Positions 1 through 64,000 of a stretch of DNA of 64,000 nt are shown piece by piece; position 1 is the first letter of the stretch, and each line of letters starts with the position of its first letter. Below the pieces are notes generated by a model. It saw only the letters and a program-made list of their open reading frames with translations, had not been told where the DNA came from and did no database searches. The position numbers and the translations under genes were made by a program. This DNA is from a virus: the IMG/VR virus record IMGVR_UViG_3300049571_000380, positions 32,001 to 96,000 of that record; one strand, 5' to 3'.

Positions 1-87
1 GTTCGGCGCGTACTCCGACGGCCCCAGGGCCAGCCCCAGGATCCTCTTCAGCTTCTTGATCACGTCTTCGTCCCTTCCGTCCGTCAT
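1..87 (-). CDS. hypothetical protein, 5' part only (runs off window)
   Basis: ATG at 87, open to window edge (MTDGRDEDVIKKLKRILGLALG...). Confidence 0.55.
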   Translation of the reverse strand, partial: MTDGRDEDVIKKLKRILGLALGPSEYAPN

Positions 88-150
88 GTCCCACCGTGGG
101 ACACAGGCGCGCACGAGCCCCCTCCCGTGCGCCCCTGAATCACGCGGTGA

Positions 151-393
151 TCACAGGTGGTCCGGGATCTCGATCCCGTGCTCTTCGAGCAGCGCCCGCA
201 GACCGGCGACCTCGGTCCGGTGGTTCTGCTCCCGGCGGGCGGCGTTGTCCCGGGCGTACGACTCGGCCACCAGCACGGCCACCTCGGGGTCGCAGTCGGC
301 CAGGTCACCGGCCGTCAGGCCGACCTCCCGCTCGTACCCCGGGTTCTCCTCCCGGTACTGCATGTCCCGCATGTCGTCATACGATCCGTGCAT
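151..393 (-). CDS. hypothetical acidic protein
   Basis: 80-aa ORF co-oriented with neighbours. Confidence 0.75.
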   Translation of the reverse strand: MHGSYDDMRDMQYREENPGYEREVGLTAGDLADCDPEVAVLVAESYARDNAARREQNHRTEVAGLRALLEEHGIEIPDHL

Positions 394-402
394 CTCGTCA
401 CC

Positions 403-855
403 TCACCACTTGTTCGAGTCGAACCAGTACAGCGTTCCGCCCGCCGACGTCTCCGCGCAGACCTCGCCGTCGTTGATCGCGTTGTCGGCGTACCACTTCT
501 CGAAGTCGTCCGCCGTAGGCGTGCCGCCCACGAAGGCGAGGGTGGTCCCCGTCTCCTCGGCGTGCTCTTCGGCGAGGGTCCGCCAGTCGCTCACGGTCTC
601 GCCCCGGTAGGAGTTCAGGACGTCGATCAGCCGCTCCGCGCTGAACTCGTCCTCGTCGTTCTCCGTCAGGGCCACGAACGCCGCCTCGATGCGCTCCGAG
701 TCCCGCTCCACCTTGTCGTGGTCGATGACCTGGTCACAGAGCCACTGTGCGAGCGGTCCGTGCTGCTCCCCGGCGTCGATGCTGTCCCATTCGGCGATCT
801 CCGCCGCTTCCAGGGCGTTGTCCCACTCGTCCCTGCTGTACCGAACGTCACTCAT
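403..855 (-). CDS. ArdA-like anti-restriction (DNA mimic) protein
   Basis: About 25% Asp+Glu; C-terminal pattern SYRGE..SD...LAEEHAEETG...DFE...D....GE...G..YWF resembles ArdA; strong SD. Confidence 0.6.
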   Translation of the reverse strand: MSDVRYSRDEWDNALEAAEIAEWDSIDAGEQHGPLAQWLCDQVIDHDKVERDSERIEAAFVALTENDEDEFSAERLIDVLNSYRGETVSDWRTLAEEHAEETGTTLAFVGGTPTADDFEKWYADNAINDGEVCAETSAGGTLYWFDSNKW

Positions 856-930
856 GTCCTGTTCCTTTCCGTCCGTGGTCCACGGTGGGGCACCCGGTCT
901 CCCGGATGCCCGCCCGAAGCGCGCGGATGG

Positions 931-1449
931 TCAGCGCTGGACGCACGACCCGTCGCAGTGGACCGTCTCCCCGATGCCCGCACCGGAGGTCAGCACGTCG
1001 TCCGTGTCGGCGTGACCCTCGCACGGGTTGTGATCGGCGCACCGCTTGACCAGGGTGATGTTCCCGGCCGCGTCCGTGTCGACCTCGCACCCGTTGCCCT
1101 CGGCGGAGCACTCCATCCAGTCCCGCATGACGATGTACTCGCCCATGTCGACGTTGAGCACCCAGCCGTCGGGAAGCTGCTCACCCAGGTACTCGATCGC
1201 CTTGTCGGTGATGCCGCCCTGGCCCGTCATGGCCTCCAGCTTGTCCAGCTCGGCGCCCGACGTGCCGGAGTCGGACTCTCCCGACGCGCGGTACCGGTCG
1301 ACGACCGCCGTGTCCTCGGCGTCCAGCTCCATCCCGTGGTGCGTGGCGATGTCGACGATGCGGTACGAGTTCGTCCAGCCCTGCGCCCCGTCCAGCCAGC
1401 ACCCGGTCTCGACCTGGTTGCCGTTCTCCAGCGTGATGATCTCCGTCAT
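931..1449 (-). CDS. hypothetical protein (acidic, Cys/His C-terminus)
   Basis: Start MTEIITLE after SD GGAAGAGGAGAAGGG. Confidence 0.75.
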   Translation of the reverse strand: MTEIITLENGNQVETGCWLDGAQGWTNSYRIVDIATHHGMELDAEDTAVVDRYRASGESDSGTSGAELDKLEAMTGQGGITDKAIEYLGEQLPDGWVLNVDMGEYIVMRDWMECSAEGNGCEVDTDAAGNITLVKRCADHNPCEGHADTDDVLTSGAGIGETVHCDGSCVQR

Positions 1450-1487
1450 GCCCTTCTCCTCTTCCGTCGTGATCCTGCGAGCCGGTC

Positions 1488-1880
1488 TTACGCGTCGCCC
1501 TCGGCGGCGTTGATCAGTTCCTGGGCGCGGTCCCCGCCCCGCATCCCCCACTCGTGGTAGTCGATGCGCTCCCGGGCCGTCGCTCCGTAGCGGGAGTACG
1601 CCACCTGCACGGCCAGCAGGAACTCGCCGTCGTCCCCGTCGGGCTCGATGCCCATCAGGCGCAGGTACCGCATCGCGGCGGCCGTGTAGAACGCGCACGC
1701 CTGCCGGGCTCCCTGCGGTCCGTACCACACCCGGCCGTCCCGGGCGTCGGCGTACGACGTCCCGTGCTCCGGGTGCGAGCCGACCGGCCCCAGCTTGAAC
1801 ATGCCACCCGTGATCTTCTCGACCCGGGCCGCGACCTCCGCAACGAACGCCGCCGTGAACTTGATTCGTGCAGCTTCCAC
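1488..1880 (-). CDS. hypothetical protein
   Basis: GTG at 1880 spaced 9 nt from ACGGAAAGG; ATG at 1907 is an alternative start. Confidence 0.7.
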   Translation of the reverse strand: MEAARIKFTAAFVAEVAARVEKITGGMFKLGPVGSHPEHGTSYADARDGRVWYGPQGARQACAFYTAAAMRYLRLMGIEPDGDDGEFLLAVQVAYSRYGATARERIDYHEWGMRGGDRAQELINAAEGDA

Positions 1881-1989
1881 CGTTTCCATCCTTTCCGTCC
1901 GGTTCATGACCATTCGACCGATCAGGAACACACTGGAAGACTCGGAACCGGGCCCCAACCCGGCCCCGAATCCTCCCGAATGCCTCAGA

Positions 1990-2100
1990 TCACCCGGCCT
2001 TGCCGTCTCTGATCTTGCGCAGTCCCGCCCACAGGTACCGCAGGCCCATGCAGGCCAGCCCGCACCCGAAGTACAGGACGAACACGAGACCGAAGATCAT
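1990..2100 (-). CDS. small membrane protein (36 aa)
   Basis: MIFGLVFVLYFGCGLACMGLRYLW hydrophobic helix; start overlaps stop of upstream gene. Confidence 0.6.
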   Translation of the reverse strand: MIFGLVFVLYFGCGLACMGLRYLWAGLRKIRDGKAG

Positions 2101-2363
2101 GCACCCGCCACCGTGAAGACGTACGTCTCCGGGGTGTCCCGGCTCCACAGCAGCCGCGCGCCGTCCGGCAGCAGCTTCCCGGCGACGATCTCCGCCGCCT
2201 CCCGGCCCTCCGTGATCCGGTCGCCGTCCTTGATCGGGGACGGAAGCCAGATGTGCGCTCCCGTCTGCCGGTCCGTGGCACCGAGGCCCATCGTCGGCGA
2301 CCCGTTCGCCGTGTGCTGCTTGCCCCGTACGACGATCTCCCGGGGCCCGTTTCCGCTGCTCAT
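2097..2363 (-). CDS. hypothetical protein
   Basis: MSSGNGPRE start after AAGGGAGAGGG. Confidence 0.7.
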   Translation of the reverse strand: MSSGNGPREIVVRGKQHTANGSPTMGLGATDRQTGAHIWLPSPIKDGDRITEGREAAEIVAGKLLPDGARLLWSRDTPETYVFTVAGA

Positions 2364-2389
2364 GCGTCCCTCTCCCTTGCCTGATCCGA

Positions 2390-3019
2390 TCACGAACAAC
2401 CACACCGCGCGTACGCGGATACCGCCTTGCTGCACCCCGGGCACTGCTCCCATCCGCCCCGGGTCGGCCGTTGCATCTCCATCACCAGGTCAGCGCCCGA
2501 ATCCGGGCACCCGCACCCGGCCGTGGGGTGCTTGACCTGAAAGCAGCTCCCGCATACCGGCCGGGGCGCCACCACCAGAGGCGTACGAACCGCCGTGGTC
2601 CGGCTCCGTGGCGCCGGAGCCGGAACCGTACCGGACGGCAGGATGCGCAAGCCGTCCTTGACCAGCCGGACCACTTCGCCGTCGGCCGCCTCCCACGGGA
2701 GCCGGACCACGACCCCGCGCTTGCCTCCCGGGTTGACTAGCCACTCCTCATGAGGCGTGTCCAGCGGCCGGGGAACCGGCTCCGTGGCCTTGCGCAGGAA
2801 CACCCGCATGTAGCCGGTCTCGTCCGCGTCCGGCCACTCCCGGACCGGCCGATGCGCTCCGTACCGGGACGGCTCGTCTCCCAGGAACCAGGTCCGCCCG
2901 GCTCCCAGTTGGTTGCGTTCGAGCAGACAGCGGCCCGCTTGCTCCCGTGACGGCAGACGCTCGACTTCCAGACCGGACGTCGGGGTGCGTGCCGTCGGGA
3001 CATAGATCGCGTACAGCAC
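2390..3019 (-). CDS. hypothetical protein with C-terminal Cys clusters (CxxC, possible Zn ribbon)
   Basis: CGSC...CGC, CPGC...CGC motifs. Confidence 0.65.
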   Translation of the reverse strand: MLYAIYVPTARTPTSGLEVERLPSREQAGRCLLERNQLGAGRTWFLGDEPSRYGAHRPVREWPDADETGYMRVFLRKATEPVPRPLDTPHEEWLVNPGGKRGVVVRLPWEAADGEVVRLVKDGLRILPSGTVPAPAPRSRTTAVRTPLVVAPRPVCGSCFQVKHPTAGCGCPDSGADLVMEMQRPTRGGWEQCPGCSKAVSAYARCGCS

Positions 3020-3025
3020 TCCCGG

Positions 3026-3577
3026 TCAGCCCTCCTGTGGCTCACGGTGCAGGACCACCCATCCGACCGCCTCCCGCTCCCGCTGCTCCCCGCTCTCGTC
3101 CGTGCAGATCACACACGGGTCCGACAGCTTGCACGTGGGCGATTCGTTGGGGCAGACCTCCGAGTCGACCTCGACCATGCACGCCACCCAGTAGCCGGGT
3201 GTCGACAGGATGTGCTCCGCCAGGCTCCCGCCGATGAACTCCGACACGTGCATGACCGGGTTGTCCTTGTGGTTCCCGTACTGGCCGGTCCATCCCGTCT
3301 CGGCCGTCCATCCGGCCCGCTCCAGGTCGGCGATCAGCGCGGCGTCGTGCTCGGCGAGGATCTGCCCGTCGTCATCCGTGTCCATGTTGATCTCCGGGGC
3401 GTGTACGCCCCGGACGTCGTCGTGCACGAGACCGCCCGCGTCCACCCTGATCACGTGATCCATCGACATCAGAGCGTCAAGGGTGTCCGACTTGGAACGG
3501 GAACCCTCCTTGATCCAGCTCCCGCCCAGGTTGCGCACCCCGTTGTCCCATGCCGACACGTACCGCTGACCAGCCAT
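3026..3577 (-). CDS. hypothetical protein
   Basis: MAGQRY start after ACGGAAGGGAGAAAAAG. Confidence 0.75.
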   Translation of the reverse strand: MAGQRYVSAWDNGVRNLGGSWIKEGSRSKSDTLDALMSMDHVIRVDAGGLVHDDVRGVHAPEINMDTDDDGQILAEHDAALIADLERAGWTAETGWTGQYGNHKDNPVMHVSEFIGGSLAEHILSTPGYWVACMVEVDSEVCPNESPTCKLSDPCVICTDESGEQREREAVGWVVLHREPQEG

Positions 3578-3663
3578 GACTTTTTCTCCCTTCCGTCCGG
3601 ACCATCCGGCACCACGGACCCGCACGGAGTCGCCCCCGTGCAGGCCCGAAGCACTGCGCTCCG

Positions 3664-3903
3664 TCACCGTTCCCGCAGGTCGCATCCGTGCGCGTAGTAG
3701 AACCGCGTCCCCAGGATCGTGATCGTCTGACCTTCGTCAGTGATCACGTTCTCCCCCAGCTCTTCGAGCCGGTCCAGGACCCGCTCCAGCTCCCCGTACG
3801 TCTCCCGGATCTGCACCCGCGCCGGGTCGGCCGCCAGTTCGTCACGCTCCCGCTGGAGCCGGGCGATCTGTGCGTCTATCGCCTTCAGCTTGTCGCCGCT
3901 CAC
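3664..3903 (-). CDS. hypothetical protein (N-terminal coiled coil)
   Basis: 79-aa ORF in operon. Confidence 0.7.
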   Translation of the reverse strand: MSGDKLKAIDAQIARLQRERDELAADPARVQIRETYGELERVLDRLEELGENVITDEGQTITILGTRFYYAHGCDLRER

Positions 3904-3916
3904 GTGCGCCCCTCCC

Positions 3917-4375
3917 TCACATCCACACCGGCACGATCCGGTGCCCCTGGTTGGCGTCCAGGAACGCCATCCGTTCGGCCCGGCTGCTCATCCCCTCCGC
4001 GTCCGTCGGCCGGTTCAGGGTCATGCGCAGCCGGGACAGCGTGGTCCCTTCCAGAACCGGCGCGTCCCACGTCCACAGGGTGACCAGCCGGACCGTCTCG
4101 CTCGCTTCCGCCTCCCGGCTCTGCGAAACCTCGCAGAACGAGCCCGGGATCATGTAGTGCTCGCCGATGCACACGCGCGGCTCGTCCTCGACCGCCTTGC
4201 GCAACAGGTCTTGCATGTGACCGAGGTGATTCGACAGGCCGATGTACCCTTGCCAGTCCGGATCGGTCCCGTCACCCGTCTCGGGGGACAGGAACAGGTC
4301 GGCCGCACCCGCACGTCCCGCCGTCCACAGCCACCGCTTCCCGGCCGGGAGCCGGTACAGGTACGTGTGCTTCAT
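3917..4375 (-). CDS. hypothetical protein
   Basis: MKHTYLYRL start overlaps upstream stop. Confidence 0.7.
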   Translation of the reverse strand: MKHTYLYRLPAGKRWLWTAGRAGAADLFLSPETGDGTDPDWQGYIGLSNHLGHMQDLLRKAVEDEPRVCIGEHYMIPGSFCEVSQSREAEASETVRLVTLWTWDAPVLEGTTLSRLRMTLNRPTDAEGMSSRAERMAFLDANQGHRIVPVWM

Positions 4376-4680
4376 ACCGGCGTCCTCTCGTCCATGCCCG
4401 GCTCCCGTACGCTCTCCGTGACCCGCGCCAGGAACGCGGCACTGGCCGCCGGAAAGTCGTCCGTCGCCATCGTGGCCCGGATCTCCCCGTCGTCCTTGAC
4501 CACCCATACGCCGTAGCGTGGGCGGCCGTTCTCTCCCGTGCGCAGGGTCAGCAGCACACCCGCGAACCCGTAGCCACCGTGGAACACCTTGAACACGTGA
4601 TGCACGTCAGCCCGCGCATCCGCGATCTCGTCCCCCGGCTGCATGTGCACGCGCACCGATTCCGTCGTCGTCGCCCTCAT
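4372..4680 (-). CDS. hypothetical protein
   Basis: Start after ACGGAAGGGAGAGG. Confidence 0.75.
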   Translation of the reverse strand: MRATTTESVRVHMQPGDEIADARADVHHVFKVFHGGYGFAGVLLTLRTGENGRPRYGVWVVKDDGEIRATMATDDFPAASAAFLARVTESVREPGMDERTPV

Positions 4681-4764
4681 GCTTTCCTCTCCCTTCCGTG
4701 GACCGTCACCACACGGACGGATGCGGGACCGTGACCCCGCGCCCGCCCGAACAGCGGCGCTCCG

Positions 4765-5388
4765 TCAGACCGTCGGCCGGTTGGCCGTGATCAGGTCGAA
4801 CAGCGGGTGCGGCTCCCACGTGCGGGAACCGTCACGCCCGCGTCCCGGGTACGTCGGCCGCTCACCCTTGCACTCCCGCAGCGTGCGGCGCAGGGTCGCA
4901 ATGCCGACGCCCGTGTACGCCCGGATCAGGGCCAGGTCGATCTCCGTCTCCAGCATGAGGCGGCGCGCGGCCTCCCGGTTCCCGCTCTGCCGGGCCGACT
5001 CGGCGCACTCGTCGTTCGTGACCGTGAACAGGGCCAGGTCGTACTCCCAGTACCGCACGGAGTCGTCCACGAGCATCGCGTCCATGTCGCCCCCGCGCTT
5101 CACTGCGCGCAGGATCCGGGACCGCTCGGTGATCAGGGCCAGGAACTTCTCCCGGTCCATGCCGTCCTCCCACAGGTCCGACCACGTCGGCCGGATCCCG
5201 CGCACGTCGGCCCCGTTCGCGTACGAGTGCGCCATGTGCGCCATGTGACGCCACATGGTCACCGCGTCGGCCGACTCGTCGCTCAGGTAGCCGGGCTGTC
5301 CCGGACCGGGGCGCCCGTCGTGCTTCCGGCGGGTGTTGCTGAGCAGTTGGGCCAGCAACTCGTGGAACTTGGCAACCGTACGACCCAT
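4765..5388 (-). CDS. hypothetical protein
   Basis: MGRTVAKF start after GGAAGGGAGAAC. Confidence 0.75.
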   Translation of the reverse strand: MGRTVAKFHELLAQLLSNTRRKHDGRPGPGQPGYLSDESADAVTMWRHMAHMAHSYANGADVRGIRPTWSDLWEDGMDREKFLALITERSRILRAVKRGGDMDAMLVDDSVRYWEYDLALFTVTNDECAESARQSGNREAARRLMLETEIDLALIRAYTGVGIATLRRTLRECKGERPTYPGRGRDGSRTWEPHPLFDLITANRPTV

Positions 5389-5451
5389 GATGTTCTCCCT
5401 TCCGGCCGGGCCCGCATGGGCCCGGCGTCCGTCCATGACTTCCGTGTGTTG

Positions 5452-5733
5452 CTACGCGGCGAGACCCATCCGGTACGGGTCCGGCGACCACTCCCGCGTC
5501 TGCCCGTCGTGGTGCTCGTACGTCACCGTGACGTCGTGGAACACCAGCTTCCCGTCCTCCGTCGCGTACGTGGTCCGGATCTCCAGTTGGGTACCGGAGT
5601 TCAGGTTGTTGCGCAGCCTCCCCGCGATCAGGTCGGCCACCTGTTCGTCCGTGGCGTACCGCAGGGGCACGTACTCACCCGTGATGCACTCCCTGCACCC
5701 GCAGTCCCACGGGTCAACGGCGATCAACTTCAT
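5452..5733 (-). CDS. hypothetical protein (CxCxxC motif)
   Basis: MKLIAVDPWDCGCREC; abuts upstream stop. Confidence 0.7.
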   Translation of the reverse strand: MKLIAVDPWDCGCRECITGEYVPLRYATDEQVADLIAGRLRNNLNSGTQLEIRTTYATEDGKLVFHDVTVTYEHHDGQTREWSPDPYRMGLAA

Positions 5734-5735
5734 GA

Positions 5736-6173
5736 TCAGATCCCGTTGCTCTCGCGCTTCGGACCCGTGTTGACCAGCCCGATCATCTTCCGGCACGCCT
5801 GGCACGTCACGCCCGTGAGCGCCGTCCCCGACGACCAGACCGACATGCGGTTCCCGAGGTTCCGGGACGCGGGGCACAGACCCGCCGGAGGCTGGCCGGG
5901 CACCATGTTGAGCAGCGCGTGACCTTGCGTGTCCCTCCCGGGCACCTTGCCGTACTCCTGCGTGCGGAACGTGGCGATCCCGGTGATCAAGATCCCGTCC
6001 GCGTTCGGGAAGTGGCGCCCGCCGTCCGTGTCGTACAGGAACTGTTCCGGCTTAACCCGCCCGTCACGGCTCCCCGGCGTCCAGCCGTCCAGGTCGGCGA
6101 TCACGAACCCGCCCGCCGTCTGGATCAGCGAACCCCGCGCGATGTCGTCGATCTTCTGTCGCGTCGTGTCCAT
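5736..6173 (-). CDS. hypothetical protein (C-terminal C/H Zn-binding motif)
   Basis: MDTTRQKID...GH...LC...TCQAC. Confidence 0.7.
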   Translation of the reverse strand: MDTTRQKIDDIARGSLIQTAGGFVIADLDGWTPGSRDGRVKPEQFLYDTDGGRHFPNADGILITGIATFRTQEYGKVPGRDTQGHALLNMVPGQPPAGLCPASRNLGNRMSVWSSGTALTGVTCQACRKMIGLVNTGPKRESNGI

Positions 6174-6175
6174 GA

Positions 6176-6358
6176 TCAGCCCTCCGTCCCGATCGCCGCC
6201 GCCTTGACCGCGTCGAACCGGTCCGCCGGGATGCTGAGCCACTTGGACTCGCCCCCGTCCGACCGCACCTTGATCCGGAACGTGTCGCCGTACTCACCCG
6301 TCCCGGTCGGCCGCGCGCTCTCGAACTCCGCCGCGTGATACCGCTGCGTGTCGTCCAT
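6176..6358 (-). CDS. hypothetical protein
   Basis: 60 aa, strong SD ACGGAAGGGAGAAC. Confidence 0.7.
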   Translation of the reverse strand: MDDTQRYHAAEFESARPTGTGEYGDTFRIKVRSDGGESKWLSIPADRFDAVKAAAIGTEG

Positions 6359-6373
6359 GCCGTTCTCCCTTCC

Positions 6374-6836
6374 GTCCGGTCGTGCACTGGAATGCCGGGC
6401 CCCCTCCCGGCACTCCCGAACGCGACCGCGTCAGACGGGACGCTCGACACAGAGCAGATCGAACCTGTGCAGGTACGTCGACTCCTCCGTGCCGTCGTCG
6501 TTCTTGAACGTGACCGTGATCGTCCCCGGGTCCGCGTCGCCGCCGGTCCTCTCGACCTTGACGATCTCCCGCATCTGGTCACGGCTCCCGTACGCGCGCC
6601 ACGTGTCCGTGGGCGGGTGCATGTACCCGGCCCGCGTCCGCTCGATCCGGGGCCGGATGTTGTCCGCGTCCATCCCGCGCAGCCCGATGATCTTCTCGAA
6701 CTCCCGCGCGTGCTCACCCGCCCGTGCGAGCGCTTCCCCGGGCTTCAGGTAGTCGTACGTCGCCATGCTCTTCCCTCTTTCCGTCGTCCGGTCGTGCACT
6801 GGAATGCCGGGCCCCCTCCCGGCACTCCCGAACGCG
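6374..6836. repeat. 51-bp exact direct repeat (6374-6424 and 6786-6836) containing a 10-bp stem-loop
   Basis: GTCCGGTCGTGCACTGGAATGCCGGGCCCCCTCCCGGCACTCCCGAACGCG occurs in two consecutive intergenic gaps. Confidence 0.95.
6431..6766 (-). CDS. hypothetical protein, bracketed by the 51-bp repeats
   Basis: MATYDYLKP start after GGAAAGAGGGAAG. Confidence 0.75.
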   Translation of the reverse strand: MATYDYLKPGEALARAGEHAREFEKIIGLRGMDADNIRPRIERTRAGYMHPPTDTWRAYGSRDQMREIVKVERTGGDADPGTITVTFKNDDGTEESTYLHRFDLLCVERPV

Positions 6837-6852
6837 GCCGTGCGCCCGTGTG

Positions 6853-7251
6853 TCAGTCCTGCGGCGTCTCGCGGTACGTGCTGAACGACGCGACCGCCGT
6901 GCGGATCTTGTTCATTCCGGTCACGGTCGTCTGCGACTCGGCGTCGAAACCGAGCGTCCCGCGCGCCGGGATCGTCCACGTGTCGTCAGCGTTGCGCCAG
7001 GCGATCGGCGTCTCGTAGCTGAACACCACGTAGGTGGATCGGGCCGCTTCCGCGTGCCACTCCCGCGCGAGTCGGCCGACCTCCGACGGACGGGATCCCG
7101 CCGACCCCGGGCGCCCGCTCAGGTGGCCGGACGTCTCGAACGGCTTGCCCTCCTTCAGGACCGCCGCGTACGCCTCCCACCGCGCGTCACGGAGCACCTT
7201 GCCGTCGCGCCACGTCGTGACCTTCGCGTTCAGCTTGACCGTCTCACCCAT
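6853..7251 (-). CDS. hypothetical phage protein (YVVFSYETPIAW motif)
   Basis: MGETVKL start after ACGGAGAGGGAGAAG. Confidence 0.75.
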   Translation of the reverse strand: MGETVKLNAKVTTWRDGKVLRDARWEAYAAVLKEGKPFETSGHLSGRPGSAGSRPSEVGRLAREWHAEAARSTYVVFSYETPIAWRNADDTWTIPARGTLGFDAESQTTVTGMNKIRTAVASFSTYRETPQD

Positions 7252-7364
7252 GATCTTCTCCCTCTCCGTATTCCCGTTCGGCCTAGGCCGCTGCCCGATC
7301 ATAGACCGGCTGGAGCGCCCGGAGGACCCGGGCGCTCCCGTCCGCCTACATCGTGACCCGTTCG

Positions 7365-7898
7365 TTACTTCCGGGGCAGCTTGCTGATCTTCTCCAGCAT
7401 CTCCGACACGTCCCCGTCGGCGCCCTCCGCCACCGTCGTGCGCTCCGGGTACGACTGAGCCTCCGTGTCGAACGTCCAGCCGTACGGGTCCGTCTCGTCC
7501 TCCCGGATCGCGCCGAACTCCGAGGTGACCGGGCTCCCGTCCTCCATCTTCGACGACACCGACACCCCGCGCCCGTTCGGCATCCACAGCCGGACCACGG
7601 CGCACGGCTCCGCGTTCCCGTTCACCCACGACAGCGGGCCCTCGACCGTGGCGCCGTAGCGCAGGGACATGCGGGCCGCGAGGTTCGTCAGCTCCCGCCG
7701 CATGTGGTCCTTGAACGTCGTCCCGTCCGCCACGACGTCCACCGTCGAGTGAACCGCGTCGTACCCCTCGAACACCAGCCACGCCCGCGCGACCGCCACG
7801 GCCGCCGCCCTGTCCGCCGCCTCGAACTCCCGCAGCACGTAGCGCCCGGCGTCCGAACCGCTCCGGCACGCCGTGACCTTGATTCCGAACGTTGCCAT
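7365..7898 (-). CDS. hypothetical protein
   Basis: MATFGIKV start after ACGGAAGGGAG. Confidence 0.75.
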   Translation of the reverse strand: MATFGIKVTACRSGSDAGRYVLREFEAADRAAAVAVARAWLVFEGYDAVHSTVDVVADGTTFKDHMRRELTNLAARMSLRYGATVEGPLSWVNGNAEPCAVVRLWMPNGRGVSVSSKMEDGSPVTSEFGAIREDETDPYGWTFDTEAQSYPERTTVAEGADGDVSEMLEKISKLPRK

Positions 7899-7989
7899 CG
7901 TGCAACTCCCTTCCGTCGTCTCATCCCGGATAAGCGGGCCGGAACGCACGGGGATCCCGTGCGCTCCCGTCCACCGGTCCCGGACCGTG

Positions 7990-8481
7990 TCAGAAACAGG
8001 CGTCCCCGCTCGGCGCCACCAGCGTGCGGAACCGCTTGTGCCCGTACTTGCTCACCTCGTACAGGACCGTCGAGTTGTCCGCGTAGCGGATCTCTCCCGT
8101 CGGGCTGACGTCCGTGTCCGGGCGCCACTCCGGCTCGACCTCCCGCAGGTACGTGAAGATCTCCCGGTACCGCTTCGCAGCGCGCTGCATGGCGGTCAGA
8201 TGCTCCGGGGTGAACCGCCACCGGCAGAACGTGTCGATCATGCCGTACGTGCTCCGTCCCGGTTCGCCCAGCCACTTGTCATCGAACCGGGTCGGGTACG
8301 GAACCCCTCCCGTGTGGTGTGCCAGCATCCGGGCGTCCAGCGCCCAGCGCAGCATCCCGGCGCCCGTGAGGAACGTCCGCCGCTCCTCCGGCACGTGGCG
8401 CATCGTCCCGTCCGCCTGCCTCACGTCGTATCCGGGCCTGATGATCTCGTACACGTCCCGTCTCCCTTCCGTCGTGTCCAT
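7990..8481 (-). CDS. hypothetical protein
   Basis: 163-aa ORF; true start could be the downstream GTG after ACGGAAGGGAGA. Confidence 0.7.
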   Translation of the reverse strand: MDTTEGRRDVYEIIRPGYDVRQADGTMRHVPEERRTFLTGAGMLRWALDARMLAHHTGGVPYPTRFDDKWLGEPGRSTYGMIDTFCRWRFTPEHLTAMQRAAKRYREIFTYLREVEPEWRPDTDVSPTGEIRYADNSTVLYEVSKYGHKRFRTLVAPSGDACF

Positions 8482-8579
8482 CCCCGACAGGGTGGCGTCA
8501 GCGCCCGGGATCTCTCCCGGGCGCTCCCGTCATCCGGCCGGAATCCGTCCTTAGCTTCCGGACGTTCCCGCCGTTCCGG

Positions 8580-9005
8580 CTACTTCTTGATCTTGACCCC
8601 GAGCTGCTGGCAGTCCAGCACGCCGACCGTCCCGGCGACCGACAGCACGAACCGGTAGTTCGTGTACCGGTCGTACGCGATGTCGTTCAGGCCGTCGATG
8701 ATGCCCGCGCGGGTGTGGCCGGTCGCGGTCGCGTCCTTGCAGAACGCGCGGCGCTGCGACGCGGGGATCACCTTGTGCGTGTCGACGTCCCGGAACCACA
8801 GGTTCACGCCGTCGAGGACCGTCCCGCGCTTCAGGCACAGCCGGTTGTACGCGGGCATGCCCCGGTAGCCGGTCTCGCAGATGGACCGGACCGCCGCCGC
8901 CCGCGTCCCGTGCTGCGGGGCCGCGTCGGCAACGCCACTCGGCGCCATCAGCAGCGCGACGATCGCGGCGAGGAGAACGGCGACGCGGTTCGTGTTCTGA
9001 CCCAT
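8580..9005 (-). CDS. secreted protein (signal peptide, 4 Cys)
   Basis: RVAVLLAAIVALLMAPSGVADA signal-peptide pattern. Confidence 0.7.
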   Translation of the reverse strand: MGQNTNRVAVLLAAIVALLMAPSGVADAAPQHGTRAAAVRSICETGYRGMPAYNRLCLKRGTVLDGVNLWFRDVDTHKVIPASQRRAFCKDATATGHTRAGIIDGLNDIAYDRYTNYRFVLSVAGTVGVLDCQQLGVKIKK

Positions 9006-9122
9006 GATGATCTTCTCTCTTCCCGAAGCAATGGGCCCGGCGTTCCGGGCCCGCAGTGCCGGGCGGCACTCCCGGCGGACCGGATCCCGTGGACCCGGTC
9101 CGCCTAGGGCGTCTCCCCGACG

Positions 9123-9506
9123 TCACAGCTTGTCGATCATGTCCCGGTACTCCGCCGCACGCTCCGGCGGCACCCGCTTGCCGAGTACTTCCGACTCCAG
9201 CAGGCCGCGCGCCGTCTCGTGGAACGTCTGGCGGGACAGGGAGGCCAGGCGCGGGCGCGGGCGTCCGTCGTGGTCGCGCGTGGTCACGTGGTCGGGCTTG
9301 AGGACCGTGAAGGTGTAGACCCTCCCGTCGGTCATCTCCGCCACGCCCCGCGCGATGCAGTTCGGATCGCCCGGCATCATGTCGAACGTGATCTCCCGCG
9401 CCACCGTGTGGCCGCTCACGTCCTCCCCGCGCCCGTACTGGTAACCGTTCGGCCCGTACGGCGCAGAACCGTCCCACCACACCCCGCGCGTCATGGATTC
9501 CTGCAT
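9123..9506 (-). CDS. hypothetical protein
   Basis: Start after ACGGGAAGGGAGAAAC. Confidence 0.75.
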   Translation of the reverse strand: MQESMTRGVWWDGSAPYGPNGYQYGRGEDVSGHTVAREITFDMMPGDPNCIARGVAEMTDGRVYTFTVLKPDHVTTRDHDGRPRPRLASLSRQTFHETARGLLESEVLGKRVPPERAAEYRDMIDKL

Positions 9507-9557
9507 GATCCCGTTTCTCCCTTCCCGTTCTTCCTGTCTGGCCTAGGTCACCGGATG

Positions 9558-9956
9558 TTAGCGCATCCGGGCAACGCGCTGGAACGTCCCCGACTCCACG
9601 GCCAGACGCAGCCACGCCAGACGGACCGATTCCATGTCACCGCGCGGGCCGGTCGCGTACTCGTCGCCGTCCGCCGTGATCACCACGCCCCGGTAGCTGG
9701 GCACGGCCCCGGCCGCGTCCCGGAACCCGTCGCGCTCCACGGCCACGGCCACGGCGCGCACCCGACGCGGCCCCGGGACCTTGACCGACTCCGGCAGGTT
9801 GACGCGCATCCCGGCCACCAGGATCAGCGGGCCGTCAACCTTGCGCGTCGGGGTCCCGCCGATGAACTGGACCGCTCCCGCACCCGCGTTCATCCCGACC
9901 CCGGGGAAGTCCTCCCGGACGTCGTCCCCCAGCTTTTCCAGCGTGACAGCACCCAT
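9558..9956 (-). CDS. hypothetical protein
   Basis: Start after GGGAAGAGAGAGG. Confidence 0.75.
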   Translation of the reverse strand: MGAVTLEKLGDDVREDFPGVGMNAGAGAVQFIGGTPTRKVDGPLILVAGMRVNLPESVKVPGPRRVRAVAVAVERDGFRDAAGAVPSYRGVVITADGDEYATGPRGDMESVRLAWLRLAVESGTFQRVARMR

Positions 9957-10054
9957 GATCGTTTCCTCTCTCTTCCCGTGTCTCGTCCCTCACTCCCGGA
10001 CGATTCGGCCGGAACCCCGCCGGGGCGGAGTCCGACCGGACCGCACGGCCGTGA

Positions 10055-10816
10055 TCAGCGGCAGAGCGCTTCCGTCGTGCCGTCGTTCTTGACCTCCCAC
10101 CAGCAGTCACCGGAGGGGAGTTCCGACAGGCTCACGGTCACACGGTTCGGGTCATCCTCCCGCTTGATCAGCGACCCGTCTTCCATGACCGTGATCCCGT
10201 ACGGGTTGGCGTTCAGCTCCCGCAGCGCCGTGTCACACGCGGCCGGACCGTTCCCGCATTCCGTCCACGCCTGCCACGCCAGGTAGCCACCCTCGATGAT
10301 CAGGTCACGCTCCCGGTTGTCCGTGTCCGAGACTCCGGCCGGGGGTGCGGGGGACTCCGCCGCGTCCGCGTCGCTCCCGCCGAACAGTCCCAGGGTCCAC
10401 CCCATGATCAGCAGGACGATCACGCACGCCGCGCCCACGAGCCCGTACACGATGCGCTCCGGCAGGGTGAGCGTCCCGCTCCCGTCGGTCGGCATGGCCG
10501 CCCACGGCTCACGTGAGGGCATGGGAGGGACCTCCCGGGACTTCCGCGCGGGGGCGCCGTACTCGGCCGGGAGCGGGGCGCCCCGCCGGTACTGCGGGTC
10601 ACTCGCGGTCCCCTTCGCGTCCCGGATCAGTTCGCCGACCACTCCCGCGAACCGGTCCGCCGCCGGACCCTCCGACCGCGCGCCCCGGTAGGCCGCCGCC
10701 GCCGCGCCGAACGCCTCCCAGAACATCGCGGTCTGGTCCTCCCGCAGTCCCTCGAACTCCGGGGTCACGCGCTCCCGCGCTCCCTCGATTTCCTGCGCAA
10801 CCGTGATCGTGCTCAT
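10055..10816 (-). CDS. single-pass membrane protein
   Basis: IVYGLVGAACVIVLLIMGWTLGLF TM helix; SD GGGAAGGGG. Confidence 0.75.
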   Translation of the reverse strand: MSTITVAQEIEGARERVTPEFEGLREDQTAMFWEAFGAAAAAYRGARSEGPAADRFAGVVGELIRDAKGTASDPQYRRGAPLPAEYGAPARKSREVPPMPSREPWAAMPTDGSGTLTLPERIVYGLVGAACVIVLLIMGWTLGLFGGSDADAAESPAPPAGVSDTDNRERDLIIEGGYLAWQAWTECGNGPAACDTALRELNANPYGITVMEDGSLIKREDDPNRVTVSLSELPSGDCWWEVKNDGTTEALCR

Positions 10817-10882
10817 GTCCCGTGTTCCCCTTCCCGACGGGCCCCGGGGATCTCCCGGGGCCCGTGATCCTGCCGAGTGTGG

Positions 10883-12670
10883 TTACTTGCCAGCCTTGCG
10901 CGCGACCCCGTCCAGAGCCTTGCGCGCGGTCGCGCGGGTGATCTCCCCCGCCTTCCACCCCGCCGGGCGCCGCTCACCCTTCGGGGCGAACTCCGGGCGC
11001 GGCTCGTGCGAGACGACACCCGCGCACGTCCCCTCAGCGAACGATCCGACCGAAGCGGCCTTACGTCCCGCCTTGCGCTCCGCCGTGGACGCGATCTCGC
11101 CCCGCGCGATGGCAGCCGCGCGCTCCGCCTCCCGCTTCGCCTTGCGCTCCCGCAGGATGGTTCCGACGATCGTCGAGTGACGACGACGCCATCCGCGCGA
11201 CTTGCCCTTGTGCGCGATCTCCGGGAGTTCCCCGCACGCCACGCACTCACGGCCGGTCACTTCCGGGTCAATCCCGGGCCGCACGGTCGCGGGAAGCTGT
11301 CCCGTTCCCGCCTTGCCGATCCATCCGCCGGGCTGCACGGGCGCCATGTTCTGTGAACCGGTGTTCGCCGCGCCGTCCACCGAACCGTGCCCCCGGGACA
11401 GTGCCAGCCGCGCACCCTTGCGCACCGTGGCGCCCGTGTCCGCCCCGCCCTTGAACTCCCGCGCGTCCGCGCCCCGCTCTTCGATCTCCGCCGCGCGCCG
11501 CTTGTCAGCGGAGGCAGGGTCACCGGGCACGCTCCCGTGTTCCACGATCTCAATCGACTTGGACGACAGGCCCTTACCGGCCGGAGTGGCGACGCCGCCC
11601 ACGTTGTGCTTGCCGATCTTGTCGACGTCCGCGCCCGCGCCCGTGGCCTCCCGCACTTCCACGCCGTTGTGCTTGCGCATGCCGCCCTCACGGCTCACCG
11701 CGATCACCCGGGCGCACTCCGGGCACTTGCCGGAGTGCTTGCCGTTGTAGTCGTCGGGGACGCTCACCGTGTGGTCATCCCGCATGACGCGCGTCCCGGG
11801 TGCCGGAGCCGAACCGGTCCCCTCGCACTTGATCTTGGAAACCTTCGGGCCGGATTCCTTGCCTCCCGCACCCCCGGGCAGGAGCGGAATGTACGTCGTG
11901 CACTCCGGGCACTTCCCGTGCGTCCGCTCCGGGTTGACCGTGGAAACCTCACCCTTGAACGTGCAGACCAGAATTTCGGCCGCACTCCCGGAAACCGTCC
12001 CGCTTGCCAGGCTCACCGTTCCGGGCGCGGGCAGTGCCGCAATCTCCGCCGGAACCGCGCCGCCGTTCGCGTAGTAGCGTTCTACGGCCTCCCGCATCTC
12101 AGCGTGCGTCAGACCGGTCACGCCGACCGTTTCGCCGTCCGCCGCCGCCGGGGCAACCGTGGCGGAGTCCTCCCGCTTAGCGGCCTCCCGCGCCTCCCGC
12201 TGGTCTGCGAGCCGCTTACGCTCCCGCGCCACGGCCGCGCCCCGCTTGCTCTGGACAATCGCGCCCTTGACGTCCGCCGGAGTGAGTTCCCGCACGGCCG
12301 GAGCGGAGTCCTCCCGCGTGTCCGTCCCGTTCACCTCCGCCGCGCTGAACAGTTCCGCCATGTCGTCCGCGCCGAACTCCCACGCGTGACGCTCACCGCG
12401 CGCCGATTCGAGCGCAGCGCTCCCGTCCGCCGTGGCCAGCCACTCGACACACTTCGGGCACCGCTTGTCACCCTGGAATTTCTCGGAAGCCTTTTCCGCC
12501 GGGATGCTCCCGCCGCATGCCCGGATCACCCGGGCGCCGCTCCCGCCTACCGGGTCACCCTGGCAACCGGCCGGAATGAACACCGCGTGTCCCGCGCCCC
12601 GCTCACCCTGCCCGTACATCCGGGCGAAACCGTCGCACGAAACCGCCAGAACCTTGCCCGTAACGTTCAT
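10883..12670 (-). CDS. large Ala/Gly-rich protein with repeated Zn-ribbon motifs
   Basis: KRCPKC, HGKCPEC, HSGKCPEC, CVACG; start MNVTGK after GGAAAG. Confidence 0.7.
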   Translation of the reverse strand: MNVTGKVLAVSCDGFARMYGQGERGAGHAVFIPAGCQGDPVGGSGARVIRACGGSIPAEKASEKFQGDKRCPKCVEWLATADGSAALESARGERHAWEFGADDMAELFSAAEVNGTDTREDSAPAVRELTPADVKGAIVQSKRGAAVARERKRLADQREAREAAKREDSATVAPAAADGETVGVTGLTHAEMREAVERYYANGGAVPAEIAALPAPGTVSLASGTVSGSAAEILVCTFKGEVSTVNPERTHGKCPECTTYIPLLPGGAGGKESGPKVSKIKCEGTGSAPAPGTRVMRDDHTVSVPDDYNGKHSGKCPECARVIAVSREGGMRKHNGVEVREATGAGADVDKIGKHNVGGVATPAGKGLSSKSIEIVEHGSVPGDPASADKRRAAEIEERGADAREFKGGADTGATVRKGARLALSRGHGSVDGAANTGSQNMAPVQPGGWIGKAGTGQLPATVRPGIDPEVTGRECVACGELPEIAHKGKSRGWRRRHSTIVGTILRERKAKREAERAAAIARGEIASTAERKAGRKAASVGSFAEGTCAGVVSHEPRPEFAPKGERRPAGWKAGEITRATARKALDGVARKAGK

Positions 12671-12728
12671 GATCTTCCCGCTTTCCGTTGTCCGTGCGCC
12701 CGCTTTCCGGGGCGCATCTGCCGACAGT

Positions 12729-12908
12729 TCACGCCTTACGCGACGTGAACAGAACTCCCGCATTCCCGTTTGCCAGGGCCCCGACCCAATCGGCCGTTTC
12801 GCTGTAACCCCCGGGGAGGGGGCGCCACTGAATCTCGCGCCCCCGGCGGTACGTGATCCCGCTTTCCGAGATCGTCACCGTTCCGCCATTGTCAAGCCTG
12901 ATCACCAT
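12729..12908 (-). CDS. hypothetical protein (59 aa), first gene of the leftward array
   Basis: MVIRLDNGGTVTISESG; SD GGAAGG. Confidence 0.6.
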   Translation of the reverse strand: MVIRLDNGGTVTISESGITYRRGREIQWRPLPGGYSETADWVGALANGNAGVLFTSRKA

Positions 12909-14087
12909 TGCCGGAATCCTTCCCGAACCTCCATGCGGAGGGAAGAACAGACAGGGTTCACCCGTACTGAGTTGCCCGGTTCTAGACCGTTGCCCAATCG
13001 GACGTGAGTTGTGTTGTCTGTTCGTGCTCACCGCACGGTGAGTGTGGAACATCCCGGGGGAAACGGCGCCGCATCGGAGCGCGTCCCGTAATCCGTGGCG
13101 GATTCGGCGCGTCGCAACGTGTCGCGTCCGAATCCCCCGGGGGACGGGAGCGCTAAGCGTCTCCCGTCCGTCGCGGGCAGGGGTTCCGACACCCCTGGTA
13201 TCCCGCCGTACCGTGCAACGTCACCCGACGGTTTCCCGTCCGTCGAGAGTTGCTGATCATCCATGCCGTACCCGCATGGTGCGTTTGACTGATAGGCCGA
13301 CTCCCGCAAACCGGTCACCCGGGGAGTGTCCCGGGGCGATTCTGGCACTCCGCACGGGCATTGATCCCGCACCACACGTGCCTTACGTGATTGGGCCGGG
13401 GGTTATCGCGCTTGCGTTGTCCGGACCGGCTAACTTCCGCCTCCCGGCGGTAGTGCTTCGCTGCCTACGCTTTCCACGGTATTCCCGTTCCCCCGTGCGC
13501 TCAGGTTGCGCCTGTAAGGGGACCGACTAGGGACCGGTATTCACGTGCGGGTCCAGACAGACAACGCAAGGGTTTGGGTCGCTCGCCCCGTTGTGGCCTA
13601 TCAGGGGGCCCCTTTTCCGGCTAGGGGGCCCGTACCGTTTGCGCCGCTCCCACACTCCCGGGTGCGCCCGGGGATCGTGTGCGGGAGGGCTCCGAAAATC
13701 ACAAGGAACCGCATTCGAGTGCATCCCGCGCCATTACGGCTAGCGCGCTCCGCTCCCGTCCGCCGCATCGCGGGGAATCGTGCCTCCCGCTTTCCCGCCC
13801 GACGGCACCCGGTTGCCCGGCGCGTCAGTGCTTCGGATGCGCGCTCCCCGGTCACCCCCCGCGCTAAGCGGAGGAACACCCGGGGGCGTGTTGCCCGGGG
13901 ATGGGACCCGGGCGGTCGTGCTGTGCGCCCCGCGCCGCGTCCCGCCGGAGCGGGCGCCGCGTCGTGGCGACAGGCCAAACACCACCACACTCATGGCTGC
14001 CATTGCAGGTGTGGGGTTGCTGACGGCATGTCATGTGATCAAGAAACGTGCAGGTCAGAGCGCTACCGCACTTCAGGACCAGGAACG

Positions 14088-14103
14088 TGTGACGCAGATC
14101 ACA
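14088..14103. promoter_or_regulatory. CRP/FNR-family-type box TGTGA-CGCAGA-TCACA
   Basis: Perfect TGTGA-N6-TCACA. Confidence 0.55.
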
Positions 14104-14332
14104 ATGGGCTCTGACCTGCGGAAACGACGAGTTCAAGATTTTTCTCGAAAAAGGTTCTCGCAACTCTTGCACCTGCGGAAACGTCAGACACGAATCTGTT
14201 TGTGCAGGTCAGAGGCATGGAGATCGTACCGGACTTCACGACACGAAACGGACATGTACGACAGATGGGTCAAGAATTTGCGGTGAGCAAACGGATGAGC
14301 AAATCGGTAGGTGTAGCAAGCATCGATAAAAA

Positions 14333-14348
14333 TGTGACGCAGGTCACA
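14333..14348. promoter_or_regulatory. CRP/FNR-family-type box TGTGA-CGCAGG-TCACA
   Basis: Perfect TGTGA-N6-TCACA; 17/22 match to AAATGTGATCTAGATCACATTT. Confidence 0.6.
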
Positions 14349-14848
14349 TGTACAAACTCGGACATAGCTACGCGAGACAGGCAGGGACGGGGAGGGTTTC
14401 GGGTGCGAGGAAGGTGACCCAACCTGTGTGCATAGCTCCCACATGTCCGGTTCATACACGTACGCGCACGTCAGCGCTGCGACCTGCGATGTATATACAG
14501 AGAGTGAGAAGCAAGTGAGGGTCAACCACTCTTAGTTACTTATGTGAGCGGGATCGCTCCGCTTTCTCGCGCTCGAAACCGGTACAGCGAACTGTCGAAA
14601 CCGCAGGTCACAGCGTTGTCCCGAATGTCGGAGTTTGCAGTGATCATGCTGCTGACCTGCGGAAACTCGGAATGCTCCCGGAGTGCAGCACGTCTAGCGC
14701 GCTCCCACATTGCAGGAACATGTGTGTAGGTATGTCTGATTTGAGAGGGAAGGGAAGGGTGTGGGAAGAATGCGAAGCTGAGGGGGAGTGAGCTGCACAG
14801 ATGAGCACGTGAGTACACATGTGAGCAGTGAGCGGGAGCGCAGGGGTG

Positions 14849-14880
14849 CGAGCGCACGCGCGTGCATGCGCGTGCGCTCG
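14849..14880. repeat. 32-bp near-perfect palindrome of alternating purine-pyrimidine
   Basis: CGAGCGCACGCGC-GTGCAT-GCGCGTGCGCTCG. Confidence 0.9.
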
Positions 14881-15088
14881 GGTGCGGGTGCGCGGACGCG
14901 TCGCGCGTGGCGCGCGTGTGCCTGCCCGCCCGGGTGCCTGTGAGCGCGCATGCTGCGCCCCGGTACGGGGTGCCATGGGGGGGCGCGTGAGCGGGTGATC
15001 ACTCGGTATGCAGGGTGCGCATGATCATGCGTTTATCTGTGCGGGTGAGCGCACGTGAGCGGGAGCGGGAACGCGCGGGAATTCAGGG

Positions 15089-15480
15089 GGAATGCGGGAG
15101 CACTCGGAACGGGAATGCGCGGGTATCTCGATATCGGTATTTCGCATTCACGTCTGTACTGCTCACACCTATTACACACATACACATGAACCTATGCAGT
15201 GCAAGGAAAGCGGGAGGTGAGAGAAAAGGAAAGCGAGGGGAAACGGGAAGCGCATTCGGAATCGGTATAGCTGCTATCTCTCGCCACTCACACAGGGAAT
15301 GCGGGGAGAAATGCAACAGATGGAATGCAGGGGGAGTGCGCAGCAATGGGAGGGATGGAATGCAGGGGGATCAACAGCTAGCTAATGCAGGGATACCCAG
15401 GCTCTATCCACCAGCTCTGCATCTCACGTCAACGCACACATACATGCACAATGAATGCACATGGATATGCAAGGGAATGC
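15089..15480 (+). repeat. six same-strand GGAATGC copies (15089, 15112, 15296, 15322, 15357, 15474)
   Basis: Read directly; a further copy at 14669. Confidence 0.8.
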
Positions 15481-15635
15481 GAGCGGGAGTGCGAGCGGTG
15501 CAGGTGGGAGAAAACCTGCGGGAAATTCGCGGGAAATTCTGTCGGGATTTACTCACGTTAGAAAACCAAATGCGGAATTTAATTTGAATTTGGGTCCCAG
15601 GTTAGGACCATGCATCCATCCCCGCACTTTTCGCT

Positions 15636-15878
15636 TCAGCCGTTTTGTACCTTCTCCGTGCGATCCCTCAGAGCCGCGAGCACCTCTTGTGCCGAGAGTT
15701 CGCTCCGCAGTTCCTTGCTCTTCAGCCACTGCCGGTGTGTGAAGATCACGCATTCCATCGAGCAGAACGGATCCCCGGAGAGCTTCCAGCACACGGGCCC
15801 TTCTCCCGTTGCATCGTCGTCCGGCGGGATCTCGTCGCCACAGCGGGGGCACTGCGCGGAATCAGTAGGAGTAGTCAT
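15636..15878 (-). CDS. hypothetical protein with CxxC...FCSxxC (TRASH-like Zn) motif
   Basis: CPRC...FCSMEC. Confidence 0.7.
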   Translation of the reverse strand: MTTPTDSAQCPRCGDEIPPDDDATGEGPVCWKLSGDPFCSMECVIFTHRQWLKSKELRSELSAQEVLAALRDRTEKVQNG

Positions 15879-15980
15879 CGCAGATTCCCAGCTTTGTCAG
15901 GATCCAGTGAAGCGGTGAACGGATGCGAAGGCACCGGGGGCACACCAGTGCGTTCCCGATCCACGCCTTCGTGCGCGCCT

Positions 15981-16310
15981 TCACCGGCACTCGTTCAGCG
16001 CGTAGGGAAGCATCGCGGTCGCCTCCGGCTGGGAGTAGCCCGCCGCCTCGATCGCCGCCAGCATGAGCCGGTAGTCCGGGGAAGAACTCGCGGTCGCACT
16101 TCCGCCGATCTCACCCTCACCGGGAAGGGGTCCGGCGGCTGCCGCGCAGACGGCCGCCTGCTCGTCCCAGGTCATGTCGTTCCAGCGCTCGGAGACCTTC
16201 TTCAGGTCCGCCGAGGCCGTCGATGAGGGCTCGGGGGTGTCCGAATCCCCGCCGGAACAGGCGGTGAGCGCCGCCAGGAGCACGGGAACGACCAGCAGGG
16301 ACCTCTTCAT
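15981..16310 (-). CDS. lipoprotein
   Basis: MKRSLLVVPVLLAALTA-C lipobox; SD AAGGAG. Confidence 0.8.
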   Translation of the reverse strand: MKRSLLVVPVLLAALTACSGGDSDTPEPSSTASADLKKVSERWNDMTWDEQAAVCAAAAGPLPGEGEIGGSATASSSPDYRLMLAAIEAAGYSQPEATAMLPYALNECR

Positions 16311-16462
16311 GGGGTGCTCCTTGGGGAAAACCATCCGGGATACCCGGAATCCTAAGTCCTGAGCCCGGAAAAATCTCGCTGCACACCCCCCTATGGGCCG
16401 AACTCCAGTTCGATTACAGGTTCCCCTTGGGAACGTCACCCCGGGTAGGGGATGGTGGGTGC

Positions 16463-16669
16463 ATGGACGTCACCGACATCAACGAGTTCAGGAAGAAGAG
16501 TGCTGCGAGTCAAGGGGGTTACGACGGTGCCGTGTGCCGCTTCTGCGGTGAGGCGTGGTTCCAGCTCAACGGGGATCCGGTCGGCCTGGTGTGCATCTCG
16601 GAGGACGGCTCGATCACGGGATACGCCGGATACCTGTACTGCTCCTCGTGCGGGAGGCCCCATCGGTGA
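16463..16669 (+). CDS. small Zn-ribbon protein
   Basis: CRFC...CSSC. Confidence 0.65.
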   Translation: MDVTDINEFRKKSAASQGGYDGAVCRFCGEAWFQLNGDPVGLVCISEDGSITGYAGYLYCSSCGRPHR

Positions 16670-16737
16670 TCCGATGTGCTACCCGCGTAGAGTTCCTTCC
16701 GTGCAGAGTTAGTTACTCTCACCCGTAATTATCTCTG

Positions 16738-17034
16738 CTAAGAGCCTTCGCAGTGTTCGGAGGTCTCCAGGGGAGAGGGCCCCGTGCCCATGAAGCCGAT
16801 GCCTGCGCCGGAGGTGTAGACGACATCGATGTCCGAGCCTTCGCGTCCCGGTAAGGCCAGCTTCACCCGGTCCGCCTCGACGGCCGCGAAGCGCAGCTCC
16901 TCGCGGTGGGTGTCCAGGAAACCGCCCCAGATGTACAGGCCACGGTTCTTGCTGGAGTCGATGAACGCCGTCACGCCGACGGTCTCGCCGTCCAGGGTGA
17001 GCACCGCAGGACCCACGTAGAAATCCATCGCCAT
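16738..17034 (-). CDS. DUF4873-like small beta protein, paralogue 1
   Basis: YVGPAVLTLDG...WGGFL. Confidence 0.6.
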   Translation of the reverse strand: MAMDFYVGPAVLTLDGETVGVTAFIDSSKNRGLYIWGGFLDTHREELRFAAVEADRVKLALPGREGSDIDVVYTSGAGIGFMGTGPSPLETSEHCEGS

Positions 17035-17142
17035 AGGGTGATCATGCAGCACGGAAGCGGTCCCCGTCCTGCTTGTGGAGACCGCTTCCCGGTGCGCTTC
17101 GGACCAGAGGCACCTTTTCGGTTGTCTCCGGTTCCTGCCCCC

Positions 17143-17451
17143 TCACACCCAGGACAGTCCTCTGGTCCTGTCCGTCGCCCCGAACGGGGGTTCTCCGTGG
17201 CCGGTGACAGTCAGCGGCCCGTCGGCGGGATCGCCCTCGCTGATCGTCACGTAGGTCTCGGGTCCGCCGATCGTCAGGAAGGCGTGATCCGAATGGAGGA
17301 TCAGGCCCTGGTCACGGGTGGAGATCACGTGCAGCACGCCGCCCCAGTAGCAGATGCCCTCGCCCTGATAGGAGGCGAGCTGCACGACGCCGTCGACCGT
17401 CTTGCCCTCGACCACCACGAAGGCGGGACCCTCGTACCGGTCGAGAATCAC
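17143..17451 (-). CDS. DUF4873-like small beta protein, paralogue 2
   Basis: YEGPAFVVVEG...WGGVL. Confidence 0.6.
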   Translation of the reverse strand: MILDRYEGPAFVVVEGKTVDGVVQLASYQGEGICYWGGVLHVISTRDQGLILHSDHAFLTIGGPETYVTISEGDPADGPLTVTGHGEPPFGATDRTRGLSWV

Positions 17452-17720
17452 TTCAGCTCCGGAGGAACGGCGCGCAGACCGGAGATCCGCAGGACCGGGG
17501 ATTCCTCGTTCGTGCGGCGCGGGGAGAAGGAGTGCGGCTCCTCGGTGTTGAAGGTGAGGAAGCGGTTGTTGAACCGGGCCTCCATCACCAGCTCCGCCCC
17601 GGCCGTCGAGCGCATCGTCAGGAAGCCGCCCCAGAATCCCTCCACCGCCACGAGGTGGGCCTTCGCGTTCAGCAGCGCGTCACCGGCCACCACGAGGACT
17701 TCACCGTCGTACGTCCTCAC
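17448..17720 (-). CDS. DUF4873-like small beta protein, paralogue 3
   Basis: YDGEVLVVAG...WGGFL. Confidence 0.55.
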   Translation of the reverse strand: MRTYDGEVLVVAGDALLNAKAHLVAVEGFWGGFLTMRSTAGAELVMEARFNNRFLTFNTEEPHSFSPRRTNEESPVLRISGLRAVPPELK

Positions 17721-17854
17721 AGATCCCCCAGGGTTTCCTTGCGGTAGCGGGCGCGCTCGTGGGCCCGGATCGTCTTCTCGCTGAGCAGGGAGGAGACGAT
17801 GCCGGAGGCCATGCCGATCAGGCAGGCCAGCAGCAGGAGCAGCCAGGGACTCAC
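17717..17854 (-). CDS. small membrane protein
   Basis: MSPWLLLLLACLIGMASGIVSSLL; GTG overlaps thyX stop. Confidence 0.6.
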   Translation of the reverse strand: MSPWLLLLLACLIGMASGIVSSLLSEKTIRAHERARYRKETLGDL

Positions 17855-18639
17855 ACCTTCCTCCAGCTCGGGATCCAGGCGCCGTCCTCGGTTACCTCGT
17901 AGTCCCCGAACAAGGCGGGGGCCTCGGACTTCATGATCTCGCCGACCCGGTTGAAGACCAGGCGGATCTCCTCCTCGGCCTGCGGGGAGGTGCGCAGCTC
18001 GATCACGTGCCTCAGTGTGCGCAGGTTCGCCGTCCAGACCAGGCCCGTGGCCACACCCTGCGGGGAGAACCGGCGCATGAAGGAGGTCTTGAGCTTCTTC
18101 TCGTGGAAGGAAGTGCCTTCCTCGTCGAGCCCGAAGTGCTCGGTCATCCAGCCCTGGAACTCCTCCATGTCCTTCAGGAGCTTGTTCCCCCGCTCGCGCA
18201 GCTCGTCGTCGCCGTCGGTCCAGGCGGGCCACCAGAACGGGAAGTCGTCCAGACGCACGAACCGCAAGGACTCCTGGGAGATCCCCACGCCCACCCGGTG
18301 GCGCACGTGGTCATGGGTGAAGACGCGGCTGACGTTGTGGAACACGAACGTGAAGCTGGCGTGCTCCAGGACGGAGCCGTGCATGCTGGCCAGCACGTTC
18401 TTCAGGTAGCCCGGCTGGTCCTCGCGGACCCGGGTGACGTTCGGGTTCAGGCCCGGTTCCCAGCTCCGGTAGCAGATGCGCCCGGCGAACTCGACGAGGT
18501 CTTCCGCGTCGAACGTCTCGCCCCGGTCGATCCTCTCCAGCCAACGCGTGCCGCCGACGTCCTCCAGGTAGGCCGCGATCTCCTCGTAATCCAGGGAGGG
18601 CCTGTTGATCAGGTACACCTGGGGCTTGACCTCGTGCAC
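17851..18639 (-). CDS. thyX: flavin-dependent thymidylate synthase
   Basis: HGSVLEHASF, SRVFTHDHVRHR....SQESLRF, NLRTLRH motifs (RHR-X7-S-X-R). Confidence 0.95.
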   Translation of the reverse strand: MHEVKPQVYLINRPSLDYEEIAAYLEDVGGTRWLERIDRGETFDAEDLVEFAGRICYRSWEPGLNPNVTRVREDQPGYLKNVLASMHGSVLEHASFTFVFHNVSRVFTHDHVRHRVGVGISQESLRFVRLDDFPFWWPAWTDGDDELRERGNKLLKDMEEFQGWMTEHFGLDEEGTSFHEKKLKTSFMRRFSPQGVATGLVWTANLRTLRHVIELRTSPQAEEEIRLVFNRVGEIMKSEAPALFGDYEVTEDGAWIPSWRKV

Positions 18640-18730
18640 TTCTTCCCCTTCTCCGCCCGGCTTCCTGCCGGGCCTGTCCGTTCAGCGGCGTGAGGATCCA
18701 TCCTCGCACCTTCCTGCGTATTTCCGCAGA

Positions 18731-19447
18731 TTACTCCTGAGTTTTCAGCCCCCATGCCAGCACATTCGTGAGCCCTGGCGTCTGGGCCACCGGGTCGTGC
18801 GGCCAGTCGCGGAGGTCGGCACCCTCCAGCTCGGGCCAGGGGGCGCCGCGCTCGATCAGGTGCTGGAGCAGAACATGGAACGGCGCGGTCGCCGGGAGCT
18901 GGTGGCGCAGGCCCACATGGGTCAGGCCGTGCCGGATCAGCAGGCCGGGCAGCGGGGCCGAGGAGGGCAGGTTCATGCGGTCGCAGAGCGCTTCCGAAAC
19001 CGCCTGGTACGGGCCGCGCGGCAGGTTGCGGGCCGGATAGTCGTCGGGGGCCTCGACGAGCAGCACGCCGCCGGGCTTCAGCCACCTCACCAGGTTCGAC
19101 AGGATGTTCCCCGCGAACGAGGGCAGCCAGCGGGCGTGCACCAGACCGAACCGGCGCGGCGGAAAGACCATCGGATCCTCCGGACCGGCGACACGGACCT
19201 CGATGCCCTCCTCGCGGGCGCCGTTGAAGGGATCGGCAAAGGGGTCGCGGTCAGTCAGGACGGTCCGGCCGTAGAGACTGAGGGCCCGCGCGGCTCCGGG
19301 CGCCCCGAAGGTCAGGAAGGGGCCCTCGGGGGCGAAGTACTCCATCAGTTCGTCCAGGACGGGAAAGGCAGCGTCGTCCAGGGCGGCCGAGAGCAGGCGT
19401 GAGTCGAAGAGCTTCATGTCCTGCACGTACCCGTCAGGTGTTGTCAC
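18731..19447 (-). CDS. class I SAM methyltransferase-like protein (degenerate motif I)
   Basis: FGLVHARW...[15 protein letters not shown]. Confidence 0.6.
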
Positions 19448-19778
19448 TGGGCGTCCCTGTGGTTTCGTCGAGAATCACGATGTCGGCCGACGGGCCCCTG
19501 AAGTACGGCGGCTTCGGGCGCCCCTTCACCGCACTGGAGAACGGGAAGACCCTCGACTGCGTCCACCAGACGCCCGTCACGGAGTCCATGTGGCGCCAGC
19601 CCGGGTGCGGGCCGGGCTTCAGGTCGCAGGTCCAGTGGGTCACCTGGTCGCCGCAGAGGTGCGGGGTCTGGGCCAGCGTGGAGGTCGCCTGGCGCAGGCA
19701 CTCGATGTACTGCTCCAGCATGGCCGCCTGGATGGCGCGGGCCAGGATCTGCTCGGGGCGCTTCTTGCGCTTGGTCAC
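19434..19778 (-). CDS. hypothetical protein
   Basis: Overlapping start/stop with neighbours; C/H motif CG...HWTC..KPGPH..WRH. Confidence 0.65.
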
Positions 19779-20137
19779 GAGACGTCGGCTTCCTCGTCGG
19801 TGGTCAGCCGCTCCATGCCCCAGACGCCGTCCTTCAGGAAGACGCGGAACCGGCCCGGCCTGCCCTCCGGGGGACCCGGCATGCCCATCAGGGCCAGGTG
19901 CAGTTCGCAGTCCATCAGGGCATCGTCGATGCGCTCGCGCAGCGGATGACGGATGGTGAACCCGGCGCCGCTGAAGTGCACCACATGGTCGGTCTGGTCG
20001 TCCTGGAGGATCCGGTGCGCCGAGTGCGGGTCGGGGCAGTCGTCACCCATGCAGATGATGCGGTTGACCGCCCGCATCTCCTCCGCGTAGAGCGTCTGGT
20101 TGCCGCAGGTGGGGCAGTGCCCTTCGAGCAGGATCAC
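19775..20137 (-). CDS. hypothetical Zn-finger protein
   Basis: CPTC...C....CPDPH. Confidence 0.7.
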
Positions 20138-20586
20138 GTCTCGTCCTTTCCGTAGTAGCCGAACTCGTAGATCTTGTTCACGATCCGGGCCGCCAGATCT
20201 CCGACCAGGTAGGCCAGGATCTCCTCCCGGCTCATATCCTCGTGGGCCGAGCCGTCCTTCAGGCAGTCCTGGTTGTAGATGCTCATCGCCGCGTGCACCA
20301 CCTCGTGGCTGACCACGCTGGTACCGAGGGCGCCGTCGTACATCCGGATGTGGGCCGCCATGGGACTGCGCTTCTCGCTGCCGTCGGCGCCGATGTGCAG
20401 GACGTCGATGGTATGGGTCACGCCGTGGGCCAGGTAGTACTCGTCCTCGCGGATGTATCCCTCGCGCTGGCTGTGCTTCAGGGCGGCGTCACGCATCGAT
20501 CCGGCGTCCGAGTAGATGGAGACCCGCACGAACCGGCGGCTGCCGGAATGGCGGGTGCTCACCCGGAACGACTTCTCCAGGGCCAC
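20134..20586 (-). CDS. small zincin-like metalloprotein (HExxH)
   Basis: VSHEVVHAAM...EEILAYLVG; SD GGAAAGGAG. Confidence 0.6.
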   Translation of the reverse strand: MALEKSFRVSTRHSGSRRFVRVSIYSDAGSMRDAALKHSQREGYIREDEYYLAHGVTHTIDVLHIGADGSEKRSPMAAHIRMYDGALGTSVVSHEVVHAAMSIYNQDCLKDGSAHEDMSREEILAYLVGDLAARIVNKIYEFGYYGKDET

Positions 20587-20645
20587 GAAGTTCTCCTTTC
20601 CCCGGATGGATTCTACCGGCGGAAGGGGGTGCGTAGACTGCCGTC

Positions 20646-21545
20646 ATGATCTGCACTTTCATCCCTCCGCACATGTCGAAGAAAGTCGCCGAGACCGACA
20701 AGTCTTTCAACGCCGGGATCAAGGTCGACACCACCCTGCGGGCCGACCGGCTCACCGCCGTCGCCCCCTCCGGTCCGATCCGCGTCTACACCGCCTCCAA
20801 CAAGGTGGCCATCCCCGGCTCGCTCGTCCAGGGCGGTGACGACGAAGCGGCCGAGCGGGTCAAGGGCAACGCCTACCTGATCAGTCAGCTCCTGGGTACC
20901 GACGAATTCCCCGACGGAGTCGTGCACTACGGCCGGGAGTACGCCAACGCCTTCTTCAACGGCAACTACCTCGTCTTCGGCGAGGGCGACGGAGCCGTGT
21001 TCGGCGACTTCACCAAGGCGCTCGACATCATGGCCCACGAGTTCGGCCACGCCCTCGTGTCGCTCGGCCCGGGTCTCATCTACTCCGGCGAGTCCGGCGC
21101 CCTGAACGAGCACCTGGCCGACGTCTTCGGCGCCTGCGTCCAGCAGTGGGTGAAGCAGGACCAGCACGACTGGCGCATCGGTGAGGAGATCCTGGTCGAC
21201 GGCCACTCGGCGGTCCGGCACATGCTGAACCCGGGCACCGCGTACGACAACGACGTGCTGGGCCGGGACCCGCAGCCGGGCCACATGGACCAGTACAAGA
21301 AGATCCGGGCCGACAACGGCGGCGTGCACATCAACTCCGGCATCCCCAACCGGGCCTTCGCCCTGCTCTGCGAGAAGACCGGAGAGCCGAGCTGGGGACG
21401 GCCGCTGGCGATGTGGCGCCGCGCGATGGAAGACCTCGGGCCGCGCTCGACCTTCAAGCAGCTCGCGCTGGCCACCTGGACGCACTCCGGCGGCCTGAAC
21501 CCTGCGGTGCGCGAGGCATGGGCCGAGGTCGGCATCTCGATCTGA
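20646..21545 (+). CDS. M4-family metalloprotease, protealysin-like
   Basis: AHEFGH, ESGALNEHLAD, DNGGVHINSGIPN; short propeptide with CTFIPPHM; no signal peptide. Confidence 0.9.
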   Translation: MICTFIPPHMSKKVAETDKSFNAGIKVDTTLRADRLTAVAPSGPIRVYTASNKVAIPGSLVQGGDDEAAERVKGNAYLISQLLGTDEFPDGVVHYGREYANAFFNGNYLVFGEGDGAVFGDFTKALDIMAHEFGHALVSLGPGLIYSGESGALNEHLADVFGACVQQWVKQDQHDWRIGEEILVDGHSAVRHMLNPGTAYDNDVLGRDPQPGHMDQYKKIRADNGGVHINSGIPNRAFALLCEKTGEPSWGRPLAMWRRAMEDLGPRSTFKQLALATWTHSGGLNPAVREAWAEVGISI

Positions 21546-21624
21546 CCGGTTCGGTTTCCCGGAGCCGGACCGAACAACTTCCGTTGGCGCGTGGAACGGC
21601 GCGGCAACAGAATGGGGCGTTGCG

Positions 21625-21906
21625 TTGCAGTGGTGGAGCTGGGTGCTGACGGCTGTGGGCGTCTTCGGCCTGTAGCTGGCGGGCAGGAAGAGCCCCTGGG
21701 GATGGGCGGTGGGCCTGGCGGCTCAGGGGCTCTGGCTCGCGTACGCCATCAGTACGAGGCAATACGGTTTCCTCGTCTCGGCGGGTTGCTACGGCTGGGT
21801 GTATCTCACGAACTTCCGTGCGTGGCGCAGGCCCGTTTCTCCTGAATCCGGGGAAGCCCGTGATGGTCTGGATTCATGGCAGAAACCCGAGAGATCATCG
21901 TCGTGA
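21625..21906 (+). pseudogene. PnuC-like membrane protein interrupted by an in-frame TAG (21673-21675)
   Basis: TTG start; QWWSWVLTAVGVFGL*LAGRKSPWGWAVGLAAQGLWLAYAISTRQYGFL is continuous in one frame. Confidence 0.65.
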
Positions 21907-22022
21907 TGGACGTGGACCGGGAGGCGGTCCGGTTGTGGTTCGAGAAGATCCAGAGCCAGGCCCGGCACCCGCAGTACCAGGGCGGAATCCGGATCATCGG
22001 GCCCGTCGAGGTCGAGGAGTAG
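21876..22022 (+). CDS. hypothetical protein (48 aa)
   Basis: MAETREIIVVMDVDREAVRLWFEKI; typical codon usage. Confidence 0.5.
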   Translation: MAETREIIVVMDVDREAVRLWFEKIQSQARHPQYQGGIRIIGPVEVEE

Positions 22023-22065
22023 CGCGCTGGCCTGCGCGTTTATCAGACGTTCAGGAGATGAGGGC

Positions 22066-22647
22066 ATGGCACACGATTCGCTCGCCCAGGTGATGGTGGA
22101 CTACGCCGCGCAGGGCATGACGCTCGCGCAGATCGCCGCCCGGACCGGGATGGAGATTGAGGCCGTCCACGAGCGGATGAACGCGTACCTCGAAGACCAG
22201 GCGACGAGCATGTCCATCGTGCAGATGCGCATGCTCCAGCTCGCCCGGCTGGAAAGGATCCTCGGCGCCCTGTGGCAGCAGGTGATGGACGGAGACCTCC
22301 TTACCCAGGGCCGCAACGCGAAGAACCTGATCGAGACGGTCCGCGAGATCACCGAGCTGATGGACCTGAAGAAGGACCGGCTGCGCGACGAGCAGATCCG
22401 GCTCACCCAGGCGCAGACCCAGCTCGTCACCACGGCGATCGAAGCCCTTCGGGTCGGCATGCTGGAGAAGGTCGTCGAGCTGCTGCCCGAGGAGTCCCGG
22501 GAAGCCGTTGAGCAGATGTGGGGCGAGGTCTTCCCTGCCATGGCCGCCGATGCCATCGCCCGAAACTCGGCCGCGATCGTCAAGGTGGGCGGCAACAGCA
22601 CGACCGGACCCATCGAACTGGAGCCGGTGATGGAGGAGTTCGACTGA
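22066..22647 (+). CDS. terminase small subunit (putative)
   Basis: N-terminal HTH (GMTLAQIAARTG), helical body, upstream of TerL. Confidence 0.7.
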   Translation: MAHDSLAQVMVDYAAQGMTLAQIAARTGMEIEAVHERMNAYLEDQATSMSIVQMRMLQLARLERILGALWQQVMDGDLLTQGRNAKNLIETVREITELMDLKKDRLRDEQIRLTQAQTQLVTTAIEALRVGMLEKVVELLPEESREAVEQMWGEVFPAMAADAIARNSAAIVKVGGNSTTGPIELEPVMEEFD

Positions 22648-22991
22648 TGCCCCTCGATGCGTACGTGGAGCGCTGGGCGCAGAACCCTGACGGCGGCGGC
22701 GTATTCACCGGTCAGCGCGACCTGATCCTCGCCCACGACCAGGACTGCGGGTCGCTGAAGAGCGCCTGGCTGCCGCGCCGGAAAGGGGTCTCCTGCCCGA
22801 GCGACCTGATGGAGTGCGAGACCTGCGGAATCACGTTCTTCTGGGAGGGGCTGACCGGCCTCTTCGACGACTGCCCGGAGTCGTTCTGGTACTTCTGCCG
22901 CTGCTGCGCCGAGAAGATCGTCCAGTGTCCATGCGGTGGCGACTGCATCCGTGATCCGAATGGACAAACTCTGTCGCCTGCTGTTGACTAA
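22647..22991 (+). CDS. Cys-rich hypothetical protein
   Basis: TGATG coupling; several CxxC motifs. Confidence 0.65.
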   Translation: MPLDAYVERWAQNPDGGGVFTGQRDLILAHDQDCGSLKSAWLPRRKGVSCPSDLMECETCGITFFWEGLTGLFDDCPESFWYFCRCCAEKIVQCPCGGDCIRDPNGQTLSPAVD

Positions 22992-22996
22992 GTTGC

Positions 22997-23389
22997 ATGA
23001 AGCAGATAGTCAAGGCATTCGCCTCGCGGGGACATGGCTCATGGATCGCCAGCACGCAGGGGCTTCCCGACAACAAGCAGGCGCTCTCGACCGGGAAGAC
23101 CTGGAAGCAGGCCAAGCAGCTTCTTCAGCGGGCGACCGAGATGACCTTGAGGGCCCCATCTGACTCGGTCGTCATCGACCTGAAACTGGAGGACCCCAAC
23201 CTCCAGAAGCTGGTGGATGAGGTTCATCAGCGCAGGACGGCCCTGCGGGAAGCCGAGTTTCACTACGGAGCGGCCATGGGTCTGGCTGCGCGCACCCTCA
23301 CGAAGACGATGACGGTCCGGGATGTTGCGGCGATGCTGGGCTGCTCCCCTCAGCACGTGGCGAAGCTGGCGCAGAAGCCCTCGTCCTGA
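22997..23389 (+). CDS. HicB-like antitoxin fold with C-terminal HTH
   Basis: W...T.GLP....STGKTWKQAKQ; TVRDVAAMLGCSPQHV. Confidence 0.6.
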   Translation: MKQIVKAFASRGHGSWIASTQGLPDNKQALSTGKTWKQAKQLLQRATEMTLRAPSDSVVIDLKLEDPNLQKLVDEVHQRRTALREAEFHYGAAMGLAARTLTKTMTVRDVAAMLGCSPQHVAKLAQKPSS

Positions 23390-23543
23390 CACGGCGGCGC
23401 GGCAGGGGCTCGCCCGACTCCATCCGCCTCTTGAGGGCGAGCCCGAAGTTCTGCCACAGCTCCCAGCACTTGCAGAACTGGTTGTGGCCCTGTCGGTAGT
23501 GCCGGGACTTCAGTCGCATCTGCTTGCGATAGCGCTTGTTCAT
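23298..23543 (-). CDS. possible basic hypothetical protein
   Basis: MNKRYRKQMRLK; SD AGGAAGGA; overlaps 3' end of HicB-like gene. Confidence 0.4.
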   Translation of the reverse strand: MNKRYRKQMRLKSRHYRQGHNQFCKCWELWQNFGLALKRRMESGEPLPRRRVRTRASAPASPRAEGSSPASPQHPGPSSSS

Positions 23544-23566
23544 CGCGCCCCTCACGTCCTTCCTGG

Positions 23567-24148
23567 GTGGAGCTGTACCATCTTCTCGTGACGACCATCG
23601 GCGAAATCATCTATGACGAGCTGCCCGCTTTCATGGAGCGGACCGGCAAGAAAACTCTCCGAATCCTTGAAGTCGGCGTTCTGCGGAATCTGGACGACGA
23701 CCACCTGAAGGGTGACGGGCATTCGACCCTCGCCTTCGCCCGCCTCCTGAAGGAACACCCGGGAAGCGCGTACGTCGGCATCGATCTGGAGCCGCACGAG
23801 GCACGGCGTGCCGTGGACTCGGAGGGCCTGGGCCACTTCTGCGACTTCTACGCCGGGGACTCCGTGGCCACCATGGAAGAGCTGAAGATCGACGGCGAGA
23901 AGTTCGACGTGATCTACCTCGACGCCGACAACGACGGCGCGGCCACCATGCGGGAGTACCTGCTGGCGCTCGACCTCGTCACCAGTCCGGGCCTGATCAT
24001 GGGTGACGACATGAACACCGACCACCGTGAGGTCCGCAAGGGCCGGGTGCTCATCCCCTACCTGCGGGAGTCCGGCGCCGACTTCAAGCTCCGCAAGCGG
24101 CATACCCCGTGGGACACCCGCGACATCCTCGTCCAGGAGATCTCGTGA
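23567..24148 (+). CDS. class I SAM methyltransferase (Methyltransf_24-like)
   Basis: ILEVG...HST, YVGID, AGDS, FDVIYLD. Confidence 0.8.
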   Translation: MELYHLLVTTIGEIIYDELPAFMERTGKKTLRILEVGVLRNLDDDHLKGDGHSTLAFARLLKEHPGSAYVGIDLEPHEARRAVDSEGLGHFCDFYAGDSVATMEELKIDGEKFDVIYLDADNDGAATMREYLLALDLVTSPGLIMGDDMNTDHREVRKGRVLIPYLRESGADFKLRKRHTPWDTRDILVQEIS

Positions 24149-24450
24149 GCAAGGACATCGCTTCCGTCGGCCGCGCCGTGCACTACACCTCGCTGGGGTC
24201 CGCACCGCAGGACGGCGTCCAGCAGTACCCCTCGAAGTGCCGGGCAGCCACCATCACCGAGGTCGTCGATCTGGCAGCGGGCATCGTGCACCTCACGGTC
24301 ATGAACCCGGAGGACTTTCAGTTCGCGAAGGACGTCGCCTTCGACGTCGAGCGACTGGCCCTGAACGGGGAGGCAACCCCGGGCACCTGGCACTGGCCGG
24401 AAAAGCCGGTGGCCCCGCTCGTGAGCGGGGCCGGACCGAAGGAGCTGTGA
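24145..24450 (+). CDS. conserved phage hypothetical protein
   Basis: VGRAVHY...CRAATITEV...GTWHWP. Confidence 0.75.
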   Translation: MSKDIASVGRAVHYTSLGSAPQDGVQQYPSKCRAATITEVVDLAAGIVHLTVMNPEDFQFAKDVAFDVERLALNGEATPGTWHWPEKPVAPLVSGAGPKEL

Positions 24451-24581
24451 TGTGGACGATGACGCGCTGGCGGTGCACCTGCGGGCGGCATCACGCGCCC
24501 TGGTGGAGAACCGTCCAGGCGCCGTCGTGCACGGCCGTGAAGCCGTGGGTGAAGCGGCCGGAGACTCAGAAGGCCACGTAG
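24450..24581 (+). CDS. possible small protein
   Basis: TGATG coupling; WRCTCG motif. Confidence 0.45.
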   Translation: MWTMTRWRCTCGRHHAPWWRTVQAPSCTAVKPWVKRPETQKAT

Positions 24582-24790
24582 AGAATCCGGACCCCGTCAC
24601 CGGTCCGCTCGAAGTCCAGCTCCACCCCGCAGGGCAGCTCGACCATGAGCACGTTCATCGACCGGTGGACGGCCGAGGCCGGAACCGAGTCGGCGAACAT
24701 CACCGGGATCTCGGACTCGATCCGGCCACGGATCGCAGGGTCGGAATCCTCCACGGCTCGCCACGCGGCGGCCATCCAGGAGATCCGCAC
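24566..24790 (-). CDS. hypothetical protein
   Basis: 74-aa ORF downstream of secreted protein gene. Confidence 0.6.
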   Translation of the reverse strand: MRISWMAAAWRAVEDSDPAIRGRIESEIPVMFADSVPASAVHRSMNVLMVELPCGVELDFERTGDGVRILYVAF

Positions 24791-24793
24791 GGC

Positions 24794-25228
24794 TCAGTCG
24801 AACATGGACGGGATCTGGGTGTACTTCACCGGGATCCAGCCCTTGTAAAGGGTGCCGTAGCCGGACTGAGTGACGGTGTTGCCGTCCTGGGACTTGGTGA
24901 GCTGGCGCACGAGGATGAGCGTGCCGTCGCCGTTCTTGCCGTGCTTCTTCTTGCCCAGGTACTCGAACCCGTTCGCCGGGTAGAAGCCGGAGCCGGTCTT
25001 GTTGCCGCCCTCGTCGCGGAAGTCGACACCGACCGCCGGGGTGACGAAAGAGGTGATGCCGGTGGACTTGCCCTGCTCGCCCTTGATCTCGCCGGTCACG
25101 TCGCCGCAGCCGTAGGCGGTCTTCACCTGGCCGGGCTTGCAGGAGTCGGCGGCGGCGGTGCCAGCGAAGGCGAGAGAGCCGGTCAGGGCGACGGCGGCGG
25201 CACCGGCCGCGATGGTCTTCTTGTTCAT
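24794..25228 (-). CDS. secreted protein
   Basis: MNKKTIAAGAAAVALTGSLAFAGTAAA signal peptide. Confidence 0.8.
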   Translation of the reverse strand: MNKKTIAAGAAAVALTGSLAFAGTAAADSCKPGQVKTAYGCGDVTGEIKGEQGKSTGITSFVTPAVGVDFRDEGGNKTGSGFYPANGFEYLGKKKHGKNGDGTLILVRQLTKSQDGNTVTQSGYGTLYKGWIPVKYTQIPSMFD

Positions 25229-25320
25229 GCTCTCGGGGTTTCTCTCCGAAGTGGGGGCTTGCTGTATCCATCAGACCACATGACCTAGGCCAAATTCAAG
25301 TTCCACGAAAGCGAGAAGTC

Positions 25321-25512
25321 ATGGATATCGCCCCGGTCAGCACGATCACGATTCCCCGAACCTGCGGAGACGTGCCCTGCGGGCAGTGTGAGCCCTGCCG
25401 CAGGAGGGCGATGCTGAACATGGCATCGTACGCACTGCGGTCGGAAACGGAAGAAGGCGGCCCGAAGGCCGCCCTCTCTGAACTGCTCGAAGCTCTCGGA
25501 CTGCGTGGCTAG
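25321..25512 (+). CDS. small Cys-rich protein
   Basis: CGDVPCGQCEPC. Confidence 0.55.
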   Translation: MDIAPVSTITIPRTCGDVPCGQCEPCRRRAMLNMASYALRSETEEGGPKAALSELLEALGLRG

Positions 25513-25880
25513 CAGCGCGTTCCTTCCTCGGAGAGGGACCGGTTCAGGATCTCCTCGACCTCCAGGCGATCCAGATCACTGAATGCCGGGGCCCGAAGGA
25601 TGACCTTCTCGCACCCCTCACGGCTGGTCCATCCCGTGCGCATGAGGGCAGCGAGACCCGTCAGGGCCTCGGCGATGTCGGTGGCGGTGGACTCCTTGCG
25701 GCGCAGCACGCCCATCACCCGGCGCGCGTACGCCTGGGCGTGGCCGTGACGGACCGATCCGCGCGGGCAGACGTCATGCGTGACGGTCCAGCCGGATGCG
25801 TGCGACCCCTGGACGTTACCCTCTCCGGCTGGCACCCGTCCCTGGCAGACGCCACATGGTTTCGGGTACATATTCCTCAT
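25509..25880 (-). CDS. hypothetical protein (N-terminal Zn ribbon)
   Basis: CGVC...THDVC. Confidence 0.65.
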   Translation of the reverse strand: MRNMYPKPCGVCQGRVPAGEGNVQGSHASGWTVTHDVCPRGSVRHGHAQAYARRVMGVLRRKESTATDIAEALTGLAALMRTGWTSREGCEKVILRAPAFSDLDRLEVEEILNRSLSEEGTRC

Positions 25881-25949
25881 GTTTTTGAGGATGACACACC
25901 GTGCCGCAAAAGGAAAGTCCGATTGGGGGCGGGAAGTTCAGGGAACTCG

Positions 25950-26117
25950 CTACTCTTCGCGCACTCGCGCTTCCACGGCTGCGGCGGCCGAGTTCCATGC
26001 CTGCTTCAGCCGTTCGTTCTGCTCTTCCCAGGTAGGCATCTTCGCACCCGAGAACGTGGTCCAGCCGACGCTCTCTCCGTACGCCTCGTATGCCACACGT
26101 CCCAGTTCAGCGGCCAC
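25950..26117 (-). CDS. hypothetical protein (55 aa; not in ORF track)
   Basis: MAAELGRVAYEAYGESVGWTTFSGAKMPTWEEQ; SD GAGGAGG. Confidence 0.7.
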   Translation of the reverse strand: MAAELGRVAYEAYGESVGWTTFSGAKMPTWEEQNERLKQAWNSAAAAVEARVREE

Positions 26118-26288
26118 CCTTGCCTCCTCATGAGGAAGGGACCCGGCCGATTGGCCGGGTCCCCGTGAGTCTCAGCCCCAGGAAGTGGAGTCCGCGCTGC
26201 CCAGTGCTGCGCGGGTGGGGCATCACAAGGTTACCGAAAATGTTCCCCGGTGAGGAATGCTGTACGCGTCGCAGCAGAAAGGAACGGC

Positions 26289-28658
26289 ATGTCCTCACAC
26301 GAAGAGCGGATCGCCGCCGAGGCGGAGGCATACTTCCGCAATCAGGCGCGGCAGGCCGGATGGGTCAACGATCCCGTGGGGTGGGCCAGGGATGTTCTCG
26401 GCGTCCATCTGTGGAGCAAGCAGCAGGAAATCTGCTCCTCCCTCATCCGGAACAAGCGCACGGTGGTCGCCTCCTGTCACGGCACCGGCAAGGCGCTCGG
26501 GCTGGACGAGCTGGTCCACACCCCGTCGGGCCCCGTGAGGATGGGGGAGATCACCGAGGGCATGAAGGTGCTCGGGTCCGACGGTTCGCCGGTCGAGGTG
26601 GTGGCCGTCACGGGCGAGCACAAGGCCGAGAGTTACGTCGTCCGTCTGGAGAGGGGCGGCGCTCACGAGGAGATCGTCGCCTCGGCCGATCACCTCTGGC
26701 CGGTGCTCGACCTTCAGGGTCTCGCCGACATCCAGCTCAAGTCCGACCGGGCGGGCGTGCCGGTGGAGACCGGGCTGTGGATGCACAAGGCGAAGACCAT
26801 GACCACCAAGCAGATCGCCAAGCTGCGGCCCGGCATGGTCGTCGTCCCCGGCCGTTCTCCGGAGATCCTTCCCCGGGGTCTGACGTGGTCGGCAGACGAG
26901 GCGATGCAGACCCTGCTCGCCGAACGCGGCGGACTTGACCCTCACGGGCGTACCGCGCTGCTCTGGAAGACGCGCCAGGGCGAGCCGGAGGAGATCTCCT
27001 CGGTACGGGCCAGGATGCGCGAGGCGGGCATTCAGACGATCTACCGGCGCGAGCGGCAGTACGGCATCACCATGCGGCACCTGGCCCTGATGGGATCTCA
27101 CGCTCCGACGCTTCTGCCGGATGCCAATCAGCGGGCCATCGCCCTGTCGCATCTCCTGCTGACCCAGGGGTCCTGGGGTGACGACGGCTGGCGGATCACG
27201 TCCGTAAAGCCGGTCGGCGAGCGGGACGTGCAGTGCATCCAGGTGGACTCGCCCGACCATCTCTACCTCTGCGGTGAGCGCGGGATCCCCACCCACAACT
27301 CGATGATCGCTTCTGTGCTCGCGTGCTGGTGGGTGTCGACGAAGCCGCCGGGCCAGGCGATCGTCGTCTCGACGGCGCCGACCTATGCCCAAGTCAACAA
27401 GATCCTCTGGGAGGAGATCCGCAAGCACCACTCGAACGCCTCGCGCGGCGAATACCCGATGCCGGGCCGCGTGACCCAGGCGGATGAGTGGAAGCTGGGT
27501 GACGGTCAGGTCGTCGGCTTCGGCCGGAAGCCCGCAAAGGGCGATAGGCACTCTTTTCACGGTATTCACCGAAGGTACGTTTTGGCCCTTTTGGACGAAG
27601 CGTGCGGTATCCCCGAGGAGATCTGGACCGGCGTCGAGGCCATCACCACGAACATCGGCTGCCGGATCCTGGCCATCGGAAACCCCGACGACCGGAACAC
27701 CGACTTCGGCAAGAACTTCATGGAGCAGAAGACCGCGCACCTGTGGAACCGGATCTCGATCCCGGCGTCGAGCACACCGAACTTCACGGGCGAGCCGGTG
27801 CCGAAGCTGCTGAACGAAGTCCTCGTCTCGCGCGACTGGGTGCAGGAGCGCCTGGATGACTGGGGCGAGAAGGACCCGCGCTACATCGCGAAGGTGCTGG
27901 CCAAGTTCCCCGAGCAGAGCATGTCGTCGCTGTTCGCCCCCTCACTGGTGGCCGACGCGGTCGACGAGCCCCCGGCTCCGTCGCTGTACTCGGTGCTGCG
28001 CCTGGGTGTCGACGTCGCGCGCTTCGGCTCCGACAAGACGGTGGTCGCCTCATACTCCGGCGTGACCGCTCAGATCGAGGAGTCCTGGTCCGGGACCGAC
28101 ACGGTGTCCTCGGCCCACAAGGTTCTCCAGATCGCCGAGCGCCTGAAGGAGGAGCGCAAGGCGCCCTGGGTGGAGATCCGGGTCGACGCCGTCGGTCTGG
28201 GTGCCGGTGTCGTCGACACCCTGAACGCCCGAGCGATGCTGCTGCCGGACCCCTGGTTCACGGTCTACGAGATGCACGGATCGGCCGCGCCCCCGGTGAA
28301 TGTCGGCGGCTCGGTCTACGGCTTCTACAACGCGAGGGCGTACTGGTTCGAGCAGGTCCGACAGAAGATGCGCAACGGATCGGTGAAGTTCATCGACCCT
28401 GACGAACTGATCACCGACGACCTGAAGATGGTCTTCTACTCGATCAAGAACGGGCGCCTGCTCATCGCCTCCAAGGAGGACATGCGCAAGGAGTACGGCA
28501 AGTCCCCCGACTACGCCGACGCCATCGCCTACGCGGTCGCCCCGGTGGCCGAGGGTCTTCAGCAGGGAGACGTGCTGACCGAGACGGCCGAGAACATGGC
28601 CGGTGCGCTGGTCGAGGAGAACGAGTACTTCGCCGAGGAGATGATCTCGCCCTACTGA
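26289..28658 (+). CDS. terL: terminase large subunit containing an intein
   Basis: Walker A SCHGTGK/S, LLDEACG, AIGNPD, LGVDVARFGSD, SPDYADA. Confidence 0.95.
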   Translation: MSSHEERIAAEAEAYFRNQARQAGWVNDPVGWARDVLGVHLWSKQQEICSSLIRNKRTVVASCHGTGKALGLDELVHTPSGPVRMGEITEGMKVLGSDGSPVEVVAVTGEHKAESYVVRLERGGAHEEIVASADHLWPVLDLQGLADIQLKSDRAGVPVETGLWMHKAKTMTTKQIAKLRPGMVVVPGRSPEILPRGLTWSADEAMQTLLAERGGLDPHGRTALLWKTRQGEPEEISSVRARMREAGIQTIYRRERQYGITMRHLALMGSHAPTLLPDANQRAIALSHLLLTQGSWGDDGWRITSVKPVGERDVQCIQVDSPDHLYLCGERGIPTHNSMIASVLACWWVSTKPPGQAIVVSTAPTYAQVNKILWEEIRKHHSNASRGEYPMPGRVTQADEWKLGDGQVVGFGRKPAKGDRHSFHGIHRRYVLALLDEACGIPEEIWTGVEAITTNIGCRILAIGNPDDRNTDFGKNFMEQKTAHLWNRISIPASSTPNFTGEPVPKLLNEVLVSRDWVQERLDDWGEKDPRYIAKVLAKFPEQSMSSLFAPSLVADAVDEPPAPSLYSVLRLGVDVARFGSDKTVVASYSGVTAQIEESWSGTDTVSSAHKVLQIAERLKEERKAPWVEIRVDAVGLGAGVVDTLNARAMLLPDPWFTVYEMHGSAAPPVNVGGSVYGFYNARAYWFEQVRQKMRNGSVKFIDPDELITDDLKMVFYSIKNGRLLIASKEDMRKEYGKSPDYADAIAYAVAPVAEGLQQGDVLTETAENMAGALVEENEYFAEEMISPY
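26493..27299 (+). mobile_element. intein (269 aa), Ala1 class 3 (WCT) type, in TerL P-loop
   Basis: Begins ALGLD after GTGK; block B SADHLW, block F QCIQVDSPDHLY, block G PTHN/S. Confidence 0.9.
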
Positions 28659-28697
28659 CGGAACCCTCAAAGTGAGCTGTAGTTCCAGGAGCACCGT

Positions 28698-29144
28698 GTG
28701 CACGGAACTCAAGGAGGACAAGTGGACATCCAGACCTGCCCGCGCCGGATGCGGGAGATGGGCCCCTGGGAGAGGTCGAGCGGCCAGGACGAGTGGCGCG
28801 ACGAGCCCCGCCGGGACGGCGAGGCGGTGCCGTACTGCTCGTTCTGCGGATCTCTGCACCCGGGCAAGTTCCTGGAACTGATCGCCGAGGGGTGGGGGGT
28901 GGGGCCGACCGACAAGAACTACAAGGCGTACCTGCACCCGCCGCGCGGCAAGGACGGCGAACAGTCCCACGAGGTCCGGGCGAAGTTCTACTACCAGCAC
29001 CTGTCGGGCGCCCAGCAGCAGCAGTTCATCGACCTCTACAACCGCCAGGTCATGCAGATCTCCTACCCGGGACACTTCTACGTGCTGCCGTTCTTCATGG
29101 GGATCGCACCGGAGGATCCGGTACCCGGCAACGGATCGGTGTGA
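28698..29144 (+). CDS. hypothetical protein (CSFCGS motif)
   Basis: 148-aa ORF in operon. Confidence 0.7.
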   Translation: MHGTQGGQVDIQTCPRRMREMGPWERSSGQDEWRDEPRRDGEAVPYCSFCGSLHPGKFLELIAEGWGVGPTDKNYKAYLHPPRGKDGEQSHEVRAKFYYQHLSGAQQQQFIDLYNRQVMQISYPGHFYVLPFFMGIAPEDPVPGNGSV

Positions 29145-29392
29145 TGTACGACCACGCCGAAGCAGCCCGCCGCAGGATCATCGCCAGGTCTCGGGATGCC
29201 GGACCTGTGGGCAGGAAGTACGTGGAACTCGCGAACCTCCTTATGACTGGCCCGGATTCACCACTCAGGACCAGCGCCCTGAAGAAGCTGGCCGACTCCT
29301 GCGACAATGCAATCGCCCTGGTGGAAAAGGTCCGCCAATCCCCGGGAAACCCCTCCGCCAGACGCAGGTCGCCAGGTCAATCGAGCAGTTAA
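29144..29392 (+). CDS. hypothetical protein
   Basis: TGATG coupling, MYDHAEAARR. Confidence 0.6.
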   Translation: MYDHAEAARRRIIARSRDAGPVGRKYVELANLLMTGPDSPLRTSALKKLADSCDNAIALVEKVRQSPGNPSARRRSPGQSSS

Positions 29393-29401
29393 GGTGATCG
29401 C

Positions 29402-31141
29402 ATGCAGATGCCGAAGCCCCTCGAAGAGATGTCTCACACGGAAATCACGACCTTCGTGAGCAACCTCGAAGCGCGCAACGAGGAGCTGATGGGTCTGGTC
29501 TCCGACGAGATGCGGGAGGCCGGTGAATTCGGCCGGGCCCAGCTCGCCCTCGAAGACATCGGATGGCGCCCGCTGATGGGACTCTCCGACAGCGCGAACT
29601 CCTTCACGCTCGACTCCCTGCATCACGCGAGCGAGCTGTGCCGGGCCGTGGCCACCGTGAACCCGCTCGTCGGCCGTGGCCTGCGCGTGCGCACCGGGTA
29701 CGTCTGGGGGTCCGGTGTCTCCGTCGTGCCGAAGGAGTTCATCCAGGGACCGGGACGGCCCAGGACGGTGAACCTGGAGCCCGAGCTTCCCGAGGGGATC
29801 AACGAGGTACTGACCGGCACGCTCGCCCAGCTCGAACTGGAGCGGACTTCCGGCACCGACGGCAACCTCTTCTTCCTCGTGGACCGCCGGACCAAGGAAG
29901 TCTTGCGCGTGCCGTTCGAGGAGATCACGGAAGGCGTCAGTCAGCGCGGCAACCGGGAACGCCTGCTGTACATCCGGCGCACCTGGAACGACTGGGATCT
30001 GGAGCTGGACTTCGAGGCCAACATCGAGCTGAATCCGATCACCGCCCCGAAGGCGGCAGCGCGCGGGCGCACCTGGATGAAGGCCGACCGGGACAGCCCG
30101 TCAGGGGGATCCACCCGGGCCGGGTTCTCCTTCCGCGACGTCTGGTACCCGACACCCGCTGGAATCCGGGCGCTCGGCCGCAACCGGGGTGCCGCGCAGA
30201 TCGCGGGCGACAAGGTGGACCACACGAAGGTGCTCGTCCACGTTCCCTTCAACCGGCTCACCGGGTGGCGCTGGGGAATCCCCGACGTGCTGCCCGCCGT
30301 CTGGTGGACGAAGGCATACAAGGAATACCTGGAGAACTGCGCCACGCTCACCAAGGCGTACGCCAGGTTCGCCTGGAAGGTGACATCGGACCGGTCGCGA
30401 TCCGTCCGCCGTACCGCCGCTGCGATGGCCCAGGCTCCGCGAACCGACCCTTCCACCGGTCAGCCGCTGAACGTCGGCGCCTCGGCCGTACTGGGGGCGG
30501 GTCAGGATCTGTCGGCCGTCGGCGGCAATACAAAGGTGGACTTCGACGCCGGTCGCCCGCTGGCCGCGATGATCGCAGCCGCTCTCGACGTTCCCCTTCC
30601 GGCCCTTCTGGAGGATCCCTCGATCGCGAACAACGCGGCGGCCACCTCTCTGGACACCTCCACGATTCTCGTGATGCAGGCCCGGCAGAAGGTCATGGAC
30701 GACATGTTCCGCGAGATCTTCAAGACGCTGGGCCTGAAGGTCCGCCTCCGGTGGCCCGAGATCTCCGAGGAGCCGGTTCACCGTCGGCTCCAGGCGCTCG
30801 ACATGGCGATCCGCCTCGGCCTCTTCTCGGCCGACGAGGCGCGGGCCATGGTTGTCGATGCGTGGGGCGACAAGTGGGAGGACTTCGGCCGCGAGGCGCC
30901 CGATGTTGAGGAACTTCCCTACGTCGCTGGCGGAGGCGGCCAGGGTGAACCTCCGAAGACGGAGGACTCTAATTCCTCGGAAACCCCCGGTAATTCCGAA
31001 GAAACTGGAACCTCCGGTACGGGAGGCCCCGGTGCTCCAGCACCCCTGAAGGCAGGAAATTCCCGTTCAACCGACGCCCCGAAGCAGCCTGAACCGATGT
31101 CCTACGCGGACCACGAACTGCGAGACGAATCAACTTCATAG
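29402..31141 (+). CDS. portal protein
   Basis: Position after TerL; DIGW, DGNLFF, WGIPD, AAALDVP motifs. Confidence 0.88.
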   Translation: MQMPKPLEEMSHTEITTFVSNLEARNEELMGLVSDEMREAGEFGRAQLALEDIGWRPLMGLSDSANSFTLDSLHHASELCRAVATVNPLVGRGLRVRTGYVWGSGVSVVPKEFIQGPGRPRTVNLEPELPEGINEVLTGTLAQLELERTSGTDGNLFFLVDRRTKEVLRVPFEEITEGVSQRGNRERLLYIRRTWNDWDLELDFEANIELNPITAPKAAARGRTWMKADRDSPSGGSTRAGFSFRDVWYPTPAGIRALGRNRGAAQIAGDKVDHTKVLVHVPFNRLTGWRWGIPDVLPAVWWTKAYKEYLENCATLTKAYARFAWKVTSDRSRSVRRTAAAMAQAPRTDPSTGQPLNVGASAVLGAGQDLSAVGGNTKVDFDAGRPLAAMIAAALDVPLPALLEDPSIANNAAATSLDTSTILVMQARQKVMDDMFREIFKTLGLKVRLRWPEISEEPVHRRLQALDMAIRLGLFSADEARAMVVDAWGDKWEDFGREAPDVEELPYVAGGGGQGEPPKTEDSNSSETPGNSEETGTSGTGGPGAPAPLKAGNSRSTDAPKQPEPMSYADHELRDESTS

Positions 31142-31209
31142 CATCCTGCCGAGACTTTTGGCCTCGGATGCTATTACGCTGTGCTCGTCGATGATCAGTG
31201 AGGGGGCTC

Positions 31210-32289
31210 ATGTCCACGGAAACCCTGCGGGAAACCGCGATCCTCTCCGAGGACGCCCAGTCGCCGGAGAAGGGCATCTGGCGTGCACTCCTCATCGCTG
31301 CCGACGTGCAGGGCTCCAGTGGGTACTACCCCGCCGAAGTGCTGAAGCGGGATGGCGCTCGCGCCTTTCCCGCCGGGACTCACATCTACTTCGACCACCC
31401 TTCCGAGTCGGAAGAGATGGACCTCCCCGAACGCAGCGTTCTGAAAATCGCCGGGTACCTTCTCGACGACGCGACCTTCGAAGAGACACCAGAAGGACGC
31501 GGGCTCTTCTCCCGAATCCAGTTCACGGAGAAGGCCAAGCCGATCGCCAAGGAGCTGCACAGCGTGATCGGTCTCTCGATCCGTGCAGCAGGCCAGATCG
31601 AGGAGACCGCTGGGCAGCGTATTGTGCGCAGCATTCAGCAAGGTCTCTCTGTTGACCTCGTCACCCGCGCTGGAGCGGGAGGAAGGCTCGTCACCATGAC
31701 CGAGTCGGCCACGCCGGAGTCCCCTCCGGCCGAGCAGACCGCGAGCACCGCCGCCCCGGCCGCGAGTGCAGCGATTCCGTCCACCATCGGAACCGGCACC
31801 CTCCTCAGCGAGGTCGCCGCCCTCAAGGACACCCTCTCCGACCGCGTCGAGCAGCTTTCGGTCGACGTCGCGCGCATGGCTTCGCAGCTCCAGGAGTCGC
31901 GCCGCGAGGCCGAGAAGCAGATGCGGGAGAGCGTCAAGCTCCAGGAGACGATCACGTACCTGCGTGACCGCGCCGAGACCGCCGACAAGGCGCTCAAGGA
32001 GAGCAAGACGACCGGTGACGTCCTCACCGAACTGCTGGAGGCGAAGCTGCCGCTTCCCTCCATGATCCGCATCGCGCAGTCCTACCGTCCGGACCAGGAC
32101 CTGCACGAGTCGATCACCCACGAGCGCGAGTACCTGAAGCAGCTCCGACGGGAGACCGAGCGCGGCGCGCTCAGCGAGGGCCGCGAGCCGTCGGGCCTCG
32201 GCCTGACCGAGTCCTCGACGTCCTTCTCCTCCACGGGCGACAGCGATCTCGCCGAGATCCGGAGCCTGCTGGGCGGAGGTGCCTACTGA
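31210..32289 (+). CDS. capsid maturation protease/scaffold fusion
   Basis: YFDHP, GLSIRA, SVDLVT.AGAGG followed by coiled coil. Confidence 0.85.
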   Translation: MSTETLRETAILSEDAQSPEKGIWRALLIAADVQGSSGYYPAEVLKRDGARAFPAGTHIYFDHPSESEEMDLPERSVLKIAGYLLDDATFEETPEGRGLFSRIQFTEKAKPIAKELHSVIGLSIRAAGQIEETAGQRIVRSIQQGLSVDLVTRAGAGGRLVTMTESATPESPPAEQTASTAAPAASAAIPSTIGTGTLLSEVAALKDTLSDRVEQLSVDVARMASQLQESRREAEKQMRESVKLQETITYLRDRAETADKALKESKTTGDVLTELLEAKLPLPSMIRIAQSYRPDQDLHESITHEREYLKQLRRETERGALSEGREPSGLGLTESSTSFSSTGDSDLAEIRSLLGGGAY

Positions 32290-32777
32290 TGGCCACGAAC
32301 GAGATCTTCAAGTACGCGGACTGGATCTCCCTTCCGCTGCCGCTCCGGGGCAGTGACCCGGCGGTCAACGACGACCCCACGATCAACGGCGACCCGGTCA
32401 AGATCGGTTCGATCGTCGGCTTCGCGCAGGAGGTCGGCGGCAAGCCGGTTTCCTACACGACCGGCATGACCACGGTCTCCGTCGCGCGCAACACCGCGAA
32501 CTCGCTGGAGCCCGGCTGGGCCTCCATCGCCCTCACGGGCGCCTTCGCCTTCCCGGTCACCGGCTGGGACGCGGAGGAGATGGGTTCCGGTACGCCGGTC
32601 GGCATCAACGTCGCCGCCGGTTCGACGCGCGCCACCCTCGTCGCGAACTCCGAGGCCGACGGGTGGTTCGGCGTCATCGTCGGCCAGACCACGGCCGGAG
32701 TTCCGATCGTCCGAGTCGTCCAGCCCACGCCGGGCGACGCCAACGCAGTGGCCGACAAGCTGGCCACCGGTTCCTGA
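32289..32777 (+). CDS. capsid decoration/cement protein
   Basis: GDPVKIGSIVG motif; lies between protease and capsid gene. Confidence 0.7.
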   Translation: MATNEIFKYADWISLPLPLRGSDPAVNDDPTINGDPVKIGSIVGFAQEVGGKPVSYTTGMTTVSVARNTANSLEPGWASIALTGAFAFPVTGWDAEEMGSGTPVGINVAAGSTRATLVANSEADGWFGVIVGQTTAGVPIVRVVQPTPGDANAVADKLATGS

Positions 32778-32794
32778 GAGGAGGAATCTGAGAC

Positions 32795-34108
32795 ATGAGC
32801 GCGATCACCTTCCTCGACGGAATCAAGGCGACCACGAACCCCGAGTTCGAGCGCATCGCCGAGGCCCACAACAAGCGTCGGGTCGCCATCCGCGAGTCTG
32901 CGGACTCCCGTCTGCTGAAGCTCAACAAGGCCGTCGAGTTCCTGCGCCTCAAGCGTGAGGCGGAGTTCGGCTCGCCGGTCGCGATGGGCCGTCTGCGCGA
33001 GGCCGTCTCCAGCGGTGACTTCCCGCTGCTGTTCCAGTCGATCTCGCAGGCCAGCATGCTCGGCCAGTACGCGGATCTGCCCCAGCAGTGGCCGACTTTC
33101 TCGGTGCGCACCACGGTTCCGGACTTCCGTCCGGCCCGCATGGTCCGCTGGGACACCGTGGCCGGTCAGTCGCAGACGACCGACTACAACGGCGGCGCCG
33201 AGCGCCACGTCCGGGCGCTGCCGCGCATCCCGGAACTGACGGAGTACCCGACCTTCAACCTCACCACCGAGGGGACGGACTACTTCGTCAACAAGTACGG
33301 CGCCCGTTTCCCCTTCTCGTGGGAAGCGTTCATGAACGACGAGCTGCGCGTTCTCCAGCAGCTCCCCACCGAGATGGCACGGTGGGCGCGCGACACCGAG
33401 GACGTGCTGACGACCGGTGTTCTGGCCACGGCGACGGGCCCGAACGCGGACTTCTTCAACACGACCGAGGACTTCGGCGGTCAGGCCCCGGCGGGCAACT
33501 ACGTGCCGGGCAACCCGCCGCTGACGCTCGACGCGCTGGAGCACGCGATCAACTACATCGGGATGCGGCAGGTCAACGGCCGCCAGGTCCGGGTGCAGAA
33601 CTTCGTGCTCCTCGTTCCGCCGTCCCTCGCGCTCACGGCGCAGGAGATCGCCCAGGGAACCACGTACCTCCGGGTGCGCCAGCTTCCCGACGGCACGGAG
33701 ATGCGCCAGAACGTCTCCTCGCCGGTCGCGGGCCGCTTCACGGTGGTGGAGTCCCCGTGGCTGCCGCTCATCGACACCTCGGCGAACGCCTCGACGACCT
33801 GGTACCTGGTTCCGGCCGGTGGCCAGACGGAGCGCGGCCCGGCCATCGTGACCGCGTTCCTGCGCGGGCACGAGACCCCCGAGGTCCGCGTGATGGGCGA
33901 CACGGGCCGTGCGCTCGGCGGCGGCGAGATCAACGCCTTCGAGGGCTCGTTCTCCCACGACGACATCCAGTACCGGGTCCGCTCGATCATCGGCGCTGCC
34001 GGTATCGACGCCTCGGCGGTGGCGGTCTCGCTGGGCACGGGCGAGGAGGCGGCGCTGTCCATGGCCTCCATCGGCGGCGGCTCGGTCTCGGGTCCCTCGG
34101 GTTCCTGA
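32795..34108 (+). CDS. major capsid protein
   Basis: 437 aa; EAVSSGDFP, PELTEYP, KYG..F.FSWE..ND; Ser/Gly-rich C-terminus. Confidence 0.9.
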   Translation: MSAITFLDGIKATTNPEFERIAEAHNKRRVAIRESADSRLLKLNKAVEFLRLKREAEFGSPVAMGRLREAVSSGDFPLLFQSISQASMLGQYADLPQQWPTFSVRTTVPDFRPARMVRWDTVAGQSQTTDYNGGAERHVRALPRIPELTEYPTFNLTTEGTDYFVNKYGARFPFSWEAFMNDELRVLQQLPTEMARWARDTEDVLTTGVLATATGPNADFFNTTEDFGGQAPAGNYVPGNPPLTLDALEHAINYIGMRQVNGRQVRVQNFVLLVPPSLALTAQEIAQGTTYLRVRQLPDGTEMRQNVSSPVAGRFTVVESPWLPLIDTSANASTTWYLVPAGGQTERGPAIVTAFLRGHETPEVRVMGDTGRALGGGEINAFEGSFSHDDIQYRVRSIIGAAGIDASAVAVSLGTGEEAALSMASIGGGSVSGPSGS

Positions 34109-34185
34109 ACCGGTGAAGCCGGGCGGCGGGTGACCCGGGATTGATCCCGACCGCCCCTGCCCGGTCTCCGTTCCTGCCGGGCAGC

Positions 34186-34221
34186 AAGAGGGTCCCCCAT
34201 GTGCGACTGGGGGGCCCTCTT
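34186..34221 (+). terminator. stem-loop after capsid gene
   Basis: AAGAGGGTCCCCCA...TGGGGGGCCCTCTT. Confidence 0.65.
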
Positions 34222-34384
34222 CGCGTGCAATTGCACGATGAGAGCCAGTAGGAACTGGCGTAAAGCCCCCCACCTCGGGTATCTTATGGGTGTGGCGAGG
34301 ACTCACCCTCCCCGCCCAAGAAGGAACCGTCCTTGTGCGAGTCCCCAGGACTCCGTCACGGCCACGTTTCTTCTCCTTTCCGAA

Positions 34385-34420
34385 GAGCCCCCGCCGCAAG
34401 GTGGGGGCTTCCGGATTTTC
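34385..34420 (+). terminator. GCAA-tetraloop hairpin followed by a T tract
   Basis: AGCCCCCGCC-GCAA-GGTGGGGGCT...ATTTTCT. Confidence 0.5.
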
Positions 34421-34484
34421 TGGGCAGTTTTCCAGGTGTTCGCCCTCAATGCCGTACGCTCCTCCTGAGAGACAAGGAGCGACC

Positions 34485-35300
34485 GTGGCAACACCCGACG
34501 AGACGCGGGATCTCAGGATCGCAGCTCTCCGGGAAGCGGCGGGCACCTTCGCCACCACCCTGCCGGAGCCGGGTGAGTACACCGACTCGGCTACAGCGGT
34601 GATGCTGGAGAGGGCGAACCGCTTCTACGGCTGGCTCGTTGGCGTAACCCGGCTCATCCTCAGAGTCGGCCCAGCGGTCGGCGAAGACTCCGACGTGACC
34701 TGGCCGAAGCACACCGCCGAAGAGGGAGAAACCGTGCAGATCAACACTGGCGAGAAGTTCAGCGTTGCGATCGACACCCGGGACGCGGCGGGCTACCCGA
34801 CCGACGCCACCGTGGAGTGGTCCATCGCCGACGAGACCGTGGCGACCGTCGTCCTCGACGCAGGCGACGACCAGAAGGGCTGGGTCATCTCCGGCGCCCC
34901 GGGCAGCACCGTACTGACGGTACGCGTCACCGACGTCGAGCCCGCCCTGGAGGCGACCCTGGCCGTGGACGTGGTTCCCGCCGGGACCGCGACCGTCCAG
35001 ATCAACGCCGGTCCGGCCGTGCCGGAGCAGGACCCGCAGCCCGATCCGCTGGCGCTCACCGTCACCGAGGACACCTCCGACACCTCGCGCATGACGGTCA
35101 CCGTCACCGTCGACAACAAGGGCGAGGGCTCGGTCTCCGTGGATCCGGGCGACGGCAGCGGCGTCCTGGCCAACCCGGGCGACGGCACGCCGGTCACCCA
35201 CGCCTACGCGGCGCCGGGCGACTACACCCTCGTGGTCACCGACGACGACAACGCCACCCGTGGTGGCAGCCAGGTCGTGACGGTTCCGTTCACCGCCTGA
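34485..35300 (+). CDS. virion-associated Ig-like/PKD domain protein
   Basis: SD AAGGAG; VEWSIADETVATV and VDPGDG...THAYAAPGDYTLVVT. Confidence 0.75.
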   Translation: MATPDETRDLRIAALREAAGTFATTLPEPGEYTDSATAVMLERANRFYGWLVGVTRLILRVGPAVGEDSDVTWPKHTAEEGETVQINTGEKFSVAIDTRDAAGYPTDATVEWSIADETVATVVLDAGDDQKGWVISGAPGSTVLTVRVTDVEPALEATLAVDVVPAGTATVQINAGPAVPEQDPQPDPLALTVTEDTSDTSRMTVTVTVDNKGEGSVSVDPGDGSGVLANPGDGTPVTHAYAAPGDYTLVVTDDDNATRGGSQVVTVPFTA

Positions 35301-35311
35301 CCCGGAAGACA

Positions 35312-35348
35312 CCGAAGGCCCGGTTCCCCCGAGGGGCCGGGCCTTCGG
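35312..35348. terminator. bidirectional terminator between convergent genes
   Basis: CCGAAGGCCCGG...CCGGGCCTTCGG 12-bp perfect stem. Confidence 0.8.
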
Positions 35349-35353
35349 CCTGC

Positions 35354-35782
35354 TCACGCGCAGATGCAGGAGGATCCCAGATCCTGCGCCGGGAAGCGGC
35401 ACCGTCCGGGTACGTGCGGCTCGTGCTTGCACAGGGGGCACATGTCGGGGATCAGCGCCTTGGCCCCGGTGACAACACGCCGTTCGGCCAGGCCCTGGTC
35501 GGGATCGAACTCCGGCTCGGGCGATCCGGCCAGGTTCTCCATGCCCTCGATGTGGTCACCGCGCTCCAGGCGGGCCTGGGTCAGATACGTGAAGAGGTCC
35601 AGCGCCTCTTCCCAGGCGTCCTTCAGGGCGTCGCGCCCGTTGTCGGTCTCCAGGACCCGGCCGTACTTCTTCTTGCCGTAGGCCCGGCGCTCCTGAATCG
35701 CCAGAATCATGATCTCCTGCACCGGCAGCTTGCCCGGCTTGGGGGCGGGCTGATCCCTCTCGGGATCTCTCACGTCACCCAC
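35354..35782 (-). CDS. MazG-like / all-alpha NTP pyrophosphatase
   Basis: GKKKYG..L...NGRDALKDAWEEALDL..YL. Confidence 0.55.
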   Translation of the reverse strand: MGDVRDPERDQPAPKPGKLPVQEIMILAIQERRAYGKKKYGRVLETDNGRDALKDAWEEALDLFTYLTQARLERGDHIEGMENLAGSPEPEFDPDQGLAERRVVTGAKALIPDMCPLCKHEPHVPGRCRFPAQDLGSSCICA

Positions 35783-35984
35783 GAAGTTCCTCCTCGAACG
35801 ACACCTGCACATTGAAGTTGCGGTGGCCCAGCAGCAGGGCCAGCAGATCGGTGATGCCGTCCTTGGCCTCCGTCCTGCTGTGACCTTCTGCGGTTGCCGC
35901 ACCGAAGTGCGGCGGGTTGTCCACGGAGACGACCCACTTCTTGCCTTGCTCGTTCCAGCGCCCTTGCGCCGTAAAGCTCTCCAC
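35775..35984 (-). CDS. HicB-like small protein (no HTH)
   Basis: FTAQGRWNE..KKWVVSV....ATAEGHSRTEAKDGITDLL; SD AAAGGAAG; could extend to 36077. Confidence 0.5.
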   Translation of the reverse strand: MESFTAQGRWNEQGKKWVVSVDNPPHFGAATAEGHSRTEAKDGITDLLALLLGHRNFNVQVSFEEELRG

Positions 35985-36113
35985 GTCTTCCTTTCTCAGG
36001 GACGGCTCCAGCCGCCCCACCTCTCTGAAAGCTCTTTCGCCGTACGCCACCGCAGGCAGCGCATCAGCCTCCTCCATGCGGAACGCGGTCCGCGAGTCCG
36101 GGGTGCGGCATGC

Positions 36114-36287
36114 TCACCCATCAGCCGCCGCCCTGTCGCGCCCCTGCCGGTTCACGTCACGCCGGGCCAGCTCCCTTTTGCTCTCCGGCCAGCGGAACAC
36201 CGCCCACCACAACTCGGTCAGCCGGTCCAGCGCCGGTTCACGTCCGGGCGGGGTTCGGCGGGAGACCCAGACGGGCACGAAGCTCAC
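36114..36287 (-). CDS. hypothetical protein
   Basis: GTG after GAGGAGGAG. Confidence 0.55.
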   Translation of the reverse strand: MSFVPVWVSRRTPPGREPALDRLTELWWAVFRWPESKRELARRDVNRQGRDRAAADG

Positions 36288-36870
36288 GATTCTCCTCCTC
36301 CAGGTACTGCATCCGCAGCTCCTCATCGGCCGCCGACCCTTCGCGCACGTACGCGTAGTGCTCGCCGAAGTGGCCGCCGTCCGGACCTACCGGCTCAGCG
36401 CACTCGAACGTGCGGCCCGCCTCCGTCCAGGTGTGGCCGCAAAGGACGCGACGGCACCGATTGTCCACCAGCTCCTCGCCCGACGTCAGGAACAGTTCCA
36501 GCTTGTCGGCCACGTGACCTCTGACGATGTCGCCCTCGGCGTCCTTGCGGAGGGTCTGGACGTAGATGCTGAGCAGCCGCCGGGCCGTCTGCCACTGCTG
36601 GCTCCGGTGCGACACCAGAACGGCGTGCTGACGGAGGTCTTCCAGGTTCTCCTCGTGCATGTACGCCTCGCAGGCGAGACCCTTGTCGGCGCACTTCAGC
36701 AGCTCTTCCAGCCGGGTCATCCGAGCCTGCGGATTCAGCTCCAGAAGCCGGTGCCACCACTGGCCGGGCGTGAGGTGCACTCCCTCGGCGGGCTCGCTGC
36801 GATCCTCTCCGGAGCGCAGTTGCTCGATCTGCTTCGTCAGATCCTGCACGGTGTTCAGGTCTTCCAGCAT
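36238..36870 (-). CDS. hypothetical protein with C-terminal C/H finger
   Basis: LCGH...FEC...HFGEH. Confidence 0.7.
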   Translation of the reverse strand: MLEDLNTVQDLTKQIEQLRSGEDRSEPAEGVHLTPGQWWHRLLELNPQARMTRLEELLKCADKGLACEAYMHEENLEDLRQHAVLVSHRSQQWQTARRLLSIYVQTLRKDAEGDIVRGHVADKLELFLTSGEELVDNRCRRVLCGHTWTEAGRTFECAEPVGPDGGHFGEHYAYVREGSAADEELRMQYLEEENRELRARLGLPPNPART

Positions 36871-37277
36871 CACGCCTCTTCTCCGTATTCGGGATCGCGC
36901 AGACGCGAGATGATCTGCTGCCATTCCCGATCGATCTCCATGCGCTCTTCGCGCGTGATCGGCCTGGGTCGCCGATACCTGTACCGGGTACAGACTGCTT
37001 CGTCGTGCAGGTAGCCGGTCTCGTCGAACTGGAGGCAGCAGGGATTCAGGGGATCCTGCTCAATCCCCTTCTTTGCCCGAGCCCACCACTCGATCTCGGC
37101 CTCGCGACGATCCGCCTTGCCCTTCTGCCGCCAGCCGCTCCAGAGCAGGAAGGTCGCGAGGTACAGCGTGATGATGGAGAGGGGCCACAGGCCAGCCACC
37201 ATGAACAGAACGCCCACGACGACGCAGCCGAGCGACGCGGAGAAATCCCGGAGCGCGTTCTTCTGGTGACTGGCCAT
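36870..37277 (-). CDS. membrane protein (2 TM)
   Basis: LGCVVVGVLFMVAGLWPLSIITLYLATFLLW. Confidence 0.75.
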   Translation of the reverse strand: MASHQKNALRDFSASLGCVVVGVLFMVAGLWPLSIITLYLATFLLWSGWRQKGKADRREAEIEWWARAKKGIEQDPLNPCCLQFDETGYLHDEAVCTRYRYRRPRPITREERMEIDREWQQIISRLRDPEYGEEA

Positions 37278-37289
37278 GGCTCACTTCCT

Positions 37290-37670
37290 TCAGCTCGGCG
37301 GGAGTGCCTTCGGTGCGCCGGGGCAGGTGACGGCCGTGCCGTCCATGGAGATGCGCTCGGTGAGCGGCACGTCGATGGGGCTTCGGCCGCAGCAGGGCAT
37401 CAGCCCGGATCCGTCGGGCGGGCAGGCGTGGACGATCGTGTCCTCCTCGCCTATCACGAGCACGCTCAGCCGCTCGAACTCCGTCGACAGGACCGCGAGG
37501 GCGCGGCCCACCGATTCCATCGCGGCACGTATGTCCGTGAGGTCGACCGCCAGCTTCTCCAGGCGGGCGGCGGTGTCCTCCTCGGGCTGCTCGTCCTTCT
37601 CCTCGGGCTCGGTCTCCGGCAGGGGCACGCTGATCGTGTCCTCGTCGCCGACCGTCTTGTCCTCGCTCAC
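37290..37670 (-). CDS. hypothetical protein
   Basis: HACPPDGSGLMPCCG motif. Confidence 0.7.
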   Translation of the reverse strand: MSEDKTVGDEDTISVPLPETEPEEKDEQPEEDTAARLEKLAVDLTDIRAAMESVGRALAVLSTEFERLSVLVIGEEDTIVHACPPDGSGLMPCCGRSPIDVPLTERISMDGTAVTCPGAPKALPPS

Positions 37671-37918
37671 AATTCTTCCTCCTCGCCACGGCGCCGCAGC
37701 TCGTTCACGTGGCTGCCGTCGTACCTGACCTTGTCCAGACCGGCCACTCCGAGCGAAGTGACCATTTGGTCCACCTCGTGCAGCGCCGCTGCCGCGAGCT
37801 GCGGGTTCTCGAACTGGCCGGTCTTCTGCACGCGCTCGTACTCGTCGATCAGCAGGGCGCTGGCCACACGGAGCTGGCGCAGGCTGATCTCCAGCGCACG
37901 GGCACGCTCGTCACTCAT
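37667..37918 (-). CDS. hypothetical protein
   Basis: Coupled start/stop. Confidence 0.7.
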   Translation of the reverse strand: MSDERARALEISLRQLRVASALLIDEYERVQKTGQFENPQLAAAALHEVDQMVTSLGVAGLDKVRYDGSHVNELRRRGEEEEL

Positions 37919-38255
37919 CGTCTTCCTCTCCGGATTCCGGGATCCGGTAGCCCTTGCGGCCGAGCTGGAAGGCGAGACGACCTACCGCTTCACTGTCTGC
38001 GGGCTCGCCTTCGGCCCACTCGGCGACGATCTTCAGAACCTCTCGGGCCGCCTTGTCGGTGGGCAGGAACCGCACCCAGTCGATCTTCTGGCCGTTGTGG
38101 TCCTTCAGGGACTCCAGCGAGACCCCGTCGTAGAACCGGCCCTGCATGTTGGCCACGGGTACGAACCACGGGCCGTTGCCCGGGTCGTAGAAGGCCATCG
38201 TGCGGCCGTCGTCGGAGAGCCGGAATTCCCACCCGGTGCGAGACGGGATGATCAT
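37911..38255 (-). CDS. hypothetical protein
   Basis: Coupled start/stop. Confidence 0.7.
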   Translation of the reverse strand: MIIPSRTGWEFRLSDDGRTMAFYDPGNGPWFVPVANMQGRFYDGVSLESLKDHNGQKIDWVRFLPTDKAAREVLKIVAEWAEGEPADSEAVGRLAFQLGRKGYRIPESGEEDDE

Positions 38256-38947
38256 CCGTTCAGCCCCCAGTCCGCGCGCCTTACCCGGATGAGCCAGCGC
38301 TTTACGGCCTCCCTGTTGGGCCGCTCCGCCAGCGGACTGTGGGCCCGGTCGAACCGGATCTCGGCCATACGCATGTACTTCTCACCCCGCGCCGGATCCT
38401 GCGCGATGGCCTGCCCCAGCTCGAAGACGCGCTCCGGGGTGATCTCGCTGGCACTGCTGCGCAGGTCGACGACCAGTTCGCCGTTGGTGTACAGGCGGTA
38501 GCCCTGCTCAACCAGACGCACCAGGTGCCTGGCGTGCTTTTCCGTGCGCTTGCGGGTGTCGGCGGAAAACGATCCGTCGCCCCGGTCCTTCAGCCGGGTG
38601 AACTGGCTGGTCGCGTATCCCAGGTAGGCGTCGCGGACCCGGGCCTTTGAGAGGAAGTCGACTCGCAGGTTCAGCAGCTCGGCCCCCAGGTCCGAGACCT
38701 CCTCATACCGGTCCAGCCACAGCAGCTCGGAGACCGAGGGGTTGCCGTTCAGGCAGAGCACAGCGAACTTCTTCGCCTCGTGGAAGGTGGTGTCGGGATC
38801 CTTGGTGACCACCGATTCCTTCACGTCGTTCAGCCCGAGAACTCCACTCGTCGGCGCCGCGAAAACCCCCATGTAGTCCACGTCGGAACCGTCGTGGTTC
38901 AGCCCATAGGCCGTGGAGCCCACGACGCCCTTCAGGAGCACATTCAC
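38252..38947 (-). CDS. Pol-beta superfamily nucleotidyltransferase (RlaP/YcgL-like)
   Basis: GSTAYGL....SDVD; NGNPSV.ELL; AYLGYA..Q; KHARHLVRL. Confidence 0.85.
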   Translation of the reverse strand: MNVLLKGVVGSTAYGLNHDGSDVDYMGVFAAPTSGVLGLNDVKESVVTKDPDTTFHEAKKFAVLCLNGNPSVSELLWLDRYEEVSDLGAELLNLRVDFLSKARVRDAYLGYATSQFTRLKDRGDGSFSADTRKRTEKHARHLVRLVEQGYRLYTNGELVVDLRSSASEITPERVFELGQAIAQDPARGEKYMRMAEIRFDRAHSPLAERPNREAVKRWLIRVRRADWGLNG

Positions 38948-39008
38948 TTCCTTCTCCCTTCCGGTTTCTCTCAGTAGGTGCAGCCACACTGGGTGCCGTA
39001 CGCGTCGA

Positions 39009-39722
39009 TCACTCCATGGCTTCCTTGTGGAGGCTGTAGGCGACGGGCTTACCGACGCCATACCTCTCCTTGATCTGCTCGATCGAGAGGTTGCCATCGC
39101 GGATCTCCTGCACTCGCGCAGCGCGCGACCTTGGGGCGGGCTCGATAAAGCCGGAACCGTCAGGGGGAGCCGGGAAGCCCATCTGCTCCAGGGTCCAGCC
39201 CAGGTCGCCCGTGTCGTACCCGGCTCCGTTGTTCACGTCGGTGATCCACTTCCAGACCGCCTTCACCAGGTCGTCGCGCTCGGTCTCGGCCTTCATCCGC
39301 GCCTGGTGCGGAGTCAGCTTCCCGGGCTCGTCGCGCTGGACAGTGACGATGTAGCGCTCGCGCGGCTCCTCAGCCAGCTTGACGCCCATCTCCACTTTCG
39401 AGCCGACCTTCGGCAGGAGGTCCATGGCGGTCTCCGAGTAGTTCGGCCCGTCCTGGACCAGCCCACGGCAGACGCCCACCCAGATCGCCACGAAGTCCCG
39501 TGCAGGCTCCAGGTCCATCGACGCGCCGTTGCGGAAATCGGCGGCCTTGATCTTTATCTGGGCGACCTGCTCGGCCAGCCACTGCTCCGTCGCCGCGTCC
39601 TGGAGGAGATCCGAGACGACCTTCTCCGCCTGGTCCAGGTTCAGGTGCCGGGCGCTCTTCGGGGACGCCTGCTTCAGCAGCCCCATGAACTCCTCGGCAA
39701 GATACTCCATCGCCTCGCTCAC
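39009..39722 (-). CDS. hypothetical protein with C-terminal HTH-like segment
   Basis: LSIEQIKERYGVGKPVAYSL. Confidence 0.65.
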   Translation of the reverse strand: MSEAMEYLAEEFMGLLKQASPKSARHLNLDQAEKVVSDLLQDAATEQWLAEQVAQIKIKAADFRNGASMDLEPARDFVAIWVGVCRGLVQDGPNYSETAMDLLPKVGSKVEMGVKLAEEPRERYIVTVQRDEPGKLTPHQARMKAETERDDLVKAVWKWITDVNNGAGYDTGDLGWTLEQMGFPAPPDGSGFIEPAPRSRAARVQEIRDGNLSIEQIKERYGVGKPVAYSLHKEAME

Positions 39723-39814
39723 TCCGCCACCTTCTCCAGTCTGATCATCGAATCGATTCCGACCCTCACGCGGAAATCGTGCGCGCAGGGGCCGAATCTC
39801 CTCCGCCACACCCA

Positions 39815-40162
39815 TCAGCTGTCCAGGTCCGCGATGATCCGGAATCCGATCGCGTTGACCGGCGGGATCTCGGCCTGCCGCAGGAAGCGCTGAATCTGAC
39901 CGCGCCACACCGCCATCTGCTCCTCGGTGAAGTCGGCCACGTCGACCGGCTTGGGCTCCAGGGGCTCTGCGCTCTCGCAGTACGTGGTAATGAACAGCTC
40001 CTGGTTGCCGTAGCTGCCTGCCTCCAGGTAGCCGAGGTCGGCGCCGGTCTCCGCGTTGTACTCGCGCAGCGCGCCCTTTTCCTCCAGGAGTTCCTTGAAG
40101 TGGCTTCCGACCTTCACGCAGAAGGCCAGGTAACCCCTCGCGTACTGCCTCACGAAATCCAC
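39815..40162 (-). CDS. hypothetical protein
   Basis: 115-aa ORF in operon. Confidence 0.7.
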   Translation of the reverse strand: MDFVRQYARGYLAFCVKVGSHFKELLEEKGALREYNAETGADLGYLEAGSYGNQELFITTYCESAEPLEPKPVDVADFTEEQMAVWRGQIQRFLRQAEIPPVNAIGFRIIADLDS

Positions 40163-40650
40163 TCCTCTTGACGGGGTGCGATGTTCAGGACTTGGGCGCT
40201 CATGCAGGGCCAGGAGACACGTCGGCCCATGCGGTACATCTCGTCAGACCCGGTGTCCTGGTTGCGAACCTTGACCCACTTCCAGTCGACACACCGGGCG
40301 CAGACCATCCGGCTCACGTTGGTCCGGTTCGCCCCGTACTCGTCGACCGGCCGGTGGCCGAAGTCGTCGTCGGAGACGAGCTGGACCGCGATCTCCTGGA
40401 ATCGCGGGTAGCAGACGGCGCAGGGCTCCAGGTCGCGGATCGCCGCCTGGTCGATCGAAATCGCCTCGGCGGCCGGAGGCTTCTCCCCGGCGCAGCCGCA
40501 GTACGGGTCGCCGCACCGGCACGCGAAGATCATGTGGCCAGCCCCACGGGCCGGGCACTCCGGATCCTCATGGAAGCGCCGGGCCCTGCGGGACACGTAG
40601 ACCGTGTTCGATCCCTCCGTGAGGGACATCAGCGCGACGGCGAGCTTCAT
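40150..40650 (-). CDS. Cys-rich protein (Ada-metal-binding-like FH...C...C..C)
   Basis: RRFHEDPEC...LEPCAVC. Confidence 0.6.
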   Translation of the reverse strand: MKLAVALMSLTEGSNTVYVSRRARRFHEDPECPARGAGHMIFACRCGDPYCGCAGEKPPAAEAISIDQAAIRDLEPCAVCYPRFQEIAVQLVSDDDFGHRPVDEYGANRTNVSRMVCARCVDWKWVKVRNQDTGSDEMYRMGRRVSWPCMSAQVLNIAPRQEEWIS

Positions 40651-40940
40651 TTCTCGTCACCCTTCGCGGCCTCGTTCGCCAGCTTCTCCTGGTGGGCCTT
40701 CTCGGCGTCGATGTCGGCCTTCAGGTCCAGACGCTCGTAGGTCATCCAGCGGCCGGTGTCCTTCTGCCACTCGTAGACCGTCACGCGAACGACCCGGCTG
40801 GAGCCCTCGCGGATCAGCTCGCGCTCACCGTTGATGCCCGCGTAGCAGGTCGGCTTCGAGCGGAACTTCTTTTCCGGCAGGGGCGCCGCCGCCGTGAACG
40901 GCACGTACTTCCAGGTGTAGGTCGGCCTCTTCGTCGCCAC
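40647..40940 (-). CDS. hypothetical protein
   Basis: SD GAGGAGAAGG. Confidence 0.7.
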   Translation of the reverse strand: MATKRPTYTWKYVPFTAAAPLPEKKFRSKPTCYAGINGERELIREGSSRVVRVTVYEWQKDTGRWMTYERLDLKADIDAEKAHQEKLANEAAKGDEK

Positions 40941-40967
40941 GTTCCTTCTCCTCTCCGGTTCCGCCCG

Positions 40968-41183
40968 TCAGGCGGGCGGCTCTTCCCTCATCCGCGCCAG
41001 CAGTTCATCCATCGAGCTGACCGGCGGGGTACGGCCGTCCCCGAAGGTGACGACCCTCCATGCTCTGTACTGGTCGAGGGCCCACTGACCCGGGTCAACC
41101 CCGTCCGGCGGGCCTTCTGCGTCCGTGCACATGCGCTTCCTCCCTTCCACCCGGCGAGCCGGGCCGCATGGAGAATAGCGCAC
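40968..41183 (-). CDS. possible small hypothetical protein
   Basis: In-operon ORF; start uncertain (possibly MCTDAEG). Confidence 0.45.
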   Translation of the reverse strand: MRYSPCGPARRVEGRKRMCTDAEGPPDGVDPGQWALDQYRAWRVVTFGDGRTPPVSSMDELLARMREEPPA

Positions 41184-41237
41184 TGTTCGAACGGAACTTG
41201 CTTGTGAAACAGGAATGTTCGATATGCAGGTGTCCGG

Positions 41238-41594
41238 TTACTGCGAGTTCGCCACCGATGCGACCGAAACCGGCTTCTCGCCGGACCCGACGTGAGGGGC
41301 GAAGAGCTTCACGAGGACCGGCATCTTCGGTTCGTTGCGGTGCATGGCCGCCCGGGTGTCCAGGAGACCGGCCCCGCGCAGTGCGGCGATCTGCTTGATG
41401 ATCGTGGTGGCCCCGGCGTTGCGCCCGGCGATACCCGGGTGAAGCCGCATCAGCCCTTCCAGCGTCACCGGGAAGTACTCGTCCACGGCGTCGGCCTCAC
41501 GGGAGGCGGCGTCGAGAATCGCGTAGAGCCGGAAGGCGCCGTGCGGAAGGTTCGGGGTCAGGGCTGCCGCAAGGACGCGGTCGGTCGGCTGCAT
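41238..41594 (-). CDS. winged-HTH DNA-binding protein, paralogue A
   Basis: AALTPNLPHGAFRLYAIL...TTIIKQIAALRGAGLL. Confidence 0.7.
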   Translation of the reverse strand: MQPTDRVLAAALTPNLPHGAFRLYAILDAASREADAVDEYFPVTLEGLMRLHPGIAGRNAGATTIIKQIAALRGAGLLDTRAAMHRNEPKMPVLVKLFAPHVGSGEKPVSVASVANSQ

Positions 41595-41650
41595 GTGCTT
41601 CTCCTTTCCGAGAGCCACAGTACACCCTTTTCCAGAGCCGAGCGCAAGGG

Positions 41651-42025
41651 TTAGCGAGAAGAACGAATCCAGCCAGGCACGTTCAGCAGAGCCTGCTTGA
41701 TTCGGGCCAACACCGAGGCCGGGTCTTCGCGCAGCTCCAGGAGGCGGAGGTGCAACTGAACCTTCGACCACTGGGGTCCGATGATCTCGATCAGTCCCTC
41801 TTCTTGCAGCTCACGTAGCGCATCCCGGAAAGCGGTCTCGCCGGGTTGCTTTCCCCGTACACCTGGAATCAGCTCCTTCAGCACGGGCACGGAAACGGCA
41901 GTGGTCCGCTCGCGGCTGGACTTGCCGTCCAGCAAGAGGACCATCGCGGCGTACACCCGAAACGAGTTGTGGGTGAGGTTGCGGTTCACGAGGGCAGCGC
42001 AGATGCGTCCTTCGACAGGGTTCAC
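41651..42025 (-). CDS. winged-HTH DNA-binding protein, paralogue B
   Basis: AALVNRNLTHNSFRVYAAM...TAFRDALRELQEEGLIE. Confidence 0.75.
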   Translation of the reverse strand: MNPVEGRICAALVNRNLTHNSFRVYAAMVLLLDGKSSRERTTAVSVPVLKELIPGVRGKQPGETAFRDALRELQEEGLIEIIGPQWSKVQLHLRLLELREDPASVLARIKQALLNVPGWIRSSR

Positions 42026-42858
42026 GTTCTCCTCCTTTACCGAGAACTCTATCAGATTTCCGTGGACCTCACGTCCTCCTCCACCACGAAGCCGCCTGCG
42101 CCCGCCTGACGGCCTCAGCCACCCACCGACCGCCGCAGGGCCGCAGCGACCCCTACGCGCGCCCTGGAGCGGCGCTCAGCCCCCTCCTGGCCCGCACCCT
42201 GCCGACCGCCTCAGCCACCAGATCTTTTTGGAGCGAAGCGAGTCCTCCGTCCTCCGCCGCCAGGCCGGGCGCCAGCCCGGATGGCGGGCCCTTGCCTACA
42301 GGTACAGACAGGAGAGAGGAGGATGTTTCTGTTCTTAAAGAGTGGGTGGTTCCGCAGGTCAGGGCGCAAGTAGGGGTTCAATACTCTCTTTTTTCCGGAC
42401 GACTGGCAGCCAAAGTTAATCACCATGAATAGGTATGAATCGGACAGCACATACCCCTCCCTACCCATCCTAGGTCAAGGCTCAATGTTGACATCGGAAG
42501 CCCTGATCGCACTGCGCGACATGCTCGTCCTGACCTGCACATATGACAGCATGCGGGTGCCTGCCCCCTGGCAGATTCGGGTTACCCCTCAGCTTCCAAG
42601 TCTGATTCGGTCCCCGAACCACCGAGAACCGCAGGTCAGATGAGCCATACCCATGGAGGGTATTAATTCGGACTTATTGGTAATAAACCCATCAATTCGG
42701 GCTGCTCTTGTCGGCGCCATGTCAAGTCGAGGGTGCAGCCCGCCCGTCAAACTGGGGCATCGTGGGAGAATCTTCGTACCTTCGAAGGGCATGAACAACG
42801 GGCTGACCACCGGCATCGCACCCCGTACGATCAGGGACAACAGACCCGGGAGGCAGGC
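42026..42858. promoter_or_regulatory. 830-bp divergent non-coding region, AT-richer centre; candidate origin or late promoter
   Basis: No credible ORF; GCAGGTCA at 42354, 42531 (reverse) and 42631; ATACCC-N5-GGGTAT at 42647-42663. Confidence 0.6.
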
Positions 42859-43347
42859 ATGGCAGCCGTTGGAACGACCGCTTCGCAGGACGTGTACCCC
42901 GTCGACTTCGGCTCCGTGATCGGACAGATCCGGGCGCTCATTCCCGACGTCGAGCAGGTCGACTACTCGGACTCGGGGATCGCCGAGTACATGTTCAGCG
43001 ACGCGCACCTGCGGGGGCTGTACACGATCGCCATCGGCGAGGGGTCGGCGCGGATCTACCGGGCGGCGGCTTCGGCGCTCCGGGCGCTGGCCGTCTCCGA
43101 AGGTCTGATCCAGAAGGTCATCCGTACGGAAGACCTTCAGACCGATGGCGCGAAGCTGGCGGGCGCCCTGCTCGCCGGGGCGAAGCAGCTCGAAGACCGG
43201 GCGGATGCGGCCGACGAGGACTCCGAGATCATGATGATCGTCGACTTCCAGCCGGTGCCGCAGGACGGTTTCCCCTACAGCCTGCACGGTTTCCCCCAGG
43301 GGTGGACCGCAGGGATCGGCGGTCCTACCTTCGCGCGCTGGCTGTGA
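42859..43347 (+). CDS. head-to-tail adaptor
   Basis: IGQIRALIPD...FSD..L...IYRAAA.AL..LA. Confidence 0.75.
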   Translation: MAAVGTTASQDVYPVDFGSVIGQIRALIPDVEQVDYSDSGIAEYMFSDAHLRGLYTIAIGEGSARIYRAAASALRALAVSEGLIQKVIRTEDLQTDGAKLAGALLAGAKQLEDRADAADEDSEIMMIVDFQPVPQDGFPYSLHGFPQGWTAGIGGPTFARWL

Positions 43348-43449
43348 CAAGGGGATCCAGGGATACGGGTGAAGATTCCCCGAACTTAGATCCTACTGGT
43401 GCGTAGCCGGGTAGTTTCCGTGGATCCAGCTTCTGGGAGAGCAGGGACC

Positions 43450-43638
43450 ATGGAAAAGAAGGACTACGAGCCGCCGATCATCGTCACTGAGGGAGGTGGA
43501 AAGATCACCATCTCCTACGACCAGACCGAAGTCTCCATTCCTGAGAACGGCCCGGTACCCAGTGGGACCCCGCCTCTCGCCTGTCGCATCTTCAACGCGC
43601 TGAAGTGCGATCTTCCGGGGCGTCTGCGTGCAGAATAG
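43450..43638 (+). CDS. hypothetical protein
   Basis: 62 aa in tail operon. Confidence 0.55.
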   Translation: MEKKDYEPPIIVTEGGGKITISYDQTEVSIPENGPVPSGTPPLACRIFNALKCDLPGRLRAE

Positions 43639-43643
43639 GCCCC

Positions 43644-44213
43644 ATGGCCTCACTCAACAGGCGCAGCGCCCTGGATCCCCGCTGGCAACTGCACCAGCGG
43701 TCGGTTCCTCGCGGCCACATGAACGCGGCGGTGGAAATCTTCCGCAGGCCGTCGCAGGGTGGCGAGTACGGCTTCGACCCTATCTCCGGCGGCCTGACGA
43801 TTCCCGATGGGCAGGGCGGAGAGAAGTTCCCTGAGCTGATCCTGCTGTACCGGGGTCCGGGTCGTATCGCGAACAACAAGGACTGGCGAGCCCGGGTCAG
43901 GACCCAGCGCGGCGACATGGGTACGGACCACGCGATCCGCGTCCAGGTGCCGATCCGGACGTGCCCCCCGGTCCATGCCAACGACCTGGTGCGCGCCATC
44001 GAACCGGACCCGAACGATCCGGAACTCGGTCATCTGGTCCTCGGAGATCCGGAACTGGTCCATTACCTTTTCCACGTACGCAACCCGCTCATGTCCTCGA
44101 ACGCATGGCTGAGGAATGTCCTCTGTGACGTGGACGCGGCGCATCCGCAGACGCTGCCGCCCCCTTTCACCATGGAGGTCACCACCTTGAGCAACGGGGT
44201 GATGGGTCCTTGA
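43644..44213 (+). CDS. head closure/stopper protein (DUF6093-like)
   Basis: LYRGPGRI...VQVP; position after adaptor. Confidence 0.65.
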   Translation: MASLNRRSALDPRWQLHQRSVPRGHMNAAVEIFRRPSQGGEYGFDPISGGLTIPDGQGGEKFPELILLYRGPGRIANNKDWRARVRTQRGDMGTDHAIRVQVPIRTCPPVHANDLVRAIEPDPNDPELGHLVLGDPELVHYLFHVRNPLMSSNAWLRNVLCDVDAAHPQTLPPPFTMEVTTLSNGVMGP

Positions 44214-44232
44214 CCAGGGGAGAGGTAGCCAC

Positions 44233-45147
44233 GTGGGCCTGAAGATTGCGCTGCTCAGCCGGGACAATGGCGTGGGTCTGTCGCTGGATACCGCTCTGCT
44301 CACCGAGCTTTTCGAGTCGGCTGGGCATGAGGTCGAATTCCATGACTGGCAGGCCAAGGAGATGCCCAGGACGGACGTCGCCTTTCACCTGGAGCTGGTC
44401 AGCCGGAATCTCGCTCAGTTCGCCGACAAGAACATCGCGATCCTGAATCTGGAATGGTACCCACGAGAGTGGATGAAGTACCTTCCGGCGTTCGACCAGA
44501 TCTGGGCGAAAAGCCATTACGCCCTGCGGTTCTGTCGCAACCGGGGAGGCAAGAACGTCCAGCTCACAGGTTTTCTGGGAACGGATCTCCACGATCCCGA
44601 CGTGAAGCGCGAGCTGAAGTGCATGCACCTGCGCGGCAGGTCCGGCATGAAGGGCACCGAGCAGGTGATCGGGGCCTGGCAGAAGGACTCCACGCTGCCC
44701 CCACTCACGATCATCTCGAAGGACGAGGTGCATGTCCCCGCCGGGCTGGAGGACCGCATCACGATCGTCCTGTCACCCTCCGACGAGGAGCGCAACCGGC
44801 TGATGAACGAGGCGCAGATCCACGTCTGCCCTTCCATCGCCGAGGGGTGGGGCCACTACATCACCGAGGCCATGTCGGTGGGGGCGATCGTGGTGACGAC
44901 CGACGCGTCCCCGATGAACGAGCACATCAGGCCGGAGTGGGGTTACCTCGTTGGGGTGACCAGCACGCGCAACCACCACCAGGCGATCCTCACGTACACC
45001 TCCCCGACGCTGATCGCCGAGGCGGTCCGGAGGGCCGCCGCTCTCGCGCCGGAGCGCCGCGAGCAGATCGGGAACGCGGCACGCGCCCGCTTCCTGAAGC
45101 GCAATGCAGAGTTCAGGGAAATCGCACTGAGGTTGGTGGAACGGTGA
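44233..45147 (+). CDS. glycosyltransferase, GT-B fold
   Basis: HVCPSIAEGWGHYITEAMSVGAIVVTTDASPMNE (E-X7-E). Confidence 0.9.
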   Translation: MGLKIALLSRDNGVGLSLDTALLTELFESAGHEVEFHDWQAKEMPRTDVAFHLELVSRNLAQFADKNIAILNLEWYPREWMKYLPAFDQIWAKSHYALRFCRNRGGKNVQLTGFLGTDLHDPDVKRELKCMHLRGRSGMKGTEQVIGAWQKDSTLPPLTIISKDEVHVPAGLEDRITIVLSPSDEERNRLMNEAQIHVCPSIAEGWGHYITEAMSVGAIVVTTDASPMNEHIRPEWGYLVGVTSTRNHHQAILTYTSPTLIAEAVRRAAALAPERREQIGNAARARFLKRNAEFREIALRLVER

Positions 45148-45974
45148 AGCACACGGTCCTGGTTCCGGCGTGGCGCAGGCCCGACATGCTGCACGCCTGC
45201 CTCACCAGGCTGGCCAAGGCGGCGGCCGGATACGACGTTCGAGTGGTGGTCACGCTCGACCGGAAAGGGACTCTCGAATGCCGCCAGGTGGCCGAATCCT
45301 TTTCCACGTCGTTCTCTGAGATATTCCTGCGCGTGATGCACCATCACCAGTTCCACGGGAATTCCTACAACGTGCTGTCGGGCCTCAAGGATGCCCTGTC
45401 CATCGAGGCCGATCTGATTCACGTGGTCGAGGACGACATCATGGTCTCGCTCGGCTACTTCGCGTACCACGAGGCCGCGCACGCGGCTGCCCCCGACGCC
45501 TTTTCGGTGAGCGCGTGCCGGAACCAGAACCTGACAGGCGAGCCCCCGGCGGCGGCGTACCGGCATCCGTCATACCAGTCCCTCGGCGTCTCCTTCCGCC
45601 CGGCAGTGGCGCGCAAGGCGGTCGAGCACAACAAGCCGGTCTACTACGGCGACATGGTCGGATACTGCCGCCGGACCTTCCCCGGCAGTCAGATCCCGCC
45701 GGGGCACGCCGAGCAGGACGGGTTGTTCAACCGCATCCGGGAGCGTGAACGCGGCGTGACGGTATACCCCGCGCAGCCCCGGGCTTTCCATGCCGGGTTC
45801 TACGGGTACAACCGGACCGGCCGGAAACTCTCGGGCTCGATCGAGCGCCGGTCGGAGAAGATCCTCTCGATGACCTCGGAAGAGATGAACGCGATGGCGG
45901 GCCTGATGAAGGACCATGAGGTCATCGACCTGGATGAAAATCTGCCGGTTGACGAGGTGGGAGAGGCCCTGTAA
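45144..45974 (+). CDS. glycosyltransferase, GT-A fold (family 2-like)
   Basis: VLVPAWRRP..L..CL..L; VVEDD (DxD-type motif); GTG overlaps upstream stop. Confidence 0.85.
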   Translation: MKHTVLVPAWRRPDMLHACLTRLAKAAAGYDVRVVVTLDRKGTLECRQVAESFSTSFSEIFLRVMHHHQFHGNSYNVLSGLKDALSIEADLIHVVEDDIMVSLGYFAYHEAAHAAAPDAFSVSACRNQNLTGEPPAAAYRHPSYQSLGVSFRPAVARKAVEHNKPVYYGDMVGYCRRTFPGSQIPPGHAEQDGLFNRIRERERGVTVYPAQPRAFHAGFYGYNRTGRKLSGSIERRSEKILSMTSEEMNAMAGLMKDHEVIDLDENLPVDEVGEAL

Positions 45975-46381
45975 TGGCGTATATCGGTATAAAATACAAC
46001 TACAGGTTCGGCGGTGCGCAGCGGTACTACGGCGGCGGCTCGCCCAGCGGCGCCTTCGACATCGGGCTCTCCGCGTTCGTCATCGACCACCTGAACAAGT
46101 CGAGGCAGAAGCTCGTCCTGGAGATGTCGAACGCCCGGCGCCGGGGTGAGGGCCTGGTGCGCGCGAAGTCGCGTGTGGACACCGGCCGGATGAAGTCCTC
46201 GGTCACCGGTACCGGCGACTTCGGTACGGACATCCTGAAGATCTCCTTCGGGTGGGAGTCCATGAACCCGTACTATGCCCCGTTCCAGGAGTTCGGTACC
46301 CGCAACGGCATCACGCCGATGATGGCTGTGCTCGACGCCTTCAACCAGGTGACGACGGAACTCCAGGCGCGGCTCAGGTGA
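45974..46381 (+). CDS. HK97 gp10-like tail completion protein
   Basis: VDTGRMKSS...YAPFQEFGT. Confidence 0.8.
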   Translation: MAYIGIKYNYRFGGAQRYYGGGSPSGAFDIGLSAFVIDHLNKSRQKLVLEMSNARRRGEGLVRAKSRVDTGRMKSSVTGTGDFGTDILKISFGWESMNPYYAPFQEFGTRNGITPMMAVLDAFNQVTTELQARLR

Positions 46382-46412
46382 CTCTGGATCCACGCCCTGA
46401 AGGGGGTGAACG

Positions 46413-46898
46413 ATGACTTCCCTGCTGGACTGGCAGCTCGCCATCTACAACCGGCTCGACACCGGGCTGCCGAACACGCCCGTTTTCCTGGAAGGTGTTC
46501 CTGAGAGCACTGACGTCATCAAGGACCCATCGGGCTTCTACAAGCCGAGCGTCATCCTCTGGTTCGGCCAGGCATTCGACATCTCCGGATTCGGGGGTCG
46601 CCTCTCCATCGCCGACCTCTGCGGAATTTCCGGAGAGGACAAGGGCGTCACGAAGAAGGCCGGGTTCATCGTCGAATCCGTTGCGCCGTCCGGCCTTTCG
46701 CTGCTTCAGCTCGCTCAGGCGTGCCGGGATCTGCTGGTCGGATACACGCCCGCAGACCAGGGTGAGATCAGTGAAGCCGGATCGGGAACGGTGCGCGATC
46801 CGTACCCGGTTGGTGTCGGCGACACGCTGCGTTTCTACCTGGCGATCGGGTTCCAGGGCGTCGTGAATGTCGGCCAGCACACCGGAACCGGTTCGTGA
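46413..46898 (+). CDS. tail terminator (putative)
   Basis: Position before tail tube gene; L.GYTP motif. Confidence 0.65.
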   Translation: MTSLLDWQLAIYNRLDTGLPNTPVFLEGVPESTDVIKDPSGFYKPSVILWFGQAFDISGFGGRLSIADLCGISGEDKGVTKKAGFIVESVAPSGLSLLQLAQACRDLLVGYTPADQGEISEAGSGTVRDPYPVGVGDTLRFYLAIGFQGVVNVGQHTGTGS

Positions 46899-46990
46899 AG
46901 AATCCGCTTCGGGCGCCCAGCGTCCCAGGCAGGGGCTTTCGCGGTTAGACTCCGGTCAGGCACGATCATGCCTTCCGGCCGGAGGTACGA

Positions 46991-47557
46991 ATGGCAGCAG
47001 TGAAGAGCCTCCCCCCGTCGCTCACCATCTGGTGGGTCGACGAATCGGACCAGACGTCCGAGGGGTACGAGGGCACGTACGGCGAGGGTTTCGCGGACAT
47101 CGACCACCCGACCGCCGCAGAGATCAACGCGGGTCTGAACATCTCGTGCGCACTGACCACCGACATCACGCTCGGCTGGACGGACCGCGACACGGACGAC
47201 ACGCGTGGCCTCTGTGACGACTCGAACGTGGCGACCCCGACCGCGAAGAACTACGAAGGCCAGCTCAACGTCTTCCTGGACCGCGACCCGAACAAGCTCG
47301 ACCCGTCGATCTACAACGACGTGATGCGCCTGTTCAAGAAGCCCCTCCGTTCGGGGTTCCTGGTCCAGCGGATCTCGAAGCACCCCGTTCGTGACCCGAA
47401 CGCGGTGGACGACGACTGGGTCACGGTCTTCAAGTTCCTCTCCGGTGACCCCAACGTCATCAACGACGCGACCGCCCCCCTTCAGCTTCAGCCGACCATG
47501 TACGCCCAGGGCCAGTCCTCGGACGGCCTTGTGCAGGTCGGCAGCACCGCGAGCTGA
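46991..47557 (+). CDS. major tail (tube) protein
   Basis: PTAAEINAGLNISCA...GWT..DT...LCD. Confidence 0.85.
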   Translation: MAAVKSLPPSLTIWWVDESDQTSEGYEGTYGEGFADIDHPTAAEINAGLNISCALTTDITLGWTDRDTDDTRGLCDDSNVATPTAKNYEGQLNVFLDRDPNKLDPSIYNDVMRLFKKPLRSGFLVQRISKHPVRDPNAVDDDWVTVFKFLSGDPNVINDATAPLQLQPTMYAQGQSSDGLVQVGSTAS

Positions 47558-47583
47558 CAACCCGTACGACCGAAGGAACGGAC

Positions 47584-48384
47584 ATGGCGCAGGATATTGC
47601 GGAGCCGGGCAACCCGGAGCCCGGCCCCGACAACTTCAGCTTCGAGGACTACCTGGAGGGGAACTCCACGTTCCCCGTGTTCGAGCACACCGCCTTCCTG
47701 GACCAGCGCAGCGGCTCCGAACTCGGCGGCGTACTCGAAGAGCTGGAAGGTCTGGTCGAAAGCCTGGAGCGCGTCGAGAAGGACATCCGCAAGCGCACCG
47801 AGACCTCTGCGAACTCCTTCGTGGACTCGGTGCTGGATGCCCTTCAGGAGGAGCGCGCCGAGCTGGAGGAGAAGATCGACAAGCTCTCCGAGCGGGTCGA
47901 GGAACTGAAGGCGAAGATCGTGAAGTCGGGCATCACGCTCGTCTTCCAGGTCAAGACGCCGGAGGAACTGGGGGCGGTCACCCGTGAGGCGACCCGCCAG
48001 TTCCACAAGGAGAACCCGCATTACAAGGACGCGAGCGAGAACGACCTCGACTACATCACGGCCCGCAGCCGTTACACGCTGACCGCGCAGATCTCGCACT
48101 TCTGCACGGAGATCAAGCTGCCCGACGGCCGCGTGGTTCCGCCGCCGAACCGCAGCGGAGCCGACCTGCTCCTGAAGAAGCTCATCGCCTCCGAGACGAT
48201 GCGTCTGATGGAGTCCGTGGGCACCGGCCTGTCGGCCTCGCGCGACTGGGCCGACAAGCTCGATGCCGGGTTTCCTGGCGGAAGCTCTCACCTGGAAGAA
48301 GTCGGCATGGGTGCGACCGCTGTTGAAGACGGCAAGATCGTGGTCCGTGCCCCCGCTGACCATGCTGACGGGGCAGCCCTCTGA
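47584..48384 (+). CDS. tail assembly chaperone (G)
   Basis: Between tube and tape measure genes. Confidence 0.8.
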   Translation: MAQDIAEPGNPEPGPDNFSFEDYLEGNSTFPVFEHTAFLDQRSGSELGGVLEELEGLVESLERVEKDIRKRTETSANSFVDSVLDALQEERAELEEKIDKLSERVEELKAKIVKSGITLVFQVKTPEELGAVTREATRQFHKENPHYKDASENDLDYITARSRYTLTAQISHFCTEIKLPDGRVVPPPNRSGADLLLKKLIASETMRLMESVGTGLSASRDWADKLDAGFPGGSSHLEEVGMGATAVEDGKIVVRAPADHADGAAL

Positions 48385-48697
48385 GTGGTCCGACGAGCGC
48401 AACCGCAAGCTGGCCATGGCCCTGACGATCCTGGAGGAGGAGACGTGCAAGTCCTGCGGCACTCCTGCCTGGATCGGCATGTCGACGAACAACGAGATCG
48501 TCTTCGACCTGAAGGGCGCCGTCTGCTACGGCTGCGCGGAGATCGAGAAGGACCGCGAGGACAGCGAGAAGCGGCGCGGGAAGATCCGTCAGAAGGGGGA
48601 GACCCGTTACGTCTCTGCACGTAACGTATGGGGCGCGGATACTCCGCTCCCCTCCCGGGCGCACTCCTACCAGCACGACATGCCGGACGGCGACTGA
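48263..48697 (+). CDS. tail assembly chaperone extension (T), reached by probable +1 frameshift at 48268-48274
   Basis: Overlapping +1 frame; GGG-TTT-C; CKSCG...CYGC motif; no SD. Confidence 0.7.
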   Translation: MPGFLAEALTWKKSAWVRPLLKTARSWSVPPLTMLTGQPSEWSDERNRKLAMALTILEEETCKSCGTPAWIGMSTNNEIVFDLKGAVCYGCAEIEKDREDSEKRRGKIRQKGETRYVSARNVWGADTPLPSRAHSYQHDMPDGD

Positions 48698-48710
48698 AGC
48701 GGAGGTCTAG

Positions 48711-51700
48711 GTGGCAACGAGCTTCGATGCAACAGCTCGAATCTCCCTGGACATCCGCTCCTTTGCCCAGGGCGCCCAGGCCGTCACGAAGTCCGGCGGC
48801 CAGATGGAGAAGGTCTTCTCCAACCTGAACTCCGTCCTGAGCAAGGTCGCTCTCGTGGAGAGCGGCCTTGCCGCCAAGCTCCGCACCTCGCTCAGCGTTT
48901 ACAACTCGATCACCTCGGCAACGAAGAACTACGCCTCCGCCGTTCAGGCCCTCCAGAAGAACGAGGCAAACAGCGCCAACGGTGCGAAGCTGATGACGCA
49001 GGCGTTCCAGCAGCTCCGCTCGGCGCTCGCCTCGGTTCAGGGCCTGAGCGAGAAGGAGTACGCACGCCTGTCTCGCACGGTCACCCTGTACGAGAAGCTG
49101 GCGAACGTCATCCGCACCCTGGCGTCGGCGCAGAAGAACATGTCGTCGATCACCCAGAACGCGATCCAGGCGGAGCAGAAGGAAGCCCAGGCCAAGCAGA
49201 AGGCGGCCGAGGTCGCCCAGCGGCTCGCGCTCGAAGAGCAGAAGCTGGCGATCCAGCGGGAGAAGCTGGCTCAGTCGGCGCAGCGCATCGCCCTCCAGGA
49301 GCAGGCGCTGGCCGCCGCCCGCGCCCGGACCGCTCAGGCGACCCAGAGCGCCCACCAGTCGACGGTCTCCTACTCGGGCTCCACGTTCGCTCTGCGCAAC
49401 ACCGTCGGCGAGCTGGAGGGCGCCTTCCAGTCGCTGTTCAACGTCCTGTCGAAGGTGCCCACGGCGCTCGCCGGGGCGGCCATCTCGCAGGAGGCGGCGT
49501 TCGCCCAGGTGGCCCGTGTCGTCGGCGAGGCGGAGGCTGCCTCGGTCGGCCTGCTTGCGAGGTTCCAGGAGATTGCCCAGCAGGCGCCGATCTCCTTCGA
49601 GGAAGTGGCCCGTATCGGTCAGCTCGGTGCCGCGATCGGTATCTCGGAGCAGAACCTCGGTGACTTCACCGACACCATCGTGAAGTTCTCGCTGACCACG
49701 GGCGTGGCGGCCGACGAGGCGACACTGCTCCTCGGCCGTATCGCGCAGATGCAGGACGTGCCGATCTCCGAGATCGACCAGCTCGGCTCCGCGATTCTCG
49801 CTCTCGGTACCGCATCGGCCGCCACCGACCAGGAGATCCTGCGCGTCAACGCCTCGATCGCCACCGTGTCGAACCTGTTCGGCCTCACTGCTCAGCAGAC
49901 GGCCGGTCTCTCCGCCGCCCTGGCCACCCTCCAGGTCCGGCCCGAGCTGTCGCGCGGCGCCCTGACCCGTGTGTTCAACGAGCTGTCCACGGCCGTCTCC
50001 GACGGTGGCACCGAGCTGAGCAAGCTGGCCAAGATCATGGGCTTGACCGACGACGAAGTCTCGAAGCTCTACAACAACCCGGCCACCCGAGGCGACTTCC
50101 TGCTGGCTTTTATTCAGGGCCTGAGCCGGGCGGCCGGAGCGGGCGGTGACGTCCAGGGCGTGCTGCGTGAACTGGGTGTCAACGCGGTCCGCGACATCGA
50201 CGTGTTCTCCCGTTTGGCCAACAACGCCGACATCGTCAGTGAGTCTTTCGACCGGGCGAACCAAGAGTTCGCCAAGGGCACCGAACTGAACCGGCAGTCG
50301 AAGGGCATCTACGAGACCACGGCCGCCGAACTCCAGAACCTCTCCGACGCCTTCCAGACGTTGCTGGCTTCTCTCGGTGGCCCGCTGGCCACGGCCATCG
50401 GTTCCGTCGCGGGCAGCCTGGCCAACGTCATCGGCTTCTTTGCGCACCTCGGCCCGGTCGTGCCGATCGTCGGCACCCTCGGCGCCCTGGCGGTCACGGC
50501 CGCAGCCGGATGGGCCCTCTATCAGGTAGCCCTGTCCAAGACGATCCAGTCCCTGATCGCGGCCCGCGAACTCCAGGAGCGCCTGAAGGTCAGCACGCTG
50601 AGCGCCCGCGTCGCGCTGGACATCTACCGCAACGGCTTCCAGGGCACGACGGCCGCGCAGGCGGCGGCGGCCAACTCCCAGCGCCAGCTCACGGTGAGCA
50701 CGGAGGCCCTGTCAACGGCGCTGGCCGCGTCCTCGACGACCATCCGGGGCTACTCGCTGGCGGCGGCGCAGTCGGCGACCGGCCTGAACGCGATGAGCAC
50801 CGCGAGCCTCAACGCGGTGCGCGGTCAGGACGCCCTGTTCGCTTCGACGCTGGCCACGCAGACCTCCATGCGCCAGCTCAGCGCCCAGGCCACGGCTTCC
50901 GCGCTGGCGATGGCCAACGTCTCGAACGTCAACCGCAACCTGGCTCTGACGCAGGCGCAGATCTCGAACTCCTCGCGGGTCTTCGCCGGTCAGACGGCTA
51001 TCGCTGCGACGGCGGTCGCCGGGCTGAACACGACGGAGGCCCGAGCCGTTCCGACGACGAACCTGATGTCGGCCTCGATGCGCAACGCGGCGGCGGCCGG
51101 TGCACAGATGGGCGCCGGTATGGGAACGGCGGCTGCGGCGAGCACCGCTGCGGCGGGTGCCTTCACCCGGGCGACCACCGGCATCACGGCTTCCGGCCTG
51201 GCGGCCCGAGCGGCGGCGTTCGCCTTCGGCCCCTGGGGTATCGCCATCGCCACGGCGGGCGTCCTGCTGGGCCCGCTCATTGGCAAGATGTTCGACTTCC
51301 GCTCGGAGTCCGAGAAGATCGCCGACGCGGCATTCGAAGCGAGCGGCGGTACGCAGGCTCTGGCCAACGCGATCAAGGCCGACACCGATGCGGCGGTCCT
51401 CGCGGCCGGTGGCGTCAGGCAGTACAACGCGGCCATCAAGGACGGCTCGAAGAGCGCCCTGGAGGCCATCGGTGTCTACCGCACGGTCACCACCACGAAG
51501 GGCGACCTGGCGGATGCCGACGTGCGCTCGGCCGAGGCGGCGCGCACCGAGGCCAAGGAGCGGCTGCGGGCGATCGAGGCCACCAAGGGCTCGAAGGAGG
51601 CCCTGGAGGAGCAGGCCAAGGGGCACGGCACCGGAGCCCAGGCGGCGCAGCGTTACCTTCGCGAGATCGCGAAGGAAGAAGGCGTCATCAGCAAGACGAC

Positions 51701-53930
51701 CGAGGCGCTGGGCGAGAACACGGCGGCCATCGGCGAGAACACCAAGCAGTGGCTGCTCGACACCGCGCAGGCGGCGGTGGAGACCTCGAAGCTGGCTGAT
51801 GGAAGCGACCTGAGTCGCCGTTCCCTGGAACAGCTCGGCGAGGCAGGCGTCAACGTCGGCGACCTGCTGGAGACCTCTCTCTCCGATCCCGACAAGGCGC
51901 TCAAGCAGCTCGACGCGGCGATCAAGGAGGTCGGCAAGACGGCCGACAACTACGCGCCGTCGGGATCCGGCAAGCTCGGTGAGCAGATTAACAACGAGGC
52001 GGCTGCGGCCATCCGCCTGAAGGGCTTCCTGGAGGCTCTGCGTACGACGATCGCCGCCGAGGACAGCGCTTCGACGAAGCTCTCGATCACGAAGGGTCTG
52101 CTGGCCGACGCGCTCGACGAGACGGGCACCTCGGCCAGCTCGGCGAGCGGCAAGATCAAGCTGACGAAGTCGGCCCTGGAAGACCTGGACACCACGGGCG
52201 AAGAGGCGCAGCAGGCGATCGATCAGCTCACGACCTCGTTCGAGAAGTTCGGCACTCCGCTCGACGCCTTCAAGTCGGCAGCCGAGTCGGCATTCGGCAA
52301 GGCCGAGGACGCGATCGACAAGTTCTCGCTGAAGACCAAGGGTGGCCTGGACGCGTACATCAAGGAACTGGAGAAGATCGCCAAGGCGCAGCGTGACTGG
52401 TCCGCGAACCTGATCAAGATCTCCGCGACCCTCGGCCCGGAGGTCGCCGAGCAGTTCCGCAAGATGGGCCCCGAGGCCGCGCCCGCCGTCGCCGAACTGG
52501 CCAACCTCTCGGTGAAGGAGCTGGAGAAGCTGGGCCCGCGCCTGGCCGAGATCGGCGGCGACGCCACCAGCGACCTCGCGGCGGCCATCATCCAGAACTC
52601 CGGGAAGATCGAGAACGCCACCCTTCGGACCAGGACGCTCATCGCCGATGTCTTCGGCAACCTGATCGACAAAGCGAAGACCAGCGAGGACTTCGCTGAC
52701 GTATCGAATCAGTACGCCGACCTGGTGGCCAAGCTCGGCAAGCTCAAGGGTGTGAAGATCGACATCTCGGCCGACGACGCCAAGGCGTTCAAGTCGCTCA
52801 ACGACCTGAGCCTGTACATCGATCTCGTCGGCAAGAAGAAGGTCAAGCCCGAGATCGCCATCGACATCATCAAGGCGCAGGGTGACATCACCAAGCTCCA
52901 GGAGCTGCTGAAGAACACGAACCTGAACAAGGAGGGCAAGGCCACCCTCAACACCCTGCTCTTCCAGGCCCAGATTACCCAGCTCACCACGTTCGTGGAC
53001 GGACTGGAGGCCGAAGGAAAGCTCGACGCCAAGGGCAAGGGCAAGCTGAGCGACGAGGAGTACCGGGCGAAGGTGCTCGCGCTGACCGAGTTCCTGGCAT
53101 CCTCGGAGGGGCAGGGCTTGCTCAACCCGAAGGGCAAGGCCCAGCTCGACGACAAGGCGTACCGGGCCCAGATGACGGCGCTCGCCCAGCTCATCCTGGG
53201 CAAGGAGGCGGCTGGTGAGTTCGACGTCAACGGCGACGGCAAGCTCGACGACGACGAGTTCAAGGCCCTACTGGAAGCGCTGAAGCGCGCGGTCGCCGAC
53301 GCGAACAAGGGCAAGCTGAACCCGAAGGGCACCGTCACGCTGGCCGGTGTCAGCAACTTCAACCGGCAGCTCGGCGGAATCGTCCAGGCCGCATACACGG
53401 CCGGTGGCCGGATCACCAACGCGCTGACCAGGTCGGCTACCGTTTCGGTGGGCTACTACTACTACCAGAAGAACTCCCCGCCGAAGAGCTACGCGGCAGC
53501 CAACGGTGGCTGGATCAACGGACCTGGCGGTCCGAAGTCCGACGTGATTCCGGCGATGCTCTCGAACGGCGAATTCGTCGTGAACGCGGCGTCGGCCAAG
53601 CGCTTCGGCGCCCTGCTGGAGATCATCAACCGGTCGGGCGGCCGGGGCTTCGGCGGTGTCGCCAAGCGTCTGCTGGACTCCGGGGTGACGGGCGGCTCGA
53701 AGCAGGTGCGGGCCCGGCAGGGCGGCGCCGGGACGACGATGCTCGGCAGCAGCAGCGCGGTGCAGCAGGTGCCGCCGGAGAGCGTGTCGGTGTTCACCGC
53801 CCGGCTGGCGATGCCGTCGCAGGGCCCGACGAACGTCTTCAACATCAACAACCAGTACCCGCAGGCGGAGCCCACGTCGACTACGATCAACAGGTCGCTG
53901 GCCTACGCAGCGACGATCAGCGGGGTGTGA
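48711..53930 (+). CDS. tape measure protein (1739 aa)
   Basis: TP901-type core (QQAPISFEEV..IGQLG), Ala-rich, C-terminal GGWINGPG..KSDVIPAMLSNGEFVV. Confidence 0.95.
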   Translation: MATSFDATARISLDIRSFAQGAQAVTKSGGQMEKVFSNLNSVLSKVALVESGLAAKLRTSLSVYNSITSATKNYASAVQALQKNEANSANGAKLMTQAFQQLRSALASVQGLSEKEYARLSRTVTLYEKLANVIRTLASAQKNMSSITQNAIQAEQKEAQAKQKAAEVAQRLALEEQKLAIQREKLAQSAQRIALQEQALAAARARTAQATQSAHQSTVSYSGSTFALRNTVGELEGAFQSLFNVLSKVPTALAGAAISQEAAFAQVARVVGEAEAASVGLLARFQEIAQQAPISFEEVARIGQLGAAIGISEQNLGDFTDTIVKFSLTTGVAADEATLLLGRIAQMQDVPISEIDQLGSAILALGTASAATDQEILRVNASIATVSNLFGLTAQQTAGLSAALATLQVRPELSRGALTRVFNELSTAVSDGGTELSKLAKIMGLTDDEVSKLYNNPATRGDFLLAFIQGLSRAAGAGGDVQGVLRELGVNAVRDIDVFSRLANNADIVSESFDRANQEFAKGTELNRQSKGIYETTAAELQNLSDAFQTLLASLGGPLATAIGSVAGSLANVIGFFAHLGPVVPIVGTLGALAVTAAAGWALYQVALSKTIQSLIAARELQERLKVSTLSARVALDIYRNGFQGTTAAQAAAANSQRQLTVSTEALSTALAASSTTIRGYSLAAAQSATGLNAMSTASLNAVRGQDALFASTLATQTSMRQLSAQATASALAMANVSNVNRNLALTQAQISNSSRVFAGQTAIAATAVAGLNTTEARAVPTTNLMSASMRNAAAAGAQMGAGMGTAAAASTAAAGAFTRATTGITASGLAARAAAFAFGPWGIAIATAGVLLGPLIGKMFDFRSESEKIADAAFEASGGTQALANAIKADTDAAVLAAGGVRQYNAAIKDGSKSALEAIGVYRTVTTTKGDLADADVRSAEAARTEAKERLRAIEATKGSKEALEEQAKGHGTGAQAAQRYLREIAKEEGVISKTTEALGENTAAIGENTKQWLLDTAQAAVETSKLADGSDLSRRSLEQLGEAGVNVGDLLETSLSDPDKALKQLDAAIKEVGKTADNYAPSGSGKLGEQINNEAAAAIRLKGFLEALRTTIAAEDSASTKLSITKGLLADALDETGTSASSASGKIKLTKSALEDLDTTGEEAQQAIDQLTTSFEKFGTPLDAFKSAAESAFGKAEDAIDKFSLKTKGGLDAYIKELEKIAKAQRDWSANLIKISATLGPEVAEQFRKMGPEAAPAVAELANLSVKELEKLGPRLAEIGGDATSDLAAAIIQNSGKIENATLRTRTLIADVFGNLIDKAKTSEDFADVSNQYADLVAKLGKLKGVKIDISADDAKAFKSLNDLSLYIDLVGKKKVKPEIAIDIIKAQGDITKLQELLKNTNLNKEGKATLNTLLFQAQITQLTTFVDGLEAEGKLDAKGKGKLSDEEYRAKVLALTEFLASSEGQGLLNPKGKAQLDDKAYRAQMTALAQLILGKEAAGEFDVNGDGKLDDDEFKALLEALKRAVADANKGKLNPKGTVTLAGVSNFNRQLGGIVQAAYTAGGRITNALTRSATVSVGYYYYQKNSPPKSYAAANGGWINGPGGPKSDVIPAMLSNGEFVVNAASAKRFGALLEIINRSGGRGFGGVAKRLLDSGVTGGSKQVRARQGGAGTTMLGSSSAVQQVPPESVSVFTARLAMPSQGPTNVFNINNQYPQAEPTSTTINRSLAYAATISGV

Positions 53931-53933
53931 GCG

Positions 53934-54776
53934 GTGGCGACGGCATACAAGATCAACGGATACACCATCGGCGGCAAGGCCATCACCTCCGGCATGTATC
54001 TCCTGGAGGGCACCGAGTACGCACCGGCCCTGGCGCCGCGCCGTGCCGTCATCGAGGTGCCGAACACGCACTACGCGATTCCCCAGTGGGACGATCCGCT
54101 GTCGCAGATCACCGTCTCCCTGAAGATCCGTATCGTCGACCTCACGCCCGAGGCTCTGGCCTCGCGCTGGAACACCCTGATGGGCCTGCTCGGGATGGGC
54201 ACGAACCAGCCCATCACCCTCACCCGGGTCCGGGGGACGATCGAGGAGACGGCCGACGCCCAGCTCGTCTCGATGAACACCCCGGACTTCTCCTGCCCGA
54301 GCGACCGGGCGGATGCGACGATCATCTTCAACGTCCCGGGCGGGGCCTGGCGCGGCGCCGAGACGACGGCCACGTTCTTCAACAGCTCCTCGAACACCCT
54401 GGCCAACGCGCTCGCTTCGACGGTGCCGATCGCCGACGCCCTTCTGCTGCTGAAGGGCCCGGCCACCTCTCTCACGGTCACCGACAACACCTCGACCACC
54501 ACGGTCTTCTGGGGTGACGGCTCCTCGTCGGTCAGCTCGGCGCAGTGGCTGCTGATCGACCCCCGCTACATGCGGGCCCGCCTTCAGCCCTCGGAAGTCT
54601 GGACTTTCACCACAGGAACGAACGTCACGGGCGCCCTGGAGTTCCGTGGAAACGGGCCCCTGACTTTCACGTCGCGCGGCTCCGGTTCTTTCGGGAACAG
54701 GACCGGTACATTCACCGTTACAACTGCTGGCGGAAACAACGGAGTGCAAGTGCGATCCAGGTACGCGGTGGTGTGA
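53934..54776 (+). CDS. distal tail protein (minor tail)
   Basis: Immediately after TMP. Confidence 0.75.
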   Translation: MATAYKINGYTIGGKAITSGMYLLEGTEYAPALAPRRAVIEVPNTHYAIPQWDDPLSQITVSLKIRIVDLTPEALASRWNTLMGLLGMGTNQPITLTRVRGTIEETADAQLVSMNTPDFSCPSDRADATIIFNVPGGAWRGAETTATFFNSSSNTLANALASTVPIADALLLLKGPATSLTVTDNTSTTTVFWGDGSSSVSSAQWLLIDPRYMRARLQPSEVWTFTTGTNVTGALEFRGNGPLTFTSRGSGSFGNRTGTFTVTTAGGNNGVQVRSRYAVV

Positions 54777-54779
54777 CAT

Positions 54780-57700
54780 ATGGCGCTGGTTAATACGCTG
54801 GTCGTTCGCTTCCGGGCGTACGCCGCGAACGGTGCGGCGATCGGCATCCTTCCGCATCCGCTTTCCTGGGAAGCGGGCATCCCGCTCAACGACATGCCCT
54901 CGCTGACGATGACCTATCCGGACGGCTCGGATGCGGCGAACCTGCTGAAGTCGCCCTGTGAAGTAGCGCTTGAGCTGCGCGATCCCAGCACCGGAACCTT
55001 CACCGAGCACCCGGGGTGCCGGTTCATGAACGTCCGCCGGTCTTTCGACCTGGCGGCCCGGCCGCGCATCCTCTCCTTCACGATGCCGTCGTACGGATGG
55101 CAGCTCAAGAAGGTCCGCTGGATGGACGCGGACAACCCGCGCCTGAACAAGGACGGGCAGATCGCCTACAAGACGGCCGTCTCCCCGGCACTTCCCGTCA
55201 AGGACATCATCGACTACGCCAAGAACCGTGGAAACATTCCCGGCCTGACGTACGACTTCACGGGAAGTGTCGACTCCGCAGGCACCGCCTGGGGCGTCAC
55301 GATGAAGGGCAACTTCGACTACGGCCAGGACGCCTGGTCGATGATCGACGCCCTTTCCCGGCAGGGCTTCTTCGACTGGCGGATGAACAAGCGCGTCCTC
55401 CAGATGTACAAGGCCGACACGACGCTGCGCCGCCAGCTCGACACCGACACGGGCGTGCACGTCCACAGCATGGTCGGTACCACCGAGGAGCCGGTCGAAC
55501 GCACTTGGGAAGACCTCGCTGGATTCATCGTGGCCGTCGGTGACCAGCAGCTCATCTCCGGCTTGGTCGAGGCGCCGGACTCCGTCGAGTACCCCTGGGG
55601 CAAGTGGGACGAATCGATCTCCGCCTCGGGCGTCACCGACGTCCAGACCCTCGCCCAGATTACCGACAACCTGCTGCTCACGAAGTACAAGAGCCGCACC
55701 CAGTACACGAAGAAGTTCGTCTGGACCGAGGGCGCCCCGGTGCCCCTCGTGGACTACCGGCCGGGCGACTTCATCCGGGCCATGAGCGACGCGACTTCGG
55801 GCGCCCAGAAGGCGTCGATGCGCGTCTACCAGATCACCCTCTCCGGGACGGATCCGTACGGCGTCGGCGTGGCGCTCACCCTCAACGACCGGTTCACCGA
55901 CCGTGCCCTCCAGACGGAGCGCTGGGTATCCCGCGTATCGGGCGCAGGCGGCCCCACAGGCGGCGGAGGAACGGGCGCTGGCACGAAGCCGCAGAAGCCC
56001 GCCCCGATCGACTCCACGCCTCCCAAGGCGCCGATCCTGAACTCGGTTACCAATGAGCCCTACTTCTCCGAGCTGGGTGACCCGGTCTCGATGGCCGACG
56101 TGGCATTCCAGGTGGCCACCAAGGACGTCGAGAACCGCACGATCGACATCCTGCGGTACAACGTGGCCGCGCGCCGGTCGGACTTCAACTGGCAGCAGGC
56201 GTTCACCGTCCAGGTGACGCAGCCCGATTCGCCGTCCACCGGTCAGGTCATCCACGCCAAGGTGCCTCTGCTGGACTCGGGCTACAGCTACGAGTTCCGG
56301 GTTCAGGCGATCCGCGACTCGGGCTACGCCTCGGACTGGTCGAACGCCATCACGCAGACAATGGGCTACCCGACCACTGCCCCCGAGATTCCGTCGGCAC
56401 CGATTCTGTCGACGAAGCTCAGCACGGTGAAGGCCGAGTGGGACGGAAAAGACGAGGACGGCAACGCCTATCCGCCGGAGTTTCGCGAGGTGCAGGTCGA
56501 AGCCTCGACGGACAACTCCACCTGGTATCACGTCGGGGACATCTTCTCCGGCGGTGCCGGACTCATCATGAGCGGCAAGGGCGGCCTGCCGACCTGGGAC
56601 GTCGGCGATACCGTCTACGTGCGCTTCAAGGCGATGAACAGCGCCTCGGTCATCTCGGCGGTCTCCGCCGTCAGCTCGATTGTCGTGCTCGGCGTCAGCG
56701 GCCCGGACATCGCCGCGAACACGATCACGGCCAACAACATCGCCACCGGCACCCTGACCGCCGAGCAGATCAAGGCGCACAGCCTCACGGTCGAGAACCT
56801 GGCCGTCGGCAACCCGGCCAACCTGGTCGTCGACCCGACATTCTCCTCCGCACCGCTGAACACCGCACGCCTGGCGCAGGCGACGGGGTCTTCCGGCAGC
56901 GGTGTCGCCTGGACCATCACGGCGGCCGGTGCCGTCAGGATTGACAACAACTCGGGCGCGAACAACTTCAACCGGTTCGGCTTCACCAACAACACGCTGG
57001 TGAACTATCCGCTCCAGATGTTCCCGGGTCCGAGCCTGAGCAGCAACGAGCTGGCGATCCCCTTCACGCGGCCCGGCAACACGGACGGCGTTTCGACGGG
57101 AAGCATCAAGTGCCGGTTCGTCGTCACCGCGACCGGCATCCCGGCCAGCCCGGGGGCCGCGACGATCAACGTGGCCATGCTGTCGCGCCAGTTCCAGAGC
57201 AGTGGTGCGCCCATCTCCACCTCCGGCACCATCCGGTCGGACTTCACCATCTCGGCGAACGGCACGTACACCGTCGAGTCGACCACCGGGTGGAACCCGG
57301 CGGCCGGAACCGTCAGCTACATCCCTTACCTGTATGTAAAGTTCGAGAACACGGTGGATCCGGCGGTGGCGCTGGAGTTCACGCAGATCGAGATCTGGCA
57401 GGAGCAGTCGGTCTTCATCGGCGACGGCCTGATCAAGACTCCGCTGCTCGCAGCCAACGCGGTGACCACCGACATCCTGTACGCCGATGCCATCACGGCC
57501 AAGCACTCGATCCACTCCGCGTACTACGAGATGACCAGCCAGTCAGGTGGCGCCGTCATCAAGATCACCGAGAACGCGAACTTCAACGGCCAGTCCGGTA
57601 TCCGGTGGGACGGCCTGACCAACTACGGGCCCCGCATCTTCCAGGCCGACGCCTCCGGTACAGGCGGTTGGGACCCGCGTGGTTTCGTCATCACGGGTCC

Positions 57701-58100
57701 GGAGCAGACAGTGAACTCCTCCGGCCGCGTCGATATGCAGTTCGCGTACGGAGTCGGCAACTCGAAGATCTCCCGTCAATACGGTTCGGAGACAATCTCC
57801 GTTCAGGGCATTTACTGGGACTCCTCGGTAGCCCGTTTCCGCATTGGCGGCATGTTCAACACAGGCCACTTCCAGAACGACATGTTCCGCATGGACCGCG
57901 TTGGCTTCCAAAATGGTACATACTCGTACGGATCGGTGACCACACGTCGGTACTACCCGATCCTCTGCCCCAACGGTGGATCCAGTCCAGTGACCAGCTC
58001 CGTCTACCAGTTCCCTAGTGGAACCGAGGGTGGGTTCCAGTACGTTTCCAGCTCGGGAGTGAGCGAAGTATTCTTCATCTGCATGTGCGGAACTCCGTGA
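54780..58100 (+). CDS. tail hub / host-specificity protein with Fn3-like domains
   Basis: 1106 aa; YEFRVQA, VYVRFKAMN, ITA..IATGTLTAEQI. Confidence 0.8.
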   Translation: MALVNTLVVRFRAYAANGAAIGILPHPLSWEAGIPLNDMPSLTMTYPDGSDAANLLKSPCEVALELRDPSTGTFTEHPGCRFMNVRRSFDLAARPRILSFTMPSYGWQLKKVRWMDADNPRLNKDGQIAYKTAVSPALPVKDIIDYAKNRGNIPGLTYDFTGSVDSAGTAWGVTMKGNFDYGQDAWSMIDALSRQGFFDWRMNKRVLQMYKADTTLRRQLDTDTGVHVHSMVGTTEEPVERTWEDLAGFIVAVGDQQLISGLVEAPDSVEYPWGKWDESISASGVTDVQTLAQITDNLLLTKYKSRTQYTKKFVWTEGAPVPLVDYRPGDFIRAMSDATSGAQKASMRVYQITLSGTDPYGVGVALTLNDRFTDRALQTERWVSRVSGAGGPTGGGGTGAGTKPQKPAPIDSTPPKAPILNSVTNEPYFSELGDPVSMADVAFQVATKDVENRTIDILRYNVAARRSDFNWQQAFTVQVTQPDSPSTGQVIHAKVPLLDSGYSYEFRVQAIRDSGYASDWSNAITQTMGYPTTAPEIPSAPILSTKLSTVKAEWDGKDEDGNAYPPEFREVQVEASTDNSTWYHVGDIFSGGAGLIMSGKGGLPTWDVGDTVYVRFKAMNSASVISAVSAVSSIVVLGVSGPDIAANTITANNIATGTLTAEQIKAHSLTVENLAVGNPANLVVDPTFSSAPLNTARLAQATGSSGSGVAWTITAAGAVRIDNNSGANNFNRFGFTNNTLVNYPLQMFPGPSLSSNELAIPFTRPGNTDGVSTGSIKCRFVVTATGIPASPGAATINVAMLSRQFQSSGAPISTSGTIRSDFTISANGTYTVESTTGWNPAAGTVSYIPYLYVKFENTVDPAVALEFTQIEIWQEQSVFIGDGLIKTPLLAANAVTTDILYADAITAKHSIHSAYYEMTSQSGGAVIKITENANFNGQSGIRWDGLTNYGPRIFQADASGTGGWDPRGFVITGPEQTVNSSGRVDMQFAYGVGNSKISRQYGSETISVQGIYWDSSVARFRIGGMFNTGHFQNDMFRMDRVGFQNGTYSYGSVTTRRYYPILCPNGGSSPVTSSVYQFPSGTEGGFQYVSSSGVSEVFFICMCGTP

Positions 58101-58106
58101 GGAACG

Positions 58107-58877
58107 ATGGCTGAAATCGACGTGATCCGGCACGTAATCCGGCCGCACCAGCCCGCGAGGGGCGAGGAGTACGACCCGACGCAGGACATGCTGATCGTTG
58201 TCCACAGGAACCCCAACGATCCGGACGACCCGGTCGAGTTCGGCCACCACATCCGGATGAGCGTGGTCGCCTACCGCAAGGAGATGTGGGGGCTGGGGGA
58301 CTACGCCAGCACCATCGACATGGAGCTGAGGGATCTGGAGCGGTACTACGCCCGGGAGTCCGACGACGAGGACTACGGGGTCCATCCGCTGGCCACCATC
58401 ACGGAGCACTACTTCGACGCCCCACCGGTCCGCATGAAGTCCTTCGGTCCGGACTACGTGATGGACCGAGTCGAATCCCAGCTCACCGCCCTGCCGGGAA
58501 CCACGGACGGTGCGGTGAAGATGTGCCTGGACACGGTGCTGTCGGGAATCGAGGACGTGAAGGGGTGCCTGGCGTCGGACCAGCAGCAGACCTTCCCCTG
58601 CAAGGGGATGACCGGACTGTCGACCGACACGGTGAGCGCCCGGGGCGACACGATGATGCGCATGGAGGAGCAGACTCAGCGCTTGACGCTGGTCCCCTCG
58701 GCTCCACTCGACGAGGTGCGCCAGCTCCTGACCGACCGGGAGAGCGAGCTGGAGACCGCTCGGACCGGGTTCGTGGATCACGCTCTGATGACCAGCAACG
58801 TGCCGGAGATCATGCGTAAGCGGGTGGTGGCCGCCGCCGTCAGGCGCGGCATTCTGGAGGAGAACACGTGGATGTAG
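58107..58877 (+). CDS. hypothetical protein (tail region)
   Basis: 256 aa, SD GAGG. Confidence 0.75.
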   Translation: MAEIDVIRHVIRPHQPARGEEYDPTQDMLIVVHRNPNDPDDPVEFGHHIRMSVVAYRKEMWGLGDYASTIDMELRDLERYYARESDDEDYGVHPLATITEHYFDAPPVRMKSFGPDYVMDRVESQLTALPGTTDGAVKMCLDTVLSGIEDVKGCLASDQQQTFPCKGMTGLSTDTVSARGDTMMRMEEQTQRLTLVPSAPLDEVRQLLTDRESELETARTGFVDHALMTSNVPEIMRKRVVAAAVRRGILEENTWM

Positions 58878-58882
58878 GAACG

Positions 58883-59047
58883 GTGTCCTCAGAGGATGTG
58901 CTGGGTTCGTACGAACGCCAGCTCACCGAGGCTCACAGGAAGATCGCCATGCTGGAGGCCGCACTGGAGCGCGAGCGCCGGGCCGCCTCGCAGGCTCGTA
59001 TCGCCAGTCAGCAGTCCGATCAGGCCGATCCGCAGGAGATGCCGTGA
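58883..59047 (+). CDS. small coiled-coil protein
   Basis: MSSEDVLGSYERQLTEAHRKIAMLE; coupled to next gene. Confidence 0.55.
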   Translation: MSSEDVLGSYERQLTEAHRKIAMLEAALERERRAASQARIASQQSDQADPQEMP

Positions 59048-59517
59048 CCGACCTTCAGATCCCGCCGGATGGTGTGATCGCGAAGCTCCCCTTCGAAATC
59101 CCCCAGCCGGGCGACTTCCCCACCATCGGCGGGGTGCGCGTCTACTTCACCTTCGGGCAGGACAACCCCAGCCCGTTCCAGCCCAGGCTCCTGCTGGACG
59201 GCGTGAACTACACGCTCACCGAGAGCGCCACCGGGCCGATGAGCCGGACCTTCATCGCGCAGCTTCCCGCCCCGATGGATGCCCCACGGCAGGCCGAGGT
59301 CTGGGTGAACGAAGGCATCTCGCTGGAGCCTGGCTGCACCATCACGGCATACGCCTGGGGCGCTCAGACCGAGTCCGGCACGGGCGCCCTGAATCCGGAC
59401 GAAGGCGGAGAGCCCAGCACGATGACCGAGACCATCGAACTGGGCACCGTCACAGTGCTGACGTGGCCCGAGTGGAACCGCCTCACGGGCGCGAACGAGG
59501 GACTGGAAGGCTCGTAG
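59044..59517 (+). CDS. hypothetical protein
   Basis: 157-aa ORF ending the rightward operon. Confidence 0.7.
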   Translation: MTDLQIPPDGVIAKLPFEIPQPGDFPTIGGVRVYFTFGQDNPSPFQPRLLLDGVNYTLTESATGPMSRTFIAQLPAPMDAPRQAEVWVNEGISLEPGCTITAYAWGAQTESGTGALNPDEGGEPSTMTETIELGTVTVLTWPEWNRLTGANEGLEGS

Positions 59518-60031
59518 CCCGGCCGCCCCTCGGGTAGGCGACGCGGCAGACGGGCAGGTACCTCAGTCGTGTCAGGAACGACACGGCGTGGCGCAGGGAG
59601 TCCCTGACGTGGCGCTGGGCGTGCTCGTGGCCCATATGGAGGCCCAGCGCCTCCAGCACCTCGTCGGGGACCATGTGCTTGGCCTCCACGGGCTCCTGCG
59701 CATGCACGGCCTCGAACAGCTTCCGCTCGAAGGCGAGCTGTTCCACCGATCCGATGACACGCAGGGCCGTGGTGTCCTTCTGGGCCGCGTTGTTGCGCAG
59801 GTGGAAGTTCTCGTACAGGAGCTGGTGCCTTCCGGGGAACCGCTGGCTCCATTCGACGAGCTTCATCGACGGCATAGCGGAGTCCTGCTCCAGCCGTGGG
59901 TCGTAGGGAACCGTGGCCCAGTCGACCAGCTCGAACTCGCGTGGCCGGATGTGAAGCAGGCTCATCCCGGTCTGGCCTCCGGGGTCCATGTTGTTGAGGA
60001 AGTACCCCTGCGCCGCGATCTCCGGACCCAT
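59483..60031 (-). CDS. RuvC-like Holliday junction resolvase
   Basis: MDPGGQTG, YENF, HVRDSLRH acidic tetrad pattern. Confidence 0.75.
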   Translation of the reverse strand: MGPEIAAQGYFLNNMDPGGQTGMSLLHIRPREFELVDWATVPYDPRLEQDSAMPSMKLVEWSQRFPGRHQLLYENFHLRNNAAQKDTTALRVIGSVEQLAFERKLFEAVHAQEPVEAKHMVPDEVLEALGLHMGHEHAQRHVRDSLRHAVSFLTRLRYLPVCRVAYPRGGRATSLPVPRSRP

Positions 60032-60067
60032 CTGAACATCCCTTCTCTTTCCGATAATTGGTGCCTA

Positions 60068-60274
60068 ATGAGCGAAAAGTCCTGGCGGTACGTGCACGCG
60101 TGGCCGGTTCCCCCCACCGACACGGAAGGCAACCGGCACGAGGTGCAGTACCAGGAGAACGCCGAGACCCGGCAGGTGCGGTACGTGCACCTGCCGAGCT
60201 GCTGGTGCCGGGCTACGCCGCCTTCTCGTAGCAGCCGATCCATGCCCGCGACGACGGGCTCGCCCCGCACGTGA
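60068..60274 (+). CDS. possible small protein
   Basis: GATAAT upstream; MSEKSWRYVHAW...CWC; 3' end overlaps polA. Confidence 0.35.
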   Translation: MSEKSWRYVHAWPVPPTDTEGNRHEVQYQENAETRQVRYVHLPSCWCRATPPSRSSRSMPATTGSPRT

Positions 60275-62180
60275 TCGGGACGGTCTCGAAGAAGGTCGTC
60301 AGCGCCTTCATGGCCTTCGCCGAGATCTCCTCGACGCGCTCCTCGGGGACCTCCAGCACGATCTCGTCATGGATCACGAGAACCAGCATCTCCAGCACCT
60401 CGCGGTCCATCCGCAGCAGCCCGTCGCAGAGCAGGTCCCGAGTCGTCGACTGGCCGACCTGGGCGGGCGCCTGCGTGTACTCCTGGCCCGGGATGACCCG
60501 CAGCGGGCGCCCCCACTTGCTGGGCACGAGGCCGGTCTGCTCGGCCTTCCGACGGATCCGGTTGCGCCAGCGGCACAGGACCGGGAAGGCGCGCTTCATC
60601 CCGTTGTCGAACTTCCTGGTGGTCTCCAGCGGCAGCCCGGTGTGGGCCGAGGCGCCCTTCGGGCCCTGGCCGTAGTTCCAGGCGTGGGTGATGGCCTTCG
60701 CCTTGCCGCGCGCCTCGTCGTCTCGGCTGCCGAAGACGCGGAACGCGACCTCGCGGTGCATGTCCATGCCGGGCCGGGCGAGCTTCATGTACTCCGGGTC
60801 CTGGCACCATCCGGCCACGGCTCGGGCGTCGACCTGGTCGAGGTCGATGGCGATGAAGACGTGCCCCCGCTTCGCCTTGAACATCTTGCGCTGGAGCAGC
60901 GCCGCGCCGCGCTTACCGATGTTCGTCACCGAGGGCTTGATGTGGGCCCAGCGGCCGGACGCCTGGATGTCGCCGATCTGCGGGTGCACGCGGCCGTCGG
61001 GGCAGACGTTCTCCAGCACCTCTTCGGCCTTGGCGCTCGCTGAGCCGACCATGATGGCCGCTTCGCACAGCTCCAGCACCTCGGGGTTGTCGGCGTACTT
61101 CCGGCTCAGACCCGGGATGGACTCCTGGCCGCGCAGCCAGGCATCCTTGCCGAGGGCATCTTTCGAGAGGGCGAGCTTGCCGCCGTTCAGGGTGTACGGC
61201 ACGTCCTCGTCGCGGACTCCGGCCCGGCGCAGCGCCCGCTCGAAGGCGTCACGCCCTTCGGTCGTGGTGAGCGGCGAGGCGCCGATCGTCTTGCTGCGCC
61301 ACTTCCAGCCCATGCGCAGGTCGGGGCACGGCCGCAGGAACAGCGACTCGTACAGCGAGCGCACCCGCTTGCCGTGCTTGGTGGTGCGCGGGATCCGCAC
61401 CTCGACGCGCTCCTGCCAGCGGACCTCGGAGTGCGGCAGCGGCACTCCGGCCTTCTCGTGCAGCAGCTCGTACGCCTTGCTGCGCTGCTGCTCGGCCAGC
61501 TTGATCTGCCGGTGGACCTCGTCCATGTCGACGCCGAGACCCTTGAGGTACATGCCGTTCTGGATCGCCGAGATCAGCATCTCGCGCTTGACCACGGGAA
61601 TCAGGTTCCGGCGGTATGCCCGGCGCCCCATCTCGCGGTACACGTCACGCCCGGCAATGAGGTCGCCCCGCAGGTAGTCCCAGTACTCGGCCAGTTTCTG
61701 CGGGATCTTGTCGTAGCCGCCGTACTGCGCGGCCATGCGCGGCAGGTGGTCGGTCTTCCCCTCGAAGCCGTAGCGCTCGGCCACGTCGTTGAGCCGGTAG
61801 CTGATCCGCAGATCAGACGGGGTCAGGCCGCGCCGCGCGAGCGCCTTGAAGTTGAGCTTCACGCCGGGCCGCAGCTTCGGGTACGGCGGGTTGATGGTGC
61901 GCTCGCCCACGAGGGTGTCGACAGCCTTCTCGGCCAGCTCGTGGTAGTTCGCGCCGCAGTGCACGGCCAGGGCCACGAGGTCAAACCCCAATATATTATG
62001 CCCGAATATTATGCTCGCTTCTTTGAGTACGTTTATCAATTCCTGCGGATCCGTAGATACTTGCGGTTCACCGTCATCTACTACCCAACCCACGAGTCTG
62101 ACGAATGGACCTTCGTATCCACCACGAAACAACAATTCAGCACTTGCCGTCTCGATGTCGAATCCAACTACGCCAGCCAT
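60213..62180 (-). CDS. polA: family A DNA polymerase with 3'-5' exonuclease
   Basis: ExoI FDIET, ExoII HNILGFD, motif A DLDQVDAR, motif B KAKAITHAWNYG, motif C IHDEI. Confidence 0.95.
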   Translation of the reverse strand: MAGVVGFDIETASAELLFRGGYEGPFVRLVGWVVDDGEPQVSTDPQELINVLKEASIIFGHNILGFDLVALAVHCGANYHELAEKAVDTLVGERTINPPYPKLRPGVKLNFKALARRGLTPSDLRISYRLNDVAERYGFEGKTDHLPRMAAQYGGYDKIPQKLAEYWDYLRGDLIAGRDVYREMGRRAYRRNLIPVVKREMLISAIQNGMYLKGLGVDMDEVHRQIKLAEQQRSKAYELLHEKAGVPLPHSEVRWQERVEVRIPRTTKHGKRVRSLYESLFLRPCPDLRMGWKWRSKTIGASPLTTTEGRDAFERALRRAGVRDEDVPYTLNGGKLALSKDALGKDAWLRGQESIPGLSRKYADNPEVLELCEAAIMVGSASAKAEEVLENVCPDGRVHPQIGDIQASGRWAHIKPSVTNIGKRGAALLQRKMFKAKRGHVFIAIDLDQVDARAVAGWCQDPEYMKLARPGMDMHREVAFRVFGSRDDEARGKAKAITHAWNYGQGPKGASAHTGLPLETTRKFDNGMKRAFPVLCRWRNRIRRKAEQTGLVPSKWGRPLRVIPGQEYTQAPAQVGQSTTRDLLCDGLLRMDREVLEMLVLVIHDEIVLEVPEERVEEISAKAMKALTTFFETVPITCGASPSSRAWIGCYEKAA

Positions 62181-63125
62181 TTCTCCATCTCCTTTCCGGA
62201 TTCACTGAATCGAGATGATTAGGGTAGATGTACCCTAATGAGATTCTGGATGAATCCTTCATGCGATCCATCGAAATACTCTTTGCCTTTAACTGGGTTG
62301 ACTCCTCCGGTGCGAAGAGATTTAATTACTGCCTGCTCCGTTGCGTAAGCAACTCCAGCAGGGAGTCCCCGACGGAGCACCAGGACTTCGGTGAAGCCTG
62401 CTGCGGCGTGGACACCTAGGCGAGGTCGTGGATTCAGACTGGTGATTCCGAATTTCACCCAATTCCGCTCAGGGTTGCGCACCAAGTAGAAGATGTCTTG
62501 ATTCGTCCAGGTGCACTTTAGGCAAATACCTTGCCCGTTTCGAACATTCGCGGGCATCGGCGAACACGCGTGTCCCTCTGAGCAGGTGACCCTATGCGGC
62601 TTCTGGCTTCCCAGCCACGCTTCCTCAAGAAGGGTGGCTCCGATTGCCTTCAGATGCTCCTTGAATGACGTCTCTGCGTCTATGGATTTCTGGAAACGCT
62701 TCGTCCATATTTTATTTGTCTGGCCGCACTTCTCACACAATCCGTTACCTATGTTTACGCTCTGCGGTCTCGGATAAGTTTCATGCCCCTCTGGGCAGAG
62801 TACTCGATGAGGTTGCTTCGACCCCTTCCAGGTTTCTTCGAGGACAATTCCGCCAAGTTCGCCGACACGCTTCCTAAAAGAAGCCTCAGCGGCAAACGAC
62901 GCTTCATCGCGCGTGGATCCTTGACCGGTAACGCGGTCACCACAAAGTCTGCACATGCCATACCCTTTGAGGATATTACACGGCCTTACCTGAGTTGAAT
63001 GTCCAGCCGGGCATAGCACTTCATGGGGTTCACGAAGTCCCGCCCATTCTCCAGAAAATGTTCCGCCCAATTCCTCAATTTTGGATCTAAAGTTTCGTTC
63101 GGCTTCAATCGATTTAGCAGTCCTT
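61981..63125 (-). mobile_element. low-GC cassette: endonuclease gene plus 5' end of polA
   Basis: GC drops from 42/60 (61921-61980) to 21/60 (61981-62040) and recovers near 63125. Confidence 0.75.
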
Positions 63126-63130
63126 GCCAT
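62219..63130 (-). CDS. free-standing homing endonuclease-like protein: three Zn-finger repeats plus T5orf172/MUG113-type GIY-YIG domain
   Basis: 3x H.V.C..GH-X15-C..C; C-terminal FYLV...VKFGIT...RL...EQ...EYF. Confidence 0.75.
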   Translation of the reverse strand: MARTAKSIEAERNFRSKIEELGGTFSGEWAGLREPHEVLCPAGHSTQVRPCNILKGYGMCRLCGDRVTGQGSTRDEASFAAEASFRKRVGELGGIVLEETWKGSKQPHRVLCPEGHETYPRPQSVNIGNGLCEKCGQTNKIWTKRFQKSIDAETSFKEHLKAIGATLLEEAWLGSQKPHRVTCSEGHACSPMPANVRNGQGICLKCTWTNQDIFYLVRNPERNWVKFGITSLNPRPRLGVHAAAGFTEVLVLRRGLPAGVAYATEQAVIKSLRTGGVNPVKGKEYFDGSHEGFIQNLIRVHLP

Positions 63131-63145
63131 CTCTTCCCCTCTCCG

Positions 63146-64000
63146 TCAGGCTGTTCCCGTGGTTGCCGGGAGGAGGTACTTGTCCTCCCAGGCGTAGAGC
63201 AGGCTGTAGTACCTGCCGCCGAGGTGCCGGGCGCGATGTGGCCTAGGCAGCTCGGGGATGCACAAATGGTAGCAGTCCTCACCGTTTCTAGGGACGGGCG
63301 TCGCCGTGAAGATGTTCTCCTTCAAGAGCATTTCCGGGAACAGGTCGCGGACCCACTCCTGGCCGTAGACGTACGGCGCCAGCTCCACGTCCCGCTGACT
63401 CGCCATGCCCTGCCAGAACATCTGGTCCTCGCGCGAGCGCACCGACAGCGTGTCCAGGTCCGGGCCGACCGGCGTGAACTGCACCCCGCGCGACGGCTCC
63501 AGCAGGACCACTTTCGGGACGCCCGTGAGCCGGGACGCCATCGCCTCGGGTACGCCCTTGTCGCGGACGATGTCGGCGGCGAACAGGCGGAAAGCTGTAT
63601 CCCCGCGTGTCGCCGCCTCCAGGGCCAGGTGCACCACCCGCATGTCACAGGACCCGAGCACTCGCGTGGCCTGCATACCATCGGGCCGGACCATCCACTT
63701 CTGGCAGGTCGTCGAGGGCAGCTCGGTCATCTCCTCGAAGAAGGAGGAGCTGAAGAGCATCAGCGGGCTGAGCAGGGTCACCGCCGCCAGCCGACGCCGC
63801 CTGCTCCACCTGCGGCGGTTTACGTGGGCCCACCAGGTGAAGGAGAGGATCTGACCCCTCTCCACCGGGCTGTACACGTGGAGCAGATCGACGTCGGCCG
63901 GGTTGGTGTTGTACGGGCTGCGGAAGACGGTCCGGTTGGGGGCGTCCATGACGCGCTCCACGGCCCTCACGAGGTGCGGAAAGCGGTGCAGTGAGGGAAC
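63146..64000 (-). CDS. hypothetical protein, 3' part (frame open to window edge)
   Basis: Frame stays open 63146-64000. Confidence 0.65.
   Translation of the reverse strand, partial: VPSLHRFPHLVRAVERVMDAPNRTVFRSPYNTNPADVDLLHVYSPVERGQILSFTWWAHVNRRRWSRRRRLAAVTLLSPLMLFSSSFFEEMTELPSTTCQKWMVRPDGMQATRVLGSCDMRVVHLALEAATRGDTAFRLFAADIVRDKGVPEAMASRLTGVPKVVLLEPSRGVQFTPVGPDLDTLSVRSREDQMFWQGMASQRDVELAPYVYGQEWVRDLFPEMLLKENIFTATPVPRNGEDCYHLCIPELPRPHRARHLGGRYYSLLYAWEDKYLLPATTGTA

Follow-up and report, generated by a model that had tools for sequence, protein, structure and literature searches.

The 64,000-nt stretch of viral DNA analysed here (the window; positions 32,001 to 96,000 of IMG/VR record IMGVR_UViG_3300049571_000380) probably carries a free-standing homing-endonuclease cassette that spreads by intronless homing among large Streptomyces phages of the Satis/JustBecause group. 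The homing unit extends over about 61983-63205 and comprises a gene for a 303-amino-acid endonuclease, a spacer of 38 nt that carries a substitute ribosome-binding site (RBS) and an AT-rich version of polA codons 1-66. The process is a known one, which this locus illustrates very cleanly in nature. Positions are those of the window, and polA, the cassette and the upstream gene are all on its minus strand.

The cassette is sharply delimited by base composition. GC content per 60 nt runs 67, 73, 70 and then 37% at 61980-62039, stays at 42-62% up to 63119 and is back at 63-67% from 63120. The original prediction placed an abrupt fall within polA at the ExoII motif and a recovery at the start of the endonuclease gene; both are confirmed, the step from 70 to 37% at 61980 falling after polA codon 66 (between HNILGF and DLVAL, within ExoII) and the recovery at 63130. 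Among 1257 sliding 1150-nt segments of the window (mean GC 66.2%, standard deviation 3.0), the lowest is at 62001, with about 51-51.7%. By feature, GC content is 69.2% for the rest of polA, 47.0% for polA codons 1-66, 44.7% for the spacer, 52.3% for the endonuclease coding sequence (62219-63130) and 67.0% for the upstream gene. A low-GC island at 14000-15600 was considered as a second cassette and rejected, as it matches the physical genome ends of the isolates.

The polA gene (60213..62180) encodes an intact family A DNA polymerase with a 3′-5′ exonuclease N-terminus (PF00476, DNA_pol_A, 6.6e-29; phrog_17). At 655 amino acids it is the same length as JustBecause gp62, bearing out the expectation that polA had been kept whole. 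Its recoded AT-rich head, codons 1-66 (61983..62180, from the DIET motif of ExoI to the HNxLGF motif of ExoII), travels with the endonuclease. GC3 of the head is 0.45 in the window versus 0.88 in JustBecause, at 82% amino acid identity, and the fraction of conserved codons that differ synonymously between the two is 0.67 in the head versus 0.20-0.28 downstream. Excess divergence from JustBecause is limited to these 66 codons, close to the ~67 recoded codons first proposed. The tract has a dN/dS of 0.02-0.03. Its length differs among alleles: the window and L009 have 66 codons, L005 has ~36, and in L007 the tract extends further.

The point of insertion is the polA start. The native polA Shine–Dalgarno (SD) sequence (GGAGAGGGGAAGAG) and ATG, at 63128..63145, now serve the endonuclease, as predicted, and this region is identical to the sequence preceding polA in JustBecause, L012, L013 and L021. 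The window matches JustBecause through ...CCTGACGGAGAGGGGAAGAGATGGC, including the SD and ATGGC; its own polA comes only after a new RBS. That substitute, GGAAAGGAG (62190-62198), lies 9 nt ahead of the polA ATG inside the cassette-supplied 38-nt spacer (62181..62218). Spacers of 35-39 nt with a GGAG-type RBS are also found in L004, L005, L007, L008 and L009 and are missing from all endonuclease-free loci; their sequence varies among alleles and is not conserved. A regulatory hairpin in the spacer was considered and dropped, given this lack of conservation and a predicted RNA fold with a z-score of -1.56 versus shuffles. Scans for promoters and terminators in 61700-63500 did no better than shuffles, and 61500-63600 had no Rfam match to an intron or ribozyme. 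There is no intron or intein setting: polA is a single uninterrupted open reading frame (ORF) with its own start, and the endonuclease is a separate ORF between polA and a gene for a 315-amino-acid protein. This latter gene (3′ part, 63146..64000) is conserved, adjoins polA on its upstream side in every relative and has no Pfam or PHROG match. An upstream flank at 63131..63205, made up of 15 intergenic nt and the last 60 nt of the 315-amino-acid gene, was swapped along with the cassette. It has no mismatches to JustBecause, within an identical run over 63126-63216, versus 11 to the otherwise 94%-identical backbone of L009. These ~75 nt, also part of the unit, had been missed in the original prediction.

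Presence and absence among relatives follow the same architecture. The endonuclease occupies the same site in seven independent assemblies (the window, L004, L007, L008, L009, L005/L006 and the P0010 contigs), with 62-88% identity for the homologues in the six others. A new polA RBS and an AT-rich polA 5′ end accompany it in all six endonuclease-bearing assemblies for which DNA is available, where GC3 of codons 1-66 is 42-61%, versus 80-91% in endonuclease-free loci. The endonuclease-free set has 22 records, namely six isolates (JustBecause, Kela and the Satis group), seven IMG/VR loci and nine JGI metagenome loci. In all 22 the polA ATG lies right behind the same SD and codons 1-66 are GC-rich, so the AT-rich head occurs only with the endonuclease. 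This is the arrangement that the original prediction anticipated for relatives lacking the gene, and it supports the proposed takeover of the polA RBS; AT-rich sequence in endonuclease-free genomes is confined to short relic patches in the Satis group (codons 43-66 in Satis), L019 (codons 47-56) and L024 (codons 1-5).

The cassette moves as one block. Identity between the window and L009 is 94% upstream, 67% in the endonuclease gene, 73% in polA codons 1-66, 98% in codons 67-117 and 96% in codons 118-570. Mismatches drop from 5-11 to 0-2 per 30 nt exactly past polA codon 66-67, and the backbone dS of 0.14-0.18 compares with a pS of 0.76-0.77 in the cassette. Since a cassette diverged to saturation sits on a near-isogenic backbone, the endonuclease, spacer and codons 1-66 must move as a unit; tract identity tracks endonuclease identity rather than that of the flanks or backbone. 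L005 and Satis form a plus/minus pair with flanks 99% identical, differing only in the endonuclease gene, ~12 nt upstream of it and polA codons 1-36. To judge from this comparison, the pair probably reflects a recent gain or loss of the cassette.

The endonuclease gene (62219..63130; phrog_681 ‘endonuclease’, 1.7e-24, and same-site homologues) is present in one copy in the 192-kb genome and is under purifying selection (dN/dS 0.11-0.15). Three tandem zinc modules of ~60 amino acids (62504..63115; residues 6-65, 77-138 and 148-209) follow the pattern C-x3-H...C-x2-C, with ligand motifs CPAGH/CRLC, CPEGH/CEKC and CSEGH/CLKC and pairwise identities of 39-48%. In modules 2 and 3, the Cys and His positions show little or no variation among 16 homologues. 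The number of modules in homologues ranges from two to about five. The modules are presumed to form a DNA-binding array. Their Pfam matches are weak, to CapR and Zn-ribbon models, CapR appearing in only three homologues with a best E-value of 0.11, and an NCBIfam search found nothing beyond a sub-threshold SprT zinc-ribbon match.

The C-terminal domain (62222..62500; residues 211-303) is modelled with a pLDDT of 89.7 and a T5orf172-type GIY-YIG fold. In a Foldseek search of BFVD, 54 entries matched at E ≤ 1e-3 (best 8.6e-7; TMq 0.6-0.79), including proteins named T5 Orf172, CapR-homology and GIY-YIG, along with ICP1 ORF88. In PDB the best-scoring structures belong to GIY-YIG nucleases, with weak scores (HIGLE, Z 5.8; Slx1, Z 5.6 and 5.2; Foldseek E-values 0.13-0.24). 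The whole multi-domain model found nothing meaningful in PDB by Foldseek, and a profile search against PDB sequences gave no match. No Pfam model, PF10544 and PF13455 included, matched the window protein above its curated cut-off; MUG113 was matched below threshold by two homologues only (E-values 0.0016-0.0026). Residues invariant among the 16 homologues are Y215 (in FYLV), K226-F-G228-I-T, R237, H241, E265 and E284, which by analogy would occupy I-TevI/T5orf172 catalytic positions, and two homologues bear the source annotation ‘GIY-YIG nuclease family protein’. The predicted zinc-finger, GIY-YIG-like character of the gene is thus upheld and refined: the modelled fold, rather than a Pfam match, suggests a T5orf172-type nuclease domain within the GIY-YIG superfamily. 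Chromosomes of Streptomyces and Kitasatospora carry members of the family as well; an IMG/VR locus search with the endonuclease as query returned no relative. The gene contexts of the distant family members phiSAJS1 gp30, L027 and L028 are uninformative. Regulation through bldA-type TTA codons was rejected, as the window endonuclease gene has none.

We propose that in a mixed infection the enzyme would cut the start region of a naive polA, probably somewhere from the SD to about codon 36, and that the break in the naive genome would be repaired from the cassette-bearing one. Across 12 distinct naive alleles, conservation of polA is highest in its first 10 codons (third-position divergence of 10% versus 21-45%), and these hold the sole invariant run of at least 12 nt. 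The cassette copy of the target is recoded as well as split by the insertion, so that its longest identity runs with naive alleles are 11-17 nt (22 nt in L005), and repair would have to cross over outside the block. The endonuclease, RBS and recoded polA head would then be copied jointly, leaving polA intact and giving the cassette super-Mendelian transmission. On this model the recoded head would, as first suggested, resist cleavage. The window does, however, retain the invariant 14-mer TTCGACATCGAGAC of the naive polA head; if this is the recognition core, immunity does not come from recoding there. Fixed differences between plus and minus alleles lie at polA nt 6, 9, 15, 55, 56 and 75, and the first three, third positions near the start codon, distinguish all plus alleles from all naive ones except the relic L024.

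Intronless homing, cutting at distant sites and co-conversion have been described, with the T-even GIY-YIG free-standing endonucleases SegF (gene 56), SegG (gene 32), SegB and SegE as examples (PMC2988022). As with these enzymes, the endonuclease gene is flanked by conserved essential genes and occurs sporadically among relatives, the neighbouring essential-gene flank is co-converted (marker exclusion) and the resident target allele is unlike the naive one. The original reading as intronless homing with a donated exon is largely supported, but the donated exon adds no new principle: such tracts of co-conversion or marker exclusion are familiar from free-standing endonucleases. Unlike the Seg genes, the window gene sits exactly on the start codon of its target, taking the SD and ATG and supplying a substitute RBS; its tract is recoded at about two-thirds of conserved codons and is compositionally distinct (GC3 of 45 versus 90%); its nuclease domain is C-terminal and, as modelled, T5orf172-like, with zinc-module repeats in place of Seg-type DNA-binding domains; and its activity is putative.

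T5orf172-family proteins with repeated CapR/DUF723-type zinc fingers have been described in Vibrio phage ICP1, T5-like and other phages, and homing endonucleases of this architecture are associated with replisome genes (Barth, Dunham and Seed, PMC10055350). The window protein shares with them a T5orf172-type nuclease at one end, repeated zinc modules in varying number at the opposite end, a position beside essential or replisome genes at allelic-exchange boundaries, and turnover of same-site homologues. In contrast to that family, its sequence falls below the Pfam thresholds for T5orf172, MUG113 and CapR, so that the relationship rests on fold; its host clade is one of high-GC actinophages; and what is exchanged is a gene head of 198 nt, not a multi-kb ‘HEG island’. 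The landing zone in a conserved catalytic region (ExoI-ExoII), and an insertion that probably disrupts the recognition site, recall the intron and intein homing endonucleases of DNA polymerase genes. Unlike those, there is no intron or intein here, polA being a contiguous separate ORF that stays functional through duplicated, recoded coding sequence and a new RBS, not splicing.

That the composition step reflects an assembly chimera, or an adaptation of polA translation initiation independent of the neighbouring gene, can be given practically no credence. Reduced GC is common at gene starts and the source record of the window is of the metagenome type, but the recurrence of the architecture across samples, in seven independent assemblies, rules out a chimera, and the uniformly GC-rich heads of the endonuclease-free records (GC3 80-91% in 22 of 22) already refute the adaptation. 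It is also improbable that the gene and AT-rich head form a passive cassette, swapped by ordinary homologous recombination at the conserved flanks, with a nuclease that acts outside homing by degrading competitor, satellite or host DNA or as a regulator. Sharp-bounded mosaicism can arise without a break, the relic patches in Satis, L019 and L024 show ordinary recombination at this locus, T5orf172-type nucleases and DNA-binding domains have been co-opted in phage-satellite conflict (PMC10055350), and the family reaches into Streptomyces and Kitasatospora chromosomes. Against such a cassette, the gene occupies one exact site in the seven assemblies, always linked to recoded adjacent conserved sequence, and in every one it is undamaged and shows purifying selection. 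The 99% isogenic pair and the swap on a 94-98% backbone further indicate frequent, local, unit-wise transfer, which is unlikely without site targeting because identity runs inside the block reach only 11-17 nt.

Granting homing, the role of the AT-rich head can be read in two ways. It may be a neutral hitchhiker, a co-conversion tract from an unsampled relative of ~50% GC where the cassette originated, with no part in immunity or linkage, a possibility we find somewhat doubtful. Shared foreign ancestry would lead one to expect the observed match between tract GC3 (42-61%) and endonuclease GC3 (49-62%), free-standing endonucleases normally co-convert flanking markers (PMC2988022), and tract length is variable. 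However, searches of INPHARED, IMG/VR and the JGI metagenomes found no polA of the clade with low GC throughout and no low-GC donor lineage with a close polA, the nearest other polA being <40% identical. The cassette alleles have diverged to saturation and yet all remain AT-rich, GC3 holding near 50% inside genomes of GC3 90% with no drift toward the backbone. Polarised third-position changes in the cassette are balanced (39 W→S and 31 S→W), rejecting drift to a GC3 of 0.9 (binomial p 1.8e-13); in the flanks, 42 of 70 such changes are S↔S. Only third-position counts are given, since counting over all positions implied equilibrium GC values for the flanks that are not plausible. This near-50% GC3 is left unexplained by plain co-conversion, and the fixed third positions at nt 6, 9 and 15 also speak against neutrality. 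Tentatively, and on present evidence as an unlikely reading, the head may instead be a maintained functional part of the cassette, providing an uncleavable resident target and a homology barrier that forces copying of the endonuclease. Loss of identity runs longer than ~17 nt, with the changed bases by the start codon, would render the target uncleavable. If true, a functional head would explain how GC3 stays near 50% despite saturating divergence, and the cassette would amount to the counterpart of an intron without splicing, with endonuclease, RBS and replacement gene head in one self-contained module.

With homing as the preferred explanation, the locus is a convenient one for studying two abilities of free-standing endonucleases, preserving the function of an essential gene and maintaining linkage to an immune target allele. 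The step in GC content from cassette to backbone fixes the limits of the homing unit with a precision of a few bases, and a natural allele series is at hand, with different cassettes on one backbone and isogenic plus/minus pairs. T5orf172-type zinc-repeat endonucleases are extended to large high-GC Streptomyces phages, and the missing GC drift of the cassette raises the testable question of what maintains phage base composition.

The virus record containing the window is 192,484 bp long, and the window is 83% identical in nucleotide sequence to the Streptomyces phages JustBecause and Kela and 80% to the Satis group. On the minus strand, a 303-aa endonuclease ORF (62219-63130) precedes polA (60213-62180; 655 aa; PF00476, 6.6e-29), separated from it by 38 nt. 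The original prediction accurately described an abrupt GC drop within polA at the ExoII motif, with recovery at the start of the endonuclease gene: GC per 60 nt runs 67, 73 and 70%, then 37% at 61980, 42-62% until 63119 and 63-67% afterwards, with the break after polA codon 66, within that motif. No other 1150-nt stretch of the 64 kb has a GC content as low as this region (51%; mean 66.2, sd 3.0). A second low-GC island (14000-15600, 45-59% GC) gave no tRNA and no PHROG match. Its alignments fall in the final ~1.8 kb of the JustBecause, Kela and Satis-group records, where no genes are annotated, so the island represents the physical ends of these isolates' genomes, and the virus record is thus permuted with respect to theirs. 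JustBecause has an annotated 41-aa ORF, gp61, between its polA and RuvC-like resolvase genes, which is not annotated in Satis; the window equivalent is 60032-60212 (180 nt).

In the endonuclease-free (naive) layout of JustBecause, Kela and the Satis group, polA starts 12-15 nt downstream of a conserved 315-aa gene. JustBecause identity to the window is unbroken through ...CCTGACGGAGAGGGGAAGAGATGGC, so the endonuclease ORF starts at the SD and ATG that serve polA in naive genomes. Ahead of the window polA, the cassette contributes a spacer that contains a new RBS, GGAAAGGAG; polA codons 1-66 have GC3 0.45 versus 0.88 in JustBecause, at 82% amino acid identity. Synonymous differences from JustBecause affect 0.67 of conserved codons there versus 0.20-0.28 downstream, as expected if divergence were limited to the 5' codons. 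The polA ATG was also found directly after the SD, as had been anticipated for endonuclease-free relatives, in JustBecause, Kela and the Satis group and in 7 of 7 IMG/VR and 9 of 9 JGI metagenome loci of the window's polA clade, all lacking the gene. A perfect 9-bp hairpin, UUAGGGUAC-AUCU-GUACCCUAA (62219-62245), overlaps the stop codon of the endonuclease gene; folding there is not significant, and the stop-proximal sequence differs in other alleles.

Endonuclease homologues (62-88% amino acid identity) occupy exactly the same site in the loci L004, L007, L008, L009 and L005/L006 and in two P0010-carrying contigs, and every endonuclease-bearing locus with DNA has the spacer with RBS and the AT-rich polA head. 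An AT-rich polA 5' end without the endonuclease, originally named as counting against homing, was not seen in the IMG/VR and JGI loci (GC3 82-91 in codons 1-66, where computed) and occurs only as short patches in three endonuclease-free relatives. Satis polA codons 43-66 (L002:5836-5910) contain cassette-type CAT AAT GTT TTG AAT TTT and the STNPQDLIDVLN motif, and L019 (2636-2668, codons 47-56) has a cassette-like patch, INVLKEAS. In L024 (770-830; Ga0307297_10001619) polA opens with cassette-type ATG GCT GGC GTG GTT, has R at codon 19 and follows an atypical SD, GGAGCTGAC. We take these patches to be what remains of the cassette after past invasion and loss; those of Satis and L019 are probably gene-conversion remnants from earlier invasions, and the L024 start looks like a relic after endonuclease deletion.

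Between the window and L009, nucleotide identity is 94% in the upstream gene, 67% in the endonuclease, 73% in polA codons 1-66, 98% in codons 67-117 and 96% in codons 118-570; backbone dS is 0.14-0.18, and cassette pS is saturated at 0.76-0.77. Mismatches per 30 nt fall from 5-11 to 0-2 right past polA codon 66-67. At the other end, 63131-63205 (the 3'-terminal 60 nt of the 315-aa gene and the intergenic 15 nt) has 11 differences from L009 and is 100% identical to JustBecause; together these breaks place the window's exchanged block at ~61983-63205. Both flanks of L005 match those of Satis at 99% identity, and the two differ in the gene, in ~12 nt of upstream sequence and in polA codons 1-36; the pair reflects a recent gain or loss in which the tract is shorter. 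In all pairs, tract identity tracks endonuclease identity, not backbone identity.

Cassette alleles, all diverged to synonymous saturation, have GC3 42-62 versus 81-95 for their backbones. With third-position changes polarised for the window and L004 using L007 as outgroup, cassette changes are in balance (W->S 39, S->W 31, S<->S 0). The flank counts are 3, 25 and 42, respectively, a different spectrum (Fisher p 7.5e-15), and drift toward GC3 0.9 is rejected by the cassette counts (p 1.8e-13). This AT-richness may stem from an unsampled low-GC reservoir, from relaxed codon selection, or from selection for the cassette to remain unlike its target. Against a reservoir, no polA of the window's clade with low GC throughout was found in INPHARED, IMG/VR or JGI metagenomes. 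Cassette tracts share identity runs of at most 11-17 nt with naive alleles (22 nt for L005), and naive alleles share runs of 29-125 nt with each other; for recombination, the tract is in effect non-homologous.

The process at the polA start is probably a known one, intronless homing, with cleavage and transmission predicted; an intron or intein was rejected. In that framework a naive allele is cut, resected and repaired from an endonuclease-bearing genome, with co-conversion of flanks (PMC2988022). The window's endonuclease would cleave the naive allele, and the cut DNA would be resected, then repaired from the endonuclease-bearing genome with its flanks co-converted. Judging from the minimal converted block, that of L005, the cut is likely to lie between the SD and about polA codon 36. 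Across 12 distinct naive alleles, no part of the first 200 polA codons is more conserved than this putative target stretch; third-position divergence is 10% in codons 1-10 versus 21-45% elsewhere, and the stretch holds the only invariant run of at least 12 nt, TTCGACATCGAGAC, encoding ExoI FDIET. The insertion splits the putative target in the resident genome, where the half belonging to polA is also recoded. At polA nt 6, 9, 15, 55, 56 and 75 every endonuclease-bearing allele differs from every naive allele except the relic L024. Because the window keeps the invariant 14-mer, immunity cannot depend on that motif alone.

Endonuclease residues 6-209 form three ~60-aa modules, 39-48% mutually identical, each with C-x3-H...C-x2-C; homologues have two to about five. 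A 235-aa form without the first zinc module, thus with two (L005:5001-5708 and L009:5001-5708), occupies the polA-start site of a Satis-like and a window-like backbone, respectively, and may be a specificity variant arising by repeat gain or loss. A Pfam search of the endonuclease gave no match reaching threshold. The C-terminal 93 residues gave a confident structure model (pLDDT 89.7) with 54 matches among predicted viral structures at E<=1e-3 (lowest E 8.6e-7, highest TMq 0.79); among them are T5 Orf172, CapR-homology and GIY-YIG proteins by name, and ICP1 ORF88. The best PDB matches, the GIY-YIG nucleases HIGLE and Slx1, are weak (Z 5.2-5.8; Foldseek E 0.13-0.24). Y215, K226, G228, R237, H241, E265 and E284 are invariant. 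Purifying selection acts on the gene (dN/dS 0.11-0.15) and more strongly on the polA head (0.02-0.03).

T5orf172 homing endonucleases are described as having this domain plan and a link to replisome genes and exchange boundaries (PMC10055350). Particular to the window cassette are its use of start signals captured from the target gene, together with the RBS and gene head it supplies, its compositionally sharp boundaries, and an AT-richness that persists. It is a useful natural model.
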